The position numbers and the translations under genes are program-made. A stretch of 64,000 nucleotides of DNA, from NCBI GenBank assembly GCA_032249395.1, contig JAVVFY010000002.1:45421-109420 (forward strand), read 5' to 3'. The stretch is from Candidatus Aenigmatarchaeota archaeon. GTDB lineage: Archaea > Aenigmatarchaeota > Aenigmatarchaeia > CG10238-14 > SpSt-28. A model generated the notes under the pieces. The model saw only the letters and a program-made list of their open reading frames with translations, was not told the DNA's origin and ran no database searches. Positions 1 through 64,000 of this stretch are shown piece by piece (within the stretch, counting starts at the first letter, position 1; every line of letters begins with the position of its first letter).

Positions 1-860
1 TTCTCTCTTATGTATGAAAATATACCAAATCTGAGAAGCAAATAGAAAACTCCTTCTACCATTTTTCTGGATTTAGAAGCATACTCCAAAACATAAACTT
101 GTTTACCTCTACTTTTTTTCTTGTATAGCGAGCCATCTCCTATAAACAAACATCGAAGGAAAAGGGCAATTTTTTTGTTAGAAAGAGAAAAGATAAACGA
201 AGGTATAAACTTTTCTCCAGCTTTTTTGTTTTTTAATCCAAGCGATTCTAACCAGTTTAGCAGACTATTTCTCTCAAATATTAATCTAGATCCTTTAGAA
301 AATTTACCATTTGGTAATCGTCTAACATTATTCTCTTTAAGTTTTAGTTTAGTACCAACAACACGATATGTCGATGGATTACTCTTCATTCTCACTACTT
401 TGAGACTTTTGTCAAACTTTTTCACACATTCTATAAAATCGTTAACAACTTCTTTGCTAGAATTTGTAAACCACACAAATGTTTTCCCTATGGTTCCTTC
501 TGATAATATGTATCCTAACAATTTTATCTTTTCATCTTCGATGTTATCAGTTCCTTCTACCGGAAAATAAGATGCAACAGCTATAACATCACCTTCTTTA
601 ATATCTTCAGCTCTTTTCCAACCAAAAGGAGTTAAGATCGGGTGTTCTTTTGTGACTTTTATCTCTATTCCATTCCAAAGTTTCATTTTTATTATGCTAT
701 CTACTTCTCTCTCAAAAAAATCGATAGCTTTAGAGGGCTTTATTTTAAAGTTGTCTTGATTTAGTGAAAGCACTCTAGAAATTTCTCTTTTCTTAACTAA
801 TTCCTCGATAGGCAAAAGTCTTCCATCTCCAAGTTGCACTAGAGTATCTCCAGTTACACA
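1..860 (-). mobile_element. Intein with LAGLIDADG homing endonuclease (partial)
   Basis: Begins CVTGDTLV right after GSGK; block B VTKEHP; LAGLIDADG-like motifs LLGYILSEG and FLRCLFIGDG. Confidence 0.9.
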
Positions 861-1073
861 CTTTCCGCTACCCCTTTTTCCACAAATCAAAATAACGTGA
901 ATTTTCAAGAAATCTAGATAAACTTTTGTTGTTAAATGAGCATCTTCTCCTTTTCCAACAATGTGTTTACCAATATAACCAGCACCTATATTTCCAAACT
1001 TCTCCAAATCTTTTCTTTCTCTACCAACAACAGTTGGATAAGCTTTAACAATATCCTCATAAAATTCTTCCAT
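1..1073 (-). CDS. HerA/DUF87-like P-loop ATPase with intein, 5' part (runs off the left edge; absent from the ORF track)
   Basis: Manual translation from ATG at 1073: MEEFYEDIVKAYPTVVGRERKDLEKFG...YIGKHIVG...KVYLDFLKIHVILICGKRGSGK, then an intein. The frame is open to position 1. Confidence 0.75.
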   Translation of the reverse strand, partial: MEEFYEDIVKAYPTVVGRERKDLEKFGNIGAGYIGKHIVGKGEDAHLTTKVYLDFLKIHVILICGKRGSGKCVTGDTLVQLGDGRLLPIEELVKKREISRVLSLNQDNFKIKPSKAIDFFEREVDSIIKMKLWNGIEIKVTKEHPILTPFGWKRAEDIKEGDVIAVASYFPVEGTDNIEDEKIKLLGYILSEGTIGKTFVWFTNSSKEVVNDFIECVKKFDKSLKVVRMKSNPSTYRVVGTKLKLKENNVRRLPNGKFSKGSRLIFERNSLLNWLESLGLKNKKAGEKFIPSFIFSLSNKKIALFLRCLFIGDGSLYKKKSRGKQVYVLEYASKSRKMVEGVFYLLLRFGIFSYIRE

Positions 1074-1105
1074 AAAAATTATTTCTCTGATAAATTATTA
1101 TTGAT

Positions 1106-1192
1106 GGGGCCGTAGTCTAGCTTGGTCTAGGACGCCACCTTGGGGAATTATACAAAATGGTGGTAACCCGAGTTCAAATCTCGGCGGCCCCA
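1106..1192 (+). tRNA. tRNA-Pro(GGG) with 12-nt intron at 37/38 (1146-1157)
   Basis: Acceptor stem GGGGCCG/CGGCCCC; anticodon stem CCACC/GGTGG around TT-GGG-G[AATTATACAAAA]T; T-loop TTCAAAT. Confidence 0.88.
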
Positions 1193-1230
1193 AAATTGTT
1201 TTTTAATTATTCGAAACTATTAGTATTGAT

Positions 1231-2235
1231 ATGAAAATTGCTTTCTATGAGGTAAGAGAAGACGAAAAGGAGTATTTTAAAGATAAGTTGAAAAATTTTG
1301 AGCTATTATTCTTTTCCGATCCTATTAAAGAAGATAATGTTGTTTATGATGCTGATATCATATCTATTTTCGTAGATTCCAAAATAAACAAGAATTTATT
1401 AGATAAACTTAAGAACACCAAACTCATTTGCACGAGATCTACAGGTTATGATCACATAGACTTAGAAGAGTGTAAAAAAAGAGGAATAGTTGTATCAAAT
1501 GTTCCCAGCTATGGTATTGAAACTGTTGCCGAACACACATTTGCTCTCATCTTGGCTGCGTCTAGAAGGCTAATCGAAAGTTTTGAAAGAACTAGAAAAG
1601 GAGAATTCTCAAACAAAAATTTGACTGGGTTTGAACTAAGGGGAAAAACAATTGGAATAATAGGAGCTGGGAAAATAGGAAGGAGGGTTGCGGAAATAGC
1701 AAAAGCTTTTGGAATGAGAGTTTTAGCATATGATATTTTCCAGAACATAGATGAGGCAAAAAGAATTGGATATGAGTATGTTCCGCTAGATACTTTATTG
1801 AAAGAATCAGACATAATAACACTTCATGCCAATTTAACAAAAGAAAATTATCACATGATAAACAAAGACGCTTTTGAAAAAATGAAAGATGGTGTAGTAA
1901 TAGTTAACACTGCTAGGGGAGCAATAATAGATACTGAGGCTCTTATAAAATATTTGAAATCCGGAAAAGTTTCTTATGCGGCATTAGATGTTTTAGAGGC
2001 CGAGCCAGAAATAAAAGAAGAAATGCAAGTTTTTGAAAAAGAACAAGATATTATTCAAATAAAAAAATTACTTTTCAATCACATTCTATTCGAAATGGAA
2101 GACAGATTAGAGAGAGTAATAATAACTCCGCATAATGCTTTCAACAGCAAAGAAGCGCTTGAAGAAATAAAGAGAACGACAGTTGATAATATCATCTCAT
2201 TCATAAATGGCAAACCCATTAATGTTGTGGTGTGA
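1231..2235 (+). CDS. D-lactate / D-2-hydroxyacid dehydrogenase
   Basis: RSTGYDHID, GAGKIG Rossmann motif, NTARG, LDVLE and TPHNAF motifs. Confidence 0.92.
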   Translation: MKIAFYEVREDEKEYFKDKLKNFELLFFSDPIKEDNVVYDADIISIFVDSKINKNLLDKLKNTKLICTRSTGYDHIDLEECKKRGIVVSNVPSYGIETVAEHTFALILAASRRLIESFERTRKGEFSNKNLTGFELRGKTIGIIGAGKIGRRVAEIAKAFGMRVLAYDIFQNIDEAKRIGYEYVPLDTLLKESDIITLHANLTKENYHMINKDAFEKMKDGVVIVNTARGAIIDTEALIKYLKSGKVSYAALDVLEAEPEIKEEMQVFEKEQDIIQIKKLLFNHILFEMEDRLERVIITPHNAFNSKEALEEIKRTTVDNIISFINGKPINVVV

Positions 2236-2299
2236 TTCTTTAATAGATTAAATAGATTAAGCGGTCAAAAATGTTATTTTAAGCTGTTTAGATTATATT

Positions 2300-2872
2300 A
2301 TGGGCAACGAACTAGTAGAGAAAATTAGAAACATAGTTATAGATGTCTGCAAACAACTGGAAAGACTCGATGATTATAATTATCATATATCTGTTGTAGA
2401 AAATCTTGCTGTAGATCTTGGAAAAAGATTTGGTGCAGACGAAGAAATACTGAGGATTGCGGCTTTATTACATGAGATATGAAGAATTAAATTTGGTTCG
2501 GAGAGACATGAAGAAACAGGAGCAATAGAAGCTGAGAAGATTTTGAAAGAATTGAAGTTAGAAGAAAAGACGATAGAAAAGATTATAGAGTGTATAAAAG
2601 AGCATAGACATGAAAAACCAACAATTCCTGTTTCTTTAGAAGCCAAAATCTTGAAGATTGCAGATGCATACTCACATTTCAAAAAACCTTTGGAGATTGC
2701 TTATATGGCAGTTAAGATGGGTTTTGGATTAGAGGAAAGCTTATTGTGGATGAAGAATAAACTAGAAAAAGACTTGAAGTTTTTGAAGGAGATGAGCAAC
2801 GAATTAGATATAAAAGATGTTATAGAAGAATGTGAGAAGAAATATGAATGCTTCTCATGCTTATTAAGTTAG
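2300..2872 (+). pseudogene. HD-domain protein interrupted by in-frame TGA at 2480-2482
   Basis: ORFs 2300-2482 and 2543-2872 share a frame: ...AALLHEI*RIKFGSERHEETGAIEA...EHR...KIADAYSH. The stop falls where G of LHDIG is expected. Confidence 0.8.
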
Positions 2873-2962
2873 TTTCTTATGAATTTCTATAGAGGGGACG
2901 TAGTCTAACTTGGCTAGGACGCCGGCCTTGGGCGCCGGGAATCTGGGTTCAAATCCCAGCGT
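2757..2962 (+). repeat. Direct repeat copy 1 (~206 bp: 3' end of HD gene plus tRNA-Pro)
   Basis: Matches 5050-5255 (offset 2293) with no difference seen. Confidence 0.95.
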
Positions 2963-2967
2963 CCCCA
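2894..2967 (+). tRNA. tRNA-Pro(TGG)
   Basis: GGGGACG/CGTCCCC acceptor stem, CCGGC-CT-TGG-GC-GCCGG anticodon arm, TTCAAAT T-loop. Confidence 0.95.
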
Positions 2968-3014
2968 TTTCACAATTGATAAATATTTATAAAGTAAGGA
3001 AAACCGTAAAACAC

Positions 3015-3638
3015 ATGAAAGAAGATTCTATAAAAAAGTCGATGACAAAAGTTGTCCTTTATATTGTTCTAACAATAATTGTATTGGCTGTAGTTAAATG
3101 GGTTTTTAATGATGGTGTAAAAATTATAGCTAACTTGACACATTATAACGGGATTTATGGCCTAAAAGATTATGAGCTCTATACAAACTTGCTAGTAATT
3201 ATTGTATTTGGTTGGATGATAATTAACTCACTGGCTTCTAAATTTTAACTAATTTTTAATGAGAAATATGGTGAATATACGGCAGCTGCAATAAGAAGCC
3301 TTGTAAGAATTTTAGGAGTTGGTGGATTAATAGCTGGAATTGCAGGTTTAGTTGGTGGTGGAGTCGCCGCTGTTGCACTAGGTGGTTTTATAGGAATGGT
3401 AATAGGTTTTGCTACTCAACAAGTTTTGGGTCAAGCAATAGCTGGTTTGTTTATAATGATTACAAGACCATTTAAAATTAATGACGTCGTAGATGTGGCT
3501 GGAGAAAGTGAAGTTGTGGTCAAGGATATAACATCATTGTTTACTGTAGTAGAGAGAAAATATGGATTGATAGATTTAGTACCAAGTTCTATGATTATTA
3601 GTCAAAAAATTGTATTCAGAAATACATCTGGTAAATAA
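3015..3638 (+). pseudogene. mscS: Small mechanosensitive channel MscS, interrupted by in-frame TAA at 3246-3248
   Basis: Both halves are in one frame: ...LASKF*LIFNEKYGEYTAAAIRSLVRILG...GFATQQVLGQAIAGLFIMITRPFKINDVV (MscS signature). Confidence 0.8.
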
Positions 3639-3652
3639 AAAATACAATGATA

Positions 3653-4441
3653 TTACTCGTATTTTTTAAAAACAACTTCTTTACCATTTTCTATTAATCT
3701 GGCCTCTATTTCCACCATATCATCTATACCAGAGGTTTTTATTTTACTTTTTAGCAACTCATCAACCTGAAATATCCCTGCAGGATTTGACATTACTATA
3801 ACTATCTTTATTGGTTTTTTATTTCCCTCTAGAATCTCTACCTTTTCTATTGCTAAGGCAGATACAGAGTGTATGTCGATTTTCCCTAATTTGAATGGTA
3901 TTCTTGCTCTACCCTTTTCCATATCTAAAGCATCTGCAATTTTAACTATTCCAGCTTCAATAGTAAATGGTTCTATATCTGCTTCATGAGAAAAAATAGC
4001 ATGTAAAACTTCAAACTTTATTATATCTTTTTTTTCATCATCGTAAACTCCAGAAAGAAGCTCATCTAATATCTTATCTGCAATAACTATAGAAAAGAAT
4101 GGATGATATTTCCTATGAACAACATGACCAATATCATGCAACAATGAAGCTAAAGTTACGACGACTTCTGCGTCATCTATTCCCATATTATAGTTCTTAA
4201 CAATGCTTGGAGTTATTCCCTTTTTTACCAATATTCTAAGTATTGTTAACGCATGATTGGCAACTATCTTCACATGGACTGGTCCATGATCATTATAACC
4301 AAGTCTATCTATTGCGTTTATATTAGAAGATTTAAGTAGAGTCAATAATCTTGTATTTTTGTTTATATTAGAAACTAGCTTAAGCAATTTTTCATTTCCA
4401 TTATATGTAACCCCAAAAAAATTCCCAGATTTGTTTTCCAT
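3653..4441 (-). CDS. HD-superfamily phosphohydrolase (archaeal MJ1020-like)
   Basis: YNDHGPVH, LLHDIGH, IADALDM motifs; GAGGTG RBS upstream. Confidence 0.85.
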   Translation of the reverse strand: MENKSGNFFGVTYNGNEKLLKLVSNINKNTRLLTLLKSSNINAIDRLGYNDHGPVHVKIVANHALTILRILVKKGITPSIVKNYNMGIDDAEVVVTLASLLHDIGHVVHRKYHPFFSIVIADKILDELLSGVYDDEKKDIIKFEVLHAIFSHEADIEPFTIEAGIVKIADALDMEKGRARIPFKLGKIDIHSVSALAIEKVEILEGNKKPIKIVIVMSNPAGIFQVDELLKSKIKTSGIDDMVEIEARLIENGKEVVFKKYE

Positions 4442-4501
4442 TTTCCATCACCTCTTTTAAGAGTTTATTTTAAGCTGAAAATTTAAATATTTTAAAAGTT
4501 C

Positions 4502-5047
4502 TTAGCTGCTGGAATAGTAATATATCCTTAATATGTTGTTGCTGAACAAAACATTACCTTCACTTATTAGAGAGACTGAAACATTGTTATTTGGATATAA
4601 TAAAAGTGGATTACCTGCTAAGTCTCTGGTTATGTTAATGTGAAAAGTTCTAAACATAGGTTTACCAATGAACACTATTTGGTTGTTAAACTTGATCCGG
4701 ATTGATGGAAGTTGTTGAGAATCCGACACTAAGATAGAAGAAAATCCTAATGCATAGAAATTATCGATCTCCCATCTAGAAAGCGGAACCTCAAATATAT
4801 ATGGATAGGACTTATACTTAACTTTAACTTCTGCTCTCACTACATGGTATGACGTTTTAAATAAAATTCCAAAACCCTCATTCTCTGCCTCAAGTCTAAC
4901 AAAGTTAATTTCTTTTAAATAGCTCAAATTCAAAGATATTTCCTCAAAGTATCCGCCACTTTCAATCTTATTTCTATAAATAACATTGCCGTTAAGTTTG
5001 ACCACAAAATATCCAGGTCCGCCTACTTCATCTAAAATTAAATTCAA
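4502..5047 (-). pseudogene. 5'-truncated paralogue of the surface protein at 6878-7978
   Basis: Aligns with the C-terminal half of 6878-7978 (VVK.NGNVI, NEGF, KYKS.P..FEVPLS..EIDNFYAL.FSS, NIT.DL.GN.LLL). Lacks the N-terminal anchor and is cut at the repeat junction near 5050. Confidence 0.75.
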
Positions 5048-5049
5048 TT

Positions 5050-5255
5050 ATAAACTAGAAAAAGACTTGAAGTTTTTGAAGGAGATGAGCAACGAATTAG
5101 ATATAAAAGATGTTATAGAAGAATGTGAGAAGAAATATGAATGCTTCTCATGCTTATTAAGTTAGTTTCTTATGAATTTCTATAGAGGGGACGTAGTCTA
5201 ACTTGGCTAGGACGCCGGCCTTGGGCGCCGGGAATCTGGGTTCAAATCCCAGCGT
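5050..5255 (+). repeat. Direct repeat copy 2 (~206 bp)
   Basis: Matches 2757-2962. Confidence 0.95.
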
Positions 5256-5260
5256 TTCCA
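5187..5260 (+). tRNA. Second tRNA-Pro(TGG) copy with two G-U pairs in the acceptor stem (possibly pseudo)
   Basis: Identical to 2894-2967 except the 3' acceptor strand is CGTTTCC instead of CGTCCCC. Confidence 0.75.
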
Positions 5261-5296
5261 CTTGAATTAATTAAGTTTAATATTCAGAATATCTAT

Positions 5297-6175
5297 ATGG
5301 ATACGCTAGTAATTAGTGGTATAAACTCTATAAATCTTGCAAAAAGGATTGGAAGAAGAATAAAAGCGAAATTTATAAGTTTAGAATATAAGAAGTTTCC
5401 AGATGGTGAACTATACCTTAGATTGAAAAGCAAAATAAATAAAGGAAACGTAATTTTAGTGGAAACTCTTTACCCTCAAAACGATTCTATAATAGAGCTT
5501 CTTTTTTTGCTTGATCTAATTAACGAGTTTAAACCAAAGAGTGTTACTCTTGTTTTACCATATTTCGCATACGCCAGACAACACAAAAGATACAGAAATT
5601 TTGAAGCAATTTCTGCAAAAACTCTTGCTAAACTAATCCAGAGCTTTGGAATCAATAAAATAATAGCAGTTAATCTACATTCCGAAGAAGTAATAAAATT
5701 TTTTGATATACCTGTTGTAAATTTAGCTGCAGAGAAATTAATAGCTGAATATTTCTTAAGTAAAAACCTAAAAAATCCTTTTGTTTTAATTCCAGACCAA
5801 GAGAGAGAAGAAATGGCAAAGAACGCAGCAGAAATTTTAAAATGCGAATATTCTTTTCTAAAAAAATATAGAAGCAGAGTTACTGGAGAAATAAAAACTG
5901 AAATTTTTAAAGATTTTGATTTGAAAGGCAAAGATGTCATTATTCTAGATGACATAATAAGCAGTGGAAAAACAATGTTAAATGCAATTAAGATAGTTAA
6001 AAAGAAAAAAGCTAGGAAAATATTTGTTTCATGTGTTCATTACATCCCTTCGAGTATATACAAGAAATTTTTAAAACTCGGCGTTAAAGAAGTTGTAGCT
6101 ACAAACACAATTCCTTCGGAAATAAGCAAAATAGATATCTCTCCATTAATTTCAAAAGAGATTGAAAATTTATAA
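5297..6175 (+). CDS. prs: Ribose-phosphate pyrophosphokinase
   Basis: KFPDGE, PYFAYARQ, LHS, ILDDIISSGKT PRT motif. Confidence 0.93.
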   Translation: MDTLVISGINSINLAKRIGRRIKAKFISLEYKKFPDGELYLRLKSKINKGNVILVETLYPQNDSIIELLFLLDLINEFKPKSVTLVLPYFAYARQHKRYRNFEAISAKTLAKLIQSFGINKIIAVNLHSEEVIKFFDIPVVNLAAEKLIAEYFLSKNLKNPFVLIPDQEREEMAKNAAEILKCEYSFLKKYRSRVTGEIKTEIFKDFDLKGKDVIILDDIISSGKTMLNAIKIVKKKKARKIFVSCVHYIPSSIYKKFLKLGVKEVVATNTIPSEISKIDISPLISKEIENL

Positions 6176-6198
6176 AATAGAAGAATTAAATTAGAGTA

Positions 6199-6876
6199 AT
6201 GGAAATAGTTAAAGAAATTATAGAAAATCCAACGAAAATTGCAAACTACATTGAACATACTAACGTTAAAGTTGAATCCACAAAGAAAGATATTGAAAAT
6301 TTGTGTAAAGAGGTTTTAAAGTATAATTTTTATGGTGCTGTTGTTCTTCCTTACCATGTAAAGCTAGCAAGAAAAATTTTGAAGAATAAAGCTAAAGTTA
6401 TAACTGTTATTGGATTTCCCTACGGTATACAAAGCACAAGAGCTAAGGTTGCCGAAGTAGAAGATGTTTTTGAATATGTAGATGAGTTTGATATGGTATT
6501 TAATAGAAACGCATTTCTCAACAAAGATTATAAATTAGTTGTAAAGGATATTAAATCTGTAGTAAATGCAGCAAAACCAAAAGTAGTAAAAGTAATAATA
6601 GAAACTCCATCTCTAACAAAAGAGCAAATAAAAATTGCTTCTAAGCTTGTGATTAGAGGTAATGCTCACTTTGTTAAAACTGCAGTAGGATATAGCGGAG
6701 CAGCTAAAGTCGAAGACGTTAAAATCATAAAAAGAGTAGTGGGTGACAAAATAAAAATTAAAGCGTCTGGGGGGATAAAGGATTTTAATCAGGCACTAGA
6801 AATGATAAAAGCTGGTGCCGATAGAATAGGAAGTTCTCACGGAGTTGATATTATAAAAACTTCACAAAAGATCTAA
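6199..6876 (+). CDS. deoC: Deoxyribose-phosphate aldolase
   Basis: VIGFPYG, DEFDMV, KVIIET, FVKT, IKASGGI, RIGSS motifs. Confidence 0.95.
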   Translation: MEIVKEIIENPTKIANYIEHTNVKVESTKKDIENLCKEVLKYNFYGAVVLPYHVKLARKILKNKAKVITVIGFPYGIQSTRAKVAEVEDVFEYVDEFDMVFNRNAFLNKDYKLVVKDIKSVVNAAKPKVVKVIIETPSLTKEQIKIASKLVIRGNAHFVKTAVGYSGAAKVEDVKIIKRVVGDKIKIKASGGIKDFNQALEMIKAGADRIGSSHGVDIIKTSQKI

Positions 6877-6877
6877 G

Positions 6878-7978
6878 TTAAGTGGAATATGAGTATATTT
6901 TAACTATATTGTTGCTAAAATAGATTTCTCCTTCTGTAAGCAAAGAAATTGAAACTTTGTTTGAAGGAGATAATAAAAGATTGTTACCCATTAAATCTTT
7001 AGTTATATTCAATCTAAAAGCAGTAATTGGAAGTTTTCCTATAAACACTTTTTGATTATTGACTTTGATTTCAACTGAGGGATAACCTTGTTGTACCAAT
7101 GTAGAAGAAAACTCCAAAGCATAGAAATTATCTATTTCGCTTTGAGACAAAGGAACTTCAAAGGAAAAAGGCATAGATTTATACTTAACTATAACTCTAG
7201 CATCAAAAATATTGTAAGATGTTTTAGATAAAACTCTGAATCCTTCATTTTTTACTTCAATATTTATAAAATTCATTTCTTTTATCTCGCTCACATTTAT
7301 AGGTATCTCTTCAAATCCTTGAGTAGCTTTTTTCATAAATATAACATTTCCATTGAATTTGACTACTAAAAGACCGGAACCTTTAACATCTGCTATGGCT
7401 ATTTTAATTTTAGCTTCCTCGATCTCCATTCTTTCTGGCTTTAAAATAAGCGTTGCCGACTTCGAGGAGAATAAGGACCTTTCAACTATAAAATCAGACT
7501 TACTATCTACTATTTTCTCATTTCCAAAATTAGAAACTTTAAAATCTTCTATAGAAAATGAGCGAGAGGTTAAAGTTAAAGTTGGTGCAACGTATACTTT
7601 AACATAAATTGCGTCTTCTCCACCTTTACCTCTAGCTATTATATAACCTGAATACGTACCATAACCAGTTGGAGAATTTAGAATTGCTTTTATTTCTTTT
7701 TCTCCTATAACATTAAAGTTGTTCTCGCTAAACGAGATTATTTGTGAAAGAGTTTCGTTAGCGATCAGATTTACGTTTGTCAGGTTTCCTATGACTTTAA
7801 ACGTTATTGTTTTTTGAGAGTTTGGTAGCATTCTTATTGAAATGCTTCTTGGTTCCAAAGAAGGAGGCAATTCTTGAGGAGTCGCCCAAAAAATAAGCAT
7901 AATTCCTATGAAGACTAACGCACCTAATAAAATGAAGACAAACTCATCTATTATCATTTGTTTTGCCTGAGATTTCAT
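6878..7978 (-). CDS. Membrane-anchored, beta-rich surface protein (possible class III signal peptide)
   Basis: N-terminus MKSQ... followed by one hydrophobic helix; beta-rich ectodomain with N-x-S/T sequons. Confidence 0.6.
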   Translation of the reverse strand: MKSQAKQMIIDEFVFILLGALVFIGIMLIFWATPQELPPSLEPRSISIRMLPNSQKTITFKVIGNLTNVNLIANETLSQIISFSENNFNVIGEKEIKAILNSPTGYGTYSGYIIARGKGGEDAIYVKVYVAPTLTLTSRSFSIEDFKVSNFGNEKIVDSKSDFIVERSLFSSKSATLILKPERMEIEEAKIKIAIADVKGSGLLVVKFNGNVIFMKKATQGFEEIPINVSEIKEMNFINIEVKNEGFRVLSKTSYNIFDARVIVKYKSMPFSFEVPLSQSEIDNFYALEFSSTLVQQGYPSVEIKVNNQKVFIGKLPITAFRLNITKDLMGNNLLLSPSNKVSISLLTEGEIYFSNNIVKIYSYST

Positions 7979-8011
7979 AAATTATGTTGAAAATAAGAAA
8001 TAAAAATGAAA

Positions 8012-8200
8012 TTAGCCATTAATCTTCTTCAATCTAGTTATATAACCGGCAACAACGTTTCTAAGTTTTTTGGAAGGAATGTCTACATATTTTTTAACAA
8101 TTTCCTTATTTTTCTCAAAATCTGTAGTAAACTCATCCTTATGTTCTCTATAGAGTTTCTCTCCAATGTTCTTTATCATTGTTGTTTTTATCCTTCCCAC
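8012..8200 (-). CDS. rps17e: 30S ribosomal protein eS17
   Basis: MGRIKT...FTTDFEKNK...SKKLRNVVAGYIT. Confidence 0.97.
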   Translation of the reverse strand: MGRIKTTMIKNIGEKLYREHKDEFTTDFEKNKEIVKKYVDIPSKKLRNVVAGYITRLKKING

Positions 8201-8208
8201 TATATCAC

Positions 8209-8769
8209 CTATGGTTTCAATCTTTTTATTTCATAATATGTGACATCATTTTCCTTATCTACTACAGCCCAAACAAAAGTAGCCCTTATGTTATGAGCTA
8301 ATCTTACTGCTCTTGACATTTCTGGTAAAGAGAATGCTGCTTCTTCTGGAACAGCATGAACAATAAACTTAGTATGCTCAAAAGGCGCCTTAGGTCCTCT
8401 TTTTATCTTTACCCCTTTCTCATAAACTCTGAAATGGGCACCAAATTTATAGCCAGTTTTAACCAAATATCCTTTATTTCTTAAATCTGAGTAGACAACA
8501 TACTGAGCATGGAACTGATTTAATCTACTTTCTCCTACTTTCATCATCTCTCTCAAATCTAGCATTCTTTTTTTATTGTTTTCCGTTACATAAATTTTTA
8601 ACTTTCCTTTCTCGAGCAAATAAGTAGCTTCTATTAAATCTAACTCCAATCTTTCTGGAGCTTCTAGCGGCATTGGTTTTCCATAGCCGTGCTCATAGTA
8701 TAAATTCGCCGCTTCCTTATCCCATATTATGACTCTTTCTTCTATCAATTCTCCTTCGAAAGCTTTCAT
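8209..8769 (-). CDS. endA: tRNA-intron endonuclease (single alpha-type subunit)
   Basis: LELDLIEATYL, VYSDLRNKGYLVKTGYKFGAHFRVY, RLAHNIR. Start moved to ATG 8769 because the longer ORF overlaps tRNA-Arg. Confidence 0.92.
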   Translation of the reverse strand: MKAFEGELIEERVIIWDKEAANLYYEHGYGKPMPLEAPERLELDLIEATYLLEKGKLKIYVTENNKKRMLDLREMMKVGESRLNQFHAQYVVYSDLRNKGYLVKTGYKFGAHFRVYEKGVKIKRGPKAPFEHTKFIVHAVPEEAAFSLPEMSRAVRLAHNIRATFVWAVVDKENDVTYYEIKRLKP

Positions 8770-8810
8770 AATAATATTTAGATCTTGCTTGTTATAGATT
8801 TTAACATAAT

Positions 8811-8896
8811 TGCCCCCGCCGGGATTTGAACCCGGGCCACCGGCTTTTCGCAGAAAACCGCAAGCCGGGGTTCTATCCAATCTAAACTACGGGGGC
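8811..8896 (-). tRNA. tRNA-Arg(GCG) with 12-nt intron at 37/38 (8846-8857)
   Basis: Reverse complement: GCCCCCG...CCGGC-TT-GCG-G[TTTTCTGCGAAA]A-GCCGG...TTCAAAT...CGGGGGC-A. Confidence 0.92.
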
Positions 8897-8935
8897 GTAA
8901 TACAATTATTTAAAAAACGAAACGAATAAAGAAAG

Positions 8936-9094
8936 ATGAGATGCACAAGCTGCAACATAGAAGTTAAGTCAAAAGAGAATTTTGTTATATTTGATTGTCC
9001 AAAATGTGGTAAGGTTAAAATAGTTAGATGTAACTCTTGTAAATCTTTAGGAAGAAAATATAGTTGTAACGAATGTGGTTTTGTTGGACCATAA
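8936..9094 (+). CDS. Small Zn-ribbon protein (HVO_2753/DUF1610 family), below the ORF-track cutoff
   Basis: MRCTSC...FDCPKCG...RCNSC...YSCNECGFVGP; typical position upstream of EF-1beta. Confidence 0.9.
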   Translation: MRCTSCNIEVKSKENFVIFDCPKCGKVKIVRCNSCKSLGRKYSCNECGFVGP

Positions 9095-9125
9095 TAGTTT
9101 TATATAAATTTTCCATATCTTTAGA

Positions 9126-9380
9126 ATGGCAAAAGTACTAGTAACATTAAGAGTAATGCCTGAGGATGTTAATACAGATTTAGAAAGTATAAAAAACGAA
9201 ATATCATCTAAAATTGGTGCTCAAATAAAAGAAGTTCCAATAGCTTTCGGTATCGTTTCTCTTTATGTTTCTACAATTATTGAAGATAAAGAAGGTGAAA
9301 TAGAAAGAGTAGAAAAATTACTTAAAGAAATAAAAGGGGTTGGCGAGATAGAAGTGCTAGAAATAACTAGAACTTTATGA
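9126..9380 (+). CDS. ef1b: Translation elongation factor aEF-1beta
   Basis: MAKVLVTLRVMPED...EVPIAFG. Confidence 0.95.
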   Translation: MAKVLVTLRVMPEDVNTDLESIKNEISSKIGAQIKEVPIAFGIVSLYVSTIIEDKEGEIERVEKLLKEIKGVGEIEVLEITRTL

Positions 9381-9394
9381 GTTTTTATTTTTAC

Positions 9395-9490
9395 AATACA
9401 ATTGTATTACAGGGCAGAGATGCCTACCATAGAAAGAATCAACTCTTTCTATGGTTATTAGCTCGATGATAAGAGGGCTCTGAACTAAAG
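9395..9490 (+). promoter_or_regulatory. Palindrome plus structured putative 5' leader of the TRAM gene
   Basis: Perfect palindrome AATACAATTGTATT (9395-9408); hairpins GGCA-GAGA-TGCC, ACCATAGAAAGA/TCTTTCTATGGT and AGCTC/GGGCT. Confidence 0.55.
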
Positions 9491-9505
9491 GGGGTTAAGG
9501 TTTAA

Positions 9506-9766
9506 ATGTTGTTTGAAAAAAGAGGTTTCGTAAGAAGATTTGCAAGAAATAATGCTCCCAAGCCTGTTAAAGTTGGAGAAGAATATGATGTAGAAATAAC
9601 AGAGACCGGAAGTAAAGGAGATGGAATTGCTAGGATAAAGAATTTCGTAGTGTTTGTTCCAGGAAGCAAGAAAGGAGAAAAGAAGCACATAAAAATAAAG
9701 GAAGTTAGAACCAAGTTCGCTATAGGAGAAATTATCGAATACACTAAAAATCTTGCAGAAGGTTAA
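9506..9766 (+). CDS. Single TRAM-domain RNA chaperone
   Basis: PVKVGEEYDVEITETGSKGDGIARIKNFVVFVPG. Confidence 0.92.
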   Translation: MLFEKRGFVRRFARNNAPKPVKVGEEYDVEITETGSKGDGIARIKNFVVFVPGSKKGEKKHIKIKEVRTKFAIGEIIEYTKNLAEG

Positions 9767-10475
9767 TAAAGCGTTTAGAATCGTTTAACATGAAAACATT
9801 ATTAAAATAAACAAATATTTCTTTCGACTTTAATTTTTTTATTTTTTCTTTCATTTCCCTCATTTCATCATCGTTATATTGATGATAATAGTTTATTTTT
9901 CCATTTTTGTAAGAACCATGAAGTCTGAAGTATGAAATTTTTTTCGTGACAGTAGGCAACCTTTGATTCAAATCGCAAACGTCTATTACCTCAAATTTCT
10001 TGCAGAATTTTTTTATATCATCTTTGTTCCAGCCTCTTAACTCAACACCAATTTCAAAATCTTCCCTCTCAATATTCCTAAAGAATTTTTCAGCGTTTTC
10101 CCAGTTCTCATTATTACTCTTAAAACTTTCTGGAAGTTGAATAACAATAACTTTTGTTTTTAAAATTTTTGCATACTCTACCATCTTTCTCCAAAATTCA
10201 AAAACCTCTCTAGTTGGTTTTAAATATCCGACTCTCTCCTTGAATTTTGAGACATCGATGTTAGATCTTTTCCAAGTTCTCGATTTATGAGGATGTGTAA
10301 TTCCTTGGAATGCTTTGAAATTAAAAATGAAATCTTCCTTAGCCATTTTTCTCCATTTATTCAAAAGCTTCACATCCAATATTTTATAGAATGTTTGTTG
10401 AATTTCAACTGTATCGAAATCTGAGAAATATTTTTTTATGGATTCAGGAAAACCGCATGTACCAACATATATCAT
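9744..10475 (-). CDS. DUF72 family protein
   Basis: IYVGTCGF, FDTVEIQQTFY, QLPESF, YFRLHG, YFNN. Confidence 0.9.
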   Translation of the reverse strand: MIYVGTCGFPESIKKYFSDFDTVEIQQTFYKILDVKLLNKWRKMAKEDFIFNFKAFQGITHPHKSRTWKRSNIDVSKFKERVGYLKPTREVFEFWRKMVEYAKILKTKVIVIQLPESFKSNNENWENAEKFFRNIEREDFEIGVELRGWNKDDIKKFCKKFEVIDVCDLNQRLPTVTKKISYFRLHGSYKNGKINYYHQYNDDEMREMKEKIKKLKSKEIFVYFNNVFMLNDSKRFINLLQDF

Positions 10476-10505
10476 AGATTAATTTTACAAAAAACTATAA
10501 AATTA

Positions 10506-10967
10506 ATGAAGATCAAAAGCTCTCTAGTATCGCAACTTTTAGATATAACTATAATATTGCTAACACTTATAACAATAGTGTTTTTAAAGATATACTACGA
10601 TTTCGAACCGTTCAAACCTTCAATTCAATTTTTGCTAGTCTTATTACTTTTAGCTGCGGATTTGTATGTACTTAACGACCTAATAATAAGAAGAATATAT
10701 ACATACGAAATAGATGATGCTGGAGTAAAAGAAAATTTCACTATCTTTTCAAAAAGAGAAACATTTATACCATATTATAACATAACTAACGTTGAGTTGA
10801 AAAAATCGTTCATTGGAAGAGTGTTAAATTATGGAAACGTAGAAGTAAGCTCTCCTAAAACAAAAATTATACTTATAGGAATTAAGGACCCTGAAAGAAT
10901 ATACAATAAGATTAAAGAAAAGATTGAAATGTTTAAAACCAAAATAAAAGAAAATGAAGAGCATTAA
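10506..10967 (+). CDS. Two-TM membrane protein with bacterial PH (bPH_2) domain
   Basis: Two hydrophobic helices, then IPYYNITNVELKKSFIGRVLNYGNVEV. Confidence 0.75.
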   Translation: MKIKSSLVSQLLDITIILLTLITIVFLKIYYDFEPFKPSIQFLLVLLLLAADLYVLNDLIIRRIYTYEIDDAGVKENFTIFSKRETFIPYYNITNVELKKSFIGRVLNYGNVEVSSPKTKIILIGIKDPERIYNKIKEKIEMFKTKIKENEEH

Positions 10968-12246
10968 AGTTTATATTGAAACGTATGGATGTAGCGCAAA
11001 CAAATCGGATACAGAAATAATGATGGGTCTGCTTAAAGGAGCGGGATTTCAAATAGTAGAATCTCCAGATACTTCAGAGATAAACATAATAAATACATGC
11101 ATTGTTAAAACACCTACAGCAAAAAGAATGGAAAGAAGAATAAAATTTCTCAGCAATTTGAACAAACCGTTAATAGTTGCTGGATGTATGGCAAAGTCGG
11201 AACCTGAAAGAATAGATAAATTTGCCCCAAAAGCTAGCAAAATAACTCCAAACGCCGTAGCTAATATAGTTGAAGTTGTAGAAAGGACACTAAAAGGAGA
11301 GAAAGTATTCTATGATAAAAGCGATATAGAAAAAGTCTTATTACCAAAGATATCATTCAATAAAATAATATCTATAGTTCAAATAGCCTCTGGTTGTCTA
11401 TCTGCATGTACATTCTGCGAAACAAAAATATCGAGAGGTATTCTAAAAAGTTTTAGACCTTCATCTATAATAGAAAGAATAAAAAAAGATTTGAAGGAGG
11501 GGTTCAAAGAATTCTGGATTACTTCTCAAGATAATGGTTGTTACGGGTTTGATTTGAATGTTAATCTAGCTGAGCTTTTGAAAAAAATTGTAGAGTTAGA
11601 TGGAGAGTTTATAGTTAGAGTTGGAATGATGAATCCTTTTCATTTAATTAAAAACAAAGAGTTAGTTAATGGTTTAATTGAAGTTTACAAGTCAGAAAAG
11701 ATATTTAAGTTCCTACACATTCCTCTACAATCCGGAAGCAATAAAGTTTTGAAAGATATGAGAAGAGGATATACAGTTGAGGAATTTGAAGAAATAGTAA
11801 AAGCTTTTAGAAAAGAGATTAAAGATGTCACAATTGAAACTGATATAATAGTTGGGTATCCTACAGAAACTGAGGAAGATTTTGAAAAAACAGTAGAAGT
11901 TATAAAAAATATTAAACCTGACGTAGTAAATATTTCTAAATTTTCACCTAGACCAAAAACCCCTGCAGCTAGTTTAGCTACTTTGCCCCCAGAAATTGTA
12001 AACAAGAGGAGCAAAATTTTGTTTAAATTAACTAGAGAGATTTCGATGAATAAAAACAAATCTTTGATTGGGAAAATAACTAAAGTTTTCGTAGATGAAG
12101 TAGGAAAAGAAAAAAGCTATATAGCGCGCACTTTACAATACAAACCTGTAGTGATAAAAACTGAAGAAAAAATATTTGGAAAATTCGTAGACGTAGAAAT
12201 TGTTGATGTAAAATCTAATTATCTCGAAGGAAAACTTGTTATTTAA
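10954..12246 (+). CDS. mtaB: tRNA methylthiotransferase (archaeal MtaB/MiaB-like radical SAM)
   Basis: TYGCSAN, NTC, AGC, GCLSACTFC radical-SAM motif, C-terminal TRAM domain. Confidence 0.9.
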   Translation: MKSIKVYIETYGCSANKSDTEIMMGLLKGAGFQIVESPDTSEINIINTCIVKTPTAKRMERRIKFLSNLNKPLIVAGCMAKSEPERIDKFAPKASKITPNAVANIVEVVERTLKGEKVFYDKSDIEKVLLPKISFNKIISIVQIASGCLSACTFCETKISRGILKSFRPSSIIERIKKDLKEGFKEFWITSQDNGCYGFDLNVNLAELLKKIVELDGEFIVRVGMMNPFHLIKNKELVNGLIEVYKSEKIFKFLHIPLQSGSNKVLKDMRRGYTVEEFEEIVKAFRKEIKDVTIETDIIVGYPTETEEDFEKTVEVIKNIKPDVVNISKFSPRPKTPAASLATLPPEIVNKRSKILFKLTREISMNKNKSLIGKITKVFVDEVGKEKSYIARTLQYKPVVIKTEEKIFGKFVDVEIVDVKSNYLEGKLVI

Positions 12247-12421
12247 TCAATGGAATACTTTAAAAACTATTATCCCAAACATCAATATGATAGAGACAAA
12301 AATAAAGTTATACTTCATTAAAAGAAGTGATTGAATGTCAGCTTTTTTAATAATTGTTTTTAGACAAATAGTATTCATTCATTTAATGCCGACAATAGGG
12401 AATATGTAAGGAGGTGACTGA

Positions 12422-12583
12422 ATGTCGATCTTTTGGGATGTACTTTTTGCAAACCTGGTTTCTGGAGCACTAAACACGCTATTTTTCTGGACTTTTCCAA
12501 TAATCCTTTTCTTTGTATTAAAGAGGATTCTCGGAAAGCGGTGGAGGAAAATTGAGAAGATAATTAGAAAGGTAGCTAAATGA
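12422..12583 (+). CDS. Small 53-aa single-pass membrane protein (not in ORF track)
   Basis: Strong RBS GGAGGTGA; MSIFWDVLFANLVSGALNTLFFWTFPIILFFVLKRILGKRWRKIEKIIRKVAK. Confidence 0.55.
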   Translation: MSIFWDVLFANLVSGALNTLFFWTFPIILFFVLKRILGKRWRKIEKIIRKVAK

Positions 12584-12881
12584 ATTTTCTCATAACTTAT
12601 GCTAATCCAATGAAAGATAACAAATTTAGATACAAGCGAATAGAGAAATTATCGATTGGTTAGGTAAGAAAAACCGCTACGTTACTTTAGTTGCTACAAA
12701 AGGTAGCGAGGAGTTTAAAATTTTTGAAACTCTAAACACTAACTATACAATTCCAGGAATTCTGAGAAAAGAAGAACAAGCAAAGAACACGGTTGCAAAG
12801 TTGCTTAAAAATTAAAGTTTTGAAGTTACTCAATCTTGAGTAAAAATTTGTTATTTAAGCTATATTTTCAAAAAAATTATA

Positions 12882-14357
12882 ATGAGAAAGATCGAAAAAA
12901 TAGAACAAATAGCAAAAAAGAGAGGATTCATTTTTGCATCAAGCGAAATTTATGGTGGCTTAAGCGGAACCTATGATTTCGGACCATTAGGCACTCTACT
13001 TAAAAACAAAATTATAGAGTTTTGGAGAGACTTTTTTGTAAAAAGCGAAGACAATATATTTGAAATTGAAACCAGTCTAATTATGCCAGAAAAAGTTTTT
13101 GAAGCTTCGGGCCACTTAAAGGGATTTATTGACCCTATAACTCAATGTAAAAAATGTAAGAGTATATTTAGGGCAGACAACATAATAGAAGAATCTATAA
13201 AAATGTTTGTTGAAGGGTTGAGCAGCGAAGAATTAACAAAAATAATAAGAGAAAAAAACGTTAGATGTCTTAAGTGTGGTGGGGAGTTGGATGACGTAAA
13301 AGTTTTTAATTTGATGTTCTCTATGAATGTCGGTGCTCTAGGAGATACAAAAGGTTATTTAAGACCTGAAACTGCCCAAGGCATATTTGTTAACTTCAAA
13401 AACATATTAGTTGCTACTAGAGCTAAACTTCCATTTGGAGTGGCTCAAATTGGAAAATCTTTTAGAAATGAAATCTCGCCAAGACAATGGCTAATAAGAT
13501 TGAGAGAATTTACACAAGCAGAAATAGAATTTTTTATAAATCCTGAAGAGAGAACCTTTGAAAAATTAAAAGATTACGAAAATGTAAAAATAAGAGTTTT
13601 AAGTAGAGAAGCACAAAAATCTGGAAAACCAGAAGAAGAAATGAGTGTTAGAGAAGCCTTGGAGAAAGGAATTATTCCTTCTGAATATTTGGCCTATTTC
13701 ATTGCAAAAGAACAAATTTTCTACGAATCTTTAGGTATACCAAAAGAGGCAATAAGATTTAGACAGTTATTGCAAGAAGAAACTCCACATTATAGTAAAG
13801 GGAATGTTGATATGGAAATTCTTTTTGATTTTGGTTGGAAAGAAGTTGTTGGGAATGCTTATAGAAGCGATTATGATTTGAAAAAACATTCTGAATATTC
13901 AAAAACCGATTTGTCCTATGTTTTGGAGAACGGAAAAAAGATTATTCCACACGTTGTTGAGCCTAGCTTCGGAATTGAAAGAACTATTTATGCTATACTT
14001 TTATATTCTTTTGTTGAAGATAAAGAAAGAGGATGGGATTGGTTTAAATTCAATCCAAAAATAGCTCCAATAAGTGTTGCTGTGTTTCCGTTGCTAAATA
14101 AAAAAGAAATGGTTGAAAAATCTATAGAGTTGTTTAAACATATAAAGAAGTATTTTGATGTTATATTTGATAAAAGTGGTTCTATTGGAAAAAGATACGC
14201 AAGAAGTGACGAAATTGGCATACCATATGCTATAACCATAGACCATCAAACTTTCGAAGACAACACTGTAACCATAAGAGATAGAAACACTACGAAGCAA
14301 GAAAGGGTTAAAATTGAAGAACTTATAGACAAACTAACTAATCTTTTGAAGGTCTAA
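12882..14357 (+). CDS. glyS: Glycine--tRNA ligase
   Basis: IYGG..G.YDFGPLG, LRPETAQG, FRNEISPR, VVEPSFG, anticodon-binding domain. Confidence 0.97.
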   Translation: MRKIEKIEQIAKKRGFIFASSEIYGGLSGTYDFGPLGTLLKNKIIEFWRDFFVKSEDNIFEIETSLIMPEKVFEASGHLKGFIDPITQCKKCKSIFRADNIIEESIKMFVEGLSSEELTKIIREKNVRCLKCGGELDDVKVFNLMFSMNVGALGDTKGYLRPETAQGIFVNFKNILVATRAKLPFGVAQIGKSFRNEISPRQWLIRLREFTQAEIEFFINPEERTFEKLKDYENVKIRVLSREAQKSGKPEEEMSVREALEKGIIPSEYLAYFIAKEQIFYESLGIPKEAIRFRQLLQEETPHYSKGNVDMEILFDFGWKEVVGNAYRSDYDLKKHSEYSKTDLSYVLENGKKIIPHVVEPSFGIERTIYAILLYSFVEDKERGWDWFKFNPKIAPISVAVFPLLNKKEMVEKSIELFKHIKKYFDVIFDKSGSIGKRYARSDEIGIPYAITIDHQTFEDNTVTIRDRNTTKQERVKIEELIDKLTNLLKV

Positions 14358-14846
14358 AATTAATGAAGCAAAGACTTCATTCCACCTCTCTCTTTCTAGC
14401 CATATAAATTTGCCATATTCTTTATATTCATCTACATAATTTCTATGAACAACAGCTATAACAATTTTGTTGCTTTTTAAGATGTCTTTAATTTTATCTT
14501 CGAACTTTTTACTAAATAACTCCATTTTTCCTATTTCATCTACAACAATAAATCTACACTCTTTTTCTGCAACCTCTAAAGCAGGAATAGCCACGTCTTC
14601 AAAAATGCCTACATCTACAAAATACTTTCCAACTCTGTAGTTAGTATTATAATAAATGCTAGCAAATACTTTCTCTTTTAGATTTAATAAATCAACAACC
14701 TTAAAACCTATTCTAATTCTTCCTTCTCTTACTTCTGGAGAAATTATGCCTCCAACTTTGATGTTTTTCTTTTTTAAAAATTCTATTAACTTAACAACTA
14801 AAGTTGATTTTCCGGAAGCAGGTGGCCCGCTAATCAAAAACTTCAT
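14334..14846 (-). CDS. Nucleoside triphosphatase (THEP1/NTPase_1 family)
   Basis: GPPASGKST, RIGF, VGKY.VD, VDEIGKME. Confidence 0.92.
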   Translation of the reverse strand: MKFLISGPPASGKSTLVVKLIEFLKKKNIKVGGIISPEVREGRIRIGFKVVDLLNLKEKVFASIYYNTNYRVGKYFVDVGIFEDVAIPALEVAEKECRFIVVDEIGKMELFSKKFEDKIKDILKSNKIVIAVVHRNYVDEYKEYGKFIWLERERWNEVFASLILDLQKIS

Positions 14847-14873
14847 AAGCTTATTAATTTTTAATAAGATATA

Positions 14874-15434
14874 ATGATAATGAGTCTTGAAAAAATGATC
14901 GAACTAGCAAACATTATACAAGATGAAGAACTTAAGAAAAAAACTATAGAAATATTGAAAGATATAAAGCTAACTCATCCTACGCTTAAAAATTATGAAA
15001 GGGAAGATCCAGAAAAAGTTAAAACACCTTTTGTCGTAAATGATACCATAGTTATAAGAGAATTGACAAACCATACTGTTAGCGTTACTGAAGCATGTAT
15101 AAAAATCGCTGAAGTAATTGAAAAAAATTACGGGTTTAAAGTTAACAAAGATGCTTTAGTGGCTGGTGCCTTGCTTCACGATATAATGAAAGTTTATGAG
15201 TTTAAAGATGGTAGACCAACAAAAATTCTATTTGACCATTCAGCTTTAGGTTTTGGAGAACTGTACAAAAGAGGATTTCCAGAAGAAGTTTTACATTTGG
15301 TAATATCGCATGCTGCCCCATCAACAAATCCACCAAGAACACTAGAAGCATTAATATTGCACTACGTTGATACTTTACTAGCTTTGGCAGAATTTGGAAT
15401 ATATTCTCAAATAGTAGAAAAAGAGGAGAAATAG
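14874..15434 (+). CDS. HD-domain phosphohydrolase
   Basis: NHTVSV, ALLHDIMK, DHS, ISH, HYVD. Confidence 0.85.
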   Translation: MIMSLEKMIELANIIQDEELKKKTIEILKDIKLTHPTLKNYEREDPEKVKTPFVVNDTIVIRELTNHTVSVTEACIKIAEVIEKNYGFKVNKDALVAGALLHDIMKVYEFKDGRPTKILFDHSALGFGELYKRGFPEEVLHLVISHAAPSTNPPRTLEALILHYVDTLLALAEFGIYSQIVEKEEK

Positions 15435-16496
15435 ATGAAAAAATTTATAAAACCTGCTATAAGCTTTTTAAAAAAAGTTAAAGGAGATTTAGCTATAGTT
15501 TTCGGCCACGATTGCGATAGCATTGCTTCTGCTTCAATAATTTATAAGTTGGCAAAAAATTTAGCGCTAAAACCAAAATTGATTGTTTCCACACACAATT
15601 TTGAAATTGATGAAAAAACGGAGAATCGCATCAAAAAATTTGAAAATATAGCAATACTTGATATTGGAGATACGCCAGAAGAAAGAATAAATAGAATTGC
15701 TTCATCCAAAAATCTCTTAATTATTGACCATCATATTCCGAAAAAATATAATTGCTACTATGTAAATCCAAGACTTTATAACAAGAACGTTTATATACCA
15801 ACCAGCTATATATCGTGGTTAATTTACAAAGAGTTTTTTGACGATAAAGATATTTTATGGATTGCTGCATTTGGAACTCTTGGCGACTTCGGTGCAAAAT
15901 ACAACAAAGACTTGTTTAAAAGGTTAAGAGAGAAAAATCCTGAATTAATTGGAAAAGTTAGAATTGATGATAGAGAACTGTTTGAAAGGAGCACAATAGG
16001 AAAAATAGCAAAAATGGTTGATTCTCATAGAATTTTTGAAGGAATAAAAGGTGTGGAATACGTAACAAAGCTTGTAGCAAACTCTAATTCATATCTAGAT
16101 TTGTTGAATGACAAAAAAACAAATAAAATATATGAAAAACTAGGAAAAGCATTCAAAAATGAACTGAAAAGACTTAAAGAAAGAAAAATAGAAATTGGAG
16201 AATATTTAATTTATGAGATAAAGAGTAAAATTAACCTTAAATCGTCGCTAGCTAGCTATTTGCCAAAGATTTTTCCAAAAATGATAATATTTGTAGCACA
16301 AAAATCTAAAGAAGGATACTATGAGGTTAGCGTTAGAAGAGGTATTAAAAGAAAAGTTAACTTAGCTAAACTTGTTAAAGAAATAAGTAAAAATATTAGA
16401 GCTAAAGGTGGTGGACATCCCAGTGCTGCAGGAATGAGAATAGATGATTTAAAGGAACTAGTTGAATTCTTAAAAAATAAAAAAAGAAAGAAATAG
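15435..16496 (+). CDS. DHH/DHHA1 phosphoesterase (RecJ-like)
   Basis: HDCDS, ILDIG, IIDHH, GGGHPSAAG. Confidence 0.88.
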   Translation: MKKFIKPAISFLKKVKGDLAIVFGHDCDSIASASIIYKLAKNLALKPKLIVSTHNFEIDEKTENRIKKFENIAILDIGDTPEERINRIASSKNLLIIDHHIPKKYNCYYVNPRLYNKNVYIPTSYISWLIYKEFFDDKDILWIAAFGTLGDFGAKYNKDLFKRLREKNPELIGKVRIDDRELFERSTIGKIAKMVDSHRIFEGIKGVEYVTKLVANSNSYLDLLNDKKTNKIYEKLGKAFKNELKRLKERKIEIGEYLIYEIKSKINLKSSLASYLPKIFPKMIIFVAQKSKEGYYEVSVRRGIKRKVNLAKLVKEISKNIRAKGGGHPSAAGMRIDDLKELVEFLKNKKRKK

Positions 16497-16499
16497 CAA

Positions 16500-16793
16500 T
16501 CATTTAGTTAAAACAATATCAATTGTTGAAACATTAACTTTTCCTTTTCCTTCTACTTCCCTTTCTTCAGTTCCTAGGTCTATTCTCTTTATTTTAACAT
16601 CTGGCATAAACCTTCTTTGAATTACTTGAGCTACGTCTACCGCTCTTGATATGCTTTTTCCTCTTGCTTTAATGTGAACTTCTTTTTGGCCACTTGTGAA
16701 CTGAGTTATTACTGCTAAAACGTAGCTCATAGTTGGTTTTTTACCTATGAATACAACGTTATCAGCTTGTTGTTCTTTTGCTTCTTCTGACAC
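16500..16793 (-). CDS. albA: DNA/RNA-binding protein Alba
   Basis: [39 protein letters not shown] before GTG at 16793. Confidence 0.96.
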
Positions 16794-16869
16794 TATCAAC
16801 ACCTCCCTACTTTAAAGATATCAATTAAAATATAGTTTTAAAATAATTTAAAATTTCTAAAACATCTCA

Positions 16870-17790
16870 TTACAGTTTGAACTCTTTTACAACCTTTCTC
16901 TTATTCTCAACGCCTTTAGCGTCTAAGACCTGAAATGCTAAATCTTTTAATTTAGGATATAAAGCACCATATTTCTCTGAGAGCCTATTTACTTCTCTTT
17001 CTATGTCTTCGGAACTCAGATTGTCTACCCTCTTCTGAAGTTCATCCAATTTAGATTGTAATTCATTCCAAACATTTTCATAAGTCTTAAATGTCTTAAC
17101 ATATTCTTTTGTTGCGACTACAAACCCTCTAAAGAAAACTCCGATCAGAAAAATCGCTGCGAAAACTACGACACTAAATATACCCATAAAGCTAAAGAGT
17201 ACCCAAACAGTCTTCACAAACCAACCCATTGGAATTGTCAAAAATGCAATAATAAAAGCCAAAACTCTGTTAACATTGGGAGATACATGAGTAAATACTT
17301 CTAACATTTGTAGAAATGTCCAAACAAGAGTGTAAATAGCAGCAAAGGGTAAAATAAACAAATAAATTATTGCTGGAACGTACATCCATTGCTCGGGTAA
17401 CCCAAGCATTAGAAAAACGTTAGCTGCGAGGGGTGGTAAAGGAGAAACTTTCATATTTTCTGGTACCTCTAATATAGTTGGATAAGGAATAAAGAGTGGT
17501 AGCATGAATAGCAAAAATAAAACAACTGCGTATAAAATTAAACCAAGATTTATGCCTCCTCCTCCTGGTAAACCTGGTAAACTCGGCATGCCACCTTTAG
17601 CTACTATAAAAAGCAAAACTATGAAACCTAAAATGAACAAAACAGGTATTAAATCTTTAGCAATGTTAACTAATGTTTCTCTGATTTCATTCATTGTTGT
17701 TGTTCCTCCACCAGACTGAGCTAAAGAAACATTTATAGTTAAAAGTAGGAAAAATAACAGAAAAACTAATACTTCTTTAATTTTCTCCAT
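16870..17790 (-). CDS. Polytopic membrane protein with C-terminal coiled coil
   Basis: Signal peptide, several TM helices, LFILPF...VNRVLAFIIAF module. Confidence 0.65.
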   Translation of the reverse strand: MEKIKEVLVFLLFFLLLTINVSLAQSGGGTTTMNEIRETLVNIAKDLIPVLFILGFIVLLFIVAKGGMPSLPGLPGGGGINLGLILYAVVLFLLFMLPLFIPYPTILEVPENMKVSPLPPLAANVFLMLGLPEQWMYVPAIIYLFILPFAAIYTLVWTFLQMLEVFTHVSPNVNRVLAFIIAFLTIPMGWFVKTVWVLFSFMGIFSVVVFAAIFLIGVFFRGFVVATKEYVKTFKTYENVWNELQSKLDELQKRVDNLSSEDIEREVNRLSEKYGALYPKLKDLAFQVLDAKGVENKRKVVKEFKL

Positions 17791-17827
17791 TTTACTTAAT
17801 TGTTTTAAATATTTAAAAGCTTTCTTT

Positions 17828-18076
17828 TTATCTTTTTTTCAAAAAGTAAAAAGAAAGAATTATAAAAATTATAAAAATCAAAAGGGCTGAAAATGAAAAG
17901 AAAGCTAATATAAAAGTTTTATAATAGTAAAAAGAACCAATAACAAAAAAAGAGGAAACCAAAGCTATTATTAAATTAATACTCCTTTCAAAAAATCTAA
18001 TCTTGCTCAAAATACCATAAACAATTAGGAATGAGAGGAATGAAAATGATAGAGCCAAAATATCCTCAATCATCAA
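17828..18076 (-). CDS. Small membrane protein (shared module)
   Basis: IVYGILSKIRFFERSINLIIAL; overlaps the stop codon of the upstream gene. Confidence 0.6.
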   Translation of the reverse strand: MMIEDILALSFSFLSFLIVYGILSKIRFFERSINLIIALVSSFFVIGSFYYYKTFILAFFSFSALLIFIIFIILSFYFLKKR

Positions 18077-18567
18077 AACACCTTTTCTCTAGCTTTTTTA
18101 TACCATTCCTCCTCATCAATCTTAATTCCACTTATTTTCGCTAAACTTTCCGCCTCAGAAATTTTTTCTCTTATCGCTTTCTTAATTTCTTGTCTTTTCC
18201 CCTCGTCTTTCCCCACTTCAAGCTCTTTAGTTAATCTTTCTACATCTTCCTTTAGTTTCTTTAGCCTCTCCTTCCCTGTTATAACAGAAGTAGAATACTT
18301 TAAAATTCCCAACAAATAAAGAGAAACAAAAACCAAAACAGTTAAAGCAGCTGCTAAATAAGGCAAAACTTTAGTTAAACCAAAAGAATAAAGGGAAAAT
18401 ACAGAAATAGAAGAAATAGTTAAAGCAGTTAAAGAGTAATATAAATTTCCAACATTTCCAAATATGTTAGAGCGCTTGAGAAAAACGAATAATATCAAGT
18501 AGAAAAGAATTAGAGGTAAAAATATGGAAAATATGAACTCATTTAGTTCTAAGCTAAATATTTCCAT
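18073..18567 (-). CDS. Membrane protein (shared module) with coiled-coil tail
   Basis: IFLPLILFYLILFVFLKRSNIFG; three TM helices, then a charged helix. Confidence 0.65.
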   Translation of the reverse strand: MEIFSLELNEFIFSIFLPLILFYLILFVFLKRSNIFGNVGNLYYSLTALTISSISVFSLYSFGLTKVLPYLAAALTVLVFVSLYLLGILKYSTSVITGKERLKKLKEDVERLTKELEVGKDEGKRQEIKKAIREKISEAESLAKISGIKIDEEEWYKKAREKVF

Positions 18568-18612
18568 AAAATAGTTTTCTTAACAATAAATAAACGTAAA
18601 ACAAAATAAGAG

Positions 18613-20712
18613 ATGAGTCTTCTTGACAAGCTAATTAAAGATAGTTGGAAAAACCGGATAAGAGAAAAATTGGAAGATCTTTACAGAATTAAAGACGAGT
18701 GGAGAGGCAACATAAGAGAAAAAATAGATCAGTTATATACTTTGTCAAAATCAGAAACCTTTTTAAGCACTATAAACAGAATAAGCGAGTATTCGCTAAA
18801 ATCTTCAGCATTCCTATTAATAACAACATTTGCCTTCTATCCTGGATTTGTTTCTAAAATTTTTTGGGCATTCCTAATATTATTTGTTATATTGGCATTA
18901 GCATCTATAGCATTAAAAATTTTCTTCCCAACCGCAATAATAAGAGCTACTATTTCAACTTTTCTTGGCGCCGATCCTCTCACTTCTGTTTTAAAATCGA
19001 TTGGAGCGATCCTCCTAATGCTTCTTTTTACTATATTTTTACCCTCCCCAAATTACTTTAAAACGTTCGAACCAATAGGAGAGCTTCCAGTTTATATTTT
19101 GTTTTTATTATCAGTTCTAGCATCATTCTTCCTTGCATCCTTAAGATTTCCGCAAATTTTTGTTTTTGGAGCAGCATACATTATTTTCTTATACTTTGTA
19201 TTACCAATTTCGATTTTCGCAGCAACAACAAAAACTTGCATAGAAAGCAAATCTCTATCTTCCATTCAAATACCTTTACTCTCAAGCGCAACAGATAGGT
19301 ATTCTTGTCAAAGGTTGACTAAATCTTCTTTAATGTTAACTGGAAAAGTTGAAACTATACCTTCTACTTCTGGAATTGATGTTAAAATTGGTTTAACACA
19401 AATGAATCCGTTGCCTGCTGGAAAAACTTTTAAAGAAGTTTTCATAATTACTAATAATTATCAAAAAAATGTAACATTAAATAGAATTTACCCGTATTTG
19501 AGAAGTTCATATTATAATGTGCTATTTGTACCTAAAGACTACCAACAGAAAAAAACAATGCTACTTACTAAAGAAAATTACGGAGAACAAATAGTTTTTG
19601 ACCCGTTTCAGCTAGATATTATAGTGCCTAGTGATAAAAGATGTAAGATAACCCAAGAATGGATGAAAGAACGAGGGTATGTTTCTGAATGTTCTTATGA
19701 AAATCCGTGTGAAGAAAAAAATGGTTTAAAAGCTGCTTGTGTTCAAGTAGGAACGTATTCGTGCAAATGTGTTGATTGGGTAGAAGCTACTTGTAGTGGG
19801 GCTCCTTTGAATTTGATAATTGATATGAGGCACACCGGATTCCTAAATGGTAGGGGAGCTCTATATTATTTTGAGGATTATAATCCTGCTTCTCTCCCTT
19901 CTTATAGATACATCCAATATCCTGCGGAAATTACAATATATTTCACGCCAAACCCTTGGTTTCAAAAAAGATATGCTGAATACATAGATGAAATCTATAT
20001 GTTCGCCCAGATAAAATTTTACTCAAAACAACCACGAATAACAAGACTCTCTGTAGAGCCAATAACAACAATAGTAAATATAACAGACGAAATTAACAAT
20101 GTAGTAATAACAGAATCTATAGGAATAAGGAAGAAAGATTGCAATTTGAAGGAAAAAATGGAAGAAATAAACTATGCTTTAAGTAGTAAGGGAGAATGGA
20201 CTGGAGTTTTGTGCACGTTTTATCCGCCATCAATAAATGTTGAAGTTAAAAACTTAACTGATGGAAGTACGATCGCTACTACTTCTGTATCGCTCTTGCT
20301 AATAAATCAGTACTGCAACGCTGAATACATAAACCTATCTTCATACAAAAGTTCTGCAGAAGCATTAGTAAAATACTATGAAAACCTTAGAGTAATAGAA
20401 TCTTTAAGTAAGGATATAAGAAGGACTATAGATAAATATGGATTTTGTTCTTATTTGAAAGGAGAAAAAGAAAAGGAAGAAATGAGAAAAAAGAGAATAA
20501 TAGAAAATAACATAAAAAGAATATATGTTTATGTTAGTTTTGATTACGTAACTTCGCAATATTTTGTTTCAAGAAATATTTATCCTTATTATACTCCAGC
20601 TTGCGAAGGAAAACAAGTAGCAAAGCAACCTGAAGAAAGTAGAGAAGCTTCTGAAGAAAAGAAAGAAGAACTGCAAACAAGCATTTCTGAAATGTTCCCA
20701 GAAATACTATAA
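18613..20712 (+). CDS. Large polytopic membrane protein with Cys-rich ectodomain
   Basis: About five TM helices in the first ~205 aa, then an ectodomain with many Cys (ECSYENPC...ACVQVGTYSCKCVDWVEATC). Confidence 0.7.
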   Translation: MSLLDKLIKDSWKNRIREKLEDLYRIKDEWRGNIREKIDQLYTLSKSETFLSTINRISEYSLKSSAFLLITTFAFYPGFVSKIFWAFLILFVILALASIALKIFFPTAIIRATISTFLGADPLTSVLKSIGAILLMLLFTIFLPSPNYFKTFEPIGELPVYILFLLSVLASFFLASLRFPQIFVFGAAYIIFLYFVLPISIFAATTKTCIESKSLSSIQIPLLSSATDRYSCQRLTKSSLMLTGKVETIPSTSGIDVKIGLTQMNPLPAGKTFKEVFIITNNYQKNVTLNRIYPYLRSSYYNVLFVPKDYQQKKTMLLTKENYGEQIVFDPFQLDIIVPSDKRCKITQEWMKERGYVSECSYENPCEEKNGLKAACVQVGTYSCKCVDWVEATCSGAPLNLIIDMRHTGFLNGRGALYYFEDYNPASLPSYRYIQYPAEITIYFTPNPWFQKRYAEYIDEIYMFAQIKFYSKQPRITRLSVEPITTIVNITDEINNVVITESIGIRKKDCNLKEKMEEINYALSSKGEWTGVLCTFYPPSINVEVKNLTDGSTIATTSVSLLLINQYCNAEYINLSSYKSSAEALVKYYENLRVIESLSKDIRRTIDKYGFCSYLKGEKEKEEMRKKRIIENNIKRIYVYVSFDYVTSQYFVSRNIYPYYTPACEGKQVAKQPEESREASEEKKEELQTSISEMFPEIL

Positions 20713-20758
20713 TCTTGATCAAAACTTTATATAATATAATAATTGAGAAATTAAAGTT

Positions 20759-21061
20759 ATGAGGGAAATACTTTATATTGTTGCAAGCGCTGCAGTAGTC
20801 GTTATATCAATATACATTCTTATAAAGTTGGGTTTCATTCCTTTTGCTGGCACAGTTAGTAAACAAGATTGCATAAACAATATAATGCTTGCCTGTGATG
20901 AATATAGAAGTAAAGGCAAAGTAGACGCTTTTAACAAAATTAGTAGTGGTTGTGCAGATATTGTAGAATCTGGATCTCTAAAAGAATGTTTAAGAAAGGA
21001 TATCAAGGAGGAATTAAAAAGACAATATTGTAGTGAGCTCTGTAAAGAGTTCGGACTATGA
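20759..21061 (+). CDS. Small Cys-rich pilin-like protein (paralogue of 21103-21429)
   Basis: N-terminal hydrophobic helix and a 6-Cys pattern shared with the next gene. Confidence 0.6.
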   Translation: MREILYIVASAAVVVISIYILIKLGFIPFAGTVSKQDCINNIMLACDEYRSKGKVDAFNKISSGCADIVESGSLKECLRKDIKEELKRQYCSELCKEFGL

Positions 21062-21102
21062 CCATAAAATAAAGTATTTAAATACGAAAAATAACAGGAT
21101 TA

Positions 21103-21429
21103 ATGAGGGGGATCACTTTAGAAACTGGTGTGATATTAGTAGTTTTGCTATTAATTGTGGCACTTCTATTCTACTACCTTTATATTAATTTTGTATCCTC
21201 ACAAAAAACCCTTACAGGACAACAATGCGATGCCCTATTAAACACTGCATGCCAGGCCTACCGACAAGGAACTCCTCCTGGTGCGGCTTTTAAAAATGTG
21301 CCAAATGAATGTGTAGATGTAGGAAATCGGCAGCATTTGAGTGCGTGTAAGGAAGGCAATAGAGAAGCATGTGAGATTATATGCGAACTATGGATAGTAG
21401 GAGAACCAGAAGAATTTGGAGTAATATAA
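21103..21429 (+). CDS. Type IV pilin-like protein, Cys-rich
   Basis: Class III signal MRG|ITLETGVILVVLLLIVALL; six Cys. Confidence 0.7.
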   Translation: MRGITLETGVILVVLLLIVALLFYYLYINFVSSQKTLTGQQCDALLNTACQAYRQGTPPGAAFKNVPNECVDVGNRQHLSACKEGNREACEIICELWIVGEPEEFGVI

Positions 21430-21452
21430 GAATCTCTTAAGGTGAAACTTCG

Positions 21453-22667
21453 ATGTGGAATAATAAAATTAAGTTTTATTCGTTTACTTTATTTCTTATC
21501 TCGCTTTTTTTACTTTTGTTAGCATCTTCTTTAACACTCGCAACAAACGTTCAAAGTCAATCTCAGAGCCTAGAAACTTTGGAGATAAAGCTTGGGAAAG
21601 GATGGAACATGGTATCTTTTCCATTTGAAAAGGCATATATATTTTTCAACGAAAGTGATTGCTACTTTCTATTCAACTTCGCAGGAAAATTAAAAGACCC
21701 AACTAAAAGGGCTTTTAGAGAAAGATACGAACCATACAACCTAAACCAAGAGAAAGATGAGCTTGGGGGAATACCACTAGTTATTTATTCTTATGAAGAG
21801 TGTACTCTAAAAGTTAAAGGAAGCGGAAGACTTACCGCAAATGAAATAAATAAGAGAGAAAATTTGGTGAATTTAACAAAGGGGTTGAATCACATACCAA
21901 TTCCTTATGGCGGAATTCAACTAACTCAACTAAAGGATTGTACAATCAACAGTGTTATGTATTACAATTCCTCAGAAGTATTTTACAAATGGTATAGATG
22001 GGAGCCTCTCGGATTCGGCCAAATAAAATTCTCTAAATCAAACGATACCAAAACATGGAGTGAAATATCAACATTAGATAACTATTATTTGCCACATGGA
22101 ATAAGCGTATTTATAGACGTAAAGGAGAAATGTAAATTAAGGTTTAGTGAAGAATCAACACAAACAGCTGTAACAACAACTACAACTACTCAGCAGACAA
22201 CAGGTCAAGTAAAAGTAATAGAAATAGAGTGTCATAATAGAAATGATTGGGATTCGTGTCCTAATAGAGTATATAATTTTGGAATTAGGGAAAACGAAAA
22301 AATTATAATATATAATTGCAATGCAACACAATTAGCAACTGAGCTTGGTGATTATTATTATACCTCTCGACTTTATTTTAATGTATCAACACAGAAAAAC
22401 CAGAAATGCAAACTTGAATGGAAAGTTGAATCATCCAATGCTGATCAGGGTTATTATCTTCGCATTTACACAAGTTCTACATCCTGTCCTCCTTATCCGT
22501 ATGATTGTATGAGCTTCGGAGAAGGGAATAATATTAAAATCGCTAAATGTACAAATGAAAGTTTCTCTGGAACCTCATATTCACTTGTGGCTGTAGACTC
22601 TCCAAGAAAACCATCACCAAAAGATACAATCTTTAACGTATCGGTTTCAATTACCGATTGCAAATAA
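21453..22667 (+). CDS. Secreted surface glycoprotein
   Basis: Signal peptide; repeated L.KG[WL]N...P motif; Thr-rich linker; Cys pairs and sequons. Confidence 0.65.
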   Translation: MWNNKIKFYSFTLFLISLFLLLLASSLTLATNVQSQSQSLETLEIKLGKGWNMVSFPFEKAYIFFNESDCYFLFNFAGKLKDPTKRAFRERYEPYNLNQEKDELGGIPLVIYSYEECTLKVKGSGRLTANEINKRENLVNLTKGLNHIPIPYGGIQLTQLKDCTINSVMYYNSSEVFYKWYRWEPLGFGQIKFSKSNDTKTWSEISTLDNYYLPHGISVFIDVKEKCKLRFSEESTQTAVTTTTTTQQTTGQVKVIEIECHNRNDWDSCPNRVYNFGIRENEKIIIYNCNATQLATELGDYYYTSRLYFNVSTQKNQKCKLEWKVESSNADQGYYLRIYTSSTSCPPYPYDCMSFGEGNNIKIAKCTNESFSGTSYSLVAVDSPRKPSPKDTIFNVSVSITDCK

Positions 22668-22673
22668 ATAAAA

Positions 22674-23843
22674 CTATAATGGTCTCCAACTATAATCATT
22701 GCTCGTTATAACTTCAAAAATTAAAGAAATGTTTCTAAACTTAGTAGTTCCTTCTAATTTGTCAAAAACTGGATATTGATCTTTAGTAGTAATATTAACG
22801 CTAGCACTAACTGCAGCAAAATACTTATACTCATAAACAAGATTATAATACATTTTGTAATATTCTCCACACATTCCACAATAACATTTGTTATCTTCAA
22901 ACTTAGATTTTTCGTAGCCATTTTGCCTACAATAATCATCGCAAGGAATGGTGCCATTATCTACTTGATACCAAACTTCTCTTTTGCATCCGCATGCTTT
23001 ATTCTCTTCAAATCTTTCATATTTTTCGCTACTTTCATGCTTTACTTTTATTTTATTAACTTTCATTTCAAGAAAGTTAAAAGCATATTCTTTGGGTTCT
23101 TCAGTTTTCTTAATAACTTTGTTTTTAAATTTTTCATCAGCGTCCTTACAATTCTCATCCAAAACGCTCTCTGCATCTTTCTTATTATATTCACAAACGT
23201 TTCCCAAATCAATTTTCTTGCACTTTTCTTCCATTTCCTCCTTTTCCACTTTTTCTATAATTTCTCTAACCTTATCTCTGCTTATAAAATCGCTTCTTCC
23301 AATATCATAAGAAGCAAAAACATCATACGGTAAATAAACTTCTCTACTAGCATTTTCACGAATAGCAAAAAAATTTCCTGAATAGTTAAAATGTTGATTA
23401 AAAGAAACTAGCATTATTGGTGCTAATCTTTCAGTAACATACTTAAAAGTAACCTTTGGATTAGAGAATTCGAAGCGTGGTTCAAAACTATTTAGGTTTT
23501 CCAAATATTGTGTTATATATTCTTCAGTCATACTTCTAATATTTTCTTCATAAGAAGGAAAGTTGACAGTTTCATAGTATCTCCATTCTTTTATGCTACT
23601 TTCATCTTTAAACCCACCCAATTTTCCAATTTCGTAAGCAGCCTGAAAGAATGAATAATTATAGGCTTTATCTAAACCAATCTTAACCGCCTCAACGAAG
23701 TCAACAGATTTTAAAATCTCGCTGCTCTTTAAAGAAATCTTTAAATTGATGTAATGGCTTGAAATAGCTGCATAAAAAGCTCCGCTAAAAGCTAGAATTA
23801 ATATAGCTATTGTAAGTATAACACCAACAAACGTCCCCTTCAT
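22674..23843 (-). CDS. Large pilin-like protein with class III signal
   Basis: MKG|TFVGVILTIAILIL; small Cys-rich insert (CGC...PCDDYC...KCYCGMC). Confidence 0.7.
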   Translation of the reverse strand: MKGTFVGVILTIAILILAFSGAFYAAISSHYINLKISLKSSEILKSVDFVEAVKIGLDKAYNYSFFQAAYEIGKLGGFKDESSIKEWRYYETVNFPSYEENIRSMTEEYITQYLENLNSFEPRFEFSNPKVTFKYVTERLAPIMLVSFNQHFNYSGNFFAIRENASREVYLPYDVFASYDIGRSDFISRDKVREIIEKVEKEEMEEKCKKIDLGNVCEYNKKDAESVLDENCKDADEKFKNKVIKKTEEPKEYAFNFLEMKVNKIKVKHESSEKYERFEENKACGCKREVWYQVDNGTIPCDDYCRQNGYEKSKFEDNKCYCGMCGEYYKMYYNLVYEYKYFAAVSASVNITTKDQYPVFDKLEGTTKFRNISLIFEVITSNDYSWRPL

Positions 23844-23850
23844 TCTCTAA

Positions 23851-24369
23851 TCACCTTCCAACCCCTACTCTATTATCGGAAGCTTTAGTAGTTGTTTCTG
23901 TTGGTTGTAATCTTTCTCCTTCTTCATAATTAAGATAAAGATATTCAATAAGCTTTGCATTGTTATAAGGAGTAAAAATTGGAACTGCTGCACTGAATCT
24001 AGTCTTAGAACAATCTCCAAAATATTCTTTTTTCTTGAACTCCAAAATAGTTTTAGAACCAAGAGTAACTTTATAGCATTTAGGAACTAAATCAAAATAT
24101 TGGAATAGGGAATCATTTAAAAAATTTATGAAATTCTCATCTTTATGATAATAAAAAGTAGAAATCATCTCATAAACACTTTTAGAGCTGTAATTCAAAG
24201 AAAGAAGAGAGAGTAACAACCTATAAGCTTCGTTACCTTCATACATAAATTTAATGCTTATCTCGCTTCTTACATTAACGAACCAAGACAATAGAGCAAC
24301 ACCAATAACAAATATAACTAAAGCAATAAGCAACATTCCTATGTCGAAAGGTGCAATTTGTCCTCTCAT
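23851..24369 (-). CDS. Pilin-like protein with class III signal
   Basis: MRG|QIAPFDIGMLLIALVIF; start overlaps the upstream stop. Confidence 0.72.
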   Translation of the reverse strand: MRGQIAPFDIGMLLIALVIFVIGVALLSWFVNVRSEISIKFMYEGNEAYRLLLSLLSLNYSSKSVYEMISTFYYHKDENFINFLNDSLFQYFDLVPKCYKVTLGSKTILEFKKKEYFGDCSKTRFSAAVPIFTPYNNAKLIEYLYLNYEEGERLQPTETTTKASDNRVGVGR

Positions 24370-25163
24370 TTTGTCCACTCCAATATAGCAACTATAACTC
24401 TTCCTTTGTGAATACTACCATCTTCATAAATTATATTTACTGGGAGACCTCTCTTCCCTATTGGATTCCCTGTTTGAAAAAAGTCTCTTATATACTCTCC
24501 GCTTTGTTCAAAACACTCAACAATCTTATCGGCAGAAAGTACAAAAGAAATTACAGAACCGACAGCACAGCCTGCAGCAACTCCTACAATAGCACCTACA
24601 CCAAAAATCCATTTTCCTGCTGCCACTCCCAGTGTAGCACCTGCTGCACAACCTTTAGGAACTCTAGGCGCAATAACACCAAAAGAGCAAGTAGCAAAAT
24701 TTGTAACTGGATTATCAAAAAGAATATCTTTTGTTAGGCTAACTGTGGCTCCTCCCCAAATCAAACATTCTTTTTTATCACATCTGTCTATATCTATAAT
24801 ATAAATCCATGAGATAGAATTAGGATAAGCCAAATCTAACTTTTCTAATGTAATCAAGTTGCTAGGGTTTATAGTTTGCCTTATAAAATCTTCATCAATC
24901 CCCTTGTTAGATTTAATAAAAATTTCATCAAGTTTTTTAGAATCGAGAACTCCTCTATATCTAATTCCATCCTTTTCGTAAACGATTTTTTCGTGAGAAA
25001 TTAAAGCATTTGCTAAATAAAAGGCGTCCCTTTCTGATCTAGCTTGCATGTTTAAAATGTGAATTTCTTGAAAATGCTTAAAAAGTATAGCTACTATAAA
25101 AGCTGCAACACCTACAGCAAAAAGCCCAGATATTATAACATTAGTCGTAACGTCGCCTCTCAT
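24366..25163 (-). CDS. Pilin-like protein with internal glycine-zipper hairpin
   Basis: MRG|DVTTNVIISGLFAVG; internal GCAAGATLGVAAGKWIFGVGAIVGVAAGCAVG. Confidence 0.72.
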   Translation of the reverse strand: MRGDVTTNVIISGLFAVGVAAFIVAILFKHFQEIHILNMQARSERDAFYLANALISHEKIVYEKDGIRYRGVLDSKKLDEIFIKSNKGIDEDFIRQTINPSNLITLEKLDLAYPNSISWIYIIDIDRCDKKECLIWGGATVSLTKDILFDNPVTNFATCSFGVIAPRVPKGCAAGATLGVAAGKWIFGVGAIVGVAAGCAVGSVISFVLSADKIVECFEQSGEYIRDFFQTGNPIGKRGLPVNIIYEDGSIHKGRVIVAILEWTK

Positions 25164-25613
25164 TCACTCCAACCTTGCATAAATTTCGTAATAAGATTTT
25201 CTATCCTTTTCAAACTTTTTGATATAAAATCTATTTACATCTTTGAAATTATAATCATCAAAACTTGTACAAAACGGAGATTTAAACGGTTCGCTTTTAA
25301 TAAAAGGCTGGGAAAACTTTGCATATACTTCAACTACTCTAGAAGCTATTTTTACGTCGTATAAAATGTTTTCAGAAGGTTTGTAATAAATATCTATCTC
25401 GCTTGGAGTTGAGCCAGCTGCAGACATTAAACTAGAAAGTTGTATCGCAACATTCTGAGAAGATGATTCTGCAATATTCTCAAAAATTAAAGATACCGCA
25501 TTAGAGAGTATTCTTGATAGTATGAGTAGAGTTATAATGGTAACAACAAATATTGCCAAAAACCATTCAATTTTTAGCTGAGATTTAAGTATTCTAATCT
25601 TTTTTGCAGACAT
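25164..25613 (-). CDS. Pilin-like protein with class III signal
   Basis: ...KS|QLKIEWFLAIFVVTIITLL. Confidence 0.68.
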   Translation of the reverse strand: MSAKKIRILKSQLKIEWFLAIFVVTIITLLILSRILSNAVSLIFENIAESSSQNVAIQLSSLMSAAGSTPSEIDIYYKPSENILYDVKIASRVVEVYAKFSQPFIKSEPFKSPFCTSFDDYNFKDVNRFYIKKFEKDRKSYYEIYARLE

Positions 25614-25851
25614 TTTCTCTACACCAATTCTCATCGATTTTAACATCACACCCTTCTAAAATAGATTGTGAAGGATTCTCATTTCTACACAAAGCATAGC
25701 AATATTCATTAACTTTTGCAGCACAACCAAACTTTGAAATAATCTCTACAAACTTATTCCCTACCACTTCATAAAGAATCAAAACAGTTGAAATTAAAGT
25801 AATTGCTATTAAAGCTAATTTAAAAACAAAAGACCAAGCAACAGATTTCAT
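25594..25851 (-). CDS. Small Cys-rich pilin-like protein
   Basis: MKS|VAWSFVFKLALIAI; six Cys in a ~40-aa head. Confidence 0.62.
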   Translation of the reverse strand: MKSVAWSFVFKLALIAITLISTVLILYEVVGNKFVEIISKFGCAAKVNEYCYALCRNENPSQSILEGCDVKIDENWCRENVCKKD

Positions 25852-25890
25852 ATAAAAATTATAAGATGATAGCGTAAATTCTTTTTAACT

Positions 25891-27042
25891 TTATACACCT
25901 AACGAAGGTGGAGGTGGAGTAGAGGGGCGAGGAGGAGTAGGAAGATGTAAACGTCCTTCATATGTTATGTTAAATGTTACATCTTGGAGAAAACATATTA
26001 TACCAACTTCTCCCATACAATCTTGAGTTATATCTTTTATTTTGACTCGAATGGATCCTCCTCCACTAGTTTGAAAAACTGTTTCAAAATCTTTACAATT
26101 ATTATTAGCAATATGATAGCTGCAAGAATCAGACAAAGTAGATTTTTTTCCACCTCCCCAAAAACTCATGTTTAACTTACCTATTTCGTCTTTTAAACTA
26201 AGTATGTAATTATAGTCTTTTAATTCATCGCCCTGCTTCTTTTCTGCATCAACGCTAATTCTAAGAAGTCTTTCATCAATCCCGTACCCCAACATCTCTC
26301 TATTGCCCTTAAAATCTACTTTAACTTCGTAAGACTGACCACTCGAATAAAACGAATAGTATCCAGAAAAAGACCCTTTCGTACCTACTGGTACGTATAT
26401 CCCACCTTTATAATAAATTATGCCAGATATTTCGTATGACGACTTATCTACTGTTGCTGACTCCAAACAAACATTTCCTTCTGGACATGAATATGGAGGA
26501 TTTTCTTCATTAACAAAATTAACAAGATTTACAGAGTTTCCAATAGTAAAAGATGCGAATCTAGAACCGGAATATACTTTACCTCCTTCGCCTGTCGGTC
26601 TCAGTAAAAACACGTATTCTTTTCCTGAATCTACATTTCTTTTATTTCTAAGAGTTTTAACCCTAACTTCCTGAGGTTCGCCGAGGTTTATTCTAAGTGG
26701 AAATTGCCAATAAGCTTTTCTACATTGCTCACCATCCGCTTTCAACGCGCTAGGTAGAGAACATATTTCGTCATAATTAATAAGAGAGAGTACTTCAATA
26801 TCTCTACACCACTTATCTACATTAGGATGTCTACAGCCAACACCTGTATTAGCACAAATGTGATAATAACAAATCAAAGCTTTTTCTAAAGGTGTTGGAG
26901 GAGAAAAAAATCCTTCAAAGAAATATACTACCGTATCCTTTGTCCATGAGAAAACTCTCATAAGAAGAATACCACTTAAAATAATAATAATAACCATTAT
27001 TATCAAAGAACCCACTACCGCAATTGGAATTGCTCCCCTCAT
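25891..27042 (-). CDS. Large pilin-like / adhesin-like protein
   Basis: MRG|AIPIAVVGSLIIMVII; Cys-rich domain; Pro-rich C-terminal tail. Confidence 0.7.
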   Translation of the reverse strand: MRGAIPIAVVGSLIIMVIIIILSGILLMRVFSWTKDTVVYFFEGFFSPPTPLEKALICYYHICANTGVGCRHPNVDKWCRDIEVLSLINYDEICSLPSALKADGEQCRKAYWQFPLRINLGEPQEVRVKTLRNKRNVDSGKEYVFLLRPTGEGGKVYSGSRFASFTIGNSVNLVNFVNEENPPYSCPEGNVCLESATVDKSSYEISGIIYYKGGIYVPVGTKGSFSGYYSFYSSGQSYEVKVDFKGNREMLGYGIDERLLRISVDAEKKQGDELKDYNYILSLKDEIGKLNMSFWGGGKKSTLSDSCSYHIANNNCKDFETVFQTSGGGSIRVKIKDITQDCMGEVGIICFLQDVTFNITYEGRLHLPTPPRPSTPPPPSLGV

Positions 27043-27070
27043 AACCTACTTATTTTTATAGAATAAAAAA

Positions 27071-27253
27071 TTAGCCACAAACTCTGCCTATAATCGGTAA
27101 TTTACTACATATATTTTTAATTAAATCTTCTATCAGCTCTATCAAAAATTCTTTAGTAGCTGGAATTAACCTAGAGTAAATTAACAAGATTAAAACCAAA
27201 CAAAGTATAAGTATGATTCCAGAACCTACTACCCAAATTGCCATTCCTTTCAC
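27071..27253 (-). CDS. Minimal pilin-like protein (60 aa)
   Basis: MKG|MAIWVVGSGIILIL; one C-terminal Cys pair. Confidence 0.65.
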   Translation of the reverse strand: MKGMAIWVVGSGIILILCLVLILLIYSRLIPATKEFLIELIEDLIKNICSKLPIIGRVCG

Positions 27254-27376
27254 TCAACCACCACTTAAAATTCTCCTAACCATTTCATTAGAAACAATAT
27301 AATAAATAACAATAGCAAATAGAAAAAGAATTAGTAAAACTATCAAAGCCATTGTTTTTGATACGGTAGAGCTCAT
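27254..27376 (-). CDS. 40-aa single-helix membrane or pilin-like peptide
   Basis: MSSTVSKTMALIVLLILFLFAIVIYYIVSNEMVRRILSGG; ATG overlaps the stop of the platform gene and the ORF abuts the next start. Confidence 0.55.
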   Translation of the reverse strand: MSSTVSKTMALIVLLILFLFAIVIYYIVSNEMVRRILSGG

Positions 27377-29268
27377 AATATAATAGGATAAGCTGAAATT
27401 ATAAGTTTCATTATATAATATAAACCAACAGAAAATAAACAATAAATTATCAGAGATATTAAAACTGCCTTTCCTATATCTTTTATTTTGCTTACTTCGT
27501 CTTCTCCGTATTTCAACTCTCCTAAGAAATAAGAAAGCATAACAACTATAGAAATCATGTATAAACCAATAACTATTTGGAATTCTGGAAGATATATTGT
27601 TTTTGATAAGCCTAACAACCAACCCATAGCCTCTAGAGTAGTTTTATATTCTTTACCAGTAAACGCTCTTTCCAACTCTTGTAAAGGTGCGACAAAAGTA
27701 TAAAACACTATAGCTAACATTGATAGTAAACCTACTATAATTCCTGCACTCAAAGGTGCAAATATATAAACAATTATCTTCATGTCAGAGGTTACTTCAT
27801 CTAAAATCTCATCAGTAAATTTATTAACATCTTTCGCATCTTCCAAAAATCTTGCAATGGAATCTAAAGCCCTTGAAATAGCTAAACTACCTTTATTGGC
27901 AAGGTCTATAACAGTTTTTATAACAACTTTAATCATTCTTGAATTATAGCTTCTTAAAGCCCCAACATTTTCATCAAAAAAAGCCTTCTCCAAACTTAAG
28001 CCATACTTCATTTTTTCTGAAGCTTTTGAAAAAATCTCTTTTATACTTAAATCCTTAAGATGAGTTGGTACTTCTTCTATAATCCTCTCTATAGGTTTTC
28101 CTGTTCTGCACAAAGATGCTAGTTGATATGAAGCGGTAGGTAATTCGTCTTCAAAAACTAAAATTTTATTATTAGTTTCTTCTAAACCAAATCTGTAAAA
28201 ATAGCTTGCAAGAAAAATTGTTAAACCTATAGAAATTGTAACACCAACAGAAGCAAGAAATTGTTTATCTCCAAATTCTCCCTTAGATGAAAAAACTATA
28301 AATAAAAGCGGTGTTGTTAAAACTACTATAAACAAAAGAGAAAATATCGTAACCATTATTTTTCTGTTTTTGTGTTCTATACTAGAAAACTCTATTTGAT
28401 GATAAGAATATGGTCTAGAATAAAAATGTTGTCTTAGCAACAAGTAAATTATGGACGGCAATATAATAAGATAAAGAATATATATAAAGCTAGTTTTTAT
28501 TATATCAGGCAAGAAAATAGAAGCTAAGGGTAAAAAAATCATCAACAATAAAGGTAAAAACACTCCAAAATTAGTTAGTATACTCAATGGTGTTTTTAGA
28601 TTAAGGGCATAGTCTTTCATTCTAGTTTTTGTCTTTTTTAATACCATTTCCACAGCTTCATTAATAGTTTCATGAAATTTATCTTCTGATAAATTAATGC
28701 TACTCTTCAAAAGCGAAATAGCGTCAACGAATTCTTCGCTTTCCTTCCTCCACTTTTCAGCTACCTTAGAAAGTTCTTCCGAGATTGATATAGATTTGCC
28801 TGTTTGAACATTCCAAAGTGCTCTCTTTAAATCTAGGCCAAGCAATCCTCTCAAATTATTTGCGGCAAAACTTACTGCAACTTCTAAATTTTTAGTAGTT
28901 TGTAACGAAATAGACATGTAAATTATTGAAAGGACCATCTCAGAAGAAAATTTAGACCTATAGTAAATTGTTTGAAACTTTGTGTAATTAAATAAAAAGT
29001 AAAAAATGATTAACGAAAGAAGTAGAAAGCTTATTATAAAATCTATAGTTGCAAAACCAAAGAAATATAGAATTAAATAAGATATAAAGAAAAAAACAGT
29101 TGGAACTATTATAGAAGTTGAAAAAACTTCGGATGGAGTTACTTCAAAATGACAAAAATCTATCTCTTCTTTCAATCTTTTTTCAAAAAATTTAGGAACT
29201 GGAATTTTAATCTTGCCAAAAATTTTACAAAACTTCTCGAAATTTGTAAGCTTTCTGTATTCGCTCAT
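27373..29268 (-). CDS. Type IV pilus membrane platform protein (TadC/ArlJ-like, two T2SSF domains)
   Basis: Polytopic, with two soluble T2SSF-like segments; directly downstream of the ATPase. Confidence 0.85.
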   Translation of the reverse strand: MSEYRKLTNFEKFCKIFGKIKIPVPKFFEKRLKEEIDFCHFEVTPSEVFSTSIIVPTVFFFISYLILYFFGFATIDFIISFLLLSLIIFYFLFNYTKFQTIYYRSKFSSEMVLSIIYMSISLQTTKNLEVAVSFAANNLRGLLGLDLKRALWNVQTGKSISISEELSKVAEKWRKESEEFVDAISLLKSSINLSEDKFHETINEAVEMVLKKTKTRMKDYALNLKTPLSILTNFGVFLPLLLMIFLPLASIFLPDIIKTSFIYILYLIILPSIIYLLLRQHFYSRPYSYHQIEFSSIEHKNRKIMVTIFSLLFIVVLTTPLLFIVFSSKGEFGDKQFLASVGVTISIGLTIFLASYFYRFGLEETNNKILVFEDELPTASYQLASLCRTGKPIERIIEEVPTHLKDLSIKEIFSKASEKMKYGLSLEKAFFDENVGALRSYNSRMIKVVIKTVIDLANKGSLAISRALDSIARFLEDAKDVNKFTDEILDEVTSDMKIIVYIFAPLSAGIIVGLLSMLAIVFYTFVAPLQELERAFTGKEYKTTLEAMGWLLGLSKTIYLPEFQIVIGLYMISIVVMLSYFLGELKYGEDEVSKIKDIGKAVLISLIIYCLFSVGLYYIMKLIISAYPIIL

Positions 29269-31433
29269 GCCTTAAGCCTCTCTTTAAACCATTTTAACCA
29301 CTTTTCGTATATAATTTTAGAATCGTAAGAGCCTGTTTCATCATAAACTTTACTAGAAATTAAATGGAATGCCTCATTAGCACTGACTACCCAATCTGCT
29401 TCTAATATTTCTGGCTTATTCAACTTCTCTGCAAAATCAACAATGGTTTTTTTAATCTTAGCCCTAAGAAGTATATTATCCCAAACCTTTTCCCAAGCAC
29501 CATGCCATTCTCTAATTCTTTTAGAGATTTCGTTCAAAACTTCTGACTCGCCATTTAACAAAACGTCAGTAGGCTTTAAAGCATCTTCTTTGGCTGAATA
29601 AGTCATTAGAGGAACGAAAGCTCCCTCTAACATAGGATCTTCTTTCCATTTCTTTCTAACCTCAACAACTTCTGTAACTCTTCTGAATCTTCTGAGTCCA
29701 TCAGGACTAGTTATTATGTTTGTTATTATAATTATGTCTAGGGCTTTAAAGCTCGTGGGAACCAAACCTAAATCATTAACTACTCTATCGTAAACGCCAT
29801 ACGCAGATTCGCCATGAATGGTGCCGGCAACCAAATTAGCTAAAGCTCCTATTCTCATAGCTTCGAATAAAACTGTAGATTCTTTGCTTCTAACTTCCCC
29901 AACTATAAGAGCTGAATCTCCTAATCTCAAGGCAGTTCTTAAAGCTTCTTCTGGAGCTAATTCCGTCTCTACATGAGTTATTACAGAACGGGATTTCAAA
30001 TGCAAAATATTGTAACCAAGCCTTCTGTAAATTTCTATTGGAATCTCTGGAGTATCTTCCAGGACTATAACTCTATACTTTCTCATAAGCTCTAAAATCA
30101 TCGAGGATAACAAACTAGTCTTACCTGAGCCTCTACCTCCAGCCACTAAAACTGCTCTTCCTCCATCTATAATAAAACTCATTAGACCTGCGAACAAAGG
30201 ATTGAAATACTTTACCTTAATGAACAAAGGGAAAGTCCAAGGGCTTTCTCTATGTCTTCTAAAAGCATACCCTAAACCCGCTGAAGATAAAGTTCTAGTA
30301 ACAGCTGTCACTCTCGCTCTACCAAAAGGCAAGGTTATTTCAGTGTCCAATACTGGATTAGATTCGTCTAAAGGCCTTCCAGAATAAAGTCTAAATCTAG
30401 TAGCCCAAGATTCTGCTTCCTCCTGAGTTACAATTAAATTTGTTTCGCATTCACCATAATCCGCATGATTAATGAAAACAGGAAACTTTCCTACTGGAGC
30501 ATTAATGTAAATATCTTGAATTCTTTCATCCGCCAAAAGTATTTCCAAAACACCGAAACCAACAGTATATCTAACTAGAATTTCTGCCAGTTCTTCCAAT
30601 TCCTTGGGAGATACAGTAATTTTTTTTCTTATCATAATCTCTTTTAACAAATTCCTAGCTCTCTCGAGGAATCCTCTCCTAATTAGTTCTAAATCTCTAC
30701 TTTCCCTTTCTGTTAAACCTCTTTCGATTAATAAAGACCTTGCTTCATTTAGCAAAGAGTATTTTTCCTCAGAAAGAAAAAATTCCTTAGATAAAACAAA
30801 GTAAAGTGGTCTAACCACATTAGGAACTTTAAATATATTAACCTCGCTACCGTCCTTCAAATAATATTTCTCTATAAGCTCTGAATTCTTAGGAGGAAAT
30901 AGGAAAAATCTGCTAAGCATAAATGTAGGCCTGATTACCGGAATGAAAACATGCCTATAGATATCTCTGGTTCCTGGAACATATTTATCTAGCTTCTCTC
31001 TAACCTCTTGAATTAATCTTGTTGATTCTAGCATAGACTTTAAAGGAATAAGAAATTCTCGAGAATATGGAGAATCTGGTTGCTTGAAAATATACATATT
31101 AGCTTTTACGTAACAAAAAATTGGATCGTAAAGAAGAGAATTTATCAATTCTCTAGTTATCGAATGATACTGCGGAAAAAAACTAAGGCTCAAAACTCCC
31201 TTTTCTTTTACAAAATAGCTGTAAATATTAACTATCTCTTTTAAAATTTTTACTTGATACTCCGGATATTCAATTTCTCTGTACTCAGATATCGTTATTC
31301 TCTCTACCTCTGGGAATTCCAATAATTTATTCATAATAAAGTTCATCATTTCTTTTGAATCTTCTATAGTTGTAAAAGACGTCCAATCTTTAGCATTAAC
31401 TCTAAGCTCGTTCGCTTTTACTTCAACTTCCAT
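29265..31433 (-). CDS. Type II/IV secretion (pilus assembly) ATPase, VirB11/TadA/ArlI family
   Basis: GGRGSGKTS, LEDTPE, ALRLG...VGEVR, GTIHG motifs; long N-terminal extension. Confidence 0.93.
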   Translation of the reverse strand: MEVEVKANELRVNAKDWTSFTTIEDSKEMMNFIMNKLLEFPEVERITISEYREIEYPEYQVKILKEIVNIYSYFVKEKGVLSLSFFPQYHSITRELINSLLYDPIFCYVKANMYIFKQPDSPYSREFLIPLKSMLESTRLIQEVREKLDKYVPGTRDIYRHVFIPVIRPTFMLSRFFLFPPKNSELIEKYYLKDGSEVNIFKVPNVVRPLYFVLSKEFFLSEEKYSLLNEARSLLIERGLTERESRDLELIRRGFLERARNLLKEIMIRKKITVSPKELEELAEILVRYTVGFGVLEILLADERIQDIYINAPVGKFPVFINHADYGECETNLIVTQEEAESWATRFRLYSGRPLDESNPVLDTEITLPFGRARVTAVTRTLSSAGLGYAFRRHRESPWTFPLFIKVKYFNPLFAGLMSFIIDGGRAVLVAGGRGSGKTSLLSSMILELMRKYRVIVLEDTPEIPIEIYRRLGYNILHLKSRSVITHVETELAPEEALRTALRLGDSALIVGEVRSKESTVLFEAMRIGALANLVAGTIHGESAYGVYDRVVNDLGLVPTSFKALDIIIITNIITSPDGLRRFRRVTEVVEVRKKWKEDPMLEGAFVPLMTYSAKEDALKPTDVLLNGESEVLNEISKRIREWHGAWEKVWDNILLRAKIKKTIVDFAEKLNKPEILEADWVVSANEAFHLISSKVYDETGSYDSKIIYEKWLKWFKERLKA

Positions 31434-31463
31434 ATATTTATTTGTCTACATTAAAATTATCCT

Positions 31464-31853
31464 ATGGCGGAAAAAACTCAAACTTTTCCTCTCGAAATAA
31501 ACGAACTTAACAGAAGAATAAGAATGGTAGAAATAAAAACCAACATGCTTGAAGAAAGAATATCTTCTATAGAAAAACTTATTCAACAACTAAGAGATGA
31601 CATTAAAATAATAAAGGATTTAGAAGAAAAAAAGATCTCCGATATTAAAAACGAAATATCGTCAATAATAGAAAGTATAAAAGCTATTGATAAAAAGACT
31701 GACCAGTTCGCAACAAAAGTTGAACTACAAAAAATAAAAATTCTACTAGAAGTTTTTAACCCCCTAACTTCAAACTTTGTTTTAAAGGAAGAGCTAGAAT
31801 CTAAATTAGAAGAGTTGAAGAAAAGTATTTTAAAACAAGAAAACAAAATATAA
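31464..31853 (+). CDS. Coiled-coil protein, divergent from the pilus ATPase
   Basis: Heptad-rich, charged helical sequence. Confidence 0.65.
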   Translation: MAEKTQTFPLEINELNRRIRMVEIKTNMLEERISSIEKLIQQLRDDIKIIKDLEEKKISDIKNEISSIIESIKAIDKKTDQFATKVELQKIKILLEVFNPLTSNFVLKEELESKLEELKKSILKQENKI

Positions 31854-32486
31854 TTGGTGCTTATGCCACTCCAAATTTTTAAAAAACAACCTAAGACGCC
31901 TCCTGTGGAGAGAGTAAAAGAATTATCCTCCCATGGCTTTTCAGAACCAGAAATAATCGACGTATTAAGAAGAGAGGGGTACAGCCCACAAGAAATAGAT
32001 ATAGCTTTAACACAAGCTTTAAAAGAAAAGTTGATGTCATCAAGCCAAGAAGCTAAAGAAGAAAAAACAGAAAAGATACCAAGCTTTGAAGAAGTAGTTA
32101 AAAAAATTCAACAAGAGCAACCAGAACAAATGCAGACTCTCCAACCCCAACCACAATATCCACAATATTCTTGGGAAGATTACTTTAATTACATAGATTA
32201 CCTAATTCATTCGAGAGTTAGCGAAATAGCAAAAGAGGTAGAAAAGATAAACCTAAAATCTCAAAATTTAGAGAATAGAATAGAAGAAATAATAAGAGAT
32301 TTTAAAGAAGCAACAAAAAGTAGAGAAGAGCATTACGATAAAATTTTGAAAAAAATAGAGGAGTTGAATTCGTCTATAAACGAATTATCAAAGAGAATTA
32401 ATGCTCTAGAGGAAATATTCAAAGAAATATTACCAGCTTTAATAGATTCCGTGAGATCTCTCTCTAGATTAGTAAAAGAAAAATGA
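31854..32486 (+). CDS. Protein with small helical N-domain, Q/P linker and coiled coil
   Basis: GFSEPEIIDVLRREGYSPQEID domain, QPQPQYPQ linker, heptad repeats. Confidence 0.65.
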   Translation: MVLMPLQIFKKQPKTPPVERVKELSSHGFSEPEIIDVLRREGYSPQEIDIALTQALKEKLMSSSQEAKEEKTEKIPSFEEVVKKIQQEQPEQMQTLQPQPQYPQYSWEDYFNYIDYLIHSRVSEIAKEVEKINLKSQNLENRIEEIIRDFKEATKSREEHYDKILKKIEELNSSINELSKRINALEEIFKEILPALIDSVRSLSRLVKEK

Positions 32487-32512
32487 TTTAAGTATAAAAC
32501 ACTAAACTAGTT

Positions 32513-33052
32513 ATGAGCAATTTGTATAGCTTAATAGTTAATAGGTTGTCTGAAGTTGGATTCTTCAATTTGCTAACATTTTTTCTTGCTTTGACCTTAA
32601 TTTATGCCTTACTAAGACAAAAAAGAATATTAGGAGATAATGTAATTTTAAACGCCTTAATTGCTTTTTCAATTGCCTTTTTCATATTCGCATACCCAAT
32701 AATAACTGGAGTCAGCCTTGTAGTTCCTTTAGCAACTTTTTTTTCTCAAGCTTTTGCAATATTGCTTATATTATTCGTAGGCTTCTTGATTGCTAGTTTA
32801 TTGTACCCTAATTTACCAAAAACGCTCGAGCAAGTGTTCACGGGTGGCGAAGCACTTTACGTACTTATAGGCGTTTCTATTGCCCTTTTTGTTAGTAGCG
32901 GCTTAGTTGGAGTATTTTACAGTTATATTGTACCTTCTTCTCAACCAACAGGACCGTCTGCACCGCCTGAGGTTATTCTACTAGTAGTTGGTTTGATAAT
33001 AGTTATTGTAGTCCTTCTTCTCGCCGAAAGAGTAGCAGGTGGTGGGAAATGA
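32513..33052 (+). CDS. Membrane protein (shared module)
   Basis: GFFNLLTFFLALTLIYALLRQKRILGDNVILNALIAFSIAF; about five TM helices. Confidence 0.7.
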   Translation: MSNLYSLIVNRLSEVGFFNLLTFFLALTLIYALLRQKRILGDNVILNALIAFSIAFFIFAYPIITGVSLVVPLATFFSQAFAILLILFVGFLIASLLYPNLPKTLEQVFTGGEALYVLIGVSIALFVSSGLVGVFYSYIVPSSQPTGPSAPPEVILLVVGLIIVIVVLLLAERVAGGGK

Positions 33053-33606
33053 CTAGCGCAATAGAAACTCTATTAATAAACTTAGAAAAAATGGGCTTTT
33101 TTGCATTTTTACCATTCTTATTAACAGCAGCTGTATTTTATGGGTTGTTAAGAAGGTCTAAACTTTTTGGAGACCCTGAAAAAAACTTAGGAGTAAACGC
33201 AACTGTATCTTTAGTTGCAGCGTTTATGGTGTGGGGATATCCCATAATAACTGGCACTAGCATCCAAGAATATCAACAATTCTTTTCCTCATTCTTTCTT
33301 AAAGGAACTATAGCAACATTAACAGTAATAGTAGGGTTATTAATCGTTGGAATGTTCCTCCCAGAGGAGGGAATAACAAAAACAATAGGAGAAAAACTTG
33401 GAGGAAAGTTCGGTATAGGAATAATAGTTTTAGGAGTGTTGATTGGTGTTGCTGTGCTTCTCTCGAGTAGGGTCTCTTACTTATTTGGAGACGTTTTGGA
33501 AAGTGTAGATATGGAAACTGTGTACTCTTTGCTTTTCATAATAACTTTCATTGGAATAATAGGATTTGTAGTATGGATAACAAGCAAAGAATCAAAGAGA
33601 CCATAG
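33049..33606 (+). CDS. Membrane protein (shared module, paralogue of the previous gene)
   Basis: GFFAFLPFLLTAAVFYGLLRRSKLFG...NATVSLVAAF..GYPIITG. Confidence 0.7.
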   Translation: MTSAIETLLINLEKMGFFAFLPFLLTAAVFYGLLRRSKLFGDPEKNLGVNATVSLVAAFMVWGYPIITGTSIQEYQQFFSSFFLKGTIATLTVIVGLLIVGMFLPEEGITKTIGEKLGGKFGIGIIVLGVLIGVAVLLSSRVSYLFGDVLESVDMETVYSLLFIITFIGIIGFVVWITSKESKRP

Positions 33607-34332
33607 CTCTAAAATTTCTTTTTCTGTAAAATGAAGCTTACCAGGAACTACTATAATTGCTGGCAAATCGAATTTAAAGTCTTTAAGATAGAACGCCTCT
33701 TTCCAAACAATTTTTTTATTATTAGATCCTATACAAGAAGCAACGACAATTTTCTCCTCTCTATCAATAATTCCGTTTTCTATCAAAAAATTAATCGCAT
33801 CATTAACCTCTAAAAATTTCCTATTCTCTAAATCAAAATCCAAAAAACATAAAGTATGCAGACCTCTACTCTTATTGTCCTTTATAACATTAATTACTGA
33901 TTCTATATTTCCTTTAACCCTATCTTTAAGAGGAATGGTAACCGAAGGTCCAAACTTATATGAATGCAAACCGCTTTCACAAACAGCAGAAATAATAGAG
34001 GAATTATGAATTATCTTAACTTCAATCTTTCTTTTTAAACATTCCAAAAGAAGAGAAGAATGAGTGGTGGCAACCAATGGATCTCCTGGAACAAAAATTA
34101 GCACTTTTTTTCTACTTGCAAGCTCTAAAATTTTTTCACTTTCCTCTTCTAAATCCTTTCTTTTTAATATTTCTATTTTGCTTCCAATTATATTTTCTAA
34201 CCTTTCAATGCTACCTTTCCAAATATTCGTATAAAACTCGGCAAAAATATAGTCTGAAGTTTTGGCTTCTTTTATTTCTTCTAGAGTTATACTATTTTCG
34301 TCGGAAAGTCCTAAGCCAGCAAGCACTAGCAT
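33592..34332 (-). CDS. dph5: Diphthine synthase
   Basis: GLGL, EFYT, GDPLVATTH, GLHSYKFG, GLHTLC.LD, PGKLHF.E. Confidence 0.95.
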   Translation of the reverse strand: MLVLAGLGLSDENSITLEEIKEAKTSDYIFAEFYTNIWKGSIERLENIIGSKIEILKRKDLEEESEKILELASRKKVLIFVPGDPLVATTHSSLLLECLKRKIEVKIIHNSSIISAVCESGLHSYKFGPSVTIPLKDRVKGNIESVINVIKDNKSRGLHTLCFLDFDLENRKFLEVNDAINFLIENGIIDREEKIVVASCIGSNNKKIVWKEAFYLKDFKFDLPAIIVVPGKLHFTEKEILELWSL

Positions 34333-34358
34333 AAATTTAAAAAGAAAGCTATATTAAA

Positions 34359-35213
34359 ATGGGTAAACTTAAAAATGATGTAGAAATTTTCACCGAAATA
34401 GAAAAGTTTAAAAACGAAAGACCAAGCAGTTTTGATATTATTGGACATATAGCAATAGTTGAAATACCAAAGAAACTAAAAAGAAGGAAGAGGCACGTCG
34501 CAAAAATAATAATGAGTTTGAATAAAAACGTGAAAACTGTATTAGAGAAAGTTGGTGAAAGAGAAGGTATTTTTAGAACTAGAAAGTTAAAATTCATAGC
34601 TGGAGAAAAAAACTTTGAAACCTATCACAAAGAATACGGCTGCATTTTTAAATTAGATCCAACAAAAGTTTATTTTTCTCCTCGAGAGCTGACGGAAAGA
34701 CAAAGAATAGCATCACAAATAAAAGAAAATGAAACTGTTATGGTAATGTTTGCTGGTGTAGCACCATATGCAATTCAAATTGCAAAAAAACAGCCTAAAG
34801 TAAAAGAAGTTATAGCAATAGAAATAAATCCAATAGCGGTAAAATATGCAAGAGAAAACGTTATCCTAAACAAAGTTCAAGACAAGGTAAAAGTTATAGA
34901 AGGAGATGTTAAAGAAAAAAGCAAAGATTTCTATGGAAAATGTGATAGAGTCGTTATGCCATTACCTCTAAAAGGAGAGGATTTCTTAGATATCGCTATT
35001 AATTGTTTAAAAGAAGAAGGATATATTCATTTTTATAATTTAGGTTGTGAACCAAATATATTCGAAAATGCCGAAAAAATAGTAAAAGAAAGATTTAAAA
35101 ACACTAAAGTTGAATACAAGATTATAAGCAAACAAAAAGTTTTACCATATGCTCCAAGAAAGTGGAAAGTGTGCTTGGATATATATGTAAATAAATCGGG
35201 TGAGAAAAATTAG
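34359..35213 (+). CDS. trm5: tRNA (guanine-37) methyltransferase, Trm5/Taw2 family
   Basis: SFDIIGHIA, HKEYGC.F.LD..KVYFSPR..ER, MFAGV, EINP, DRVVMP. Confidence 0.85.
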   Translation: MGKLKNDVEIFTEIEKFKNERPSSFDIIGHIAIVEIPKKLKRRKRHVAKIIMSLNKNVKTVLEKVGEREGIFRTRKLKFIAGEKNFETYHKEYGCIFKLDPTKVYFSPRELTERQRIASQIKENETVMVMFAGVAPYAIQIAKKQPKVKEVIAIEINPIAVKYARENVILNKVQDKVKVIEGDVKEKSKDFYGKCDRVVMPLPLKGEDFLDIAINCLKEEGYIHFYNLGCEPNIFENAEKIVKERFKNTKVEYKIISKQKVLPYAPRKWKVCLDIYVNKSGEKN

Positions 35214-36357
35214 AGTTAATTTGTTTGAAATGCTTCTAATGATAATTTTCTTTTCTCTTATAGCTTTTAGACTATTAAGAAAAAGAAAAGAAATAAAAGT
35301 AGAGAAAATATTAATCTTTGAATATTCAAAGGAGTACACAGAAAAAATTAATGAAATCGCATCAAAACACCAAAAATTAATGAAATTTGCTGGCCTTCTC
35401 TCCCTAATTTCAGCACCAATACTAACTTTTGTTGGAGTCTACTATTTGATAAACTCTTTAATTTATTCAAAAATGTCTGTAGCTCTAGTTTTGCCAACAG
35501 TTTCAGAATTCAAATATCCAGGTCCTGTAATATCTGTTCCTTTTTGGATTTGGATCGTAGCAATATTTTTAATAATTTTTTCTCATGAATCGATGCATGC
35601 TTTAATAGCTTCAACCGAAGGAGTAAAAACCAGGAGATACGGAATCATTTACTTATTAATAGTTCCTATAGGAGCTTTTGTAGATTTGTCTGAGAAGAAA
35701 CTAGAGAAACTTGAACCAAAAAAGAAAATTAAAATCTTTGCTGCAGGTAGTTTTGGTAACCTTATATTATTTTTAGTTTTTACAATTCTGCTATTTTTAA
35801 TAATTCAGCTTACCAATATAACATTTGAATCTAAAGGAGTTTGGTTTAACAACACTATACCAGAATCTCCAGCAGAGAAGGTAGGACTGAAAGGGATAAT
35901 AACCCAAATAAACAACAAAACAATAAACAATATATATGATTTGCAGGACTTCTTAAAAAACACAAAACCGTATTCAACAGTTACAATAAAAACAACAGAG
36001 GGAATTTTCAATATAACTTTAGCCGAAAAGGATAATGCGAGTTATATTGGTATAATGGATGTAAGAAATTATATAGTTTACAAAAACACAAATACCCCAG
36101 CTAATGAAAACTTACTCAAACTATTTGCCTATTTAATATTGGTAGTACAATGGGTATCATTCTTAAGCTTGGGAATAGCAGTAGCAAACATGCTACCAAT
36201 AATACCACTTGATGGAGGACTAATAACTAAAGAAATACTGAAGAATATTTTTGGAAAAAAAGGAGAATTAGCATCTAAATTTATCTCAGCGTTATTTATT
36301 GTGGTTGTTGTGTATTCGCTTCTTTCACCTTCACTAACTCCTCGAGCGGTGTCTTAA
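35200..36357 (+). CDS. Site-2 protease (M50) with PDZ domain
   Basis: HESMH, GAFV, AAGSFGN, NMLPIIPLDGG. Confidence 0.93.
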   Translation: MRKIRVNLFEMLLMIIFFSLIAFRLLRKRKEIKVEKILIFEYSKEYTEKINEIASKHQKLMKFAGLLSLISAPILTFVGVYYLINSLIYSKMSVALVLPTVSEFKYPGPVISVPFWIWIVAIFLIIFSHESMHALIASTEGVKTRRYGIIYLLIVPIGAFVDLSEKKLEKLEPKKKIKIFAAGSFGNLILFLVFTILLFLIIQLTNITFESKGVWFNNTIPESPAEKVGLKGIITQINNKTINNIYDLQDFLKNTKPYSTVTIKTTEGIFNITLAEKDNASYIGIMDVRNYIVYKNTNTPANENLLKLFAYLILVVQWVSFLSLGIAVANMLPIIPLDGGLITKEILKNIFGKKGELASKFISALFIVVVVYSLLSPSLTPRAVS

Positions 36358-36898
36358 CTTCAATTTTCCTAAACTCAAAATGTTTTACAGGATATATTTT
36401 ATTAAGAGAAGAAATTATAGAGTTCTTAAAATCATCAGATAAAACCTTCAAAATAAAATTATCCATAGTTGAATCTTTTACTTCTTTATTTAAAATTTCA
36501 TCTATTTTCTTTCTTATCTTTTTCCTAATTCCTCTAGGCACTTTTCTTGTTACACATATCGTTTTTATTCTTAAAACGATACCATCTTTTGTAACTTTAT
36601 CCACAACTAAATCTGTTCTATCAACTTTTCTTCTAATCATTCTAGCAATGTAATCTCTTGTGCATTCCAACCCATCAAAATAAAGATATGCATATTCGTT
36701 ATCTACTTTGCCAACCTTGAAAATGAATTTAAGATAATATTTATTAAAATCTCCCAAAACGTCTATTGCGCTAATAATAACTCTTCTACCTTTTGCCGCT
36801 TCTGGTTCATTAGCAGGAATTTCTCCTACTTCTTTTCTACCTAAAAATTCCGGAGTTATCAACTTCAACCAAACTTTTGTTTTTTTACTCTTTGGCAT
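36296..36898 (-). CDS. rps3ae: 30S ribosomal protein eS1 (S3Ae)
   Basis: W..LITPEF, TRDYIARMIRR, KIYPVK.FEFRK. Confidence 0.92.
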   Translation of the reverse strand: MPKSKKTKVWLKLITPEFLGRKEVGEIPANEPEAAKGRRVIISAIDVLGDFNKYYLKFIFKVGKVDNEYAYLYFDGLECTRDYIARMIRRKVDRTDLVVDKVTKDGIVLRIKTICVTRKVPRGIRKKIRKKIDEILNKEVKDSTMDNFILKVLSDDFKNSIISSLNKIYPVKHFEFRKIEVKTPLEELVKVKEANTQQPQ

Positions 36899-38252
36899 TA
36901 TTCACACCTATTAATTTATTTACTTTCTCTATAAATTCATTTTCTTTGCCAACAGGAATATAAGCTCCTGCTGCATCCTTATGTCCTCCCGCTTCTCCAC
37001 CCAAATCTTTAGCAACATTAACTAAAATGTCTCTCAAATTTATATCATCTCCATTTTGTTTTCTTGCAGATATCTTTATCATGTTTGTCATATTATCATA
37101 TGCTAAACCAAATACAGGTTTATTAGGTTTCTTCGAACTTAGAATAATTGATGTTATAACACCTATAAGATAATCTGGTATTTCTCTTCCTCCTATTATG
37201 AAAATTCCATTATCTTTTTCTATTATTCTTCCATTCTCTATAAGAGAAATCGACTCTGCTATTTTCTTTCTATATTCTTCAACCTTCTCAATAGCTTTAG
37301 GATATACCGAATAATCCCCAAGACATAACCTAATTGCTAAATCGCTTTCGCCCATCCTACTACAAGCATTTATAACAACAGAAAATTCTCTGGAATCGTT
37401 AAGAAATTCAGGTCTCTTAGAAAGTGTAAAAACCTCGCAAAATAATTCATAAAAATCTATAAGGCCTCTCCTTTCCCTTATTATACCATCTGCTATTCTT
37501 GCCTTCTCCTCGTCCGTTAAATCACTAAAAGTTCTCCATGTTTCTCCTTTCTTAACACTTATACCAAGATCTTGCAAGAACTGTATGGCGGCAGCTTCAT
37601 TACCATAAATAGAAGGTATCAGCGGGTCAAAGCTGTATGCTATTGTTTTGAACAGAGGTCTGTTTGAACCAAAAAGCTTTAAATCTTTATTAACGCTTAT
37701 AAAACCTAGCTCTTTGGCTATTTCCAAAACTTCGTTGAGAGCACCTGCTTTTATTCCTTCCTCCCTTCTATCACCGACGGCCCCAACTATAGCAATATCT
37801 ATTTGATCTATGTTTTTTGGATTTATAAACCTAACAAACATTAAAGATATCAAAGACGTGGAATATTTTTCTGGATCTTCTCCAAATAATAAAGGATTAA
37901 TGTGAAAAAGATTAGGATGTTCATATTTTATTGGTTCGTGGTGGTCTATTATTAAAACGTTTGCCTTTTCTATGATGTCTTTAAGTAAATCTATTTGACC
38001 ACTCCCCATATCTAAAAATATCAAAAAATCGTCTTCTCTATATACAATTTCTTTTACACTTTTTGAATTCAGTTGTTTAAGTATTTTCAGCTCAAAATTA
38101 CAACCCTCTCTTATCAAAAACTTAGCGATTATTGAAGCTGATGTGATACCATCTGCATCATACTGAGCATATATCCTAACGTGTTTCTTTCTGACAAGTT
38201 CTTTAGAAATTTTCGCCACTCTTTCAATCTCCTTTAAAAACAAGCTGATCAC
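36885..38252 (-). CDS. RecJ/GAN (Cdc45-like) DHH protein
   Basis: DADG, DMGSG, IDHH, GGHKDAAG; conserved position between uS15 and eS1. Confidence 0.88.
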   Translation of the reverse strand: MISLFLKEIERVAKISKELVRKKHVRIYAQYDADGITSASIIAKFLIREGCNFELKILKQLNSKSVKEIVYREDDFLIFLDMGSGQIDLLKDIIEKANVLIIDHHEPIKYEHPNLFHINPLLFGEDPEKYSTSLISLMFVRFINPKNIDQIDIAIVGAVGDRREEGIKAGALNEVLEIAKELGFISVNKDLKLFGSNRPLFKTIAYSFDPLIPSIYGNEAAAIQFLQDLGISVKKGETWRTFSDLTDEEKARIADGIIRERRGLIDFYELFCEVFTLSKRPEFLNDSREFSVVINACSRMGESDLAIRLCLGDYSVYPKAIEKVEEYRKKIAESISLIENGRIIEKDNGIFIIGGREIPDYLIGVITSIILSSKKPNKPVFGLAYDNMTNMIKISARKQNGDDINLRDILVNVAKDLGGEAGGHKDAAGAYIPVGKENEFIEKVNKLIGVNNAKE

Positions 38253-38707
38253 TTCTGTATTATCAACCTTGCTTTCTCTATTTCGAATTCGAAATCTTGA
38301 GGTAACATTTTCTTTCTCTTGTAGTATTTTATTAGTCTTCTTATCTTAGAAACAAGGTTTTCGAAACCTTTTTTAGATGCCTTATCTTTCTTATGTTTTA
38401 ATAGATGTTCATGTAAATTAACAGCCTTTCTAAACAAGTTTAACAATTCCTCAGGATATTGTGGATAGAGGTTGTTTTCTTTCATTATTTGGGTTATAGA
38501 TTTTCCAACAATAGTCTTAACATCAGGAACACCATATTGATCTCTCAAAATTGTTCCTATCATTGCAGAAGAATATCCTTTCTTAGCAAGTTCTATAACA
38601 AGTTTTTCAACTTCTTCTTTCTTCATTTCAAACCATCTAGGCACTATTCTTATTGGTGGTTTGTGGCTTCTAGATTTTCCTTTTTTTCTCGAATACATTC
38701 TTGCCAT
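38249..38707 (-). CDS. rps15: 30S ribosomal protein uS15
   Basis: MARMYSRKKGKS...IGTILRDQYGVPDV...SKIRRL..YY. Confidence 0.97.
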   Translation of the reverse strand: MARMYSRKKGKSRSHKPPIRIVPRWFEMKKEEVEKLVIELAKKGYSSAMIGTILRDQYGVPDVKTIVGKSITQIMKENNLYPQYPEELLNLFRKAVNLHEHLLKHKKDKASKKGFENLVSKIRRLIKYYKRKKMLPQDFEFEIEKARLIIQK

Positions 38708-38709
38708 TT

Positions 38710-38961
38710 TTACACCTCTCTAATTACCCATATTAATACGAGAGAAATTATTGAAATAAAAATAAAGAAACTAGAAAGCATTATCCCAACAACGGGCCAA
38801 CCTTTTGGAACTACGCTGGCCAATCCTATAAATAAAGAAAGTAATATACTGCAAGCGAGCAACAAGATTATGAAAAAATTCTCTACTATCTCGAGCTTGT
38901 CCTCTCCCTTAATCTTTAATAACTCTCTCAGCATATCTTGCGCGTTTCTCAATTTCATCAA
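38710..38961 (-). CDS. Small two-TM membrane protein (start uncertain)
   Basis: Two hydrophobic helices; fills the gap between bud32 and rps15. Confidence 0.55.
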   Translation of the reverse strand: MMKLRNAQDMLRELLKIKGEDKLEIVENFFIILLLACSILLSLFIGLASVVPKGWPVVGIMLSSFFIFISIISLVLIWVIREV

Positions 38962-39544
38962 CCCTTTTTAATACTTTCTCCCATTCTTCAAAAGTTTTTC
39001 TATAACCTATTACAATATTTTGCCAACATAAGTTTAAAAGTTTAGGGTGAGTTGCTCTAATTGCCTCCTTAAACAAGTTTAGATCAGTTCCCTTATCTTC
39101 TATTCTTTTTGAGAAATAACCCAAACCAAAATCTATGAAATAAATTTTATCATCTTTTACAAGAATATTGCTGGTTGTTAGATCTCCATGTATTATGTCA
39201 GCAGAATGCATTTTACCAACAAATTTACCAACTTCAATAAAAATTTTTTCTATATTTTCTTCACTCCACTCATCTAAAACATCTTTTAATCTTTTTCCAT
39301 CTATAAACTCCATTATTATTCTACAATTCTCTTCGTCTACATGAAATATTTGAGGTGTGTTAACTCCGACTTTTCTGGCTTCTCTCATTAAATTTGCTTC
39401 TCTTCTTGTTCTTTCGACTCTAAGCTTTTTATCCAAAACTTCTAATCTATAGCTCTTCTTTATTCTCTCCTTAACAAGAACTTTCATTCCCTCAAAATAG
39501 TCTATATAAAGTATGGCCTCTGCTCCTCTTTTTATTATTTCCAT
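38909..39544 (-). CDS. bud32: KEOPS kinase Bud32
   Basis: RGAEA, KER..K.YR, HGDLTTSN, IDFGL. Confidence 0.95.
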   Translation of the reverse strand: MEIIKRGAEAILYIDYFEGMKVLVKERIKKSYRLEVLDKKLRVERTRREANLMREARKVGVNTPQIFHVDEENCRIIMEFIDGKRLKDVLDEWSEENIEKIFIEVGKFVGKMHSADIIHGDLTTSNILVKDDKIYFIDFGLGYFSKRIEDKGTDLNLFKEAIRATHPKLLNLCWQNIVIGYRKTFEEWEKVLKRVDEIEKRARYAERVIKD

Positions 39545-39549
39545 TTTAT

Positions 39550-42012
39550 CTATTTTTCGTCTACGTCTTTTATTCCTTCTTCCGTTATTTTAAACGCAAC
39601 TTCGCTTTCTGGTAGATTTGGTGCATCTATCAATCTAGCAATTCTAATGTTCTCTTTACTTCTCCTTAGATAAATTCTATACGTACTAAAATGCCCGAGC
39701 ACGTGTCCCCCAACTGGTCTAGTAGGATCTCCAAAAATTACAGATGGATCAGCCATAACTTGGTTTGTTATGTAAACTGCCAAATTAAAAGCATCTGCCA
39801 ACCTTTGTAAAGTATGCAAATGCTTGTTCAATTTTTGTTGTCTTTCTGCTAATTCTCCTCTACCAACATACTCAGCTCTAAAATGAGAAGTAATAGAATC
39901 AATAACAATTAAGCCGATATTTTTCTCTTCTATTTGTTCTCTTAACTTATCTACAATGAACATTTGATGTTCAGCATTAAATGCCCTAGCAACAAAAACG
40001 TTCTTTAATGCTGTTTGTGGATCTAAACCCTTGGCTTTTGCCATGCTAACAATTCTGTTTGGACTAAACGTTCCCTCACAATCTATATAAACTGCCGTTT
40101 TTCCTAAACCACCTTTTTCTGGAGGAAGTTGAACATTTACAGAAAGTTGATGTGCTAGTTGTGTATTGTGTAATAATAAAGGTGCGAATCCTCCAACAAA
40201 AGTATGACCAGCTGGAACTACAAAATCATAAACATAGTCATTATATTGAACTTCTTCTATCCTTTTAATCTCATCCCATGAGAATTTGCTTATCAATTCG
40301 CAAGTCCTCAAACATTCTTCTAATAACTTCAATCTTTTGTCTACCTCTCTTATAATTAACATCTTTATGAGTTTAACTCTCTCTCTATTTCTTTTTGGAA
40401 GACCTCTAATTAGATAATTCTGAAGAGTAGATCTGTTTACTCCAAGTAAAACACTTAATGTTTTGTAAGGATACGGTAAAATATTGATGAGTTCTTTTAA
40501 TTCCTCCTTTTTAAGATTTTCTAAATTTTCTGCAAGTTTTCTTGCTTTGATTAATGTATTCCTGCCAAGATTGAATATATTAACAATTTCATCGAATGTT
40601 CTTTGATTGATAACATCAGCTTTTGTGCTTCCAATCAAAACATGGTAAGCATGATTTTTAATAAAGTTTCTCTTGCCTATTACTTTTCTTTTTCTTCCTC
40701 TATTTCCGCCGATTGTTAAACTATAAACTTTTCTCAAATAATTGATGATTGGTCTCGGATAACCATAAAAAGAATTTCTAAAATTCCCTTTCTTTTCAAG
40801 GATTTTGAAAAGTCTATTTCTATCTTCACCTACTACAAAAATTCTATAGTAGATTTCTCCTTTTATTTTCTTAGTTCTAATAGTAGCGTCTATACCAAGT
40901 CTTTTCAATAGGTAGGAAAGCTGACTTGCTAAAATACTGCTTTTTGTTGTCATCTCAACATAATCTTTAACATATCCATCTCCCTTTATGTATCCTTTCA
41001 AGAATGCGGCAATAACTTCTTCTTTTGCCTCAAAAATTTCCGAAGGAATGAACTTACTTCCTGCTGTACATTTAACTAAGTTCTTAAGTAGAGAGAAAGT
41101 TTCCTTTCGTAATAAAATTCTGTACACTCCTCTTCTTTTGGTAATTTTTGGTTTATAATTAAACTTTCTCTCTAAATATGAAGAAATCCAGTCCTTTAAT
41201 TCTTCGTCAGCAGTATAAATAGAAGGTGGATTGGAAGTTCCCTCGGCAACAAAAAGTCCTATGAAATAAGCATCATCTTCATCAATAAAACTGTTTTTCT
41301 CAACTTCCAAGATTTTCGGAGATGCTATCGCATCTCCTTTTTTTACCATACCAATTGGTTTCCATGAAATAGAGTTGCCATCAAAAGTCAAAAGTTTGTG
41401 TGCTTTTGTAGCTTTAAGCAATTTTCCTCTTTTAGTTTCCAATGTACAAATATTTTTTACGAACTCTTTGTATATTGCAGCAGCTTCTACTTTTTTAAAC
41501 TCTAAACCAGAAAATCCTATAACTTTAACATTCTTCAAAGGAACAATATAACCCTCATCAAATTTTCTTTCGCCATATATTTTCTTGTATCTTTCGTATG
41601 CGTCTTCTATTTTTTCGTAATGGTAATTCTCATCATTAAAGAAGATTACTGGAGTATCTTTGCTTACACATTTCCCACTACCAAAGGCACCATAGCTCTC
41701 TGTAATAGCTTGAGTTTCTACACCACCACCAAGCAAATTATCTAATGCTTTAGAACCAGTTGTTATTCTCAATGCTTTTTGCTTCCTTTCAAGTATTTTG
41801 TCTGCCGTTACTAAACCAATATCCAAAATTTCTCTAACAGCAGCTATAATCTTTGCTGCCTGACCTTCACCAATTTCAGCAATTGCAGCAAGCTCAGAAG
41901 GAGAAATAACAGCAATTGCCATTGGATCCGTAAAACCAACTTCTCTTAATTTTTCAGCAGTTTTTGGACCTATTCCTGGGATGTCTTCCAATCTAATTTC
42001 TTTCTCACTCAT
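39550..42012 (-). CDS. radA: Recombinase RadA with intein (spliced product ~318 aa)
   Basis: N-terminal HhH domain, ITTGS, GAFGSGK|intein|[35 protein letters not shown]. Confidence 0.97.
40165..41670 (-). mobile_element. RadA intein (502 aa) with LAGLIDADG endonuclease
   Basis: Starts CVSKDT after GSGK and ends LLLHN before T; motifs FIGLFVAEG and [10 protein letters not shown]; internal HTH-like segment. Confidence 0.95.
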
Positions 42013-42937
42013 TTTCTAACTCCTCCACCAATTTATAACTTTCTTCTGTAGGATTAAAAGGTTTGATATTAGTTGCTATCATTTCTAATCTATCATACAT
42101 ATCATTTTTCTTCACTCTTCCTTCTACAATAATTTCTTTTCCTAAAAGTCTTTCCTCGAGAAAACTTTTTCTCTTGTCTTCTTCAATTTTTTCTAATTCA
42201 TCAACACTTATTCCTGCTAAAGTTTCTGCTAATTCTCTAAAAAATGAAACTCTTATATCGCCTGTACCATCATCAATCAAAGTGGGAATTATCATTATCT
42301 TTTCTCCATTAGAATTGTATACATAGTTTGCTTTGAAGATTTTTACTATGAATCCTGTTATTTCAAAATTTCCTGGTCTAATATCTCTAATTTTAACTCT
42401 TTCAAAAGAAGAAAATTTTTGAACAAGTTCCTCGGCGCTGGGAATTTCAGGAATTTCTGTATCTAAAACTTTAAGCAATCCGAACCTGCCCAAAGAAACT
42501 TCTACTTCTCCATAAATTCCTTCTCTAGCGAAACCATTTATTACTTGAATTAGCGACCCTACGGTAACTTTTTTTTGGTCGACAAAACTTACTTGCTCGT
42601 TCCAAAGGGGTATTTTAACATAGCCTGTAGCATCGCCAACAAAAAGATTAACCACCTTACCTTTATTTCCAACGCCAAACTCAACAATTCTAGAAATTTT
42701 GAAAACTCTTCCCATAAAGCTTACTTTTCTCATTCCAGGAAGTATGCTTGATATTGTTACCCTTCTTCTTGGAGACGGAAGCTCTATTCCCAATTCTCTA
42801 GCTACCAAATAAATAGCTCCTTCTACAGTTATCAAATTATCAAGTTCGATAATTTTCTTATCTATTCTTTTCATCAACTCTTCTCTACTCAAACCAGATT
42901 TTTTCTCCAATTCTTGTAAAAGCTCTTCAACTCCCAT
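42005..42937 (-). CDS. rpa: Replication protein A (OB-fold ssDNA-binding)
   Basis: [12 protein letters not shown]-terminal domain; two OB folds (GDATG...LW; DDGTG); adjacent to radA. Confidence 0.85.
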
Positions 42938-42958
42938 AAATGTTTTTAGAATTGAAGA

Positions 42959-43168
42959 TTATAGATTTAGATTTTTTCTTGCAAGCCTTATATCATCTTG
43001 CAAAACGGTACTTCTCCTGGCATGTTCAGCATATGTTTTTGCTTCTTTCAAAAGTAAAATAGATCTCTCCTCCAAATATTTGGCCAAATATTCAGCTGCT
43101 TCAGGAGAAACTCTTTTAGCTCCAAATTTCTTCAAGAATTTGTCAAATGTTTCTCTCTTTAATATCAT
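42959..43168 (-). CDS. Archaeal histone
   Basis: GAKRVSPEA...AEHARRSTV..DDI.LA histone fold. Confidence 0.9.
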   Translation of the reverse strand: MILKRETFDKFLKKFGAKRVSPEAAEYLAKYLEERSILLLKEAKTYAEHARRSTVLQDDIRLARKNLNL

Positions 43169-43184
43169 AATTTATTTTTACCTC

Positions 43185-44186
43185 CTAAATAAACCACTTT
43201 ACTTCATCAATTCTCCATTTTGGTTTTATCAAATCCTCGAAAGGTCTATCAAAACCCCTTTTATAAGCAAGCAAACCAGCGTATGCTATCATAACACCAT
43301 TATCAGAGGAATATTTAGAAGGAACTACATAGAATTTTGCTCCTCTTTCCTCACACATTTTATTCATCATTTCTTGTAATCTTTTATTAGAAGCAACTCC
43401 ACCTACTAACAAAATCTCGTTTTTTTCGGTATGAGCCAATGCTCTTTCAGTAACTTCAGTTAGCATTGCGAAACAAGTTTCCTGTAGAGAAAATGCTATA
43501 TCTTCCCTACTAATTCCTTCTGAAATTAACTTCAAAACAGCTGTTTGAATTCCGCTAAAAGAAACATCCATACCTTTAACAGCATACGGCAATTCAATAT
43601 AATTTTTCCCATTTTTTGCAAGCTCTTCTATTTTTGGTCCACCTGGCATTGAAAACCCGAATGATCTTGCAATAGTGTCGAAAAGGTTTCCAATTGTTAT
43701 ATCTTGAGTTTCTCCAAAAACTTTGTAAGAATCGTTAACAAACGCTAAAATTGCATTGTGACCTCCAGACAAATAAACAACGACTGCATCTTTGCATCCT
43801 GTTAAAAGTCTTCCAATTTCAATATGACCAATGCCATGATGTACCTTTACTAAAGGTTTATGGAATTTCTCAGCCAGTTCTTTTGCAAATTTTGCAGTAA
43901 AAAGAAGCGGAGGTGGCAAGCCTGGTCCAGCTGAATAAGAAATTATATCTATTTCCTCAAAAGTAATACCAGCAGAACTTATAGCTCTTTCTAAAATTGT
44001 TTTTGATACTTCCTCATGATGTTTTCTTGCATCAGAAGGAATAATACCCTTTCCTTCTGGAGGGTTATAAACATCTCTCTCATCTGCTAAAATCCTTCCG
44101 TCTTCAGAGACAATGCCCACGCCAAAAGTATGGGCTGTTCCTTCTATTCCAAGAGATATTAATTTCCCTTCTCTCATCCTTCTCAC
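43185..44186 (-). CDS. kae1: KEOPS t6A synthase Kae1
   Basis: LGIEGTAHT, GPGL, HH.GHIE, SGGH, GET.D, DNGVMIA. Confidence 0.95.
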   Translation of the reverse strand: MRRMREGKLISLGIEGTAHTFGVGIVSEDGRILADERDVYNPPEGKGIIPSDARKHHEEVSKTILERAISSAGITFEEIDIISYSAGPGLPPPLLFTAKFAKELAEKFHKPLVKVHHGIGHIEIGRLLTGCKDAVVVYLSGGHNAILAFVNDSYKVFGETQDITIGNLFDTIARSFGFSMPGGPKIEELAKNGKNYIELPYAVKGMDVSFSGIQTAVLKLISEGISREDIAFSLQETCFAMLTEVTERALAHTEKNEILLVGGVASNKRLQEMMNKMCEERGAKFYVVPSKYSSDNGVMIAYAGLLAYKRGFDRPFEDLIKPKWRIDEVKWFI

Positions 44187-44220
44187 TCCATAAACATATT
44201 AGCAAAAGAGAATATGAAAT

Positions 44221-46392
44221 ATGAGAGTTGAAGAATTAAGAAATTTTGGATTCGTCGATAAATGGATTGAGAAGATAAGAAATAAGAAAATTGAAGAATT
44301 CTATCCTCCTCAGGAAGATTTTATTAAAAGAAGGTTATTTGAAAAAAATTGCATAGTTTCTACTCCTACGGCATCAGGAAAAACTTTAATAGCAATATTA
44401 GCCGCAATTAAAACTTTAGAAAAAGGGAAGAAAGTTTTGTACACTTCTCCTTTGGTTGCGTTAGCATTTGAAAAATATGAAGAATTTTTAAAATTTTTTA
44501 ACGAATATAAAGTTGCCATATCTGTATCAGATTTTGATTCTAGTGATCCTTGGCTTCAAAATTATGATCTGATTGTTGCAACAAACGAAAAAGTGGAGTC
44601 GCTAATCAGGCATGGTGCTGAGTGGATTAGAGATGTAGGCTTACTGATTTTAGATGAGATTCACCTACTTACAGACGTTTCTAGAGGTCCTACTCTAGAA
44701 ATTTTAATAACAAAAATGAGAAAAATTGTAAAAAATATTCAAATAGTTGGGTTATCTGCAACCATAAGAAATGCCGAAGAATTAGCAGAGTGGCTTGATG
44801 CAGAGCTTCTAAAGAGCGATTTTAGACCTGTAAAACTTTATCAGGGTATTGCATACGATTCCAAAATAAAGTTTCCTGGATATAAGACGATAGAATTAGA
44901 TAAAGAACTTGATTTAGAAGAAGCAATAGTTGTTGATACAATAAACAAAGGAAAACAAATCTTAATATTTTGCTCAACAAGAAAGTCAACAGAAGCATTA
45001 GCAGAAAGATTGTCAAAAGTTGTTAGTAGCAAACTTGGAAAAAGCGATTTAGAACTTCTAAAAAAGCTTTCTGATGAAATTGAAAACGTATTGGAAGTTC
45101 CTACAGAGCAATGTAAAAGATTAGCTAAATGTATTAAAAGCGGTGTGGCATTTCATCATTCAGGATTAGTTGGAGGACAAAGAAGGTTGATTGAAGAGAA
45201 TTTCAGAAACGGCTTGATAAAAGTTCTAGTTTCAACAACGACTTTAGCAGCTGGTGTAGATTTGCCGGCTTTTAGAGTTTTGATAAAAGAAGCAAAAAGG
45301 TATCACCCACTTTATGGCTCAATCTACATTCCTATTCTTGAATATTATCAGATGATTGGTAGAGCAGGAAGACCTAGATACGATAATTATGGCGAATCTA
45401 TAATAATTGCAAAAAGCGAAAACGATGCTGAAGAATTGATAGAACGATTTGTTTTTGGAGAACCAGAACCAATAACATCTAAGTTAGCTTCAGAACCTGC
45501 CTTGAGAATGCATGTACTAGCGTTGATAGCTAGCGATTTTTGTAAAAAGAAAAAATCTATATTTGACTTCTTCTCATCAACATTCTTTGCTTTTAAGTAT
45601 GGAGATCTATCAATTATAGAAGAAAAAGTAGAAAATATTCTGCAATCTTTGAATGAGTGGTCTTTCATAACAATTGACGGAGAAAAATTAGAAGCCACGA
45701 GACTTGGAAAGAGAATCTCAGAATTGTACATTGATCCCCTAACTGGTAAAATTTTTGTTGATGGTTTAAAATCAAAAGAAAGATTTACTGAATTTTCATT
45801 CTTACAGCTGATTTCTTCTTCAATAGAAATGAAGCCTTTACTCTCAGTTAGAACGAGTGAATTGGATGAAATAGAATCTACTATAGAATCCAGAAAAGAA
45901 GAAATATTGGTTGAGGTTCCTTCTGATGAGTATGAGTATGAAGAGTTTGAAAAGAGCGTAAAGATGGCTAAAATTTTGGAAGATTGGATTAATGAAAAAA
46001 CTGAAGAAGAAATAATGCAAAAGTATTCTTTAACTCCTGGAGAACTTTATTCTCGTTTACAAATAGCAGATTGGCTTCTTTACTCTTTACATGAAATCGC
46101 CCTAGTTATGAGGAAGAAAGAAGTTTTAACTAAATTGAAAAAGTTGAGACTAAGAGTTGAAAAGGGTATTAAAGAAGAACTATTGCCTTTAGTTACTCTA
46201 GAAGGGGTAGGAAGAATCAGAGCTAGAAAATTGTATAATTCTGGTTTTAAATCTTTGGAAGATCTAAGAAGAGCTCCGCTAGAAACAATAGCAAAAATAG
46301 TTGGAGAGAAGACTGCAATCAAGATTAAAAACCAATTGGAAGGCAAGAAAGAAATTAAAGAAAGACAAACTTCCTTGTTTACTAGACTCTAA
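44221..46392 (+). CDS. hel308: Ski2-like helicase Hel308/Hjm
   Basis: PTASGKT, DEIH, SAT, QMIGRAGRP, GVGRIRARKLY; C-terminal QTSLF PIP-like motif. Confidence 0.95.
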   Translation: MRVEELRNFGFVDKWIEKIRNKKIEEFYPPQEDFIKRRLFEKNCIVSTPTASGKTLIAILAAIKTLEKGKKVLYTSPLVALAFEKYEEFLKFFNEYKVAISVSDFDSSDPWLQNYDLIVATNEKVESLIRHGAEWIRDVGLLILDEIHLLTDVSRGPTLEILITKMRKIVKNIQIVGLSATIRNAEELAEWLDAELLKSDFRPVKLYQGIAYDSKIKFPGYKTIELDKELDLEEAIVVDTINKGKQILIFCSTRKSTEALAERLSKVVSSKLGKSDLELLKKLSDEIENVLEVPTEQCKRLAKCIKSGVAFHHSGLVGGQRRLIEENFRNGLIKVLVSTTTLAAGVDLPAFRVLIKEAKRYHPLYGSIYIPILEYYQMIGRAGRPRYDNYGESIIIAKSENDAEELIERFVFGEPEPITSKLASEPALRMHVLALIASDFCKKKKSIFDFFSSTFFAFKYGDLSIIEEKVENILQSLNEWSFITIDGEKLEATRLGKRISELYIDPLTGKIFVDGLKSKERFTEFSFLQLISSSIEMKPLLSVRTSELDEIESTIESRKEEILVEVPSDEYEYEEFEKSVKMAKILEDWINEKTEEEIMQKYSLTPGELYSRLQIADWLLYSLHEIALVMRKKEVLTKLKKLRLRVEKGIKEELLPLVTLEGVGRIRARKLYNSGFKSLEDLRRAPLETIAKIVGEKTAIKIKNQLEGKKEIKERQTSLFTRL

Positions 46393-46652
46393 ATTATCTC
46401 ACTTTCTGTTACAACAACAAAATCTCCAACCGATTTAACAGCAGAAAATGGTATAAGTGGTCTTCCTTTTGAGTCTGTTTTAACGTTTAGATCTAATAAG
46501 CTTCTTGTTGCATCCTCTACTACAATATTCAATAATTCACCAGTATCTGTAATGAACTCTAAGTTTGCTACTATACCTAATTTCTTCCCAGTCTCTGCAC
46601 TTATTACTGGTTTCCCTATAACATCAGAAACTCTAACAGTTTTTATAGACAT
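46389..46652 (-). CDS. PRC-barrel protein (CdpB-like)
   Basis: IGKPVIS..G..LG.V, IPFSAVKSVGDFVVV. Confidence 0.85.
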   Translation of the reverse strand: MSIKTVRVSDVIGKPVISAETGKKLGIVANLEFITDTGELLNIVVEDATRSLLDLNVKTDSKGRPLIPFSAVKSVGDFVVVTESEII

Positions 46653-46696
46653 GCTAATTCACCATATTTTATTTAGGTTTTAAATAAATAAAGATT

Positions 46697-47215
46697 ATGG
46701 TTAGGTGTTTTATAGCAATTTACCCTATAAAATCACAAAAAATCCAAGAACTACAAGATAAAATAGCAAATTTGATAAATGGAAAAAGCGTTGAAAAAGA
46801 AAATATGCACATTACATTATCTTTTCTTGGAGAAAAAAAGGAGAGCGAAATAAACGAAATAAGAAATAAGGTAGATATAGTGGCAAAAAACACATATAAA
46901 AGAGAAGCAATTTTAACAAAGATTAAATTCATACCAAACGAGAATTTTATTAGAGTTATAGTTGTTGACGTTGTTGGTTTAGATGATCTAAGTAAGATTA
47001 TAGAAAAAGAAGTTGGCGGCGACGTTAAACCTCCTCATCTTACATTATTCAGAGTGAAAAATGTTAAGGACAAGAAAACTCTACTGGAATTTAGAAAAAT
47101 CGATATTAACGAAAGGGTCCTCGTTGATAAAATATCTATTATGAAAAGCACATTAACTCCAAAAGGTCCTATTTATGAAATAATTCATTCGTTTGACTTG
47201 GTTTCAAACCAATAG
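46697..47215 (+). CDS. thpR: RNA 2',3'-cyclic phosphodiesterase (2H family)
   Basis: RCFIAI, HITL.FLG, PHLTL, STLTPKGPIY. Confidence 0.92.
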   Translation: MVRCFIAIYPIKSQKIQELQDKIANLINGKSVEKENMHITLSFLGEKKESEINEIRNKVDIVAKNTYKREAILTKIKFIPNENFIRVIVVDVVGLDDLSKIIEKEVGGDVKPPHLTLFRVKNVKDKKTLLEFRKIDINERVLVDKISIMKSTLTPKGPIYEIIHSFDLVSNQ

Positions 47216-48007
47216 GTTTATGTAGTCCCTCTCTGTAAATATACCCTCTAGTTTATTGTCTTCATCCACTATTAACATAGAGCTTATTTTCTTCTCTTTC
47301 ATTTTCTTTAAAACATTTGATAAAGATTCTCTCTTCAATACAGTTATCATATTTTTTGTCATAATTTCGGATATTGTTCTATCTAAAATTTTTCCAGAAA
47401 ATAAGTTATTTACTAAGTAATTGAAAATAAGAGTGGAAGTCACGTATCCAACCAATGCTCTGTTTTCAACAACCGGAAGTCTTCTGTATTTTCCGTTAAC
47501 CATTGTTCTAATAACTTCTCTTAGAGTAAAGGAAGGTGTAACAAAGAACGGTTTCTTAGTCATGACTTCGTCTATAACTATGTTTTCGAAAGCTTCAAAA
47601 CTTTTTGCTGCCAAAATGAAGTCTGTCTCCGATATAACTCCAACAATCTTACCTTCTTGCGTCACAGGCAGCCTTCCCCTTTTAGAGATTTTCATTTTCT
47701 GTAAAACATAACCTATGCTCTCGTTGGCGTCGCATCCAACAACTTCTCTTGACATTATATTTTCTACAAAATCATTCATATTACCACCACTTATAAAAAA
47801 ACTAAAAATATCCGTTATAGTTATTATTCCTAATAGGCGCATCTTTCTATCTACAACAGGCAAGCTTCTATGTCCACTTGAAGAAAGTTTTTTGCATACA
47901 TCAATTATTTTCTCTCCAACAAAAGCAACGACAGGGTTTAAAGAAGAAATAGATAATATCCTCTCTTTTTTATTTATACCAACTTTTTCTAGCTCGACTT
48001 CAATCAT
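47204..48007 (-). CDS. CBS-domain protein (four CBS)
   Basis: Repeated LPVV..GI.(S/T)..D motifs. Confidence 0.9.
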   Translation of the reverse strand: MIEVELEKVGINKKERILSISSLNPVVAFVGEKIIDVCKKLSSSGHRSLPVVDRKMRLLGIITITDIFSFFISGGNMNDFVENIMSREVVGCDANESIGYVLQKMKISKRGRLPVTQEGKIVGVISETDFILAAKSFEAFENIVIDEVMTKKPFFVTPSFTLREVIRTMVNGKYRRLPVVENRALVGYVTSTLIFNYLVNNLFSGKILDRTISEIMTKNMITVLKRESLSNVLKKMKEKKISSMLIVDEDNKLEGIFTERDYINLLV

Positions 48008-48029
48008 AAATTTTTTTGGATTCTAAAAA

Positions 48030-48581
48030 CTAATCCTTTTCTAATAAATCTTTACAATCTTCGCATAACCATCTTCCGTTAAAGTTGTAAAGGTTATCAG
48101 AATAGTTATCACATTCTTCGCAAACACCACTTATTCTTCCTTCGATTCTTTCTGGTTCTACGCCTTCTTCTTTCAATCTAAGCCTTTCTTCTATTATATT
48201 TATAAATTCTGGACTTACTCTAGCTATATCAGTATCTGTAATTATACCAATTAGTTTTCCTTTTTCGACTACAGGAATTCTTTTTATAGAATTCTTCCTC
48301 ATTAGTCTAGATGCTTCAACAACATCATCGTTCGGTGATATGGTTATTATGGGAGAGCTCATAACTTCACTAACTTTAACTTTTTTTGGATCTTTACCCT
48401 TAGAAATCACTTTTTCAATTATATCACTATCAGTAAGAATTCCCACTGGTTTGTTTTTTCTTACTATAACAACATAACCTCTCCTTTCTTTAGCCATCTG
48501 TTTTGCTGCATGATATACTGTTTTTTTCTCATCTATTTTGTTAACCTTCTTGGACATCAATTCTTTAACTAAAAGAGGCAT
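48030..48581 (-). CDS. CBS-pair protein with C-terminal Zn ribbon
   Basis: Two CBS domains plus GVCEEC...LCEDC. Confidence 0.9.
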   Translation of the reverse strand: MPLLVKELMSKKVNKIDEKKTVYHAAKQMAKERRGYVVIVRKNKPVGILTDSDIIEKVISKGKDPKKVKVSEVMSSPIITISPNDDVVEASRLMRKNSIKRIPVVEKGKLIGIITDTDIARVSPEFINIIEERLRLKEEGVEPERIEGRISGVCEECDNYSDNLYNFNGRWLCEDCKDLLEKD

Positions 48582-48619
48582 AAGGTTATTTACATATGCA
48601 TATAAAAATTTTTCATTCT

Positions 48620-48949
48620 TCAACAAAATTTTCTAATAAATTCTTCAAAGTTTTCTCCTTTTCCTTTCTCTAGTACATTAGCAGGCTCGAAAACTTCAAT
48701 ATCACCGTAACCAAAATCTACTACAACATAGAATGGAAACCCTTCTAACATCTTTCCCATATACCCTTTATAGTAAATTTTATCCTTCCTTGTAGATTTT
48801 ACTTGAAAGAAAACACACACGCCTTTTTTTATACAAACCAAATCTGCTTTGCCAAAACTACCTCCAGCTCTTACAACAATCCAACCTTCTCTTTCTAGAT
48901 TTTGTTTTATCTTTCTCTCGACTCTATATCCTTTATATTTTGTCTTCAT
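48620..48949 (-). CDS. hjc: Holliday junction resolvase Hjc-like PD-(D/E)xK nuclease
   Basis: KG...ER, GW.V.RAGGS, ADL, QVKST. Confidence 0.75.
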   Translation of the reverse strand: MKTKYKGYRVERKIKQNLEREGWIVVRAGGSFGKADLVCIKKGVCVFFQVKSTRKDKIYYKGYMGKMLEGFPFYVVVDFGYGDIEVFEPANVLEKGKGENFEEFIRKFC

Positions 48950-49247
48950 ATGTTAAGTTTAAATTAGTAATATATTTTATAATATCTAAAAGAGACTTTC
49001 CTTTAGTAGTTATAATATATATTCTGCCTTTTCTTCTTCCGGGATTTATACACTCTACTAGTCCTCTAATTTTAAGTTCTTTAAGTTTCGTTGAAACATT
49101 AGATAAAGACATCTTCAAAATCCTTGAAATCCTAGTTGGTGTTTCTGGACAAATCTCCAATAAAAACAATATTTTTCTAGAAATGCTAGACGAAACTAAA
49201 TACCCTAACTCATCAGAGTATTCAATTAGTTTTTCTACATATTTCAT
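48933..49247 (-). CDS. ArsR-like winged-helix regulator
   Basis: TPTRIS..L.MSLSNVS..L.EL...GLVEC...GRIY.IT.KG. Confidence 0.85.
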   Translation of the reverse strand: MKYVEKLIEYSDELGYLVSSSISRKILFLLEICPETPTRISRILKMSLSNVSTKLKELKIRGLVECINPGRRKGRIYIITTKGKSLLDIIKYITNLNLTYEDKI

Positions 49248-49279
49248 TAGTTAATTTTTGAACCGAAAAAAATTTAAAT

Positions 49280-51139
49280 CTAATCAACACGAAGAGTTTC
49301 TAAAAGCCTCGGAGCATAACTCTCTATTTTAAATATCCTCTCTATACTTTTAGACAAGGATACAGCCTTCTCCTCTTCTCCATGCACAACCAAAACTCGT
49401 TTAGGTTTAGATGTTAAGTTTCCTATATAAGCTAAAAGTTGCTTCCTATCTGAATGGGCACTTAATCCTTCAGCAGTATAAACTTCCATAGCTATTTTTA
49501 GAGTTGTCATTCTACCATTATCTTCAATAGGAATTTCCTTCCATCCTTTTTGAATTTTTCTACCCAAGGTTCCCTCGGCCTGATAACCAACGAAGATTAG
49601 AGTGTTTCTCTCGTCTTCAGCCAGATGTTTTAAATGTTCCAAAACAGGACCCCCTGTCAACATACCGCTAGTTGATATTATAACACAAGGTCTATCATTC
49701 CATGCTTTTTCTCTTTCTGACATAGAGGAAATCCTCTTAAAAATGGGGGACAAAAAAGGATCTTTACCACTAATGGCATCCTTCATCATTCTTCTACCAT
49801 AATATTCAGGATATGCAGTAAAAACTGTGTTGGCATCCCATATCATCCCATCCAAATAGATAGGATAAAGGAAGTTGTTTTTAACCAGAATTGCCATAAT
49901 TTCTTGAGCTCTTTCAACGGAAAAACTTGGAATTAAAACTATACCTCCTCTCTCCATAGTTTTGTTAACAACTCTCATAAATTGTTCCTCGACCTCCTTT
50001 CTAGAAGGCATTACATCAGTTTTTGCTCCATAAGTTGATTCAATTATTAAGGTCTCGACCCTTTGAAAATTAGTAAATGCTGGGTCTAAAAGATTTGTTC
50101 TCCCAAATTTTTGATCAAGAGCATAAACAATATTGTGCCATCCATCACCAACATGTAAATGAACTATTGCAGAGCCAAGAATATGGCCAGCGTTGTAAAA
50201 AGTAAGTCTTATATCTGGAGAAATATCTGTAACTTCATTATAATCGATGGTTATTGCTCTTTTTATAGCCTCTTTTACTCCTTTTATTGTGAAAAGGGGT
50301 TTAAAGGAGCTTCTCTGCATAACATCTATAAAATCTAACCATAAGAGAGTAGCTAAATCCAGTGTTGGAGGCGTTAAATAAAGAGGTCCGTCGTAACCCA
50401 TTTCATAAAGAGTTGGAATAAAACCAACATGATCTAAGTGTGCATGAGACACAATAATAGCATCTATTTCATTTATGTTAAACTCTGGAATATTCAATAT
50501 CGGAAAACCGTTTTGACTTCCAGCAATAACACCAGCATCTACAAGAACTTTAGATTTGGGTGTTTCAACAAGCAAACAAGACCTTCCAACTTCTCTGGCT
50601 CCACCCAAAAAAGTTAGCCTTATTCTCTTTCTATCTATGTCCCTTTTCTCGAAAATCCTTCTACCTACTCTATTCAAGAATTCTCTTCTAAAGTTAATTT
50701 CTTCATGCATCATGTTTCTTATACCATCTACAACCTTAGAATCAATTAATGGGGCTCTCTCAATTTTTGGTTGCCAGAAAGTTTCTTCTCTAATTTTCTT
50801 AACCACTTCCCCTCCTCTTCCTATAACATATCCTATTTTTTTAGCATATATGTTAACTACACTCCTTTCTCTTTCAAATATTATCTCCTTTATTTCTGCA
50901 ACTTCTGGAGCCAGTTCTAATATTTTCTTCTTAGCTTCCTCCTCCTTCATTAATAAGTCTTTCTCTGCCCTGACTTCAATCCTCTTCTTTATATTCGAGA
51001 CTAATTCTTTAACAACATTCTCATTGTTTCTAAAAAAATCCGAATCTTTCGTATAAATTACAATTTTTGGTCCTTCAAACTCTATTCTACTTATTTTTTC
51101 TTTAGAAATAAACTCTTTTATTTTATCGATTATTTCCAT
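49280..51139 (-). CDS. fttA: beta-CASP ribonuclease aCPSF1 (FttA)
   Basis: KH domains, GGAREVGRSC, SHAHLDH, AGHILGS, ESTYG, SAHSD. Confidence 0.95.
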   Translation of the reverse strand: MEIIDKIKEFISKEKISRIEFEGPKIVIYTKDSDFFRNNENVVKELVSNIKKRIEVRAEKDLLMKEEEAKKKILELAPEVAEIKEIIFERERSVVNIYAKKIGYVIGRGGEVVKKIREETFWQPKIERAPLIDSKVVDGIRNMMHEEINFRREFLNRVGRRIFEKRDIDRKRIRLTFLGGAREVGRSCLLVETPKSKVLVDAGVIAGSQNGFPILNIPEFNINEIDAIIVSHAHLDHVGFIPTLYEMGYDGPLYLTPPTLDLATLLWLDFIDVMQRSSFKPLFTIKGVKEAIKRAITIDYNEVTDISPDIRLTFYNAGHILGSAIVHLHVGDGWHNIVYALDQKFGRTNLLDPAFTNFQRVETLIIESTYGAKTDVMPSRKEVEEQFMRVVNKTMERGGIVLIPSFSVERAQEIMAILVKNNFLYPIYLDGMIWDANTVFTAYPEYYGRRMMKDAISGKDPFLSPIFKRISSMSEREKAWNDRPCVIISTSGMLTGGPVLEHLKHLAEDERNTLIFVGYQAEGTLGRKIQKGWKEIPIEDNGRMTTLKIAMEVYTAEGLSAHSDRKQLLAYIGNLTSKPKRVLVVHGEEEKAVSLSKSIERIFKIESYAPRLLETLRVD

Positions 51140-51158
51140 GTTAGATTACCGTTTTTAA

Positions 51159-51785
51159 TTATAGAGGATGTGTCTCTATTTTGATACCATCCTTAGTTAT
51201 TACAGCTATGTCTATAGCTCTACCTCCAGATGCTATATCTCTTTCTATGGCCGCCTTTATAGCCCTCTTTGCAAGCTCTTTCGCCTCATCAACAGTCATC
51301 CCATCCCTATATTGATCTTCTAACACTCCCAAAGCTATTGGAGAACCGGATCCTGTTGATATAAATTTTTTATCCTTTTCTATTCCACCAATAGCATCTA
51401 TATCAAAAATACTAGGACCTGAATCGTCCACCCCACCAATTATTAATTGCACATAGTAAGGAAAATACCTGGAGCTTTGAAGTATGTTTGAGAGAAGCAC
51501 TGCAGCACCTTTTATCGTTATTTTTCTTCTATGTTCTATCTCAAAAAGTTTAAATTCTGCCTTTAAATATCTAGCTAGAATTTGTGCGTCTCCACTAACT
51601 CCAGCTATTGTCATCGCTATATGGGTGTCTAAAGGTATTATTTTTTCACTTTCTTTACTAGCTACAAGATACCCCAAAGTTGATTTTTTCTCCGCTGCCA
51701 ATACTACAGCATCTTTACAAACTATTGCTACAGTTGTTGTTCCTGTCTCTTTAAACCCGATTTTGCTCTTCAGAAGAATCACCAA
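51159..51785 (-). CDS. psmB: Proteasome beta subunit
   Basis: Propeptide G|TTTV, STGSGS, RDIASG; conserved neighbour of aCPSF1. Confidence 0.95.
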   Translation of the reverse strand: MVILLKSKIGFKETGTTTVAIVCKDAVVLAAEKKSTLGYLVASKESEKIIPLDTHIAMTIAGVSGDAQILARYLKAEFKLFEIEHRRKITIKGAAVLLSNILQSSRYFPYYVQLIIGGVDDSGPSIFDIDAIGGIEKDKKFISTGSGSPIALGVLEDQYRDGMTVDEAKELAKRAIKAAIERDIASGGRAIDIAVITKDGIKIETHPL

Positions 51786-51850
51786 AGAGAAGATAGCTAT
51801 GATTAGTTATTTAGATTTTAAAATTTAAATACTTTTCTATCAGAGTTAAA

Positions 51851-54586
51851 TCACCCTTCTATATTAAAGAATATTTTATTATCAAAGTTGAATCCTATCC
51901 TATTTTTACAATCGTAGCATCTTCCGTCAAAAGGTAAAGAGAAATAAATTCTACCACATTTCTCACACATGAAATTTTCAAACTCCAAGAACTTTTCATT
52001 ATTACCAATTATTGGATTGTCTCCAGCAACAAAATTCTCAGGATCGTTAGAAACATTGTTTTGTTTCTCAGATAAAAGCGTTAGCTTTAGTTGTTTACCA
52101 TTAGAAAACAAAACACTCTTTTTAATGCCCACTGCCTCAAAAATTCTCTCGACCGGTGGTAAGATTTGGTTTTCAATATAGTATTTGGTGTCTATCTTTA
52201 GTTTCTTCTCCAAAACATATTCTGGATCTTCTGCTCTCTTAGAAACGAGATCTGAACCAGCAACTATAACAAAATTTACTCTATCACCAACCATTGGAGT
52301 TTTCTCCGGGGATCTTTTCATCATCTTCTTCACTAGCTCTACATGTGGTTGAACGCCCTTATACTCATGTATGTTTCTAGACAAACTTTTGGTTATTATC
52401 AAATCCTCTATGTTTACATTTCCTTCCTCAAGATCCTTAATAACCCTTCTTACATAGTCGATCGCAGCCTCTATACTACCATCTTTTAACAACAATTCTA
52501 AAGTTTTGGATAAGACCTTTTCGGTTAAACCACACCAATCTTTTCTAACAGTCTCTATTCCTTTCATCACCATCTTCTCTTTAAATTTACCGTCTTCGAG
52601 TTCTACAGAAATTCCAGCATATCTCTTTTTAGCAATTATTAGAAACGATTTGAAGACGCTTTCTATTTTGGTTGTTAGTTTCCCCTCATAATAACTATTT
52701 AAAGTCTTCTCTATTTTCTCTCCAATCTCAAATGCCTCCTCAACGCTTTTAGCATTAACTTTAACCATTATAGAATCTGTATCCCCATAAATAACTTCCC
52801 ACTCTTTATTTGTCTTCTCAACTACTTTTTTAGACGTTTCTATGAAATATCTACCATAACTTGTGATAGAATTTGCTATGTCAAGAACGTAAACTCGTCC
52901 CCTGATATATCCTGTATAACCGTAGAACGCGTTAGCCACCCTCTTTAGTGCTTCTTGTTTAGCATCTAGAATAAATCTTATTTCTTCGTTTTTTTCTTTT
53001 TTCATTTCTTTTTTAACCTTATCTCTTTCATTAATTAGAACTTCTAAAATTTGAGGTATTATCCCCTTTTTTATCTCGGGTTTAACAAACTTCGTTCCAT
53101 AGGGTGAAACGATAACATCCTTTTCATCGTTGTCGACAACCAGCGTTGTGGGACATATATTGAAATTAATATAGATGGTTGGATACATTGATTTGAAGTC
53201 TAGATACACAACATAACAGTCTGTATATAATCCAACCTTTGGTTCTAAAACTATAGCACCTTTAAGTCCTCTAGTCTCTCTTTCCTCTTTCCTTCTTAAC
53301 ATTTCCTTGTTATCCGGTTTATTAGGTAGGACGTATCCCCTTTTATTAAACTCCCTGAGCAATAGACTTTCGATCCTTGCTGCTTCTCCTTCGTCTAAGA
53401 CATCTTGAAGTAATAACCCACAAACTTTGGACAACTCTATATATTTTTCAATAAGCCTCTTTTCTACTAATATTCTTAAAGTAAGAAGAGCATCATTTCT
53501 AGAATACTCTACAAGTTTATTTATGTCACCATTTTTTTCCCAAATTCTAGTTATTTCGCTTTGTTTAATATCTACTTTTCCTTCTCCAACAAAAAATCTA
53601 CCAACGTCATCCAACGAATATCTTTTTAACCTTATAAGCCCTCTTTCTGCCATTTCTTTAACAATTTCATAAACATCTACAACAACTCTTCCAATTATCT
53701 TGTTTTTGTATTTGTCTTCTTTGACCCTTTTTGAAACAAGTTGTTTGTCTTTTGTTCTACCTAAAAAGGCGGATATTTTGTTTTTTTCTAATCTTTTCTT
53801 AAGAAAAGGCAAATCAAACGAATTTATGTTATAACCAATAATAAAATCCGGATCATAAGCATCTATAATCTTGATTAACTCTTCCAACATGCTTTTTTCG
53901 TCTAAAAACACCTCAACATCTCTGGCTTTAACATTCCTCCAAGTCAAAACTATGGTTTTTTTGTTTTGATATGGATGATTAAAGGCTAAACTTATCATAA
54001 TAATTTTATCTTTCTCAGGGTTGGGTTTTCCTTCTGTTGCTGTTGTCTCTATATCAAGAGAAAGAATCCTAAAAGGTGCGTTTTGTTGGTATTCTTCCTC
54101 TTCGATTTTCTCCACTATAAACGTTCTTTCAGTTTTTATATTCACTGTTTTTATCTCCTTTCCTTCAACAACATACCACCTCATACCAAAAATACCAAAA
54201 TCCGACATGAATCTATATTTGAAAAGTATATCAGCTTCGAAAGTTTTAGAAGCCAATCCCTTCTTAACAACAAAATCTCTTACAAGAGGGACTTTAGAAG
54301 GATCTGAAAGATAAATAACCATCATCTTCGTTTTTTCTTTTCTATATCCTGTGGGTTCAAATTTTTCCGTTTCTTCCATCTTAACAATCAAGTTGCCGAA
54401 CTCTTTCTTAAGCTCTTTTTCTATTTCCTCTTTTTCTTTGATTGGTATAAAGTAAAAATAGGGTAAGTATTTTTCATAAAGAACACATATTGATTGACCG
54501 TCTTTCGTTTTACCAAAAATTCTAACAGTAGGAAAAGTGTTTGTAATAACATAGTCTACATCAAGAACTTGTAAAGAAACTTTCAT
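51851..54586 (-). CDS. polB: Family B DNA polymerase with C-terminal Cys4 zinc finger
   Basis: Exo motifs DIET, GYN..FD, Y...DA; Pol motifs DFKSMYP, K...N..YG, YGDTDS; tail FMCEKCGRIYFSLPFDGRCYDC. Confidence 0.96.
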   Translation of the reverse strand: MKVSLQVLDVDYVITNTFPTVRIFGKTKDGQSICVLYEKYLPYFYFIPIKEKEEIEKELKKEFGNLIVKMEETEKFEPTGYRKEKTKMMVIYLSDPSKVPLVRDFVVKKGLASKTFEADILFKYRFMSDFGIFGMRWYVVEGKEIKTVNIKTERTFIVEKIEEEEYQQNAPFRILSLDIETTATEGKPNPEKDKIIMISLAFNHPYQNKKTIVLTWRNVKARDVEVFLDEKSMLEELIKIIDAYDPDFIIGYNINSFDLPFLKKRLEKNKISAFLGRTKDKQLVSKRVKEDKYKNKIIGRVVVDVYEIVKEMAERGLIRLKRYSLDDVGRFFVGEGKVDIKQSEITRIWEKNGDINKLVEYSRNDALLTLRILVEKRLIEKYIELSKVCGLLLQDVLDEGEAARIESLLLREFNKRGYVLPNKPDNKEMLRRKEERETRGLKGAIVLEPKVGLYTDCYVVYLDFKSMYPTIYINFNICPTTLVVDNDEKDVIVSPYGTKFVKPEIKKGIIPQILEVLINERDKVKKEMKKEKNEEIRFILDAKQEALKRVANAFYGYTGYIRGRVYVLDIANSITSYGRYFIETSKKVVEKTNKEWEVIYGDTDSIMVKVNAKSVEEAFEIGEKIEKTLNSYYEGKLTTKIESVFKSFLIIAKKRYAGISVELEDGKFKEKMVMKGIETVRKDWCGLTEKVLSKTLELLLKDGSIEAAIDYVRRVIKDLEEGNVNIEDLIITKSLSRNIHEYKGVQPHVELVKKMMKRSPEKTPMVGDRVNFVIVAGSDLVSKRAEDPEYVLEKKLKIDTKYYIENQILPPVERIFEAVGIKKSVLFSNGKQLKLTLLSEKQNNVSNDPENFVAGDNPIIGNNEKFLEFENFMCEKCGRIYFSLPFDGRCYDCKNRIGFNFDNKIFFNIEG

Positions 54587-54652
54587 GTATCTTTTAAAGT
54601 TGTCGTTTTAAAACTTTTTTGTTTATTGGAATATATTCTTTACATTGAATCA

Positions 54653-55627
54653 TTATTCTATCTTTCTTTGTTTCAAAAATGCTTTCCTTCCACTCGGTAA
54701 AAAAAATATGTTTATTCCTTTATAAACTTTAAACAAAGAATCTTTCGCTCCAACAATAACCAGAGCGTCTGGAACTTCATCCATTAGAAATAAATCAACT
54801 CTATACATTTTTTTGGAAATTAAAAAAGAAGGGTTAAGATGCCTTCTTTCTATCAAAGAGATTAATACGTCTACATCTTTTTCGTCTCTATTTTTATACT
54901 TTTCAACAACGCTTGAATTAAGAACAAACAACTTAAAATCGTTAATGTAGAATCTAACTATATCTCCTTCTATTTTAAACTCTTTATCTCTAACTTTTAT
55001 TACGTCATTATAAACTGTAACTTCTTCCTCGAGTTTAGACACTTTTCTAAAGAAAGACAGGGAAGGAAAGAAAATTTTATCTCCAATTATTTTTTCTTCC
55101 TCTTTTTTTACCCTAATAGCTACAACATCATCGTAGAAAAGTTTATCTACAATGTTAGCATCTAATTGTATTGTTTCATATGCTGTAAAATCTTCTAGCG
55201 TAACACTGTATGTTGTTTTATCTTTAACCATACCTATCACTACCAGCTGGTTATCGCTTTTTATTTTCTTTAACTTAGATAATGAGATCACATTGTTTAA
55301 CATGTTGTTTTCTTGTATTATCTTAGAAAGAACTTCAAACCTTTTTTTAATCATTTCTAAAACATCTTCTATTGAAAAACTCTTTATTTCCTCAAGATAA
55401 ACAACTTTTATTTCTCCTGTACTATTAGAAGAAGCAGTAAAGAGAAATTCTTTTAGTATGTTTTCATCAACAATAATTAAATTTTTGCTTTTCGCAAACT
55501 CTATTAATTTATTTATGTCAATTTCTTTATTAAGAATTTCATCAAGAGCTTGTGGTGTTATTTGAAGGTGGTTATCTAAAAAAATTTTAACAATCGTCTT
55601 CTTATCTTCTTCTACCTTCGTTGTCAT
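54653..55627 (-). CDS. Truncated, inactivated homologue of the PolD small subunit DP1 (polymerase B-subunit-like)
   Basis: DP1-like N-terminal helical domain (IFLDNHLQITPQAL), RF..L..II, OB fold (VIGMV.DK...LED.T...DDVVAI...IFFP), RRHLNP, MDEVPD; metal-ligand motifs missing. Confidence 0.72.
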   Translation of the reverse strand: MTTKVEEDKKTIVKIFLDNHLQITPQALDEILNKEIDINKLIEFAKSKNLIIVDENILKEFLFTASSNSTGEIKVVYLEEIKSFSIEDVLEMIKKRFEVLSKIIQENNMLNNVISLSKLKKIKSDNQLVVIGMVKDKTTYSVTLEDFTAYETIQLDANIVDKLFYDDVVAIRVKKEEEKIIGDKIFFPSLSFFRKVSKLEEEVTVYNDVIKVRDKEFKIEGDIVRFYINDFKLFVLNSSVVEKYKNRDEKDVDVLISLIERRHLNPSFLISKKMYRVDLFLMDEVPDALVIVGAKDSLFKVYKGINIFFLPSGRKAFLKQRKIE

Positions 55628-55851
55628 ATAATTCTTTTCTTATACATTAAAATTTTGCCTGCCCTTATTTTTTCGGCTTTTCCTTCTTCCACCAGTTCTT
55701 CCAAATACTTCTTAACAGTGTTCCAACTAACTTCTTTCCCTAGTTTAGTGGATACCATCCTCCTTATCGCCTCTACGTTTAAAGGCAAATGAACATCTAA
55801 AACGCCTAGAAGAATTGCAACGAAAAAATGTCTATATGGTGTTCTTCCCAT
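55624..55851 (-). CDS. Small winged-helix DNA-binding protein
   Basis: VSWNTVKKYLEELVEEGKAEK; stop overlaps the DP1-like start (ATGA). Confidence 0.75.
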   Translation of the reverse strand: MGRTPYRHFFVAILLGVLDVHLPLNVEAIRRMVSTKLGKEVSWNTVKKYLEELVEEGKAEKIRAGKILMYKKRII

Positions 55852-56214
55852 TTTGTTTTTATTTCGCTCTGAGATATTTATTACTTTTCTAAAAAATTTA
55901 TGAACAAGCAGAAATATTTTAAAATATACATAATTTTTTATGAGAAATTATAATTTTATGAGATGAGACAAAAATAAATATGACTACTTGGAAAAAACAA
56001 TGAGAAGTAAAAATTAAGTTAAACAGAGTATATAGGTATAAGAACGGAGAAGCGTTACAAAATCTCTTTAATCACAACAACATTTGTTTAGAAATAAAAG
56101 TTATAAACAATTCCAAAAGATCATAAAAAAATATATAGTTGTTTTAAATCGAATTAAGCTTAAATATATAGTCTATATATTCATCAGATCAAATTCTTTA
56201 TGTTTTCTCATAAT

Positions 56215-56589
56215 TTATTCCAAATCGTTTCTCGTTTCAAATATATTCCTTAACATTAAAATCTTAGACTGGATTGTTTTAATTTTCTCTATATCTCTTA
56301 CAGCACTATATATTCTAGGATAGGTATTTACTTTCTCTAAAAAATTTAACTTAACTAAATTGTCAAGCCTTTTTCTTAAAGTTTCGATGTTAATTTTTAT
56401 TCCTTCTCTCTTTAAAAATTCATGTAGAGTTTTTAAATCGTAAGAATTTATTTCACCAGATAAAGGATCTATAGTTTTTCCATAAAATTTTTGGAGAATT
56501 TTTACATTTATGACATCAAATTTTGTTAAAATAGTAAAATCGATTTTATCTTCATTTTTTAAACTCTCTTTTAAAAAAAATTCTTTCAT
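56215..56589 (-). CDS. Winged-helix protein
   Basis: INIETLRKRLDNLVKLNFLEKVNTYPRIY. Confidence 0.7.
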   Translation of the reverse strand: MKEFFLKESLKNEDKIDFTILTKFDVINVKILQKFYGKTIDPLSGEINSYDLKTLHEFLKREGIKINIETLRKRLDNLVKLNFLEKVNTYPRIYSAVRDIEKIKTIQSKILMLRNIFETRNDLE

Positions 56590-56625
56590 GAAGAAAAATT
56601 AATTTTCTTAAATATAAAGATTTTG

Positions 56626-57300
56626 TCACAAAAGACTTACGATATCTGCTTTTATTTCTCCGTTTTTTATCTCTATTAATCCAAAATAACCTTCTACAAA
56701 CTTCCCAACGTTTAAAACAACAGTATTTTTTATGATATCTTTTCCTAAACTTTCGTGTATATGAGCACACACGGCAACCTTAGGAGAAAATTCTTCTATT
56801 ATTTTTCTAACTGCTTGAGAACCAACATGTTTATTACCAACTATATCTAAAGTAGAGCTATAAGGGGGAGCATGTGTTGCTTGTATTTTTATTTCTTTAT
56901 TCTTAACAAACTCGTGAGCAATCCTTAAACCTTCTTCTATTTCTTTTTCTGATGGTTCGTATGGAGTATTAAAGGGTGTTTGTGCTCCTCCAAATCCATA
57001 AAATCCAACATTTTCTATTTCTTCTCCCCGTTGGTGAAGCAAAACATTTTCTTTTTGAAATAGAGGAATTAGTTCTTTATCCCAAGTGCCAGGAGTTATT
57101 AGAATTTTTTTAAAATATGTTTTTGCTTCTTCTAAAAAAATTTTACCGATATCTTTTGCATCAAAACCCTTTGGAAAAGAAGAATCAGCAATATCCCCAA
57201 CAGATAACAATATTTTTGGTTCGTATGATGCTACCTTTTCTAATAATACTGGCAGTCTTTCTATTTCGTTATGTATACAACCAATTACAGCTATTTTCAT
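56626..57300 (-). CDS. Calcineurin-like metallophosphoesterase (Icc-related)
   Basis: GCIH, GD..D, PGTWD, THAPP, HVGS, AHIHES. Confidence 0.85.
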   Translation of the reverse strand: MKIAVIGCIHNEIERLPVLLEKVASYEPKILLSVGDIADSSFPKGFDAKDIGKIFLEEAKTYFKKILITPGTWDKELIPLFQKENVLLHQRGEEIENVGFYGFGGAQTPFNTPYEPSEKEIEEGLRIAHEFVKNKEIKIQATHAPPYSSTLDIVGNKHVGSQAVRKIIEEFSPKVAVCAHIHESLGKDIIKNTVVLNVGKFVEGYFGLIEIKNGEIKADIVSLL

Positions 57301-57365
57301 TTCTTTTATTTTTATTTTGAAAACTAAAAGATTTATTTAGTGTTAATAAAAAACTTGTTTATAAA

Positions 57366-57472
57366 GCCCCCTTCGTCTAGCCCGGTCAAGGATACAGCCC
57401 TTTCGAGAAGAAAGGTTTGATAAAAGAATGAGAAGAAAGGCTGGGACGGGGGTTCAAATCCCCCAGGGGGCA
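57366..57472 (+). tRNA. tRNA-Glu(TTC) with 32-nt intron at 37/38 (57406-57437)
   Basis: GCCCCCT/AGGGGGC acceptor stem; CAGCC-CT-TTC-G[intron]A-GGCTG; GGGGG-TTCAAAT-CCCCC T arm. Confidence 0.9.
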
Positions 57473-57485
57473 ATTATACAGTTTC

Positions 57486-59249
57486 TTATTTTTTCTCTAA
57501 AAATTCTTTCTCTATTAGTTTCACGTAAGCAGGTCTTGTTATGAACAAATCTATTAATGTACCAACGGTTGTTGTTATTGCAAAACCTTTTAGGCTTCCC
57601 AAACCGAGAAATGCCAGAGGAAGCATTGTAAATACTAGTAAAGTAGAAGAATTGTAGACTATTTCCATTCCTGTCTTCAATCTCTCTTCGATTCTTTTCT
57701 TTCTTTCAAGGACGAATTGGTCAGTTAAAGTTATCAATTCCGCAGAGTTTCCAATTATTGATACTAAACCTGCTATTGTAGGTATATCAATAGTCCATTT
57801 ACCAACGACTACAAACCCTGAAATTAAAACCGCGGCAAAGACCGTTAAAACTCGAATAAACGATTTTGTTTCTTTGTATAGTATGGCTAAGATTACAGAC
57901 AAAAAGATGATTATTGCTGCTATAATTTGAGAAGATGCTACACCCAAAATTATAATCAACTCTGATACAGCAACCATTAACATATAAAGGCTGATTTTAA
58001 TATTTCTGTACCTTAGCATACTTAGGATAAGAACGGCAATAAGGTTTGCTGCTAAAATATAGATTGTTGATTCGAAAAGTTTTTTTCCTTCTGTTTGGGT
58101 TATGGTTTCTATTCTTTCAATTTTTATCTCAACAGGCAAACTTCCCGATTTTAGAATACTTTGCAACCTTAATTTTTCTAAACTAGCTTCTTCTAAAGTC
58201 TTTCTCCAACCTTCTATAGACGGAGTAGTTACAAGCTCACCAGCAATACTACTAACTATATTTAGTTCCGTTATTGGTTTTTTATCGAGATATAAAACAA
58301 GTTTCGGTCTTATGTATAATTGTCCAGCAGAATAGTAAGTTGGTTGTCCTTTTGTAACTAGTGCGAATCTTTCTGCCCCTTCTTTACTTATTTGAATAGT
58401 AAAAACAAACCTATAACCATCCCCAAATTTAGTAATGTAGTTTCTTTGAACGTCTGTAAAAATGTTTTCTATATCTTTAGCAGTAAAGATATTTGCGGCT
58501 ATTGTAACACTATCATCGTTTTTGTTTAATATCTCGTATTTTATTCCATTTATGTAGAAACCTTCGCTTATATAGAACGTTTGATTTAATATACTTATAG
58601 TTTCGTCTGATATTTCGAATGGGATTTCAGTTCCGTTAAATACAATTACACCTCTTCCATTGTTTAAGGGTAATATATCTACTACTTTACCCTCAAAATA
58701 ACCTTGTTTTACAAGAAAGTTTCTTATATCATCTTCTGTTAATCCAGCCGCTTCTATTTGTATCAAATCTTCAGCTACAGGCAAAACTTTAACGTCACTT
58801 AAACCATAGGCGTTTAATCTTTCGGTTAAAATTTTTGCTACTTCTTGTGTTTGTGTTTTGGTAGTATCGCTTACAATTCTTAATAGAACTCTTGTTCCAC
58901 CTTCAATATCTATTCCAAAATTCAGGACTTTTGTTTTCTGCTCTTTTAATGAGAATCCTAAGTTTTTGTCTTCTATTGCTACACAAGATGCTGGTTGTCC
59001 GTTTGATACAATAGGCACAAATTCACCTTTTTTAACATTTTCTAAAACCAATCGAAAATCATCTAATGAGTGTATGACTTTTCCACCAACTTGTGTAATT
59101 TTATCTCCAAATTTTACGTTTTGACAGTTTGCACTCTCGTTAATAAATGAAACTTCAAACCAGGATTGTTGAAAGAAGATTCTAGATAATGATGCCAACG
59201 AAATTGCTATTGTGAAAATTAGTACTAAAATTCTAACGTCTCTTACCAA
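57486..59249 (-). CDS. secD: Protein translocase subunit SecD
   Basis: FGIDIEGGTRV, ERLNAYGLSD, LKSGSLPV, LKGFAITT, ITRPAY. Confidence 0.9.
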   Translation of the reverse strand: MVRDVRILVLIFTIAISLASLSRIFFQQSWFEVSFINESANCQNVKFGDKITQVGGKVIHSLDDFRLVLENVKKGEFVPIVSNGQPASCVAIEDKNLGFSLKEQKTKVLNFGIDIEGGTRVLLRIVSDTTKTQTQEVAKILTERLNAYGLSDVKVLPVAEDLIQIEAAGLTEDDIRNFLVKQGYFEGKVVDILPLNNGRGVIVFNGTEIPFEISDETISILNQTFYISEGFYINGIKYEILNKNDDSVTIAANIFTAKDIENIFTDVQRNYITKFGDGYRFVFTIQISKEGAERFALVTKGQPTYYSAGQLYIRPKLVLYLDKKPITELNIVSSIAGELVTTPSIEGWRKTLEEASLEKLRLQSILKSGSLPVEIKIERIETITQTEGKKLFESTIYILAANLIAVLILSMLRYRNIKISLYMLMVAVSELIIILGVASSQIIAAIIIFLSVILAILYKETKSFIRVLTVFAAVLISGFVVVGKWTIDIPTIAGLVSIIGNSAELITLTDQFVLERKKRIEERLKTGMEIVYNSSTLLVFTMLPLAFLGLGSLKGFAITTTVGTLIDLFITRPAYVKLIEKEFLEKK

Positions 59250-60078
59250 GCATAACCACCTCTATTATTGCAGCGTTTAGTATCCAAGTGTTGAAAATAT
59301 CTGCTATAAAACCAATTGTTTGAATTTGTGCAATGTTTATTAAGAATGGAGAGTTTGAGAGGAACAAAACGATTAACATAGAAATTATTAAGCTAGCATT
59401 GATTGTTAACCCAGTAATAAGACCTTTTTTGTATTGGTCATAAAATTCTTCCAAAGCTCCAGAGAGGATTTTTGTTGCCAATATAACATTTGCGTCGATT
59501 GCAAAAGCTATTAAAATTAATAGTGATGAAAAGCCTGCAAACGAAATTTTTAATCCCAATAGGTTCATTACACCAAAAACAACTATTATGTTTGCAATTG
59601 ATGATAATATGATTGTTATTGCAACGACAGGTTTCTTGTAGATATAGAGGTTTGTTATGAAGAGAAGAACATAAGCAATTGCTAATAATGTTGATATTTG
59701 ATAGAAGAAAGCTTCTCCAAGCTCAGGACCAACGAAGTGAAGAGAATACTCAACAGGATAAAGGTTGTTAGAGTTTAGTAATTCCATGATGGTAGATACA
59801 TTGAAAAATTCTTCTGTCAGTATGTTTATCGATGTGAATCCTTCTGTAGTTTTTGAAGACGATATTATAAAGTTTTCTATTTTTTGTTTTAATATCGGTT
59901 CTAATTCTTTTACATCAACACTTTTATTGAAAATTAAAGTAAGGGAAACACCTCCTTTTAAATCTATATCCCTAAGGAAAAAGTCTCCGGTTTCTGAGTA
60001 TACTTTATATATTCCAAAAAAAGATATTGCTAATAACAACAAAGGAATTGGTAACAGTATTGCGATTTTTAACTTCAT
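59233..60078 (-). CDS. secF: Protein translocase subunit SecF
   Basis: DIDLKGG, VGPELG, D..NTW..NA; upstream of secD. Confidence 0.88.
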   Translation of the reverse strand: MKLKIAILLPIPLLLLAISFFGIYKVYSETGDFFLRDIDLKGGVSLTLIFNKSVDVKELEPILKQKIENFIISSSKTTEGFTSINILTEEFFNVSTIMELLNSNNLYPVEYSLHFVGPELGEAFFYQISTLLAIAYVLLFITNLYIYKKPVVAITIILSSIANIIVVFGVMNLLGLKISFAGFSSLLILIAFAIDANVILATKILSGALEEFYDQYKKGLITGLTINASLIISMLIVLFLSNSPFLINIAQIQTIGFIADIFNTWILNAAIIEVVMLGKRR

Positions 60079-60370
60079 TTAAGATTATTTTGTCGTTTTA
60101 AAATTTAATTAATAGTTTTTTGTTTTTTAAATCCATTCTATTACCATTACCAATGTATTATAATTCTTTTTGTCAATTTGTTTGAGAAAAATCTCTTCAA
60201 ATTCATAGTATCTTATTTTACCAGTTCTTAATGAACTTCTGTATTTTTAGGTTAAACTCTTTAAAAAATTTCAATAGCTCCTCATACCCTTTCTGATTTT
60301 TAAAACCATATTCCTACTAAATCTGCTAGAAGAGCTGCTTTTCTCATTCAAAATTCTTAATAAAATTTTT

Positions 60371-60444
60371 AGCCCTGGGAGGGATTTGAACCCTCAACCC
60401 CCCGCTTACGAAGCGGGTGCTCTACCTGATTGAGCTACCAGGGC
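60371..60444 (-). tRNA. tRNA-Thr(CGT)
   Basis: Reverse complement: GCCCTGG...CCCGC-TT-CGT-AA-GCGGG...TTCAAAT...CCAGGGC-T. Confidence 0.95.
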
Positions 60445-60527
60445 GCTTCAATAAGAATTTTTAGCAATTTTTGATAATATTTTTTCCCACTACTGAAAGG
60501 TTATATTTACGCAAGATAATATATTTC

Positions 60528-61502
60528 ATGGACAAGTATAGAGAGGAAAGAGAAACAATTTTCTGGAAGAAAGATAAGAAAGGGATTAAGTGTAATATTT
60601 GTTTGTTTGAATGTAATATTCCTGAAGGAAAGAGTGGTGTTTGCGAAGCAAGACAAAACAAGAAAGGGGAATTGATAATTAAAGAGTACGGGAACATCGA
60701 TGGCTTGGAGGTTAATAGAATCGAGGAAAGAAACTTGTATAATTTTTTACCCCAGACAGAAGCGTTGGCCGTAAAGATGAAATCTTCCAAAAGTTTCGGT
60801 GTTTTGCCAGACGTTAAAAAGGTTAGTAAGAAATTTAAACCAATAGAGCTAGTTTCTTATGCAAAAGAGAAGAAAACAAAATCCATGATTTTCACAGGAA
60901 CAGAGTTTGTTGGTCATTATGAATATGTTATTAAAGTTTTTAGAGAGGCGAGAAAAAACAACATTAGGAACATTTTAACAACAACAGGTTTAATAAACGA
61001 AGACCCTATAAAAAAGATTTCAAAATATACGGATGCCCTAGTAGTTTACTTCTTTGCTTCCGGCAATGACAACTACTATAAAAAGAATTCGTTAGTGGGA
61101 GATGTTGAAAGAGTTTATGAAGTTGTTAAAATGTTTGCAAAATATAGAGTTTTTATAGAAATAGCGAACGTTCTAGTTAAAGGTTATGAGAGCGTTGAAG
61201 AATGTAAGAATTTAACTAACTGGGTAGTATCGAACTTAGGAGCAGAAGTTCCTTTTCACATTTTGAAAGGAGATACAAAACTAAGTTTGATGCAATTAAA
61301 AGAATATTATACTGCTTGTAAAGATGCTGGTAGCAGATACGTTTATGTTGATAAGTCTAATGATCCTTTGATGGAGAGCACCTATTGTTATAATTGTGGA
61401 GCTCTTCTCGTTGAACGAGTAGGTTGTAAAACAAAGTCGATTAGACTAGTGGAAAACAGATGTCCTGAATGTAGTATGAGGCATAACTTTATTTTAGAGT
61501 GA
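60528..61502 (+). CDS. AmmeMemoRadiSam/PFL-activase-like radical SAM homologue lacking CxxxCxxC
   Basis: CNICLFEC...GVC.AR.N N-terminus, IEERNLYNFLP, EVPFHI, TYCYNCG...RCPEC; no SAM-cluster cysteines. Confidence 0.75.
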   Translation: MDKYREERETIFWKKDKKGIKCNICLFECNIPEGKSGVCEARQNKKGELIIKEYGNIDGLEVNRIEERNLYNFLPQTEALAVKMKSSKSFGVLPDVKKVSKKFKPIELVSYAKEKKTKSMIFTGTEFVGHYEYVIKVFREARKNNIRNILTTTGLINEDPIKKISKYTDALVVYFFASGNDNYYKKNSLVGDVERVYEVVKMFAKYRVFIEIANVLVKGYESVEECKNLTNWVVSNLGAEVPFHILKGDTKLSLMQLKEYYTACKDAGSRYVYVDKSNDPLMESTYCYNCGALLVERVGCKTKSIRLVENRCPECSMRHNFILE

Positions 61503-61508
61503 GAGTTT

Positions 61509-61931
61509 ATGGACGAAGTAAAAGAGAAAGTTAAAAAGGGTTGGATTTATTCTAGGATGTGGTTTGATGTTTTAGCGGCAACTAGGGAGGCAGCAGATGA
61601 AAGTCTAAAGAACCATATAAATAAAATAAAAAAACTTGACAACTGCATAATTATTAAAGAAGATTTTAAAGAAACGATAGAAGTAGAAAAACCTATACCA
61701 AGAATAGATAAAGCATATTCTAAGGCCGCAGAGATTGAAATTCTAACTAAAGATGTAGAGACTTTGCTTAGCGTTACAATATTTTTTGCTCCTTCTGCCG
61801 TTGAAGTTTTAGAGCCAGAAAGTTTAAAGATTAATGCAACAACAATACAAACAATAATGAATACAGTTGCTGATTTGTTACATAGATTCGCTTCTCAAGG
61901 TATTGGTGGGGTAGTTATAGCGAAGACTTAA
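61509..61931 (+). CDS. Conserved hypothetical protein
   Basis: Open 140-aa frame following the previous gene; PSAVEVLEP motif. Confidence 0.65.
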   Translation: MDEVKEKVKKGWIYSRMWFDVLAATREAADESLKNHINKIKKLDNCIIIKEDFKETIEVEKPIPRIDKAYSKAAEIEILTKDVETLLSVTIFFAPSAVEVLEPESLKINATTIQTIMNTVADLLHRFASQGIGGVVIAKT

Positions 61932-62159
61932 AAATTTTCTATTAATGACTTGAAAACAATTTTTTGTTTTAAAATAAAGTACATGAAAGAGGATAATAAG
62001 ATAGAGATTCTATAAAATTAGATGTGTCAAAAAAAAAGGATGTGGGGCTATTTACTCTTGTTTTGAATCTAAAGGTAAAAACAATAATACAAAATGGATG
62101 TATTTATAAACTTTTTTCACTTCTTATTTATTTTTAATAGCAAAATACAAAATAATTAT

Positions 62160-63032
62160 ATGGATAGACTTATGAATAGACTGAAGATTTTATCAGTATT
62201 GCTTACTTTTTCACTTTTCCTAAATTTTGGTTTTTCAAGGGTTGATTATGTTGGGATAGATACTCAAATTCTTGATGACAATACTGCAAATATAAAATTT
62301 ACAATTCACAAAACAACAGAATTTAGTTTCAGATTTTATGGTAATATAAAAAATATTTCGAGCAACGTAAATTGTTTTGTTGAAGGAGAGTTAATTTCCT
62401 GTAAGTCCGAAAATGCAACAGCAATAAATATACAAATTATTTCTGATGTTGTTGTAAAAAGTGGTAATAACTATAATTTCAACGTACAAATCGGACTTAA
62501 GGATGATGTTGCTAGAGTAACAAGTTTAGTTACTTTACCAATTGGAATGATAATTAAAGATGAAAGCGAGATCTTTCCATCAGGTTACAGAATTTTAAGC
62601 AACGGAAGAAACATCCTAGTTTATTGGGAATTAGAGAATGTTTCTAAGACACAGCCTTTAGGTTTCAGAGTTAAATATCAACCGATCCAACCCACTTCAG
62701 GAACGTTCAACAAGTTTTACTTGTTGATTTTATTATTGTCAATTTTTTTGTTTTTTGTCTCGTTGTATACTTTAAAGAAAAGAAAGGTTATTGTTAAGAA
62801 AATAGTTAGAGTTAAGCCAGAAAAGATAGTGATGGAAGTTTTGGATGAATATGAGAAAAAAGTTTATGAAACTGTTAAAGAAGCAGGTAAAATAAAGCAA
62901 AATGAAATTGTTGCTAAGACAGGGTTTTCTAAAGCTAGGGTTTCCAGAGTTTTGAAGAACCTAGCTAATAAAAAACTTGTTAAAGTAGAGAAAAGAGGAA
63001 GGACGAATATAGTTGAAGCTTTGAAGAAATAG
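62160..63032 (+). CDS. Membrane-anchored transcriptional regulator (signal, ectodomain, TM, cytoplasmic HTH)
   Basis: C-terminal L...E..V...IKQNEIVAKTGFSKARVSRVL..L.....V..EKRGRTNIV winged HTH after a TM helix. Confidence 0.82.
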   Translation: MDRLMNRLKILSVLLTFSLFLNFGFSRVDYVGIDTQILDDNTANIKFTIHKTTEFSFRFYGNIKNISSNVNCFVEGELISCKSENATAINIQIISDVVVKSGNNYNFNVQIGLKDDVARVTSLVTLPIGMIIKDESEIFPSGYRILSNGRNILVYWELENVSKTQPLGFRVKYQPIQPTSGTFNKFYLLILLLSIFLFFVSLYTLKKRKVIVKKIVRVKPEKIVMEVLDEYEKKVYETVKEAGKIKQNEIVAKTGFSKARVSRVLKNLANKKLVKVEKRGRTNIVEALKK

Positions 63033-63072
63033 GCATTTGCAGTTACGTTTTTAACTATCTTATTTGTAACCT

Positions 63073-63132
63073 AATTATCGCTAATATGTTAGCCAGAATT
63101 CGGAATTATCGCTTATATATTAGCGATAAATT
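63073..63132. repeat. Tandem pair of quasi-palindromes (period 31)
   Basis: AATTATCGCTAATATGTTAGCCAGAATT and AATTATCGCTTATATATTAGCGATAAATT. Confidence 0.7.
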
Positions 63133-63308
63133 TCTTCTGACTTCAAACGTATAGTTTCTATTGATATGGTACTTTAAGATCCAAACGCCTCTTCTAACTT
63201 TTTATAATCTCTCCAGAATTTCCTATTTGCAAAGCTTTTCTTTCGTGCGTGTGAAATATTAGGTGACAATGTTCTTTAGATTTAGAGATAATTACAATTT
63301 GATAAGCC

Positions 63309-63371
63309 TCGTGTATTAGTGTAATGATACACAAAACGCTTTTCGTGTATTAGTGCATTGGTACACAAAAC
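63309..63371. repeat. Tandem 29-bp direct repeats (period 34) with internal dyad
   Basis: TCGTGTATTAGTGTAATGATACACAAAAC and TCGTGTATTAGTGCATTGGTACACAAAAC (26/29 identical). Confidence 0.8.
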
Positions 63372-63597
63372 AACCTTTGTACTCTACTACACTATATTCA
63401 ACTCCCATAGAAATGCGGTTTGGAGATAAAAGGATTTTGAGCTAAAAATTTATGAATAATATACTTTACCAGCCTATAGATTTATTTTTAGTTCTTTAAT
63501 TGTTTATTTCTTTAAATTTTAACTTTTGAAACAATTAAAAGCAAAAATTTTAATTTTTATTTAATTTTTGATAATTTTTTATTAGTTATTTTTCTTG

Positions 63598-63748
63598 CTT
63601 GAAACTGTTTCAAGACAGTTTTAAATAGGGTATTTCTAATTTATTATCAGCGAAGAAGACCCCATACTCGACAGTATAGAGCTTAAAAGCGATGAAAAGC
63701 TGGGGTATGGGGTCTCTTTAAATTCAATGGTAAAAGGAGGTAAATTCG
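63598..63748 (+). promoter_or_regulatory. S-layer gene promoter and structured 5' leader
   Basis: Palindrome CTTGAAAC-T-GTTTCAAG; TATA-like TTTTAAATA near 63619; stem AGACCCCATAC/GTATGGGGTCT; RBS AGGAGGT. Confidence 0.6.
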
Positions 63749-64000
63749 ATGCAAATTAAAAGATTTGTTGCATCCAGCTTGGCTGCTTTGATGGCTGGTG
63801 CAACATTTGCTGGTGCTGCTTTAGCAGCTACTAGTGTAGGAGGAGTATTGAAGACATTAGGAACACAAGCAGCAGCTGGAACACCATATTTGGTAGTAGT
63901 TGGTGATACAGATGCAGCTAGCGATGTAGTTGGAGCAATTGATGTTGCTTCAGCTCTAGCTCAACAGGTTACAAAAGAAGTAGCAGTACCTGGAGTAACA
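63749..64000 (+). CDS. S-layer protein, 5' part (runs off the right edge)
   Basis: MQIKRFVASSLAALMAGATFAGAALA signal, then VVVGDTDAASDVVGAIDVA, typical of MJ0822-type S-layer N-termini. Confidence 0.82.
   Translation, partial: MQIKRFVASSLAALMAGATFAGAALAATSVGGVLKTLGTQAAAGTPYLVVVGDTDAASDVVGAIDVASALAQQVTKEVAVPGVT

Follow-up and report, generated by a model that had tools for sequence, protein, structure and literature searches.

The locus

The window (the whole 64,000-nt stretch of DNA analysed here) contains three co-oriented genes on the minus strand, encoding a small winged-helix protein (wHTH), a 324-aa DP1-like protein and a family-B DNA polymerase (PolB). The open reading frames were found where the first-pass annotation had placed them, with the following features.

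51851..54586, minus strand: family-B DNA polymerase (PolB-DP2CTD, 'B6-aenigma1' type), 911 aa, exonuclease and polymerase domains both intact, followed by a C-terminal tail
51908..51967, minus strand: four-Cys zinc finger CEKCGRIYFSLPFDGRCYDC, homologous to DP2 Zn-III (third zinc finger)
52073..52093, minus strand: PIP-like segment QLKLTLL, directly after the PolB thumb domain
54653..55627, minus strand: DP1-like protein, 324 aa, a DP1/B-subunit homologue
54653..55030, minus strand: DP1-like phosphoesterase remnant, residues 200–324 plus stop codon, with RRHLNP and DEVPD kept and without metal ligands
55058..55372, minus strand: DP1-like OB fold, about residues 86–190 (hhalign; model strands at 127–186)
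55424..55627, minus strand: DP1-like N-terminal helical domain, residues 1–68 (PF22317; four helices in the model)
55624..55851, minus strand: small winged-helix protein (wHTH), 75 aa, its stop codon overlapping the start of the DP1-like gene (ATGA)

The polymerase and its C-terminal finger

PolB had been described as retaining all exonuclease and polymerase motifs, and its domain matches are indeed full length: DNA_pol_B (PF00136) is covered from position 3 to 452 of 453 (E 6.6e-121) and the exonuclease domain (PF03104) from 2 to 242 of 242 (E 8.7e-41). The translation contains DIE, NINSFD, YSRND, DFKSMYPT, KRVANAFYGY, YGDTDS and KKRY, which we take to be the named catalytic motifs of PolB. 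Relatives at loci L004–L008 are 63–73% identical to the window's PolB. A second PolB encoded in the genome (815 aa) terminates in GLEAWFKK and lacks the finger.

The tail of the window's PolB reads ...GKQLKLTLL...FMCEKCGRIYFSLPFDGRCYDC..., with its four Cys encoded at 51908–51967, and a single CxxC...CxxC motif is present both here and in 24/24 tails of relatives. A profile built from 19 tails, across which all four Cys are invariant, was compared with PDB sequences and matched DP2 at residues 1127–1160 of 6knb_B (E 2.6e-11), so that the finger, earlier called PolD-type, can be specified as resembling Zn-III of DP2. The same profile matched DP2 6t8h_B with E 4.2e-10, and its next-best family was the adenylate kinase lid (E 3.2e-4). 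The DP2 match was obtained with the 19-sequence profile only; the window's tail by itself returned no DP2 among PDB sequences, its best match being a VapC6 zinc ribbon (E 0.57). The window's finger has YFSLPF in place of the YRRxPL shared by DP2 and the tail-family consensus. Beyond the finger the tail extends for just 18 residues, compared with a finger at 1124–1157 of 1275 residues in DP2 6t8h_B, and hence the remainder of the DP2 C-terminal domain (CTD), its helical part, is absent from the PolB tail.

The canonical PIP box has the consensus Qxx[LIM]xx[FYW][FYW]. The proposed PIP-like segment QLKLTLL is present and conserved, with the pattern G[KR]Qxx[LI]xx[ILV] occurring in almost every one of 25 tails (one of them, L037, has L for Q), but it lacks the aromatic pair and so does not fit the canonical pattern.

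A truncated DP1 that cannot bind metal

The first-pass annotation had likened the 324-aa protein to DP1. At the sequence level, PF22317 (DP1 N-terminal domain) matches it with E 8.1e-7 and NCBIfam NF003118 (DP1) matches residues 7–204 with E 1.2e-16, although the score of 60.7 bits lies below the canonical-DP1 cut-off of 445. A profile of the DP1-like family matches Pyrococcus abyssi DP1 (6t8h_A, E 4.6e-12) and the isolated DP1 N-domains 2kxe_A (0.016) and 7e15_C (0.022). When the short family was aligned with ten canonical DP1s by hhalign, residues 4–203 were matched (probability 98.9, E 1.5e-17). This local alignment stops at residue 203, and the C-terminal correspondence comes from a weaker HMMER alignment of the RRHLNP...DEVPD stretch with DP1 521–575 and from structural alignment.

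The structural model (pLDDT 85.4) gave DP1 (9f2a_A) in Foldseek with E 4.4e-13, and comparison with DP1 5ihe_A yielded Z 19.7 over 248 aligned residues (rmsd 3.0). The suggested comparison with POLD2, POLE2 and POLA2 was also run, and the match is strong: Z 18.6 for the Pol delta B subunit (9ekb_B), 17.9 for that of Pol epsilon (7pfo_A; 311 aligned, N-domain included) and 16.7 for that of Pol alpha (4y97_G). These eukaryotic alignments span 241–311 residues and speak for fold likeness only, the phosphoesterase part here being about half-size.

Loss of the metal ligands and of much of the phosphoesterase core had likewise been claimed, and both are evident. The DP1-like protein has two His overall, of which one lies in the ~130 residues that follow the OB fold, compared with 10–13 in each of four canonical DP1s counted. 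Across the family, the phosphoesterase remnant has one His in 14/16 members and two in the remaining 2. With a single His after the OB fold, the metal-binding site cannot form. The model aligns to DP1 194–613 through 248 residues only. The protein has lost roughly half of its phosphoesterase domain; family f11 and other DPANN have canonical DP1s of 460–609 aa. No evidence was obtained that a conserved metallophosphoesterase encoded upstream (56626–57300) is a detached DP1 nuclease domain: in the PDB it has a single clear relative, Aquifex aq_1956 (2yvt_A, 6.1e-9), and the search did not return DP1.

Genome content and distribution in the phylum

The annotation had asked whether the genome also holds a canonical DP1/DP2 pair. 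Searches for DP2 with PF03833 and TIGR00354 (three archaeal genomes each as positive controls) gave 0 matches, and the single DP1-like gene was the only DP1 found. With an assembly of 25 contigs that is 89.5% complete, these counts do not prove that DP2 is absent from this genome. Genes for GINS and PCNA are present.

Across the phylum, the short DP1 profile matches 99/151 genomes; among the matches listed, every open frame is at most 452 aa. DP2 was found in 8/151 genomes, comprising 7/7 of family f11 plus G090, and the search gave no match in the other 143. Full-length DP1 (460–523 aa) occurs in 5/5 f11 genomes tested.

One conceivable explanation for the short gene is that the genome's only DP1 has recently decayed, leaving a functionless pseudogene in the making. 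Such decay would fit the loss of every metal ligand and of about half the phosphoesterase domain, as well as the pace of change: the DP1-like gene is the fastest-evolving of the block (36–56% identity, versus 63–88% for its neighbours). Against this stand 36 homologues of 293–376 aa, with identity down to 42%, and 61 invariant columns, including ERRHLNPSF and IGMxKDKT, in a 16-sequence alignment of the window's protein and 15 of these homologues. At 50% identity, 144 of the 149 cluster representatives listed are shorter than 425 aa, a stop codon was seen in one of the short-DP1 matches only (G107), and the structural model is a confident one. Conservation of the short DP1 in both length and sequence across the phylum thus already contradicts recent decay, which we regard as extremely improbable.

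Synteny of the gene pair, another point raised beforehand, was assessed at 20 sampled loci. The DP1-like gene and PolB are adjacent and co-oriented in 16/20 loci from 12 families, and 19/19 PolBs found at these loci carry the four-Cys tail. The four exceptions comprise two convergent pairs, one with a 2.1-kb gap and one with no PolB within 7 kb. The DP1-like gene is followed by PolB in 5/5 close loci as well; since the whole neighbourhood is syntenic there, adjacency in close relatives says little by itself.

These exceptions bear on the idea that the two proteins act separately, the tail being a generic zinc ribbon whose ligand is DNA, PCNA or something else, while the DP1-like protein is a free scaffold that binds GINS or ssDNA. 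Zinc ribbons are common, the best PDB match of the single tail is unrelated to DP2, and the helical part that accompanies the finger in DP2 is lacking. However, the tail profile ranks DP2 Zn-III seven orders of magnitude above the next family, and short DP1 accompanies finger-bearing PolB in cases where DP2 is lacking. Yeast two-hybrid binding has also been published, with none for finger-less PolBs (PMC12680538). On this evidence, separate action seems quite unlikely.

The winged-helix gene

The model of wHTH (pLDDT 85.2) consists of three helices and a beta hairpin. The protein is 64–78% identical among close relatives, and its gene lies directly upstream of the DP1-like gene in 4/4 close loci that reach far enough (L005 begins at the DP1-like gene and was not counted). 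At phylum scale this position is seen in 7/20 loci, all in the window's own order. The gene is absent at the other 13, of which 12 carry orc1 no more than 2.2 kb upstream, in 10 cases as the immediate neighbour. Pfam matches were all below cut-off and pointed to generic winged-helix DNA binding only. A natural fusion of wHTH with the DP1-like protein exists (P0034, 376 aa). It is known from one cluster (2 member sequences, one 2.1-kb contig), the only one returned by a search for wHTH fused to longer proteins, and could therefore reflect a lost stop codon or an error.

In Pol delta, the winged-helix N-domain of Pol32/p66 contacts the B subunit. By analogy, wHTH might be a third, lineage-specific holoenzyme component, attached to the DP1-like subunit or acting as a loader that places the enzyme on DNA; if so, it would be an archaeal counterpart of the winged-helix contacts made by Pol32/p66 (Pol delta) and Rpa2 (PolD). 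The ATGA overlap, suggestive of translational coupling, is consistent with this, as are the identity among close relatives, the recurrent upstream position and the P0034 fusion; by their titles, PDB entries 9f29 and 9f2a are precedents for a winged helix docked on PolD. But the gene is missing from most of the sampled loci, the fusion may be spurious, and the fold search returned ordinary DNA-binding regulators (RosR, Fur and SmtB; E 7.7e-4 and weaker). Moreover, distant members begin with RGRPSKR, which to us looks like an AT-hook. A plain operon autoregulator would account for all the wHTH observations, and we consider the third-component role unlikely.

Origin as a split-off Orc1/Cdc6 winged-helix domain was rejected, as hhalign against 11 ORC1 proteins gave a probability of 0.1 and the genome's own Orc1 (334 aa, contig C1) retains its C-terminal domain. 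Words resembling TTCTCATAAAA, present upstream of wHTH, occur 19 times in the window versus 13.5 expected; 12/100 shuffles reach 19, and thus these words are not enriched. No Rfam family was found in the spacer upstream of wHTH.

Proposed mechanism

Homologies, fold, loss of metal ligands, the lack of a DP2 match in the assembly, and the fact that both short DP1 and gene pair are conserved across the phylum are all direct observations. Fold, finger, genome content and synteny support the original proposal of a eukaryote-like PolB with its own dedicated inactive B subunit. We conclude that the locus is very probably the operon from which this Aenigmatarchaeota archaeon expresses its replicative polymerase, in which PolB is docked by its finger on a dead DP1.

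In PolD, DP2 docks onto DP1 by means of its C-terminal zinc finger. The most probable scenario is that, in a phylum most of which has no detectable DP2, PolD's catalytic subunit, a proofreading family-B polymerase acquired this finger, through which PolB would bind the retained DP1. The DP1 nuclease would then have become redundant next to PolB's own exonuclease, and DP1, now without its metal site and some half of the phosphoesterase domain, would have become a non-catalytic B subunit. The retained N-terminal domain would tether the polymerase to GINS/CMG, and the PIP-like segment would contact PCNA. In Thermococcus kodakarensis, DP1N is reported to contact Gins51C (PMC9023282). Physical interaction between PolB and DP1 is taken from published work on other Aenigmatarchaeota proteins.

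Comparison with known systems

The pair of PolB and dead DP1 is real but already known. Kazlauskas et al. (2020, NAR) described a "B6-aenigma1" PolB and a clade of inactivated DP1 (PMC7544198, main text), and in 2025 DP1 was reported to bind PolB-DP2CTD in Aenigmatarchaeota, by AlphaFold3 and yeast two-hybrid, and not to bind canonical PolBs (PMC12680538, main text). Nothing essential distinguishes the present system from B6-aenigma1: both have one C-terminal metal-binding motif nearest DP2 Zn-III, an inactive DP1 and no DP2, in the same phylum, and it is on architecture and phylum that the assignment rests. Neither main text mentions pair adjacency, truncation, or an orc1 or winged-helix gene next to the pair. 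In PMC12680538, 'operon' and 'neighbo' appear once each, concerning other genes. What is added here is one more genome, the operonic state of the pair in most sampled families of the phylum, the truncation as well as inactivation of the B subunit, the persistence of full PolD in family f11, and an upstream neighbour of the pair that is orc1 at some loci and the small winged-helix gene at others.

Baldrarchaeia PolB3 is similar in that DP2 is lacking, DP1 is kept and a PolB-DP2CTD fusion is reported to bind it. By the descriptions in PMC12680538, however, its CTD is full-length, whereas the Aenigmatarchaeota tail is termed a 'degenerate DP2CTD'.

With archaeal PolD (P. abyssi 6t8h, 5ihe) the system shares the finger on the catalytic subunit and a small subunit with N-domain, OB fold and phosphoesterase scaffold. 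It differs in having a family-B catalytic subunit rather than the double-psi beta-barrel DP2, in lacking the helical remainder of the DP2 CTD, and in a DP1 that is nuclease-dead and about 150–300 residues shorter.

Like eukaryotic Pol alpha, delta and epsilon, the system combines a family-B polymerase with an inactive DP1 homologue, to which the polymerase would bind through a C-terminal Cys domain, and the B subunit shares with POLA2, POLD2 and POLE2 an OB fold and an inactive phosphoesterase fold. In place of CysA and CysB there is one Cys motif, the size of the B subunit is much reduced, its phosphoesterase being truncated as well as inactivated, and no counterpart of the further eukaryotic accessory subunits is shown here. 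This arrangement, in which a family-B catalytic subunit would dock by its Cys-rich CTD on an inactive, DP1-derived B subunit, is the best archaeal model for the origin of eukaryotic replicative polymerase architecture, a significance previously claimed in both papers (PMC7544198, PMC12680538).

Organization of the locus

The three co-oriented genes described in the first-pass annotation are present as a row on the minus strand of 51851-55851, and they lie, with the features upstream of them, as follows.

Features of the polymerase locus
51851-54586, minus strand: family-B polymerase (PolB) gene, 911 aa, after a 66-nt gap from the DP1-like gene
54653-55627, minus strand: DP1-like gene, 324 aa, its ATG overlapping the wHTH stop as ATGA
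55624-55851, minus strand: winged-helix (wHTH) gene, 75 aa, first of the row
55852-56214: AT-rich spacer, 363 nt, upstream of wHTH
56215-56589, minus strand: ORF without family, 124 aa, which travels with the polymerase genes
56626-57300, minus strand: calcineurin-like metallophosphoesterase gene, 224 aa (PF14582, 4.6e-16)

Upstream of wHTH lie the 124-aa ORF and the metallophosphoesterase gene, and PolB is followed downstream by genes for a proteasome beta subunit and a CPSF-like nuclease. The G+C content of the window is ∼31%. A tRNA gene at 57366-57472 (plus strand; 46.1 bits) probably holds an intron of ∼36 nt, because the match spans 107 nt compared to a model of 71 positions.

The DP1-like gene is followed by PolB at all five close loci of Candidatus Aenigmatarchaeota, and the metallophosphoesterase, the 124-aa ORF and wHTH keep the order of the window at the four (4/4) that extend far enough upstream. 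We then considered 20 loci hand-picked from 99 matching genomes of the phylum and spread over 12 families. The DP1-like gene was found at 20/20 of these; PolB lies directly downstream on the same strand at 15, and at one (L033) the order of the two is reversed. Of the others, one (L036, PolB of 1339 aa) has the two genes co-oriented at a distance of 2.1 kb, two (L028, L031) have them convergent and 1.5 kb apart, and one (L032) has no PolB within 7 kb of the DP1-like gene. Adjacency of the pair is thus conserved at 5/5 close loci and, as directly adjoining genes, at 15 + 1 of the 20.

The DP1-like protein is a conserved, inactive DP1

Sequence and structure both tie the 324-aa protein to DP1, the small subunit of PolD. 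The DP1 N-terminal domain model PF22317 recognizes it at 8.1e-7, and its residues 7-204 match NCBIfam DP1 models with scores far under the cut-offs. A 16-member family profile matched DP1 of P. abyssi and T. kodakarensis over the OB fold (5e-12 to 1e-10), with weak matches over RRHLNP...DEVPD (DP1 521-575) and to isolated DP1 N-domains. Profile-profile comparison with ten canonical DP1s from DPANN and Methanosarcinales gave a probability of 98.9 (E 1.5e-17, residues 4-203). The AlphaFold model (pLDDT 85.4) has DP1 as its top match (Foldseek 4.4e-13; VIA Z 19.7, 248 residues aligned). Eukaryotic B subunits come next in VIA, with Z 18.6 for that of Pol delta, 17.9 for that of Pol epsilon over 311 residues that take in the N-domain, and 16.7 for that of Pol alpha. 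The proposed resemblance to DP1 and to eukaryotic B subunits is therefore borne out by structure, with DP1 first.

Past the OB fold, the protein has only 130 residues and a single histidine, that of RRH, compared to 10-13 histidines in canonical DP1s of 460-609 residues. Thus, it is a DP1 without a metal site and with about half of the phosphoesterase domain, in agreement with the earlier claim that the metal ligands and much of the phosphoesterase core are gone. In T. kodakarensis, Gins51C is reported to be bound by the N-domain of DP1 (abstract of PMC9023282), so the retained N-domain (residues 1-68) may tether the polymerase to GINS/CMG.

One case raised against this reading by the first-pass annotation was that the gene is a recently decayed DP1. 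This is contradicted by 36 homologues of 293-376 aa with identities down to 42%, by 61 invariant columns in an alignment of 16 sequences (that of the window plus 15 of the 36), and by the predominance of short representatives in an exhaustive profile search. This search gave 608 cluster representatives at E ≤0.001 and 212 at ≤1e-10; among the matches listed, 149 representatives were measured, of which 144 fall below 425 aa and the other 5 reach 475 aa or more. The DP1-like gene is nonetheless the fastest-evolving of the block, with 36-56% identity across five related genomes, compared to 63-73% for PolB, 64-78% for wHTH and 77-88% for the proteasome subunit and CPSF.

PolB carries a DP2-type zinc finger

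The exonuclease and polymerase domains of PolB are complete in Pfam (2-242 of 242 and 3-452 of 453 positions, respectively) and the catalytic motifs are readable in the translation, as had been claimed. Its tail runs from the thumb domain through GKQLKLTLL and ∼32 poorly conserved residues to FMCEKCGRIYFSLPFDGRCYDC and 18 last residues. As a single query against PDB sequences, the tail of the window did not find DP2, the large PolD subunit. A profile of 19 aligned tails from the phylum, across which four Cys are invariant, matched the third zinc finger (Zn-III) of DP2 in three PolD structures: 6knb_B 1127-1160 (E 2.6e-11), 6hms_B and 6t8h_B (both ∼4e-10). The next family follows at 3.2e-4. Therefore, the finger pattern originally assigned to DP2 was right.

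All 19 PolBs found at the 20 phylum loci bear the four-Cys tail, with CxC replacing the second CxxC in 7 of them, and YRRxPL has drifted to YFSLPF in the genus of the window. The finger-bearing frame of L036 (398-4417, minus strand) is 1339 aa, ∼430 residues beyond the others, and the extra length may be an intein.

PolD genes in the genome and phylum

The first-pass annotation had called for a check for a canonical DP1/DP2 pair. In the assembly that holds the window (753 kb, 25 contigs, 89.5% complete), DP2 was not found with two models, both positive in control searches of three archaeal genomes, and neither was a second DP1. Genes for GINS (contig C1) and PCNA are present, as is a second PolB of 815 aa (352-2799 of locus L003, contig C3), which has no zinc finger and ends in GLEAWFKK, by its sequence a canonical PCNA-binding end.

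The short-DP1 profile matches 99/151 phylum genomes, where a non-match in an incomplete genome does not equal absence; the longest open frame among the matches listed is ≤452 aa. DP2 was found in 8/151, with the same limit on non-matches, namely 7/7 genomes of family f11 and one other, G090. None of the seven f11 genomes matches the short-DP1 profile, and full-length DP1 (460-523 aa) is present in 5/5 of those tested. In G090, which belongs to family f3, DP2 and a DP1-like match adjoin each other on one small contig (C64), and a short DP1 is found elsewhere too; retention of PolD, gene transfer or faulty binning could each account for the pair.

The winged-helix gene and upstream region

The wHTH model (pLDDT 85.2) has three helices and two strands forming a winged helix, with fold matches to ordinary DNA-binding domains (RosR, Fur, the Hop2 winged helix and SmtB; E ≥7.7e-4) and only sub-threshold winged-helix matches in Pfam. 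VSWNT.KKY..EL is kept across the family, and more distant members begin with RGRPSKR. A wHTH of 75-113 aa immediately precedes the DP1-like gene at 7/20 phylum loci, all within the taxonomic order to which the window belongs (families f1, f3 and f6). Where it is missing, an ORC1-type gene lies ≤2.2 kb upstream in 12/13, directly so in 10, and 11/11 ORC1-type proteins scanned exceed the NCBIfam cut-off. Within the phylum, then, the gene directly upstream of the pair switches between wHTH and an ORC1-type initiator. Kinship between the two was considered and rejected, as no similarity is detectable (hhalign probability 0.1). The only clear Orc1/Cdc6 of this genome is a compact protein of 334 aa (1495-2499 of locus L041), encoded on contig C1 rather than that of the window; it scores 233 bits on TIGR02928, compared to ∼437 for the ORC1 genes next to the pair in other families. 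A metagenomic protein, P0034, has wHTH and the DP1-like protein fused; this fusion is confined to one cluster and one short contig. Overall, wHTH is more likely a plain regulator or origin-region binder than a third polymerase subunit.

The 363-nt spacer upstream of wHTH is unusually long for so compact a genome and is kept in relatives (381-567 nt); TTCTCATAAAA-like words recur close to the gene. These words are not enriched over the whole window, and no Rfam family matched the spacer. It could be a promoter/operator or part of an origin.

A metallophosphoesterase lies ≤7 kb from the polymerase genes at 4/5 close loci and 10/20 phylum loci. Its nearest solved relative is Aquifex aq_1956 (2yvt), and its first motif reads GCIH in the window versus GD.H or SD.H in L023, L026 and L028. 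A PDB search lent no support to the idea that it is the detached DP1 nuclease.

Relation to published work

The observation of a gene trio with a finger-tailed PolB and a dead DP1 is confirmed, and its interpretation, a PolB with its own inactive B subunit, is supported. The system is already known for the same phylum, both in concept and with interaction experiments. Kazlauskas et al. 2020 (PMC7544198) described PolB group B6 of Aenigmarchaeota and a matching inactive DP1 clade, noted that most of the phylum lacks DP2, and proposed that B6 PolB took over from DP2 and foreshadows the eukaryotic arrangement. A 2025 paper (PMC12680538) reports that Aenigmatarchaeota and Baldrarchaeia lack DP2 and keep DP1, terms the Aenigmatarchaeota CTD degenerate, and puts the 'B6-aenigma2' sequences down to contamination. 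For Aenigmatarchaeota, it also reports an interaction of DP1 with PolB-DP2CTD, but none with canonical PolBs, by AlphaFold3 and yeast two-hybrid. In a word search of the two main texts, adjacency of the pair, the truncation and the winged-helix neighbour go unmentioned. The window is one more example of the known PolB/inactive-DP1 arrangement of Aenigmatarchaeota.
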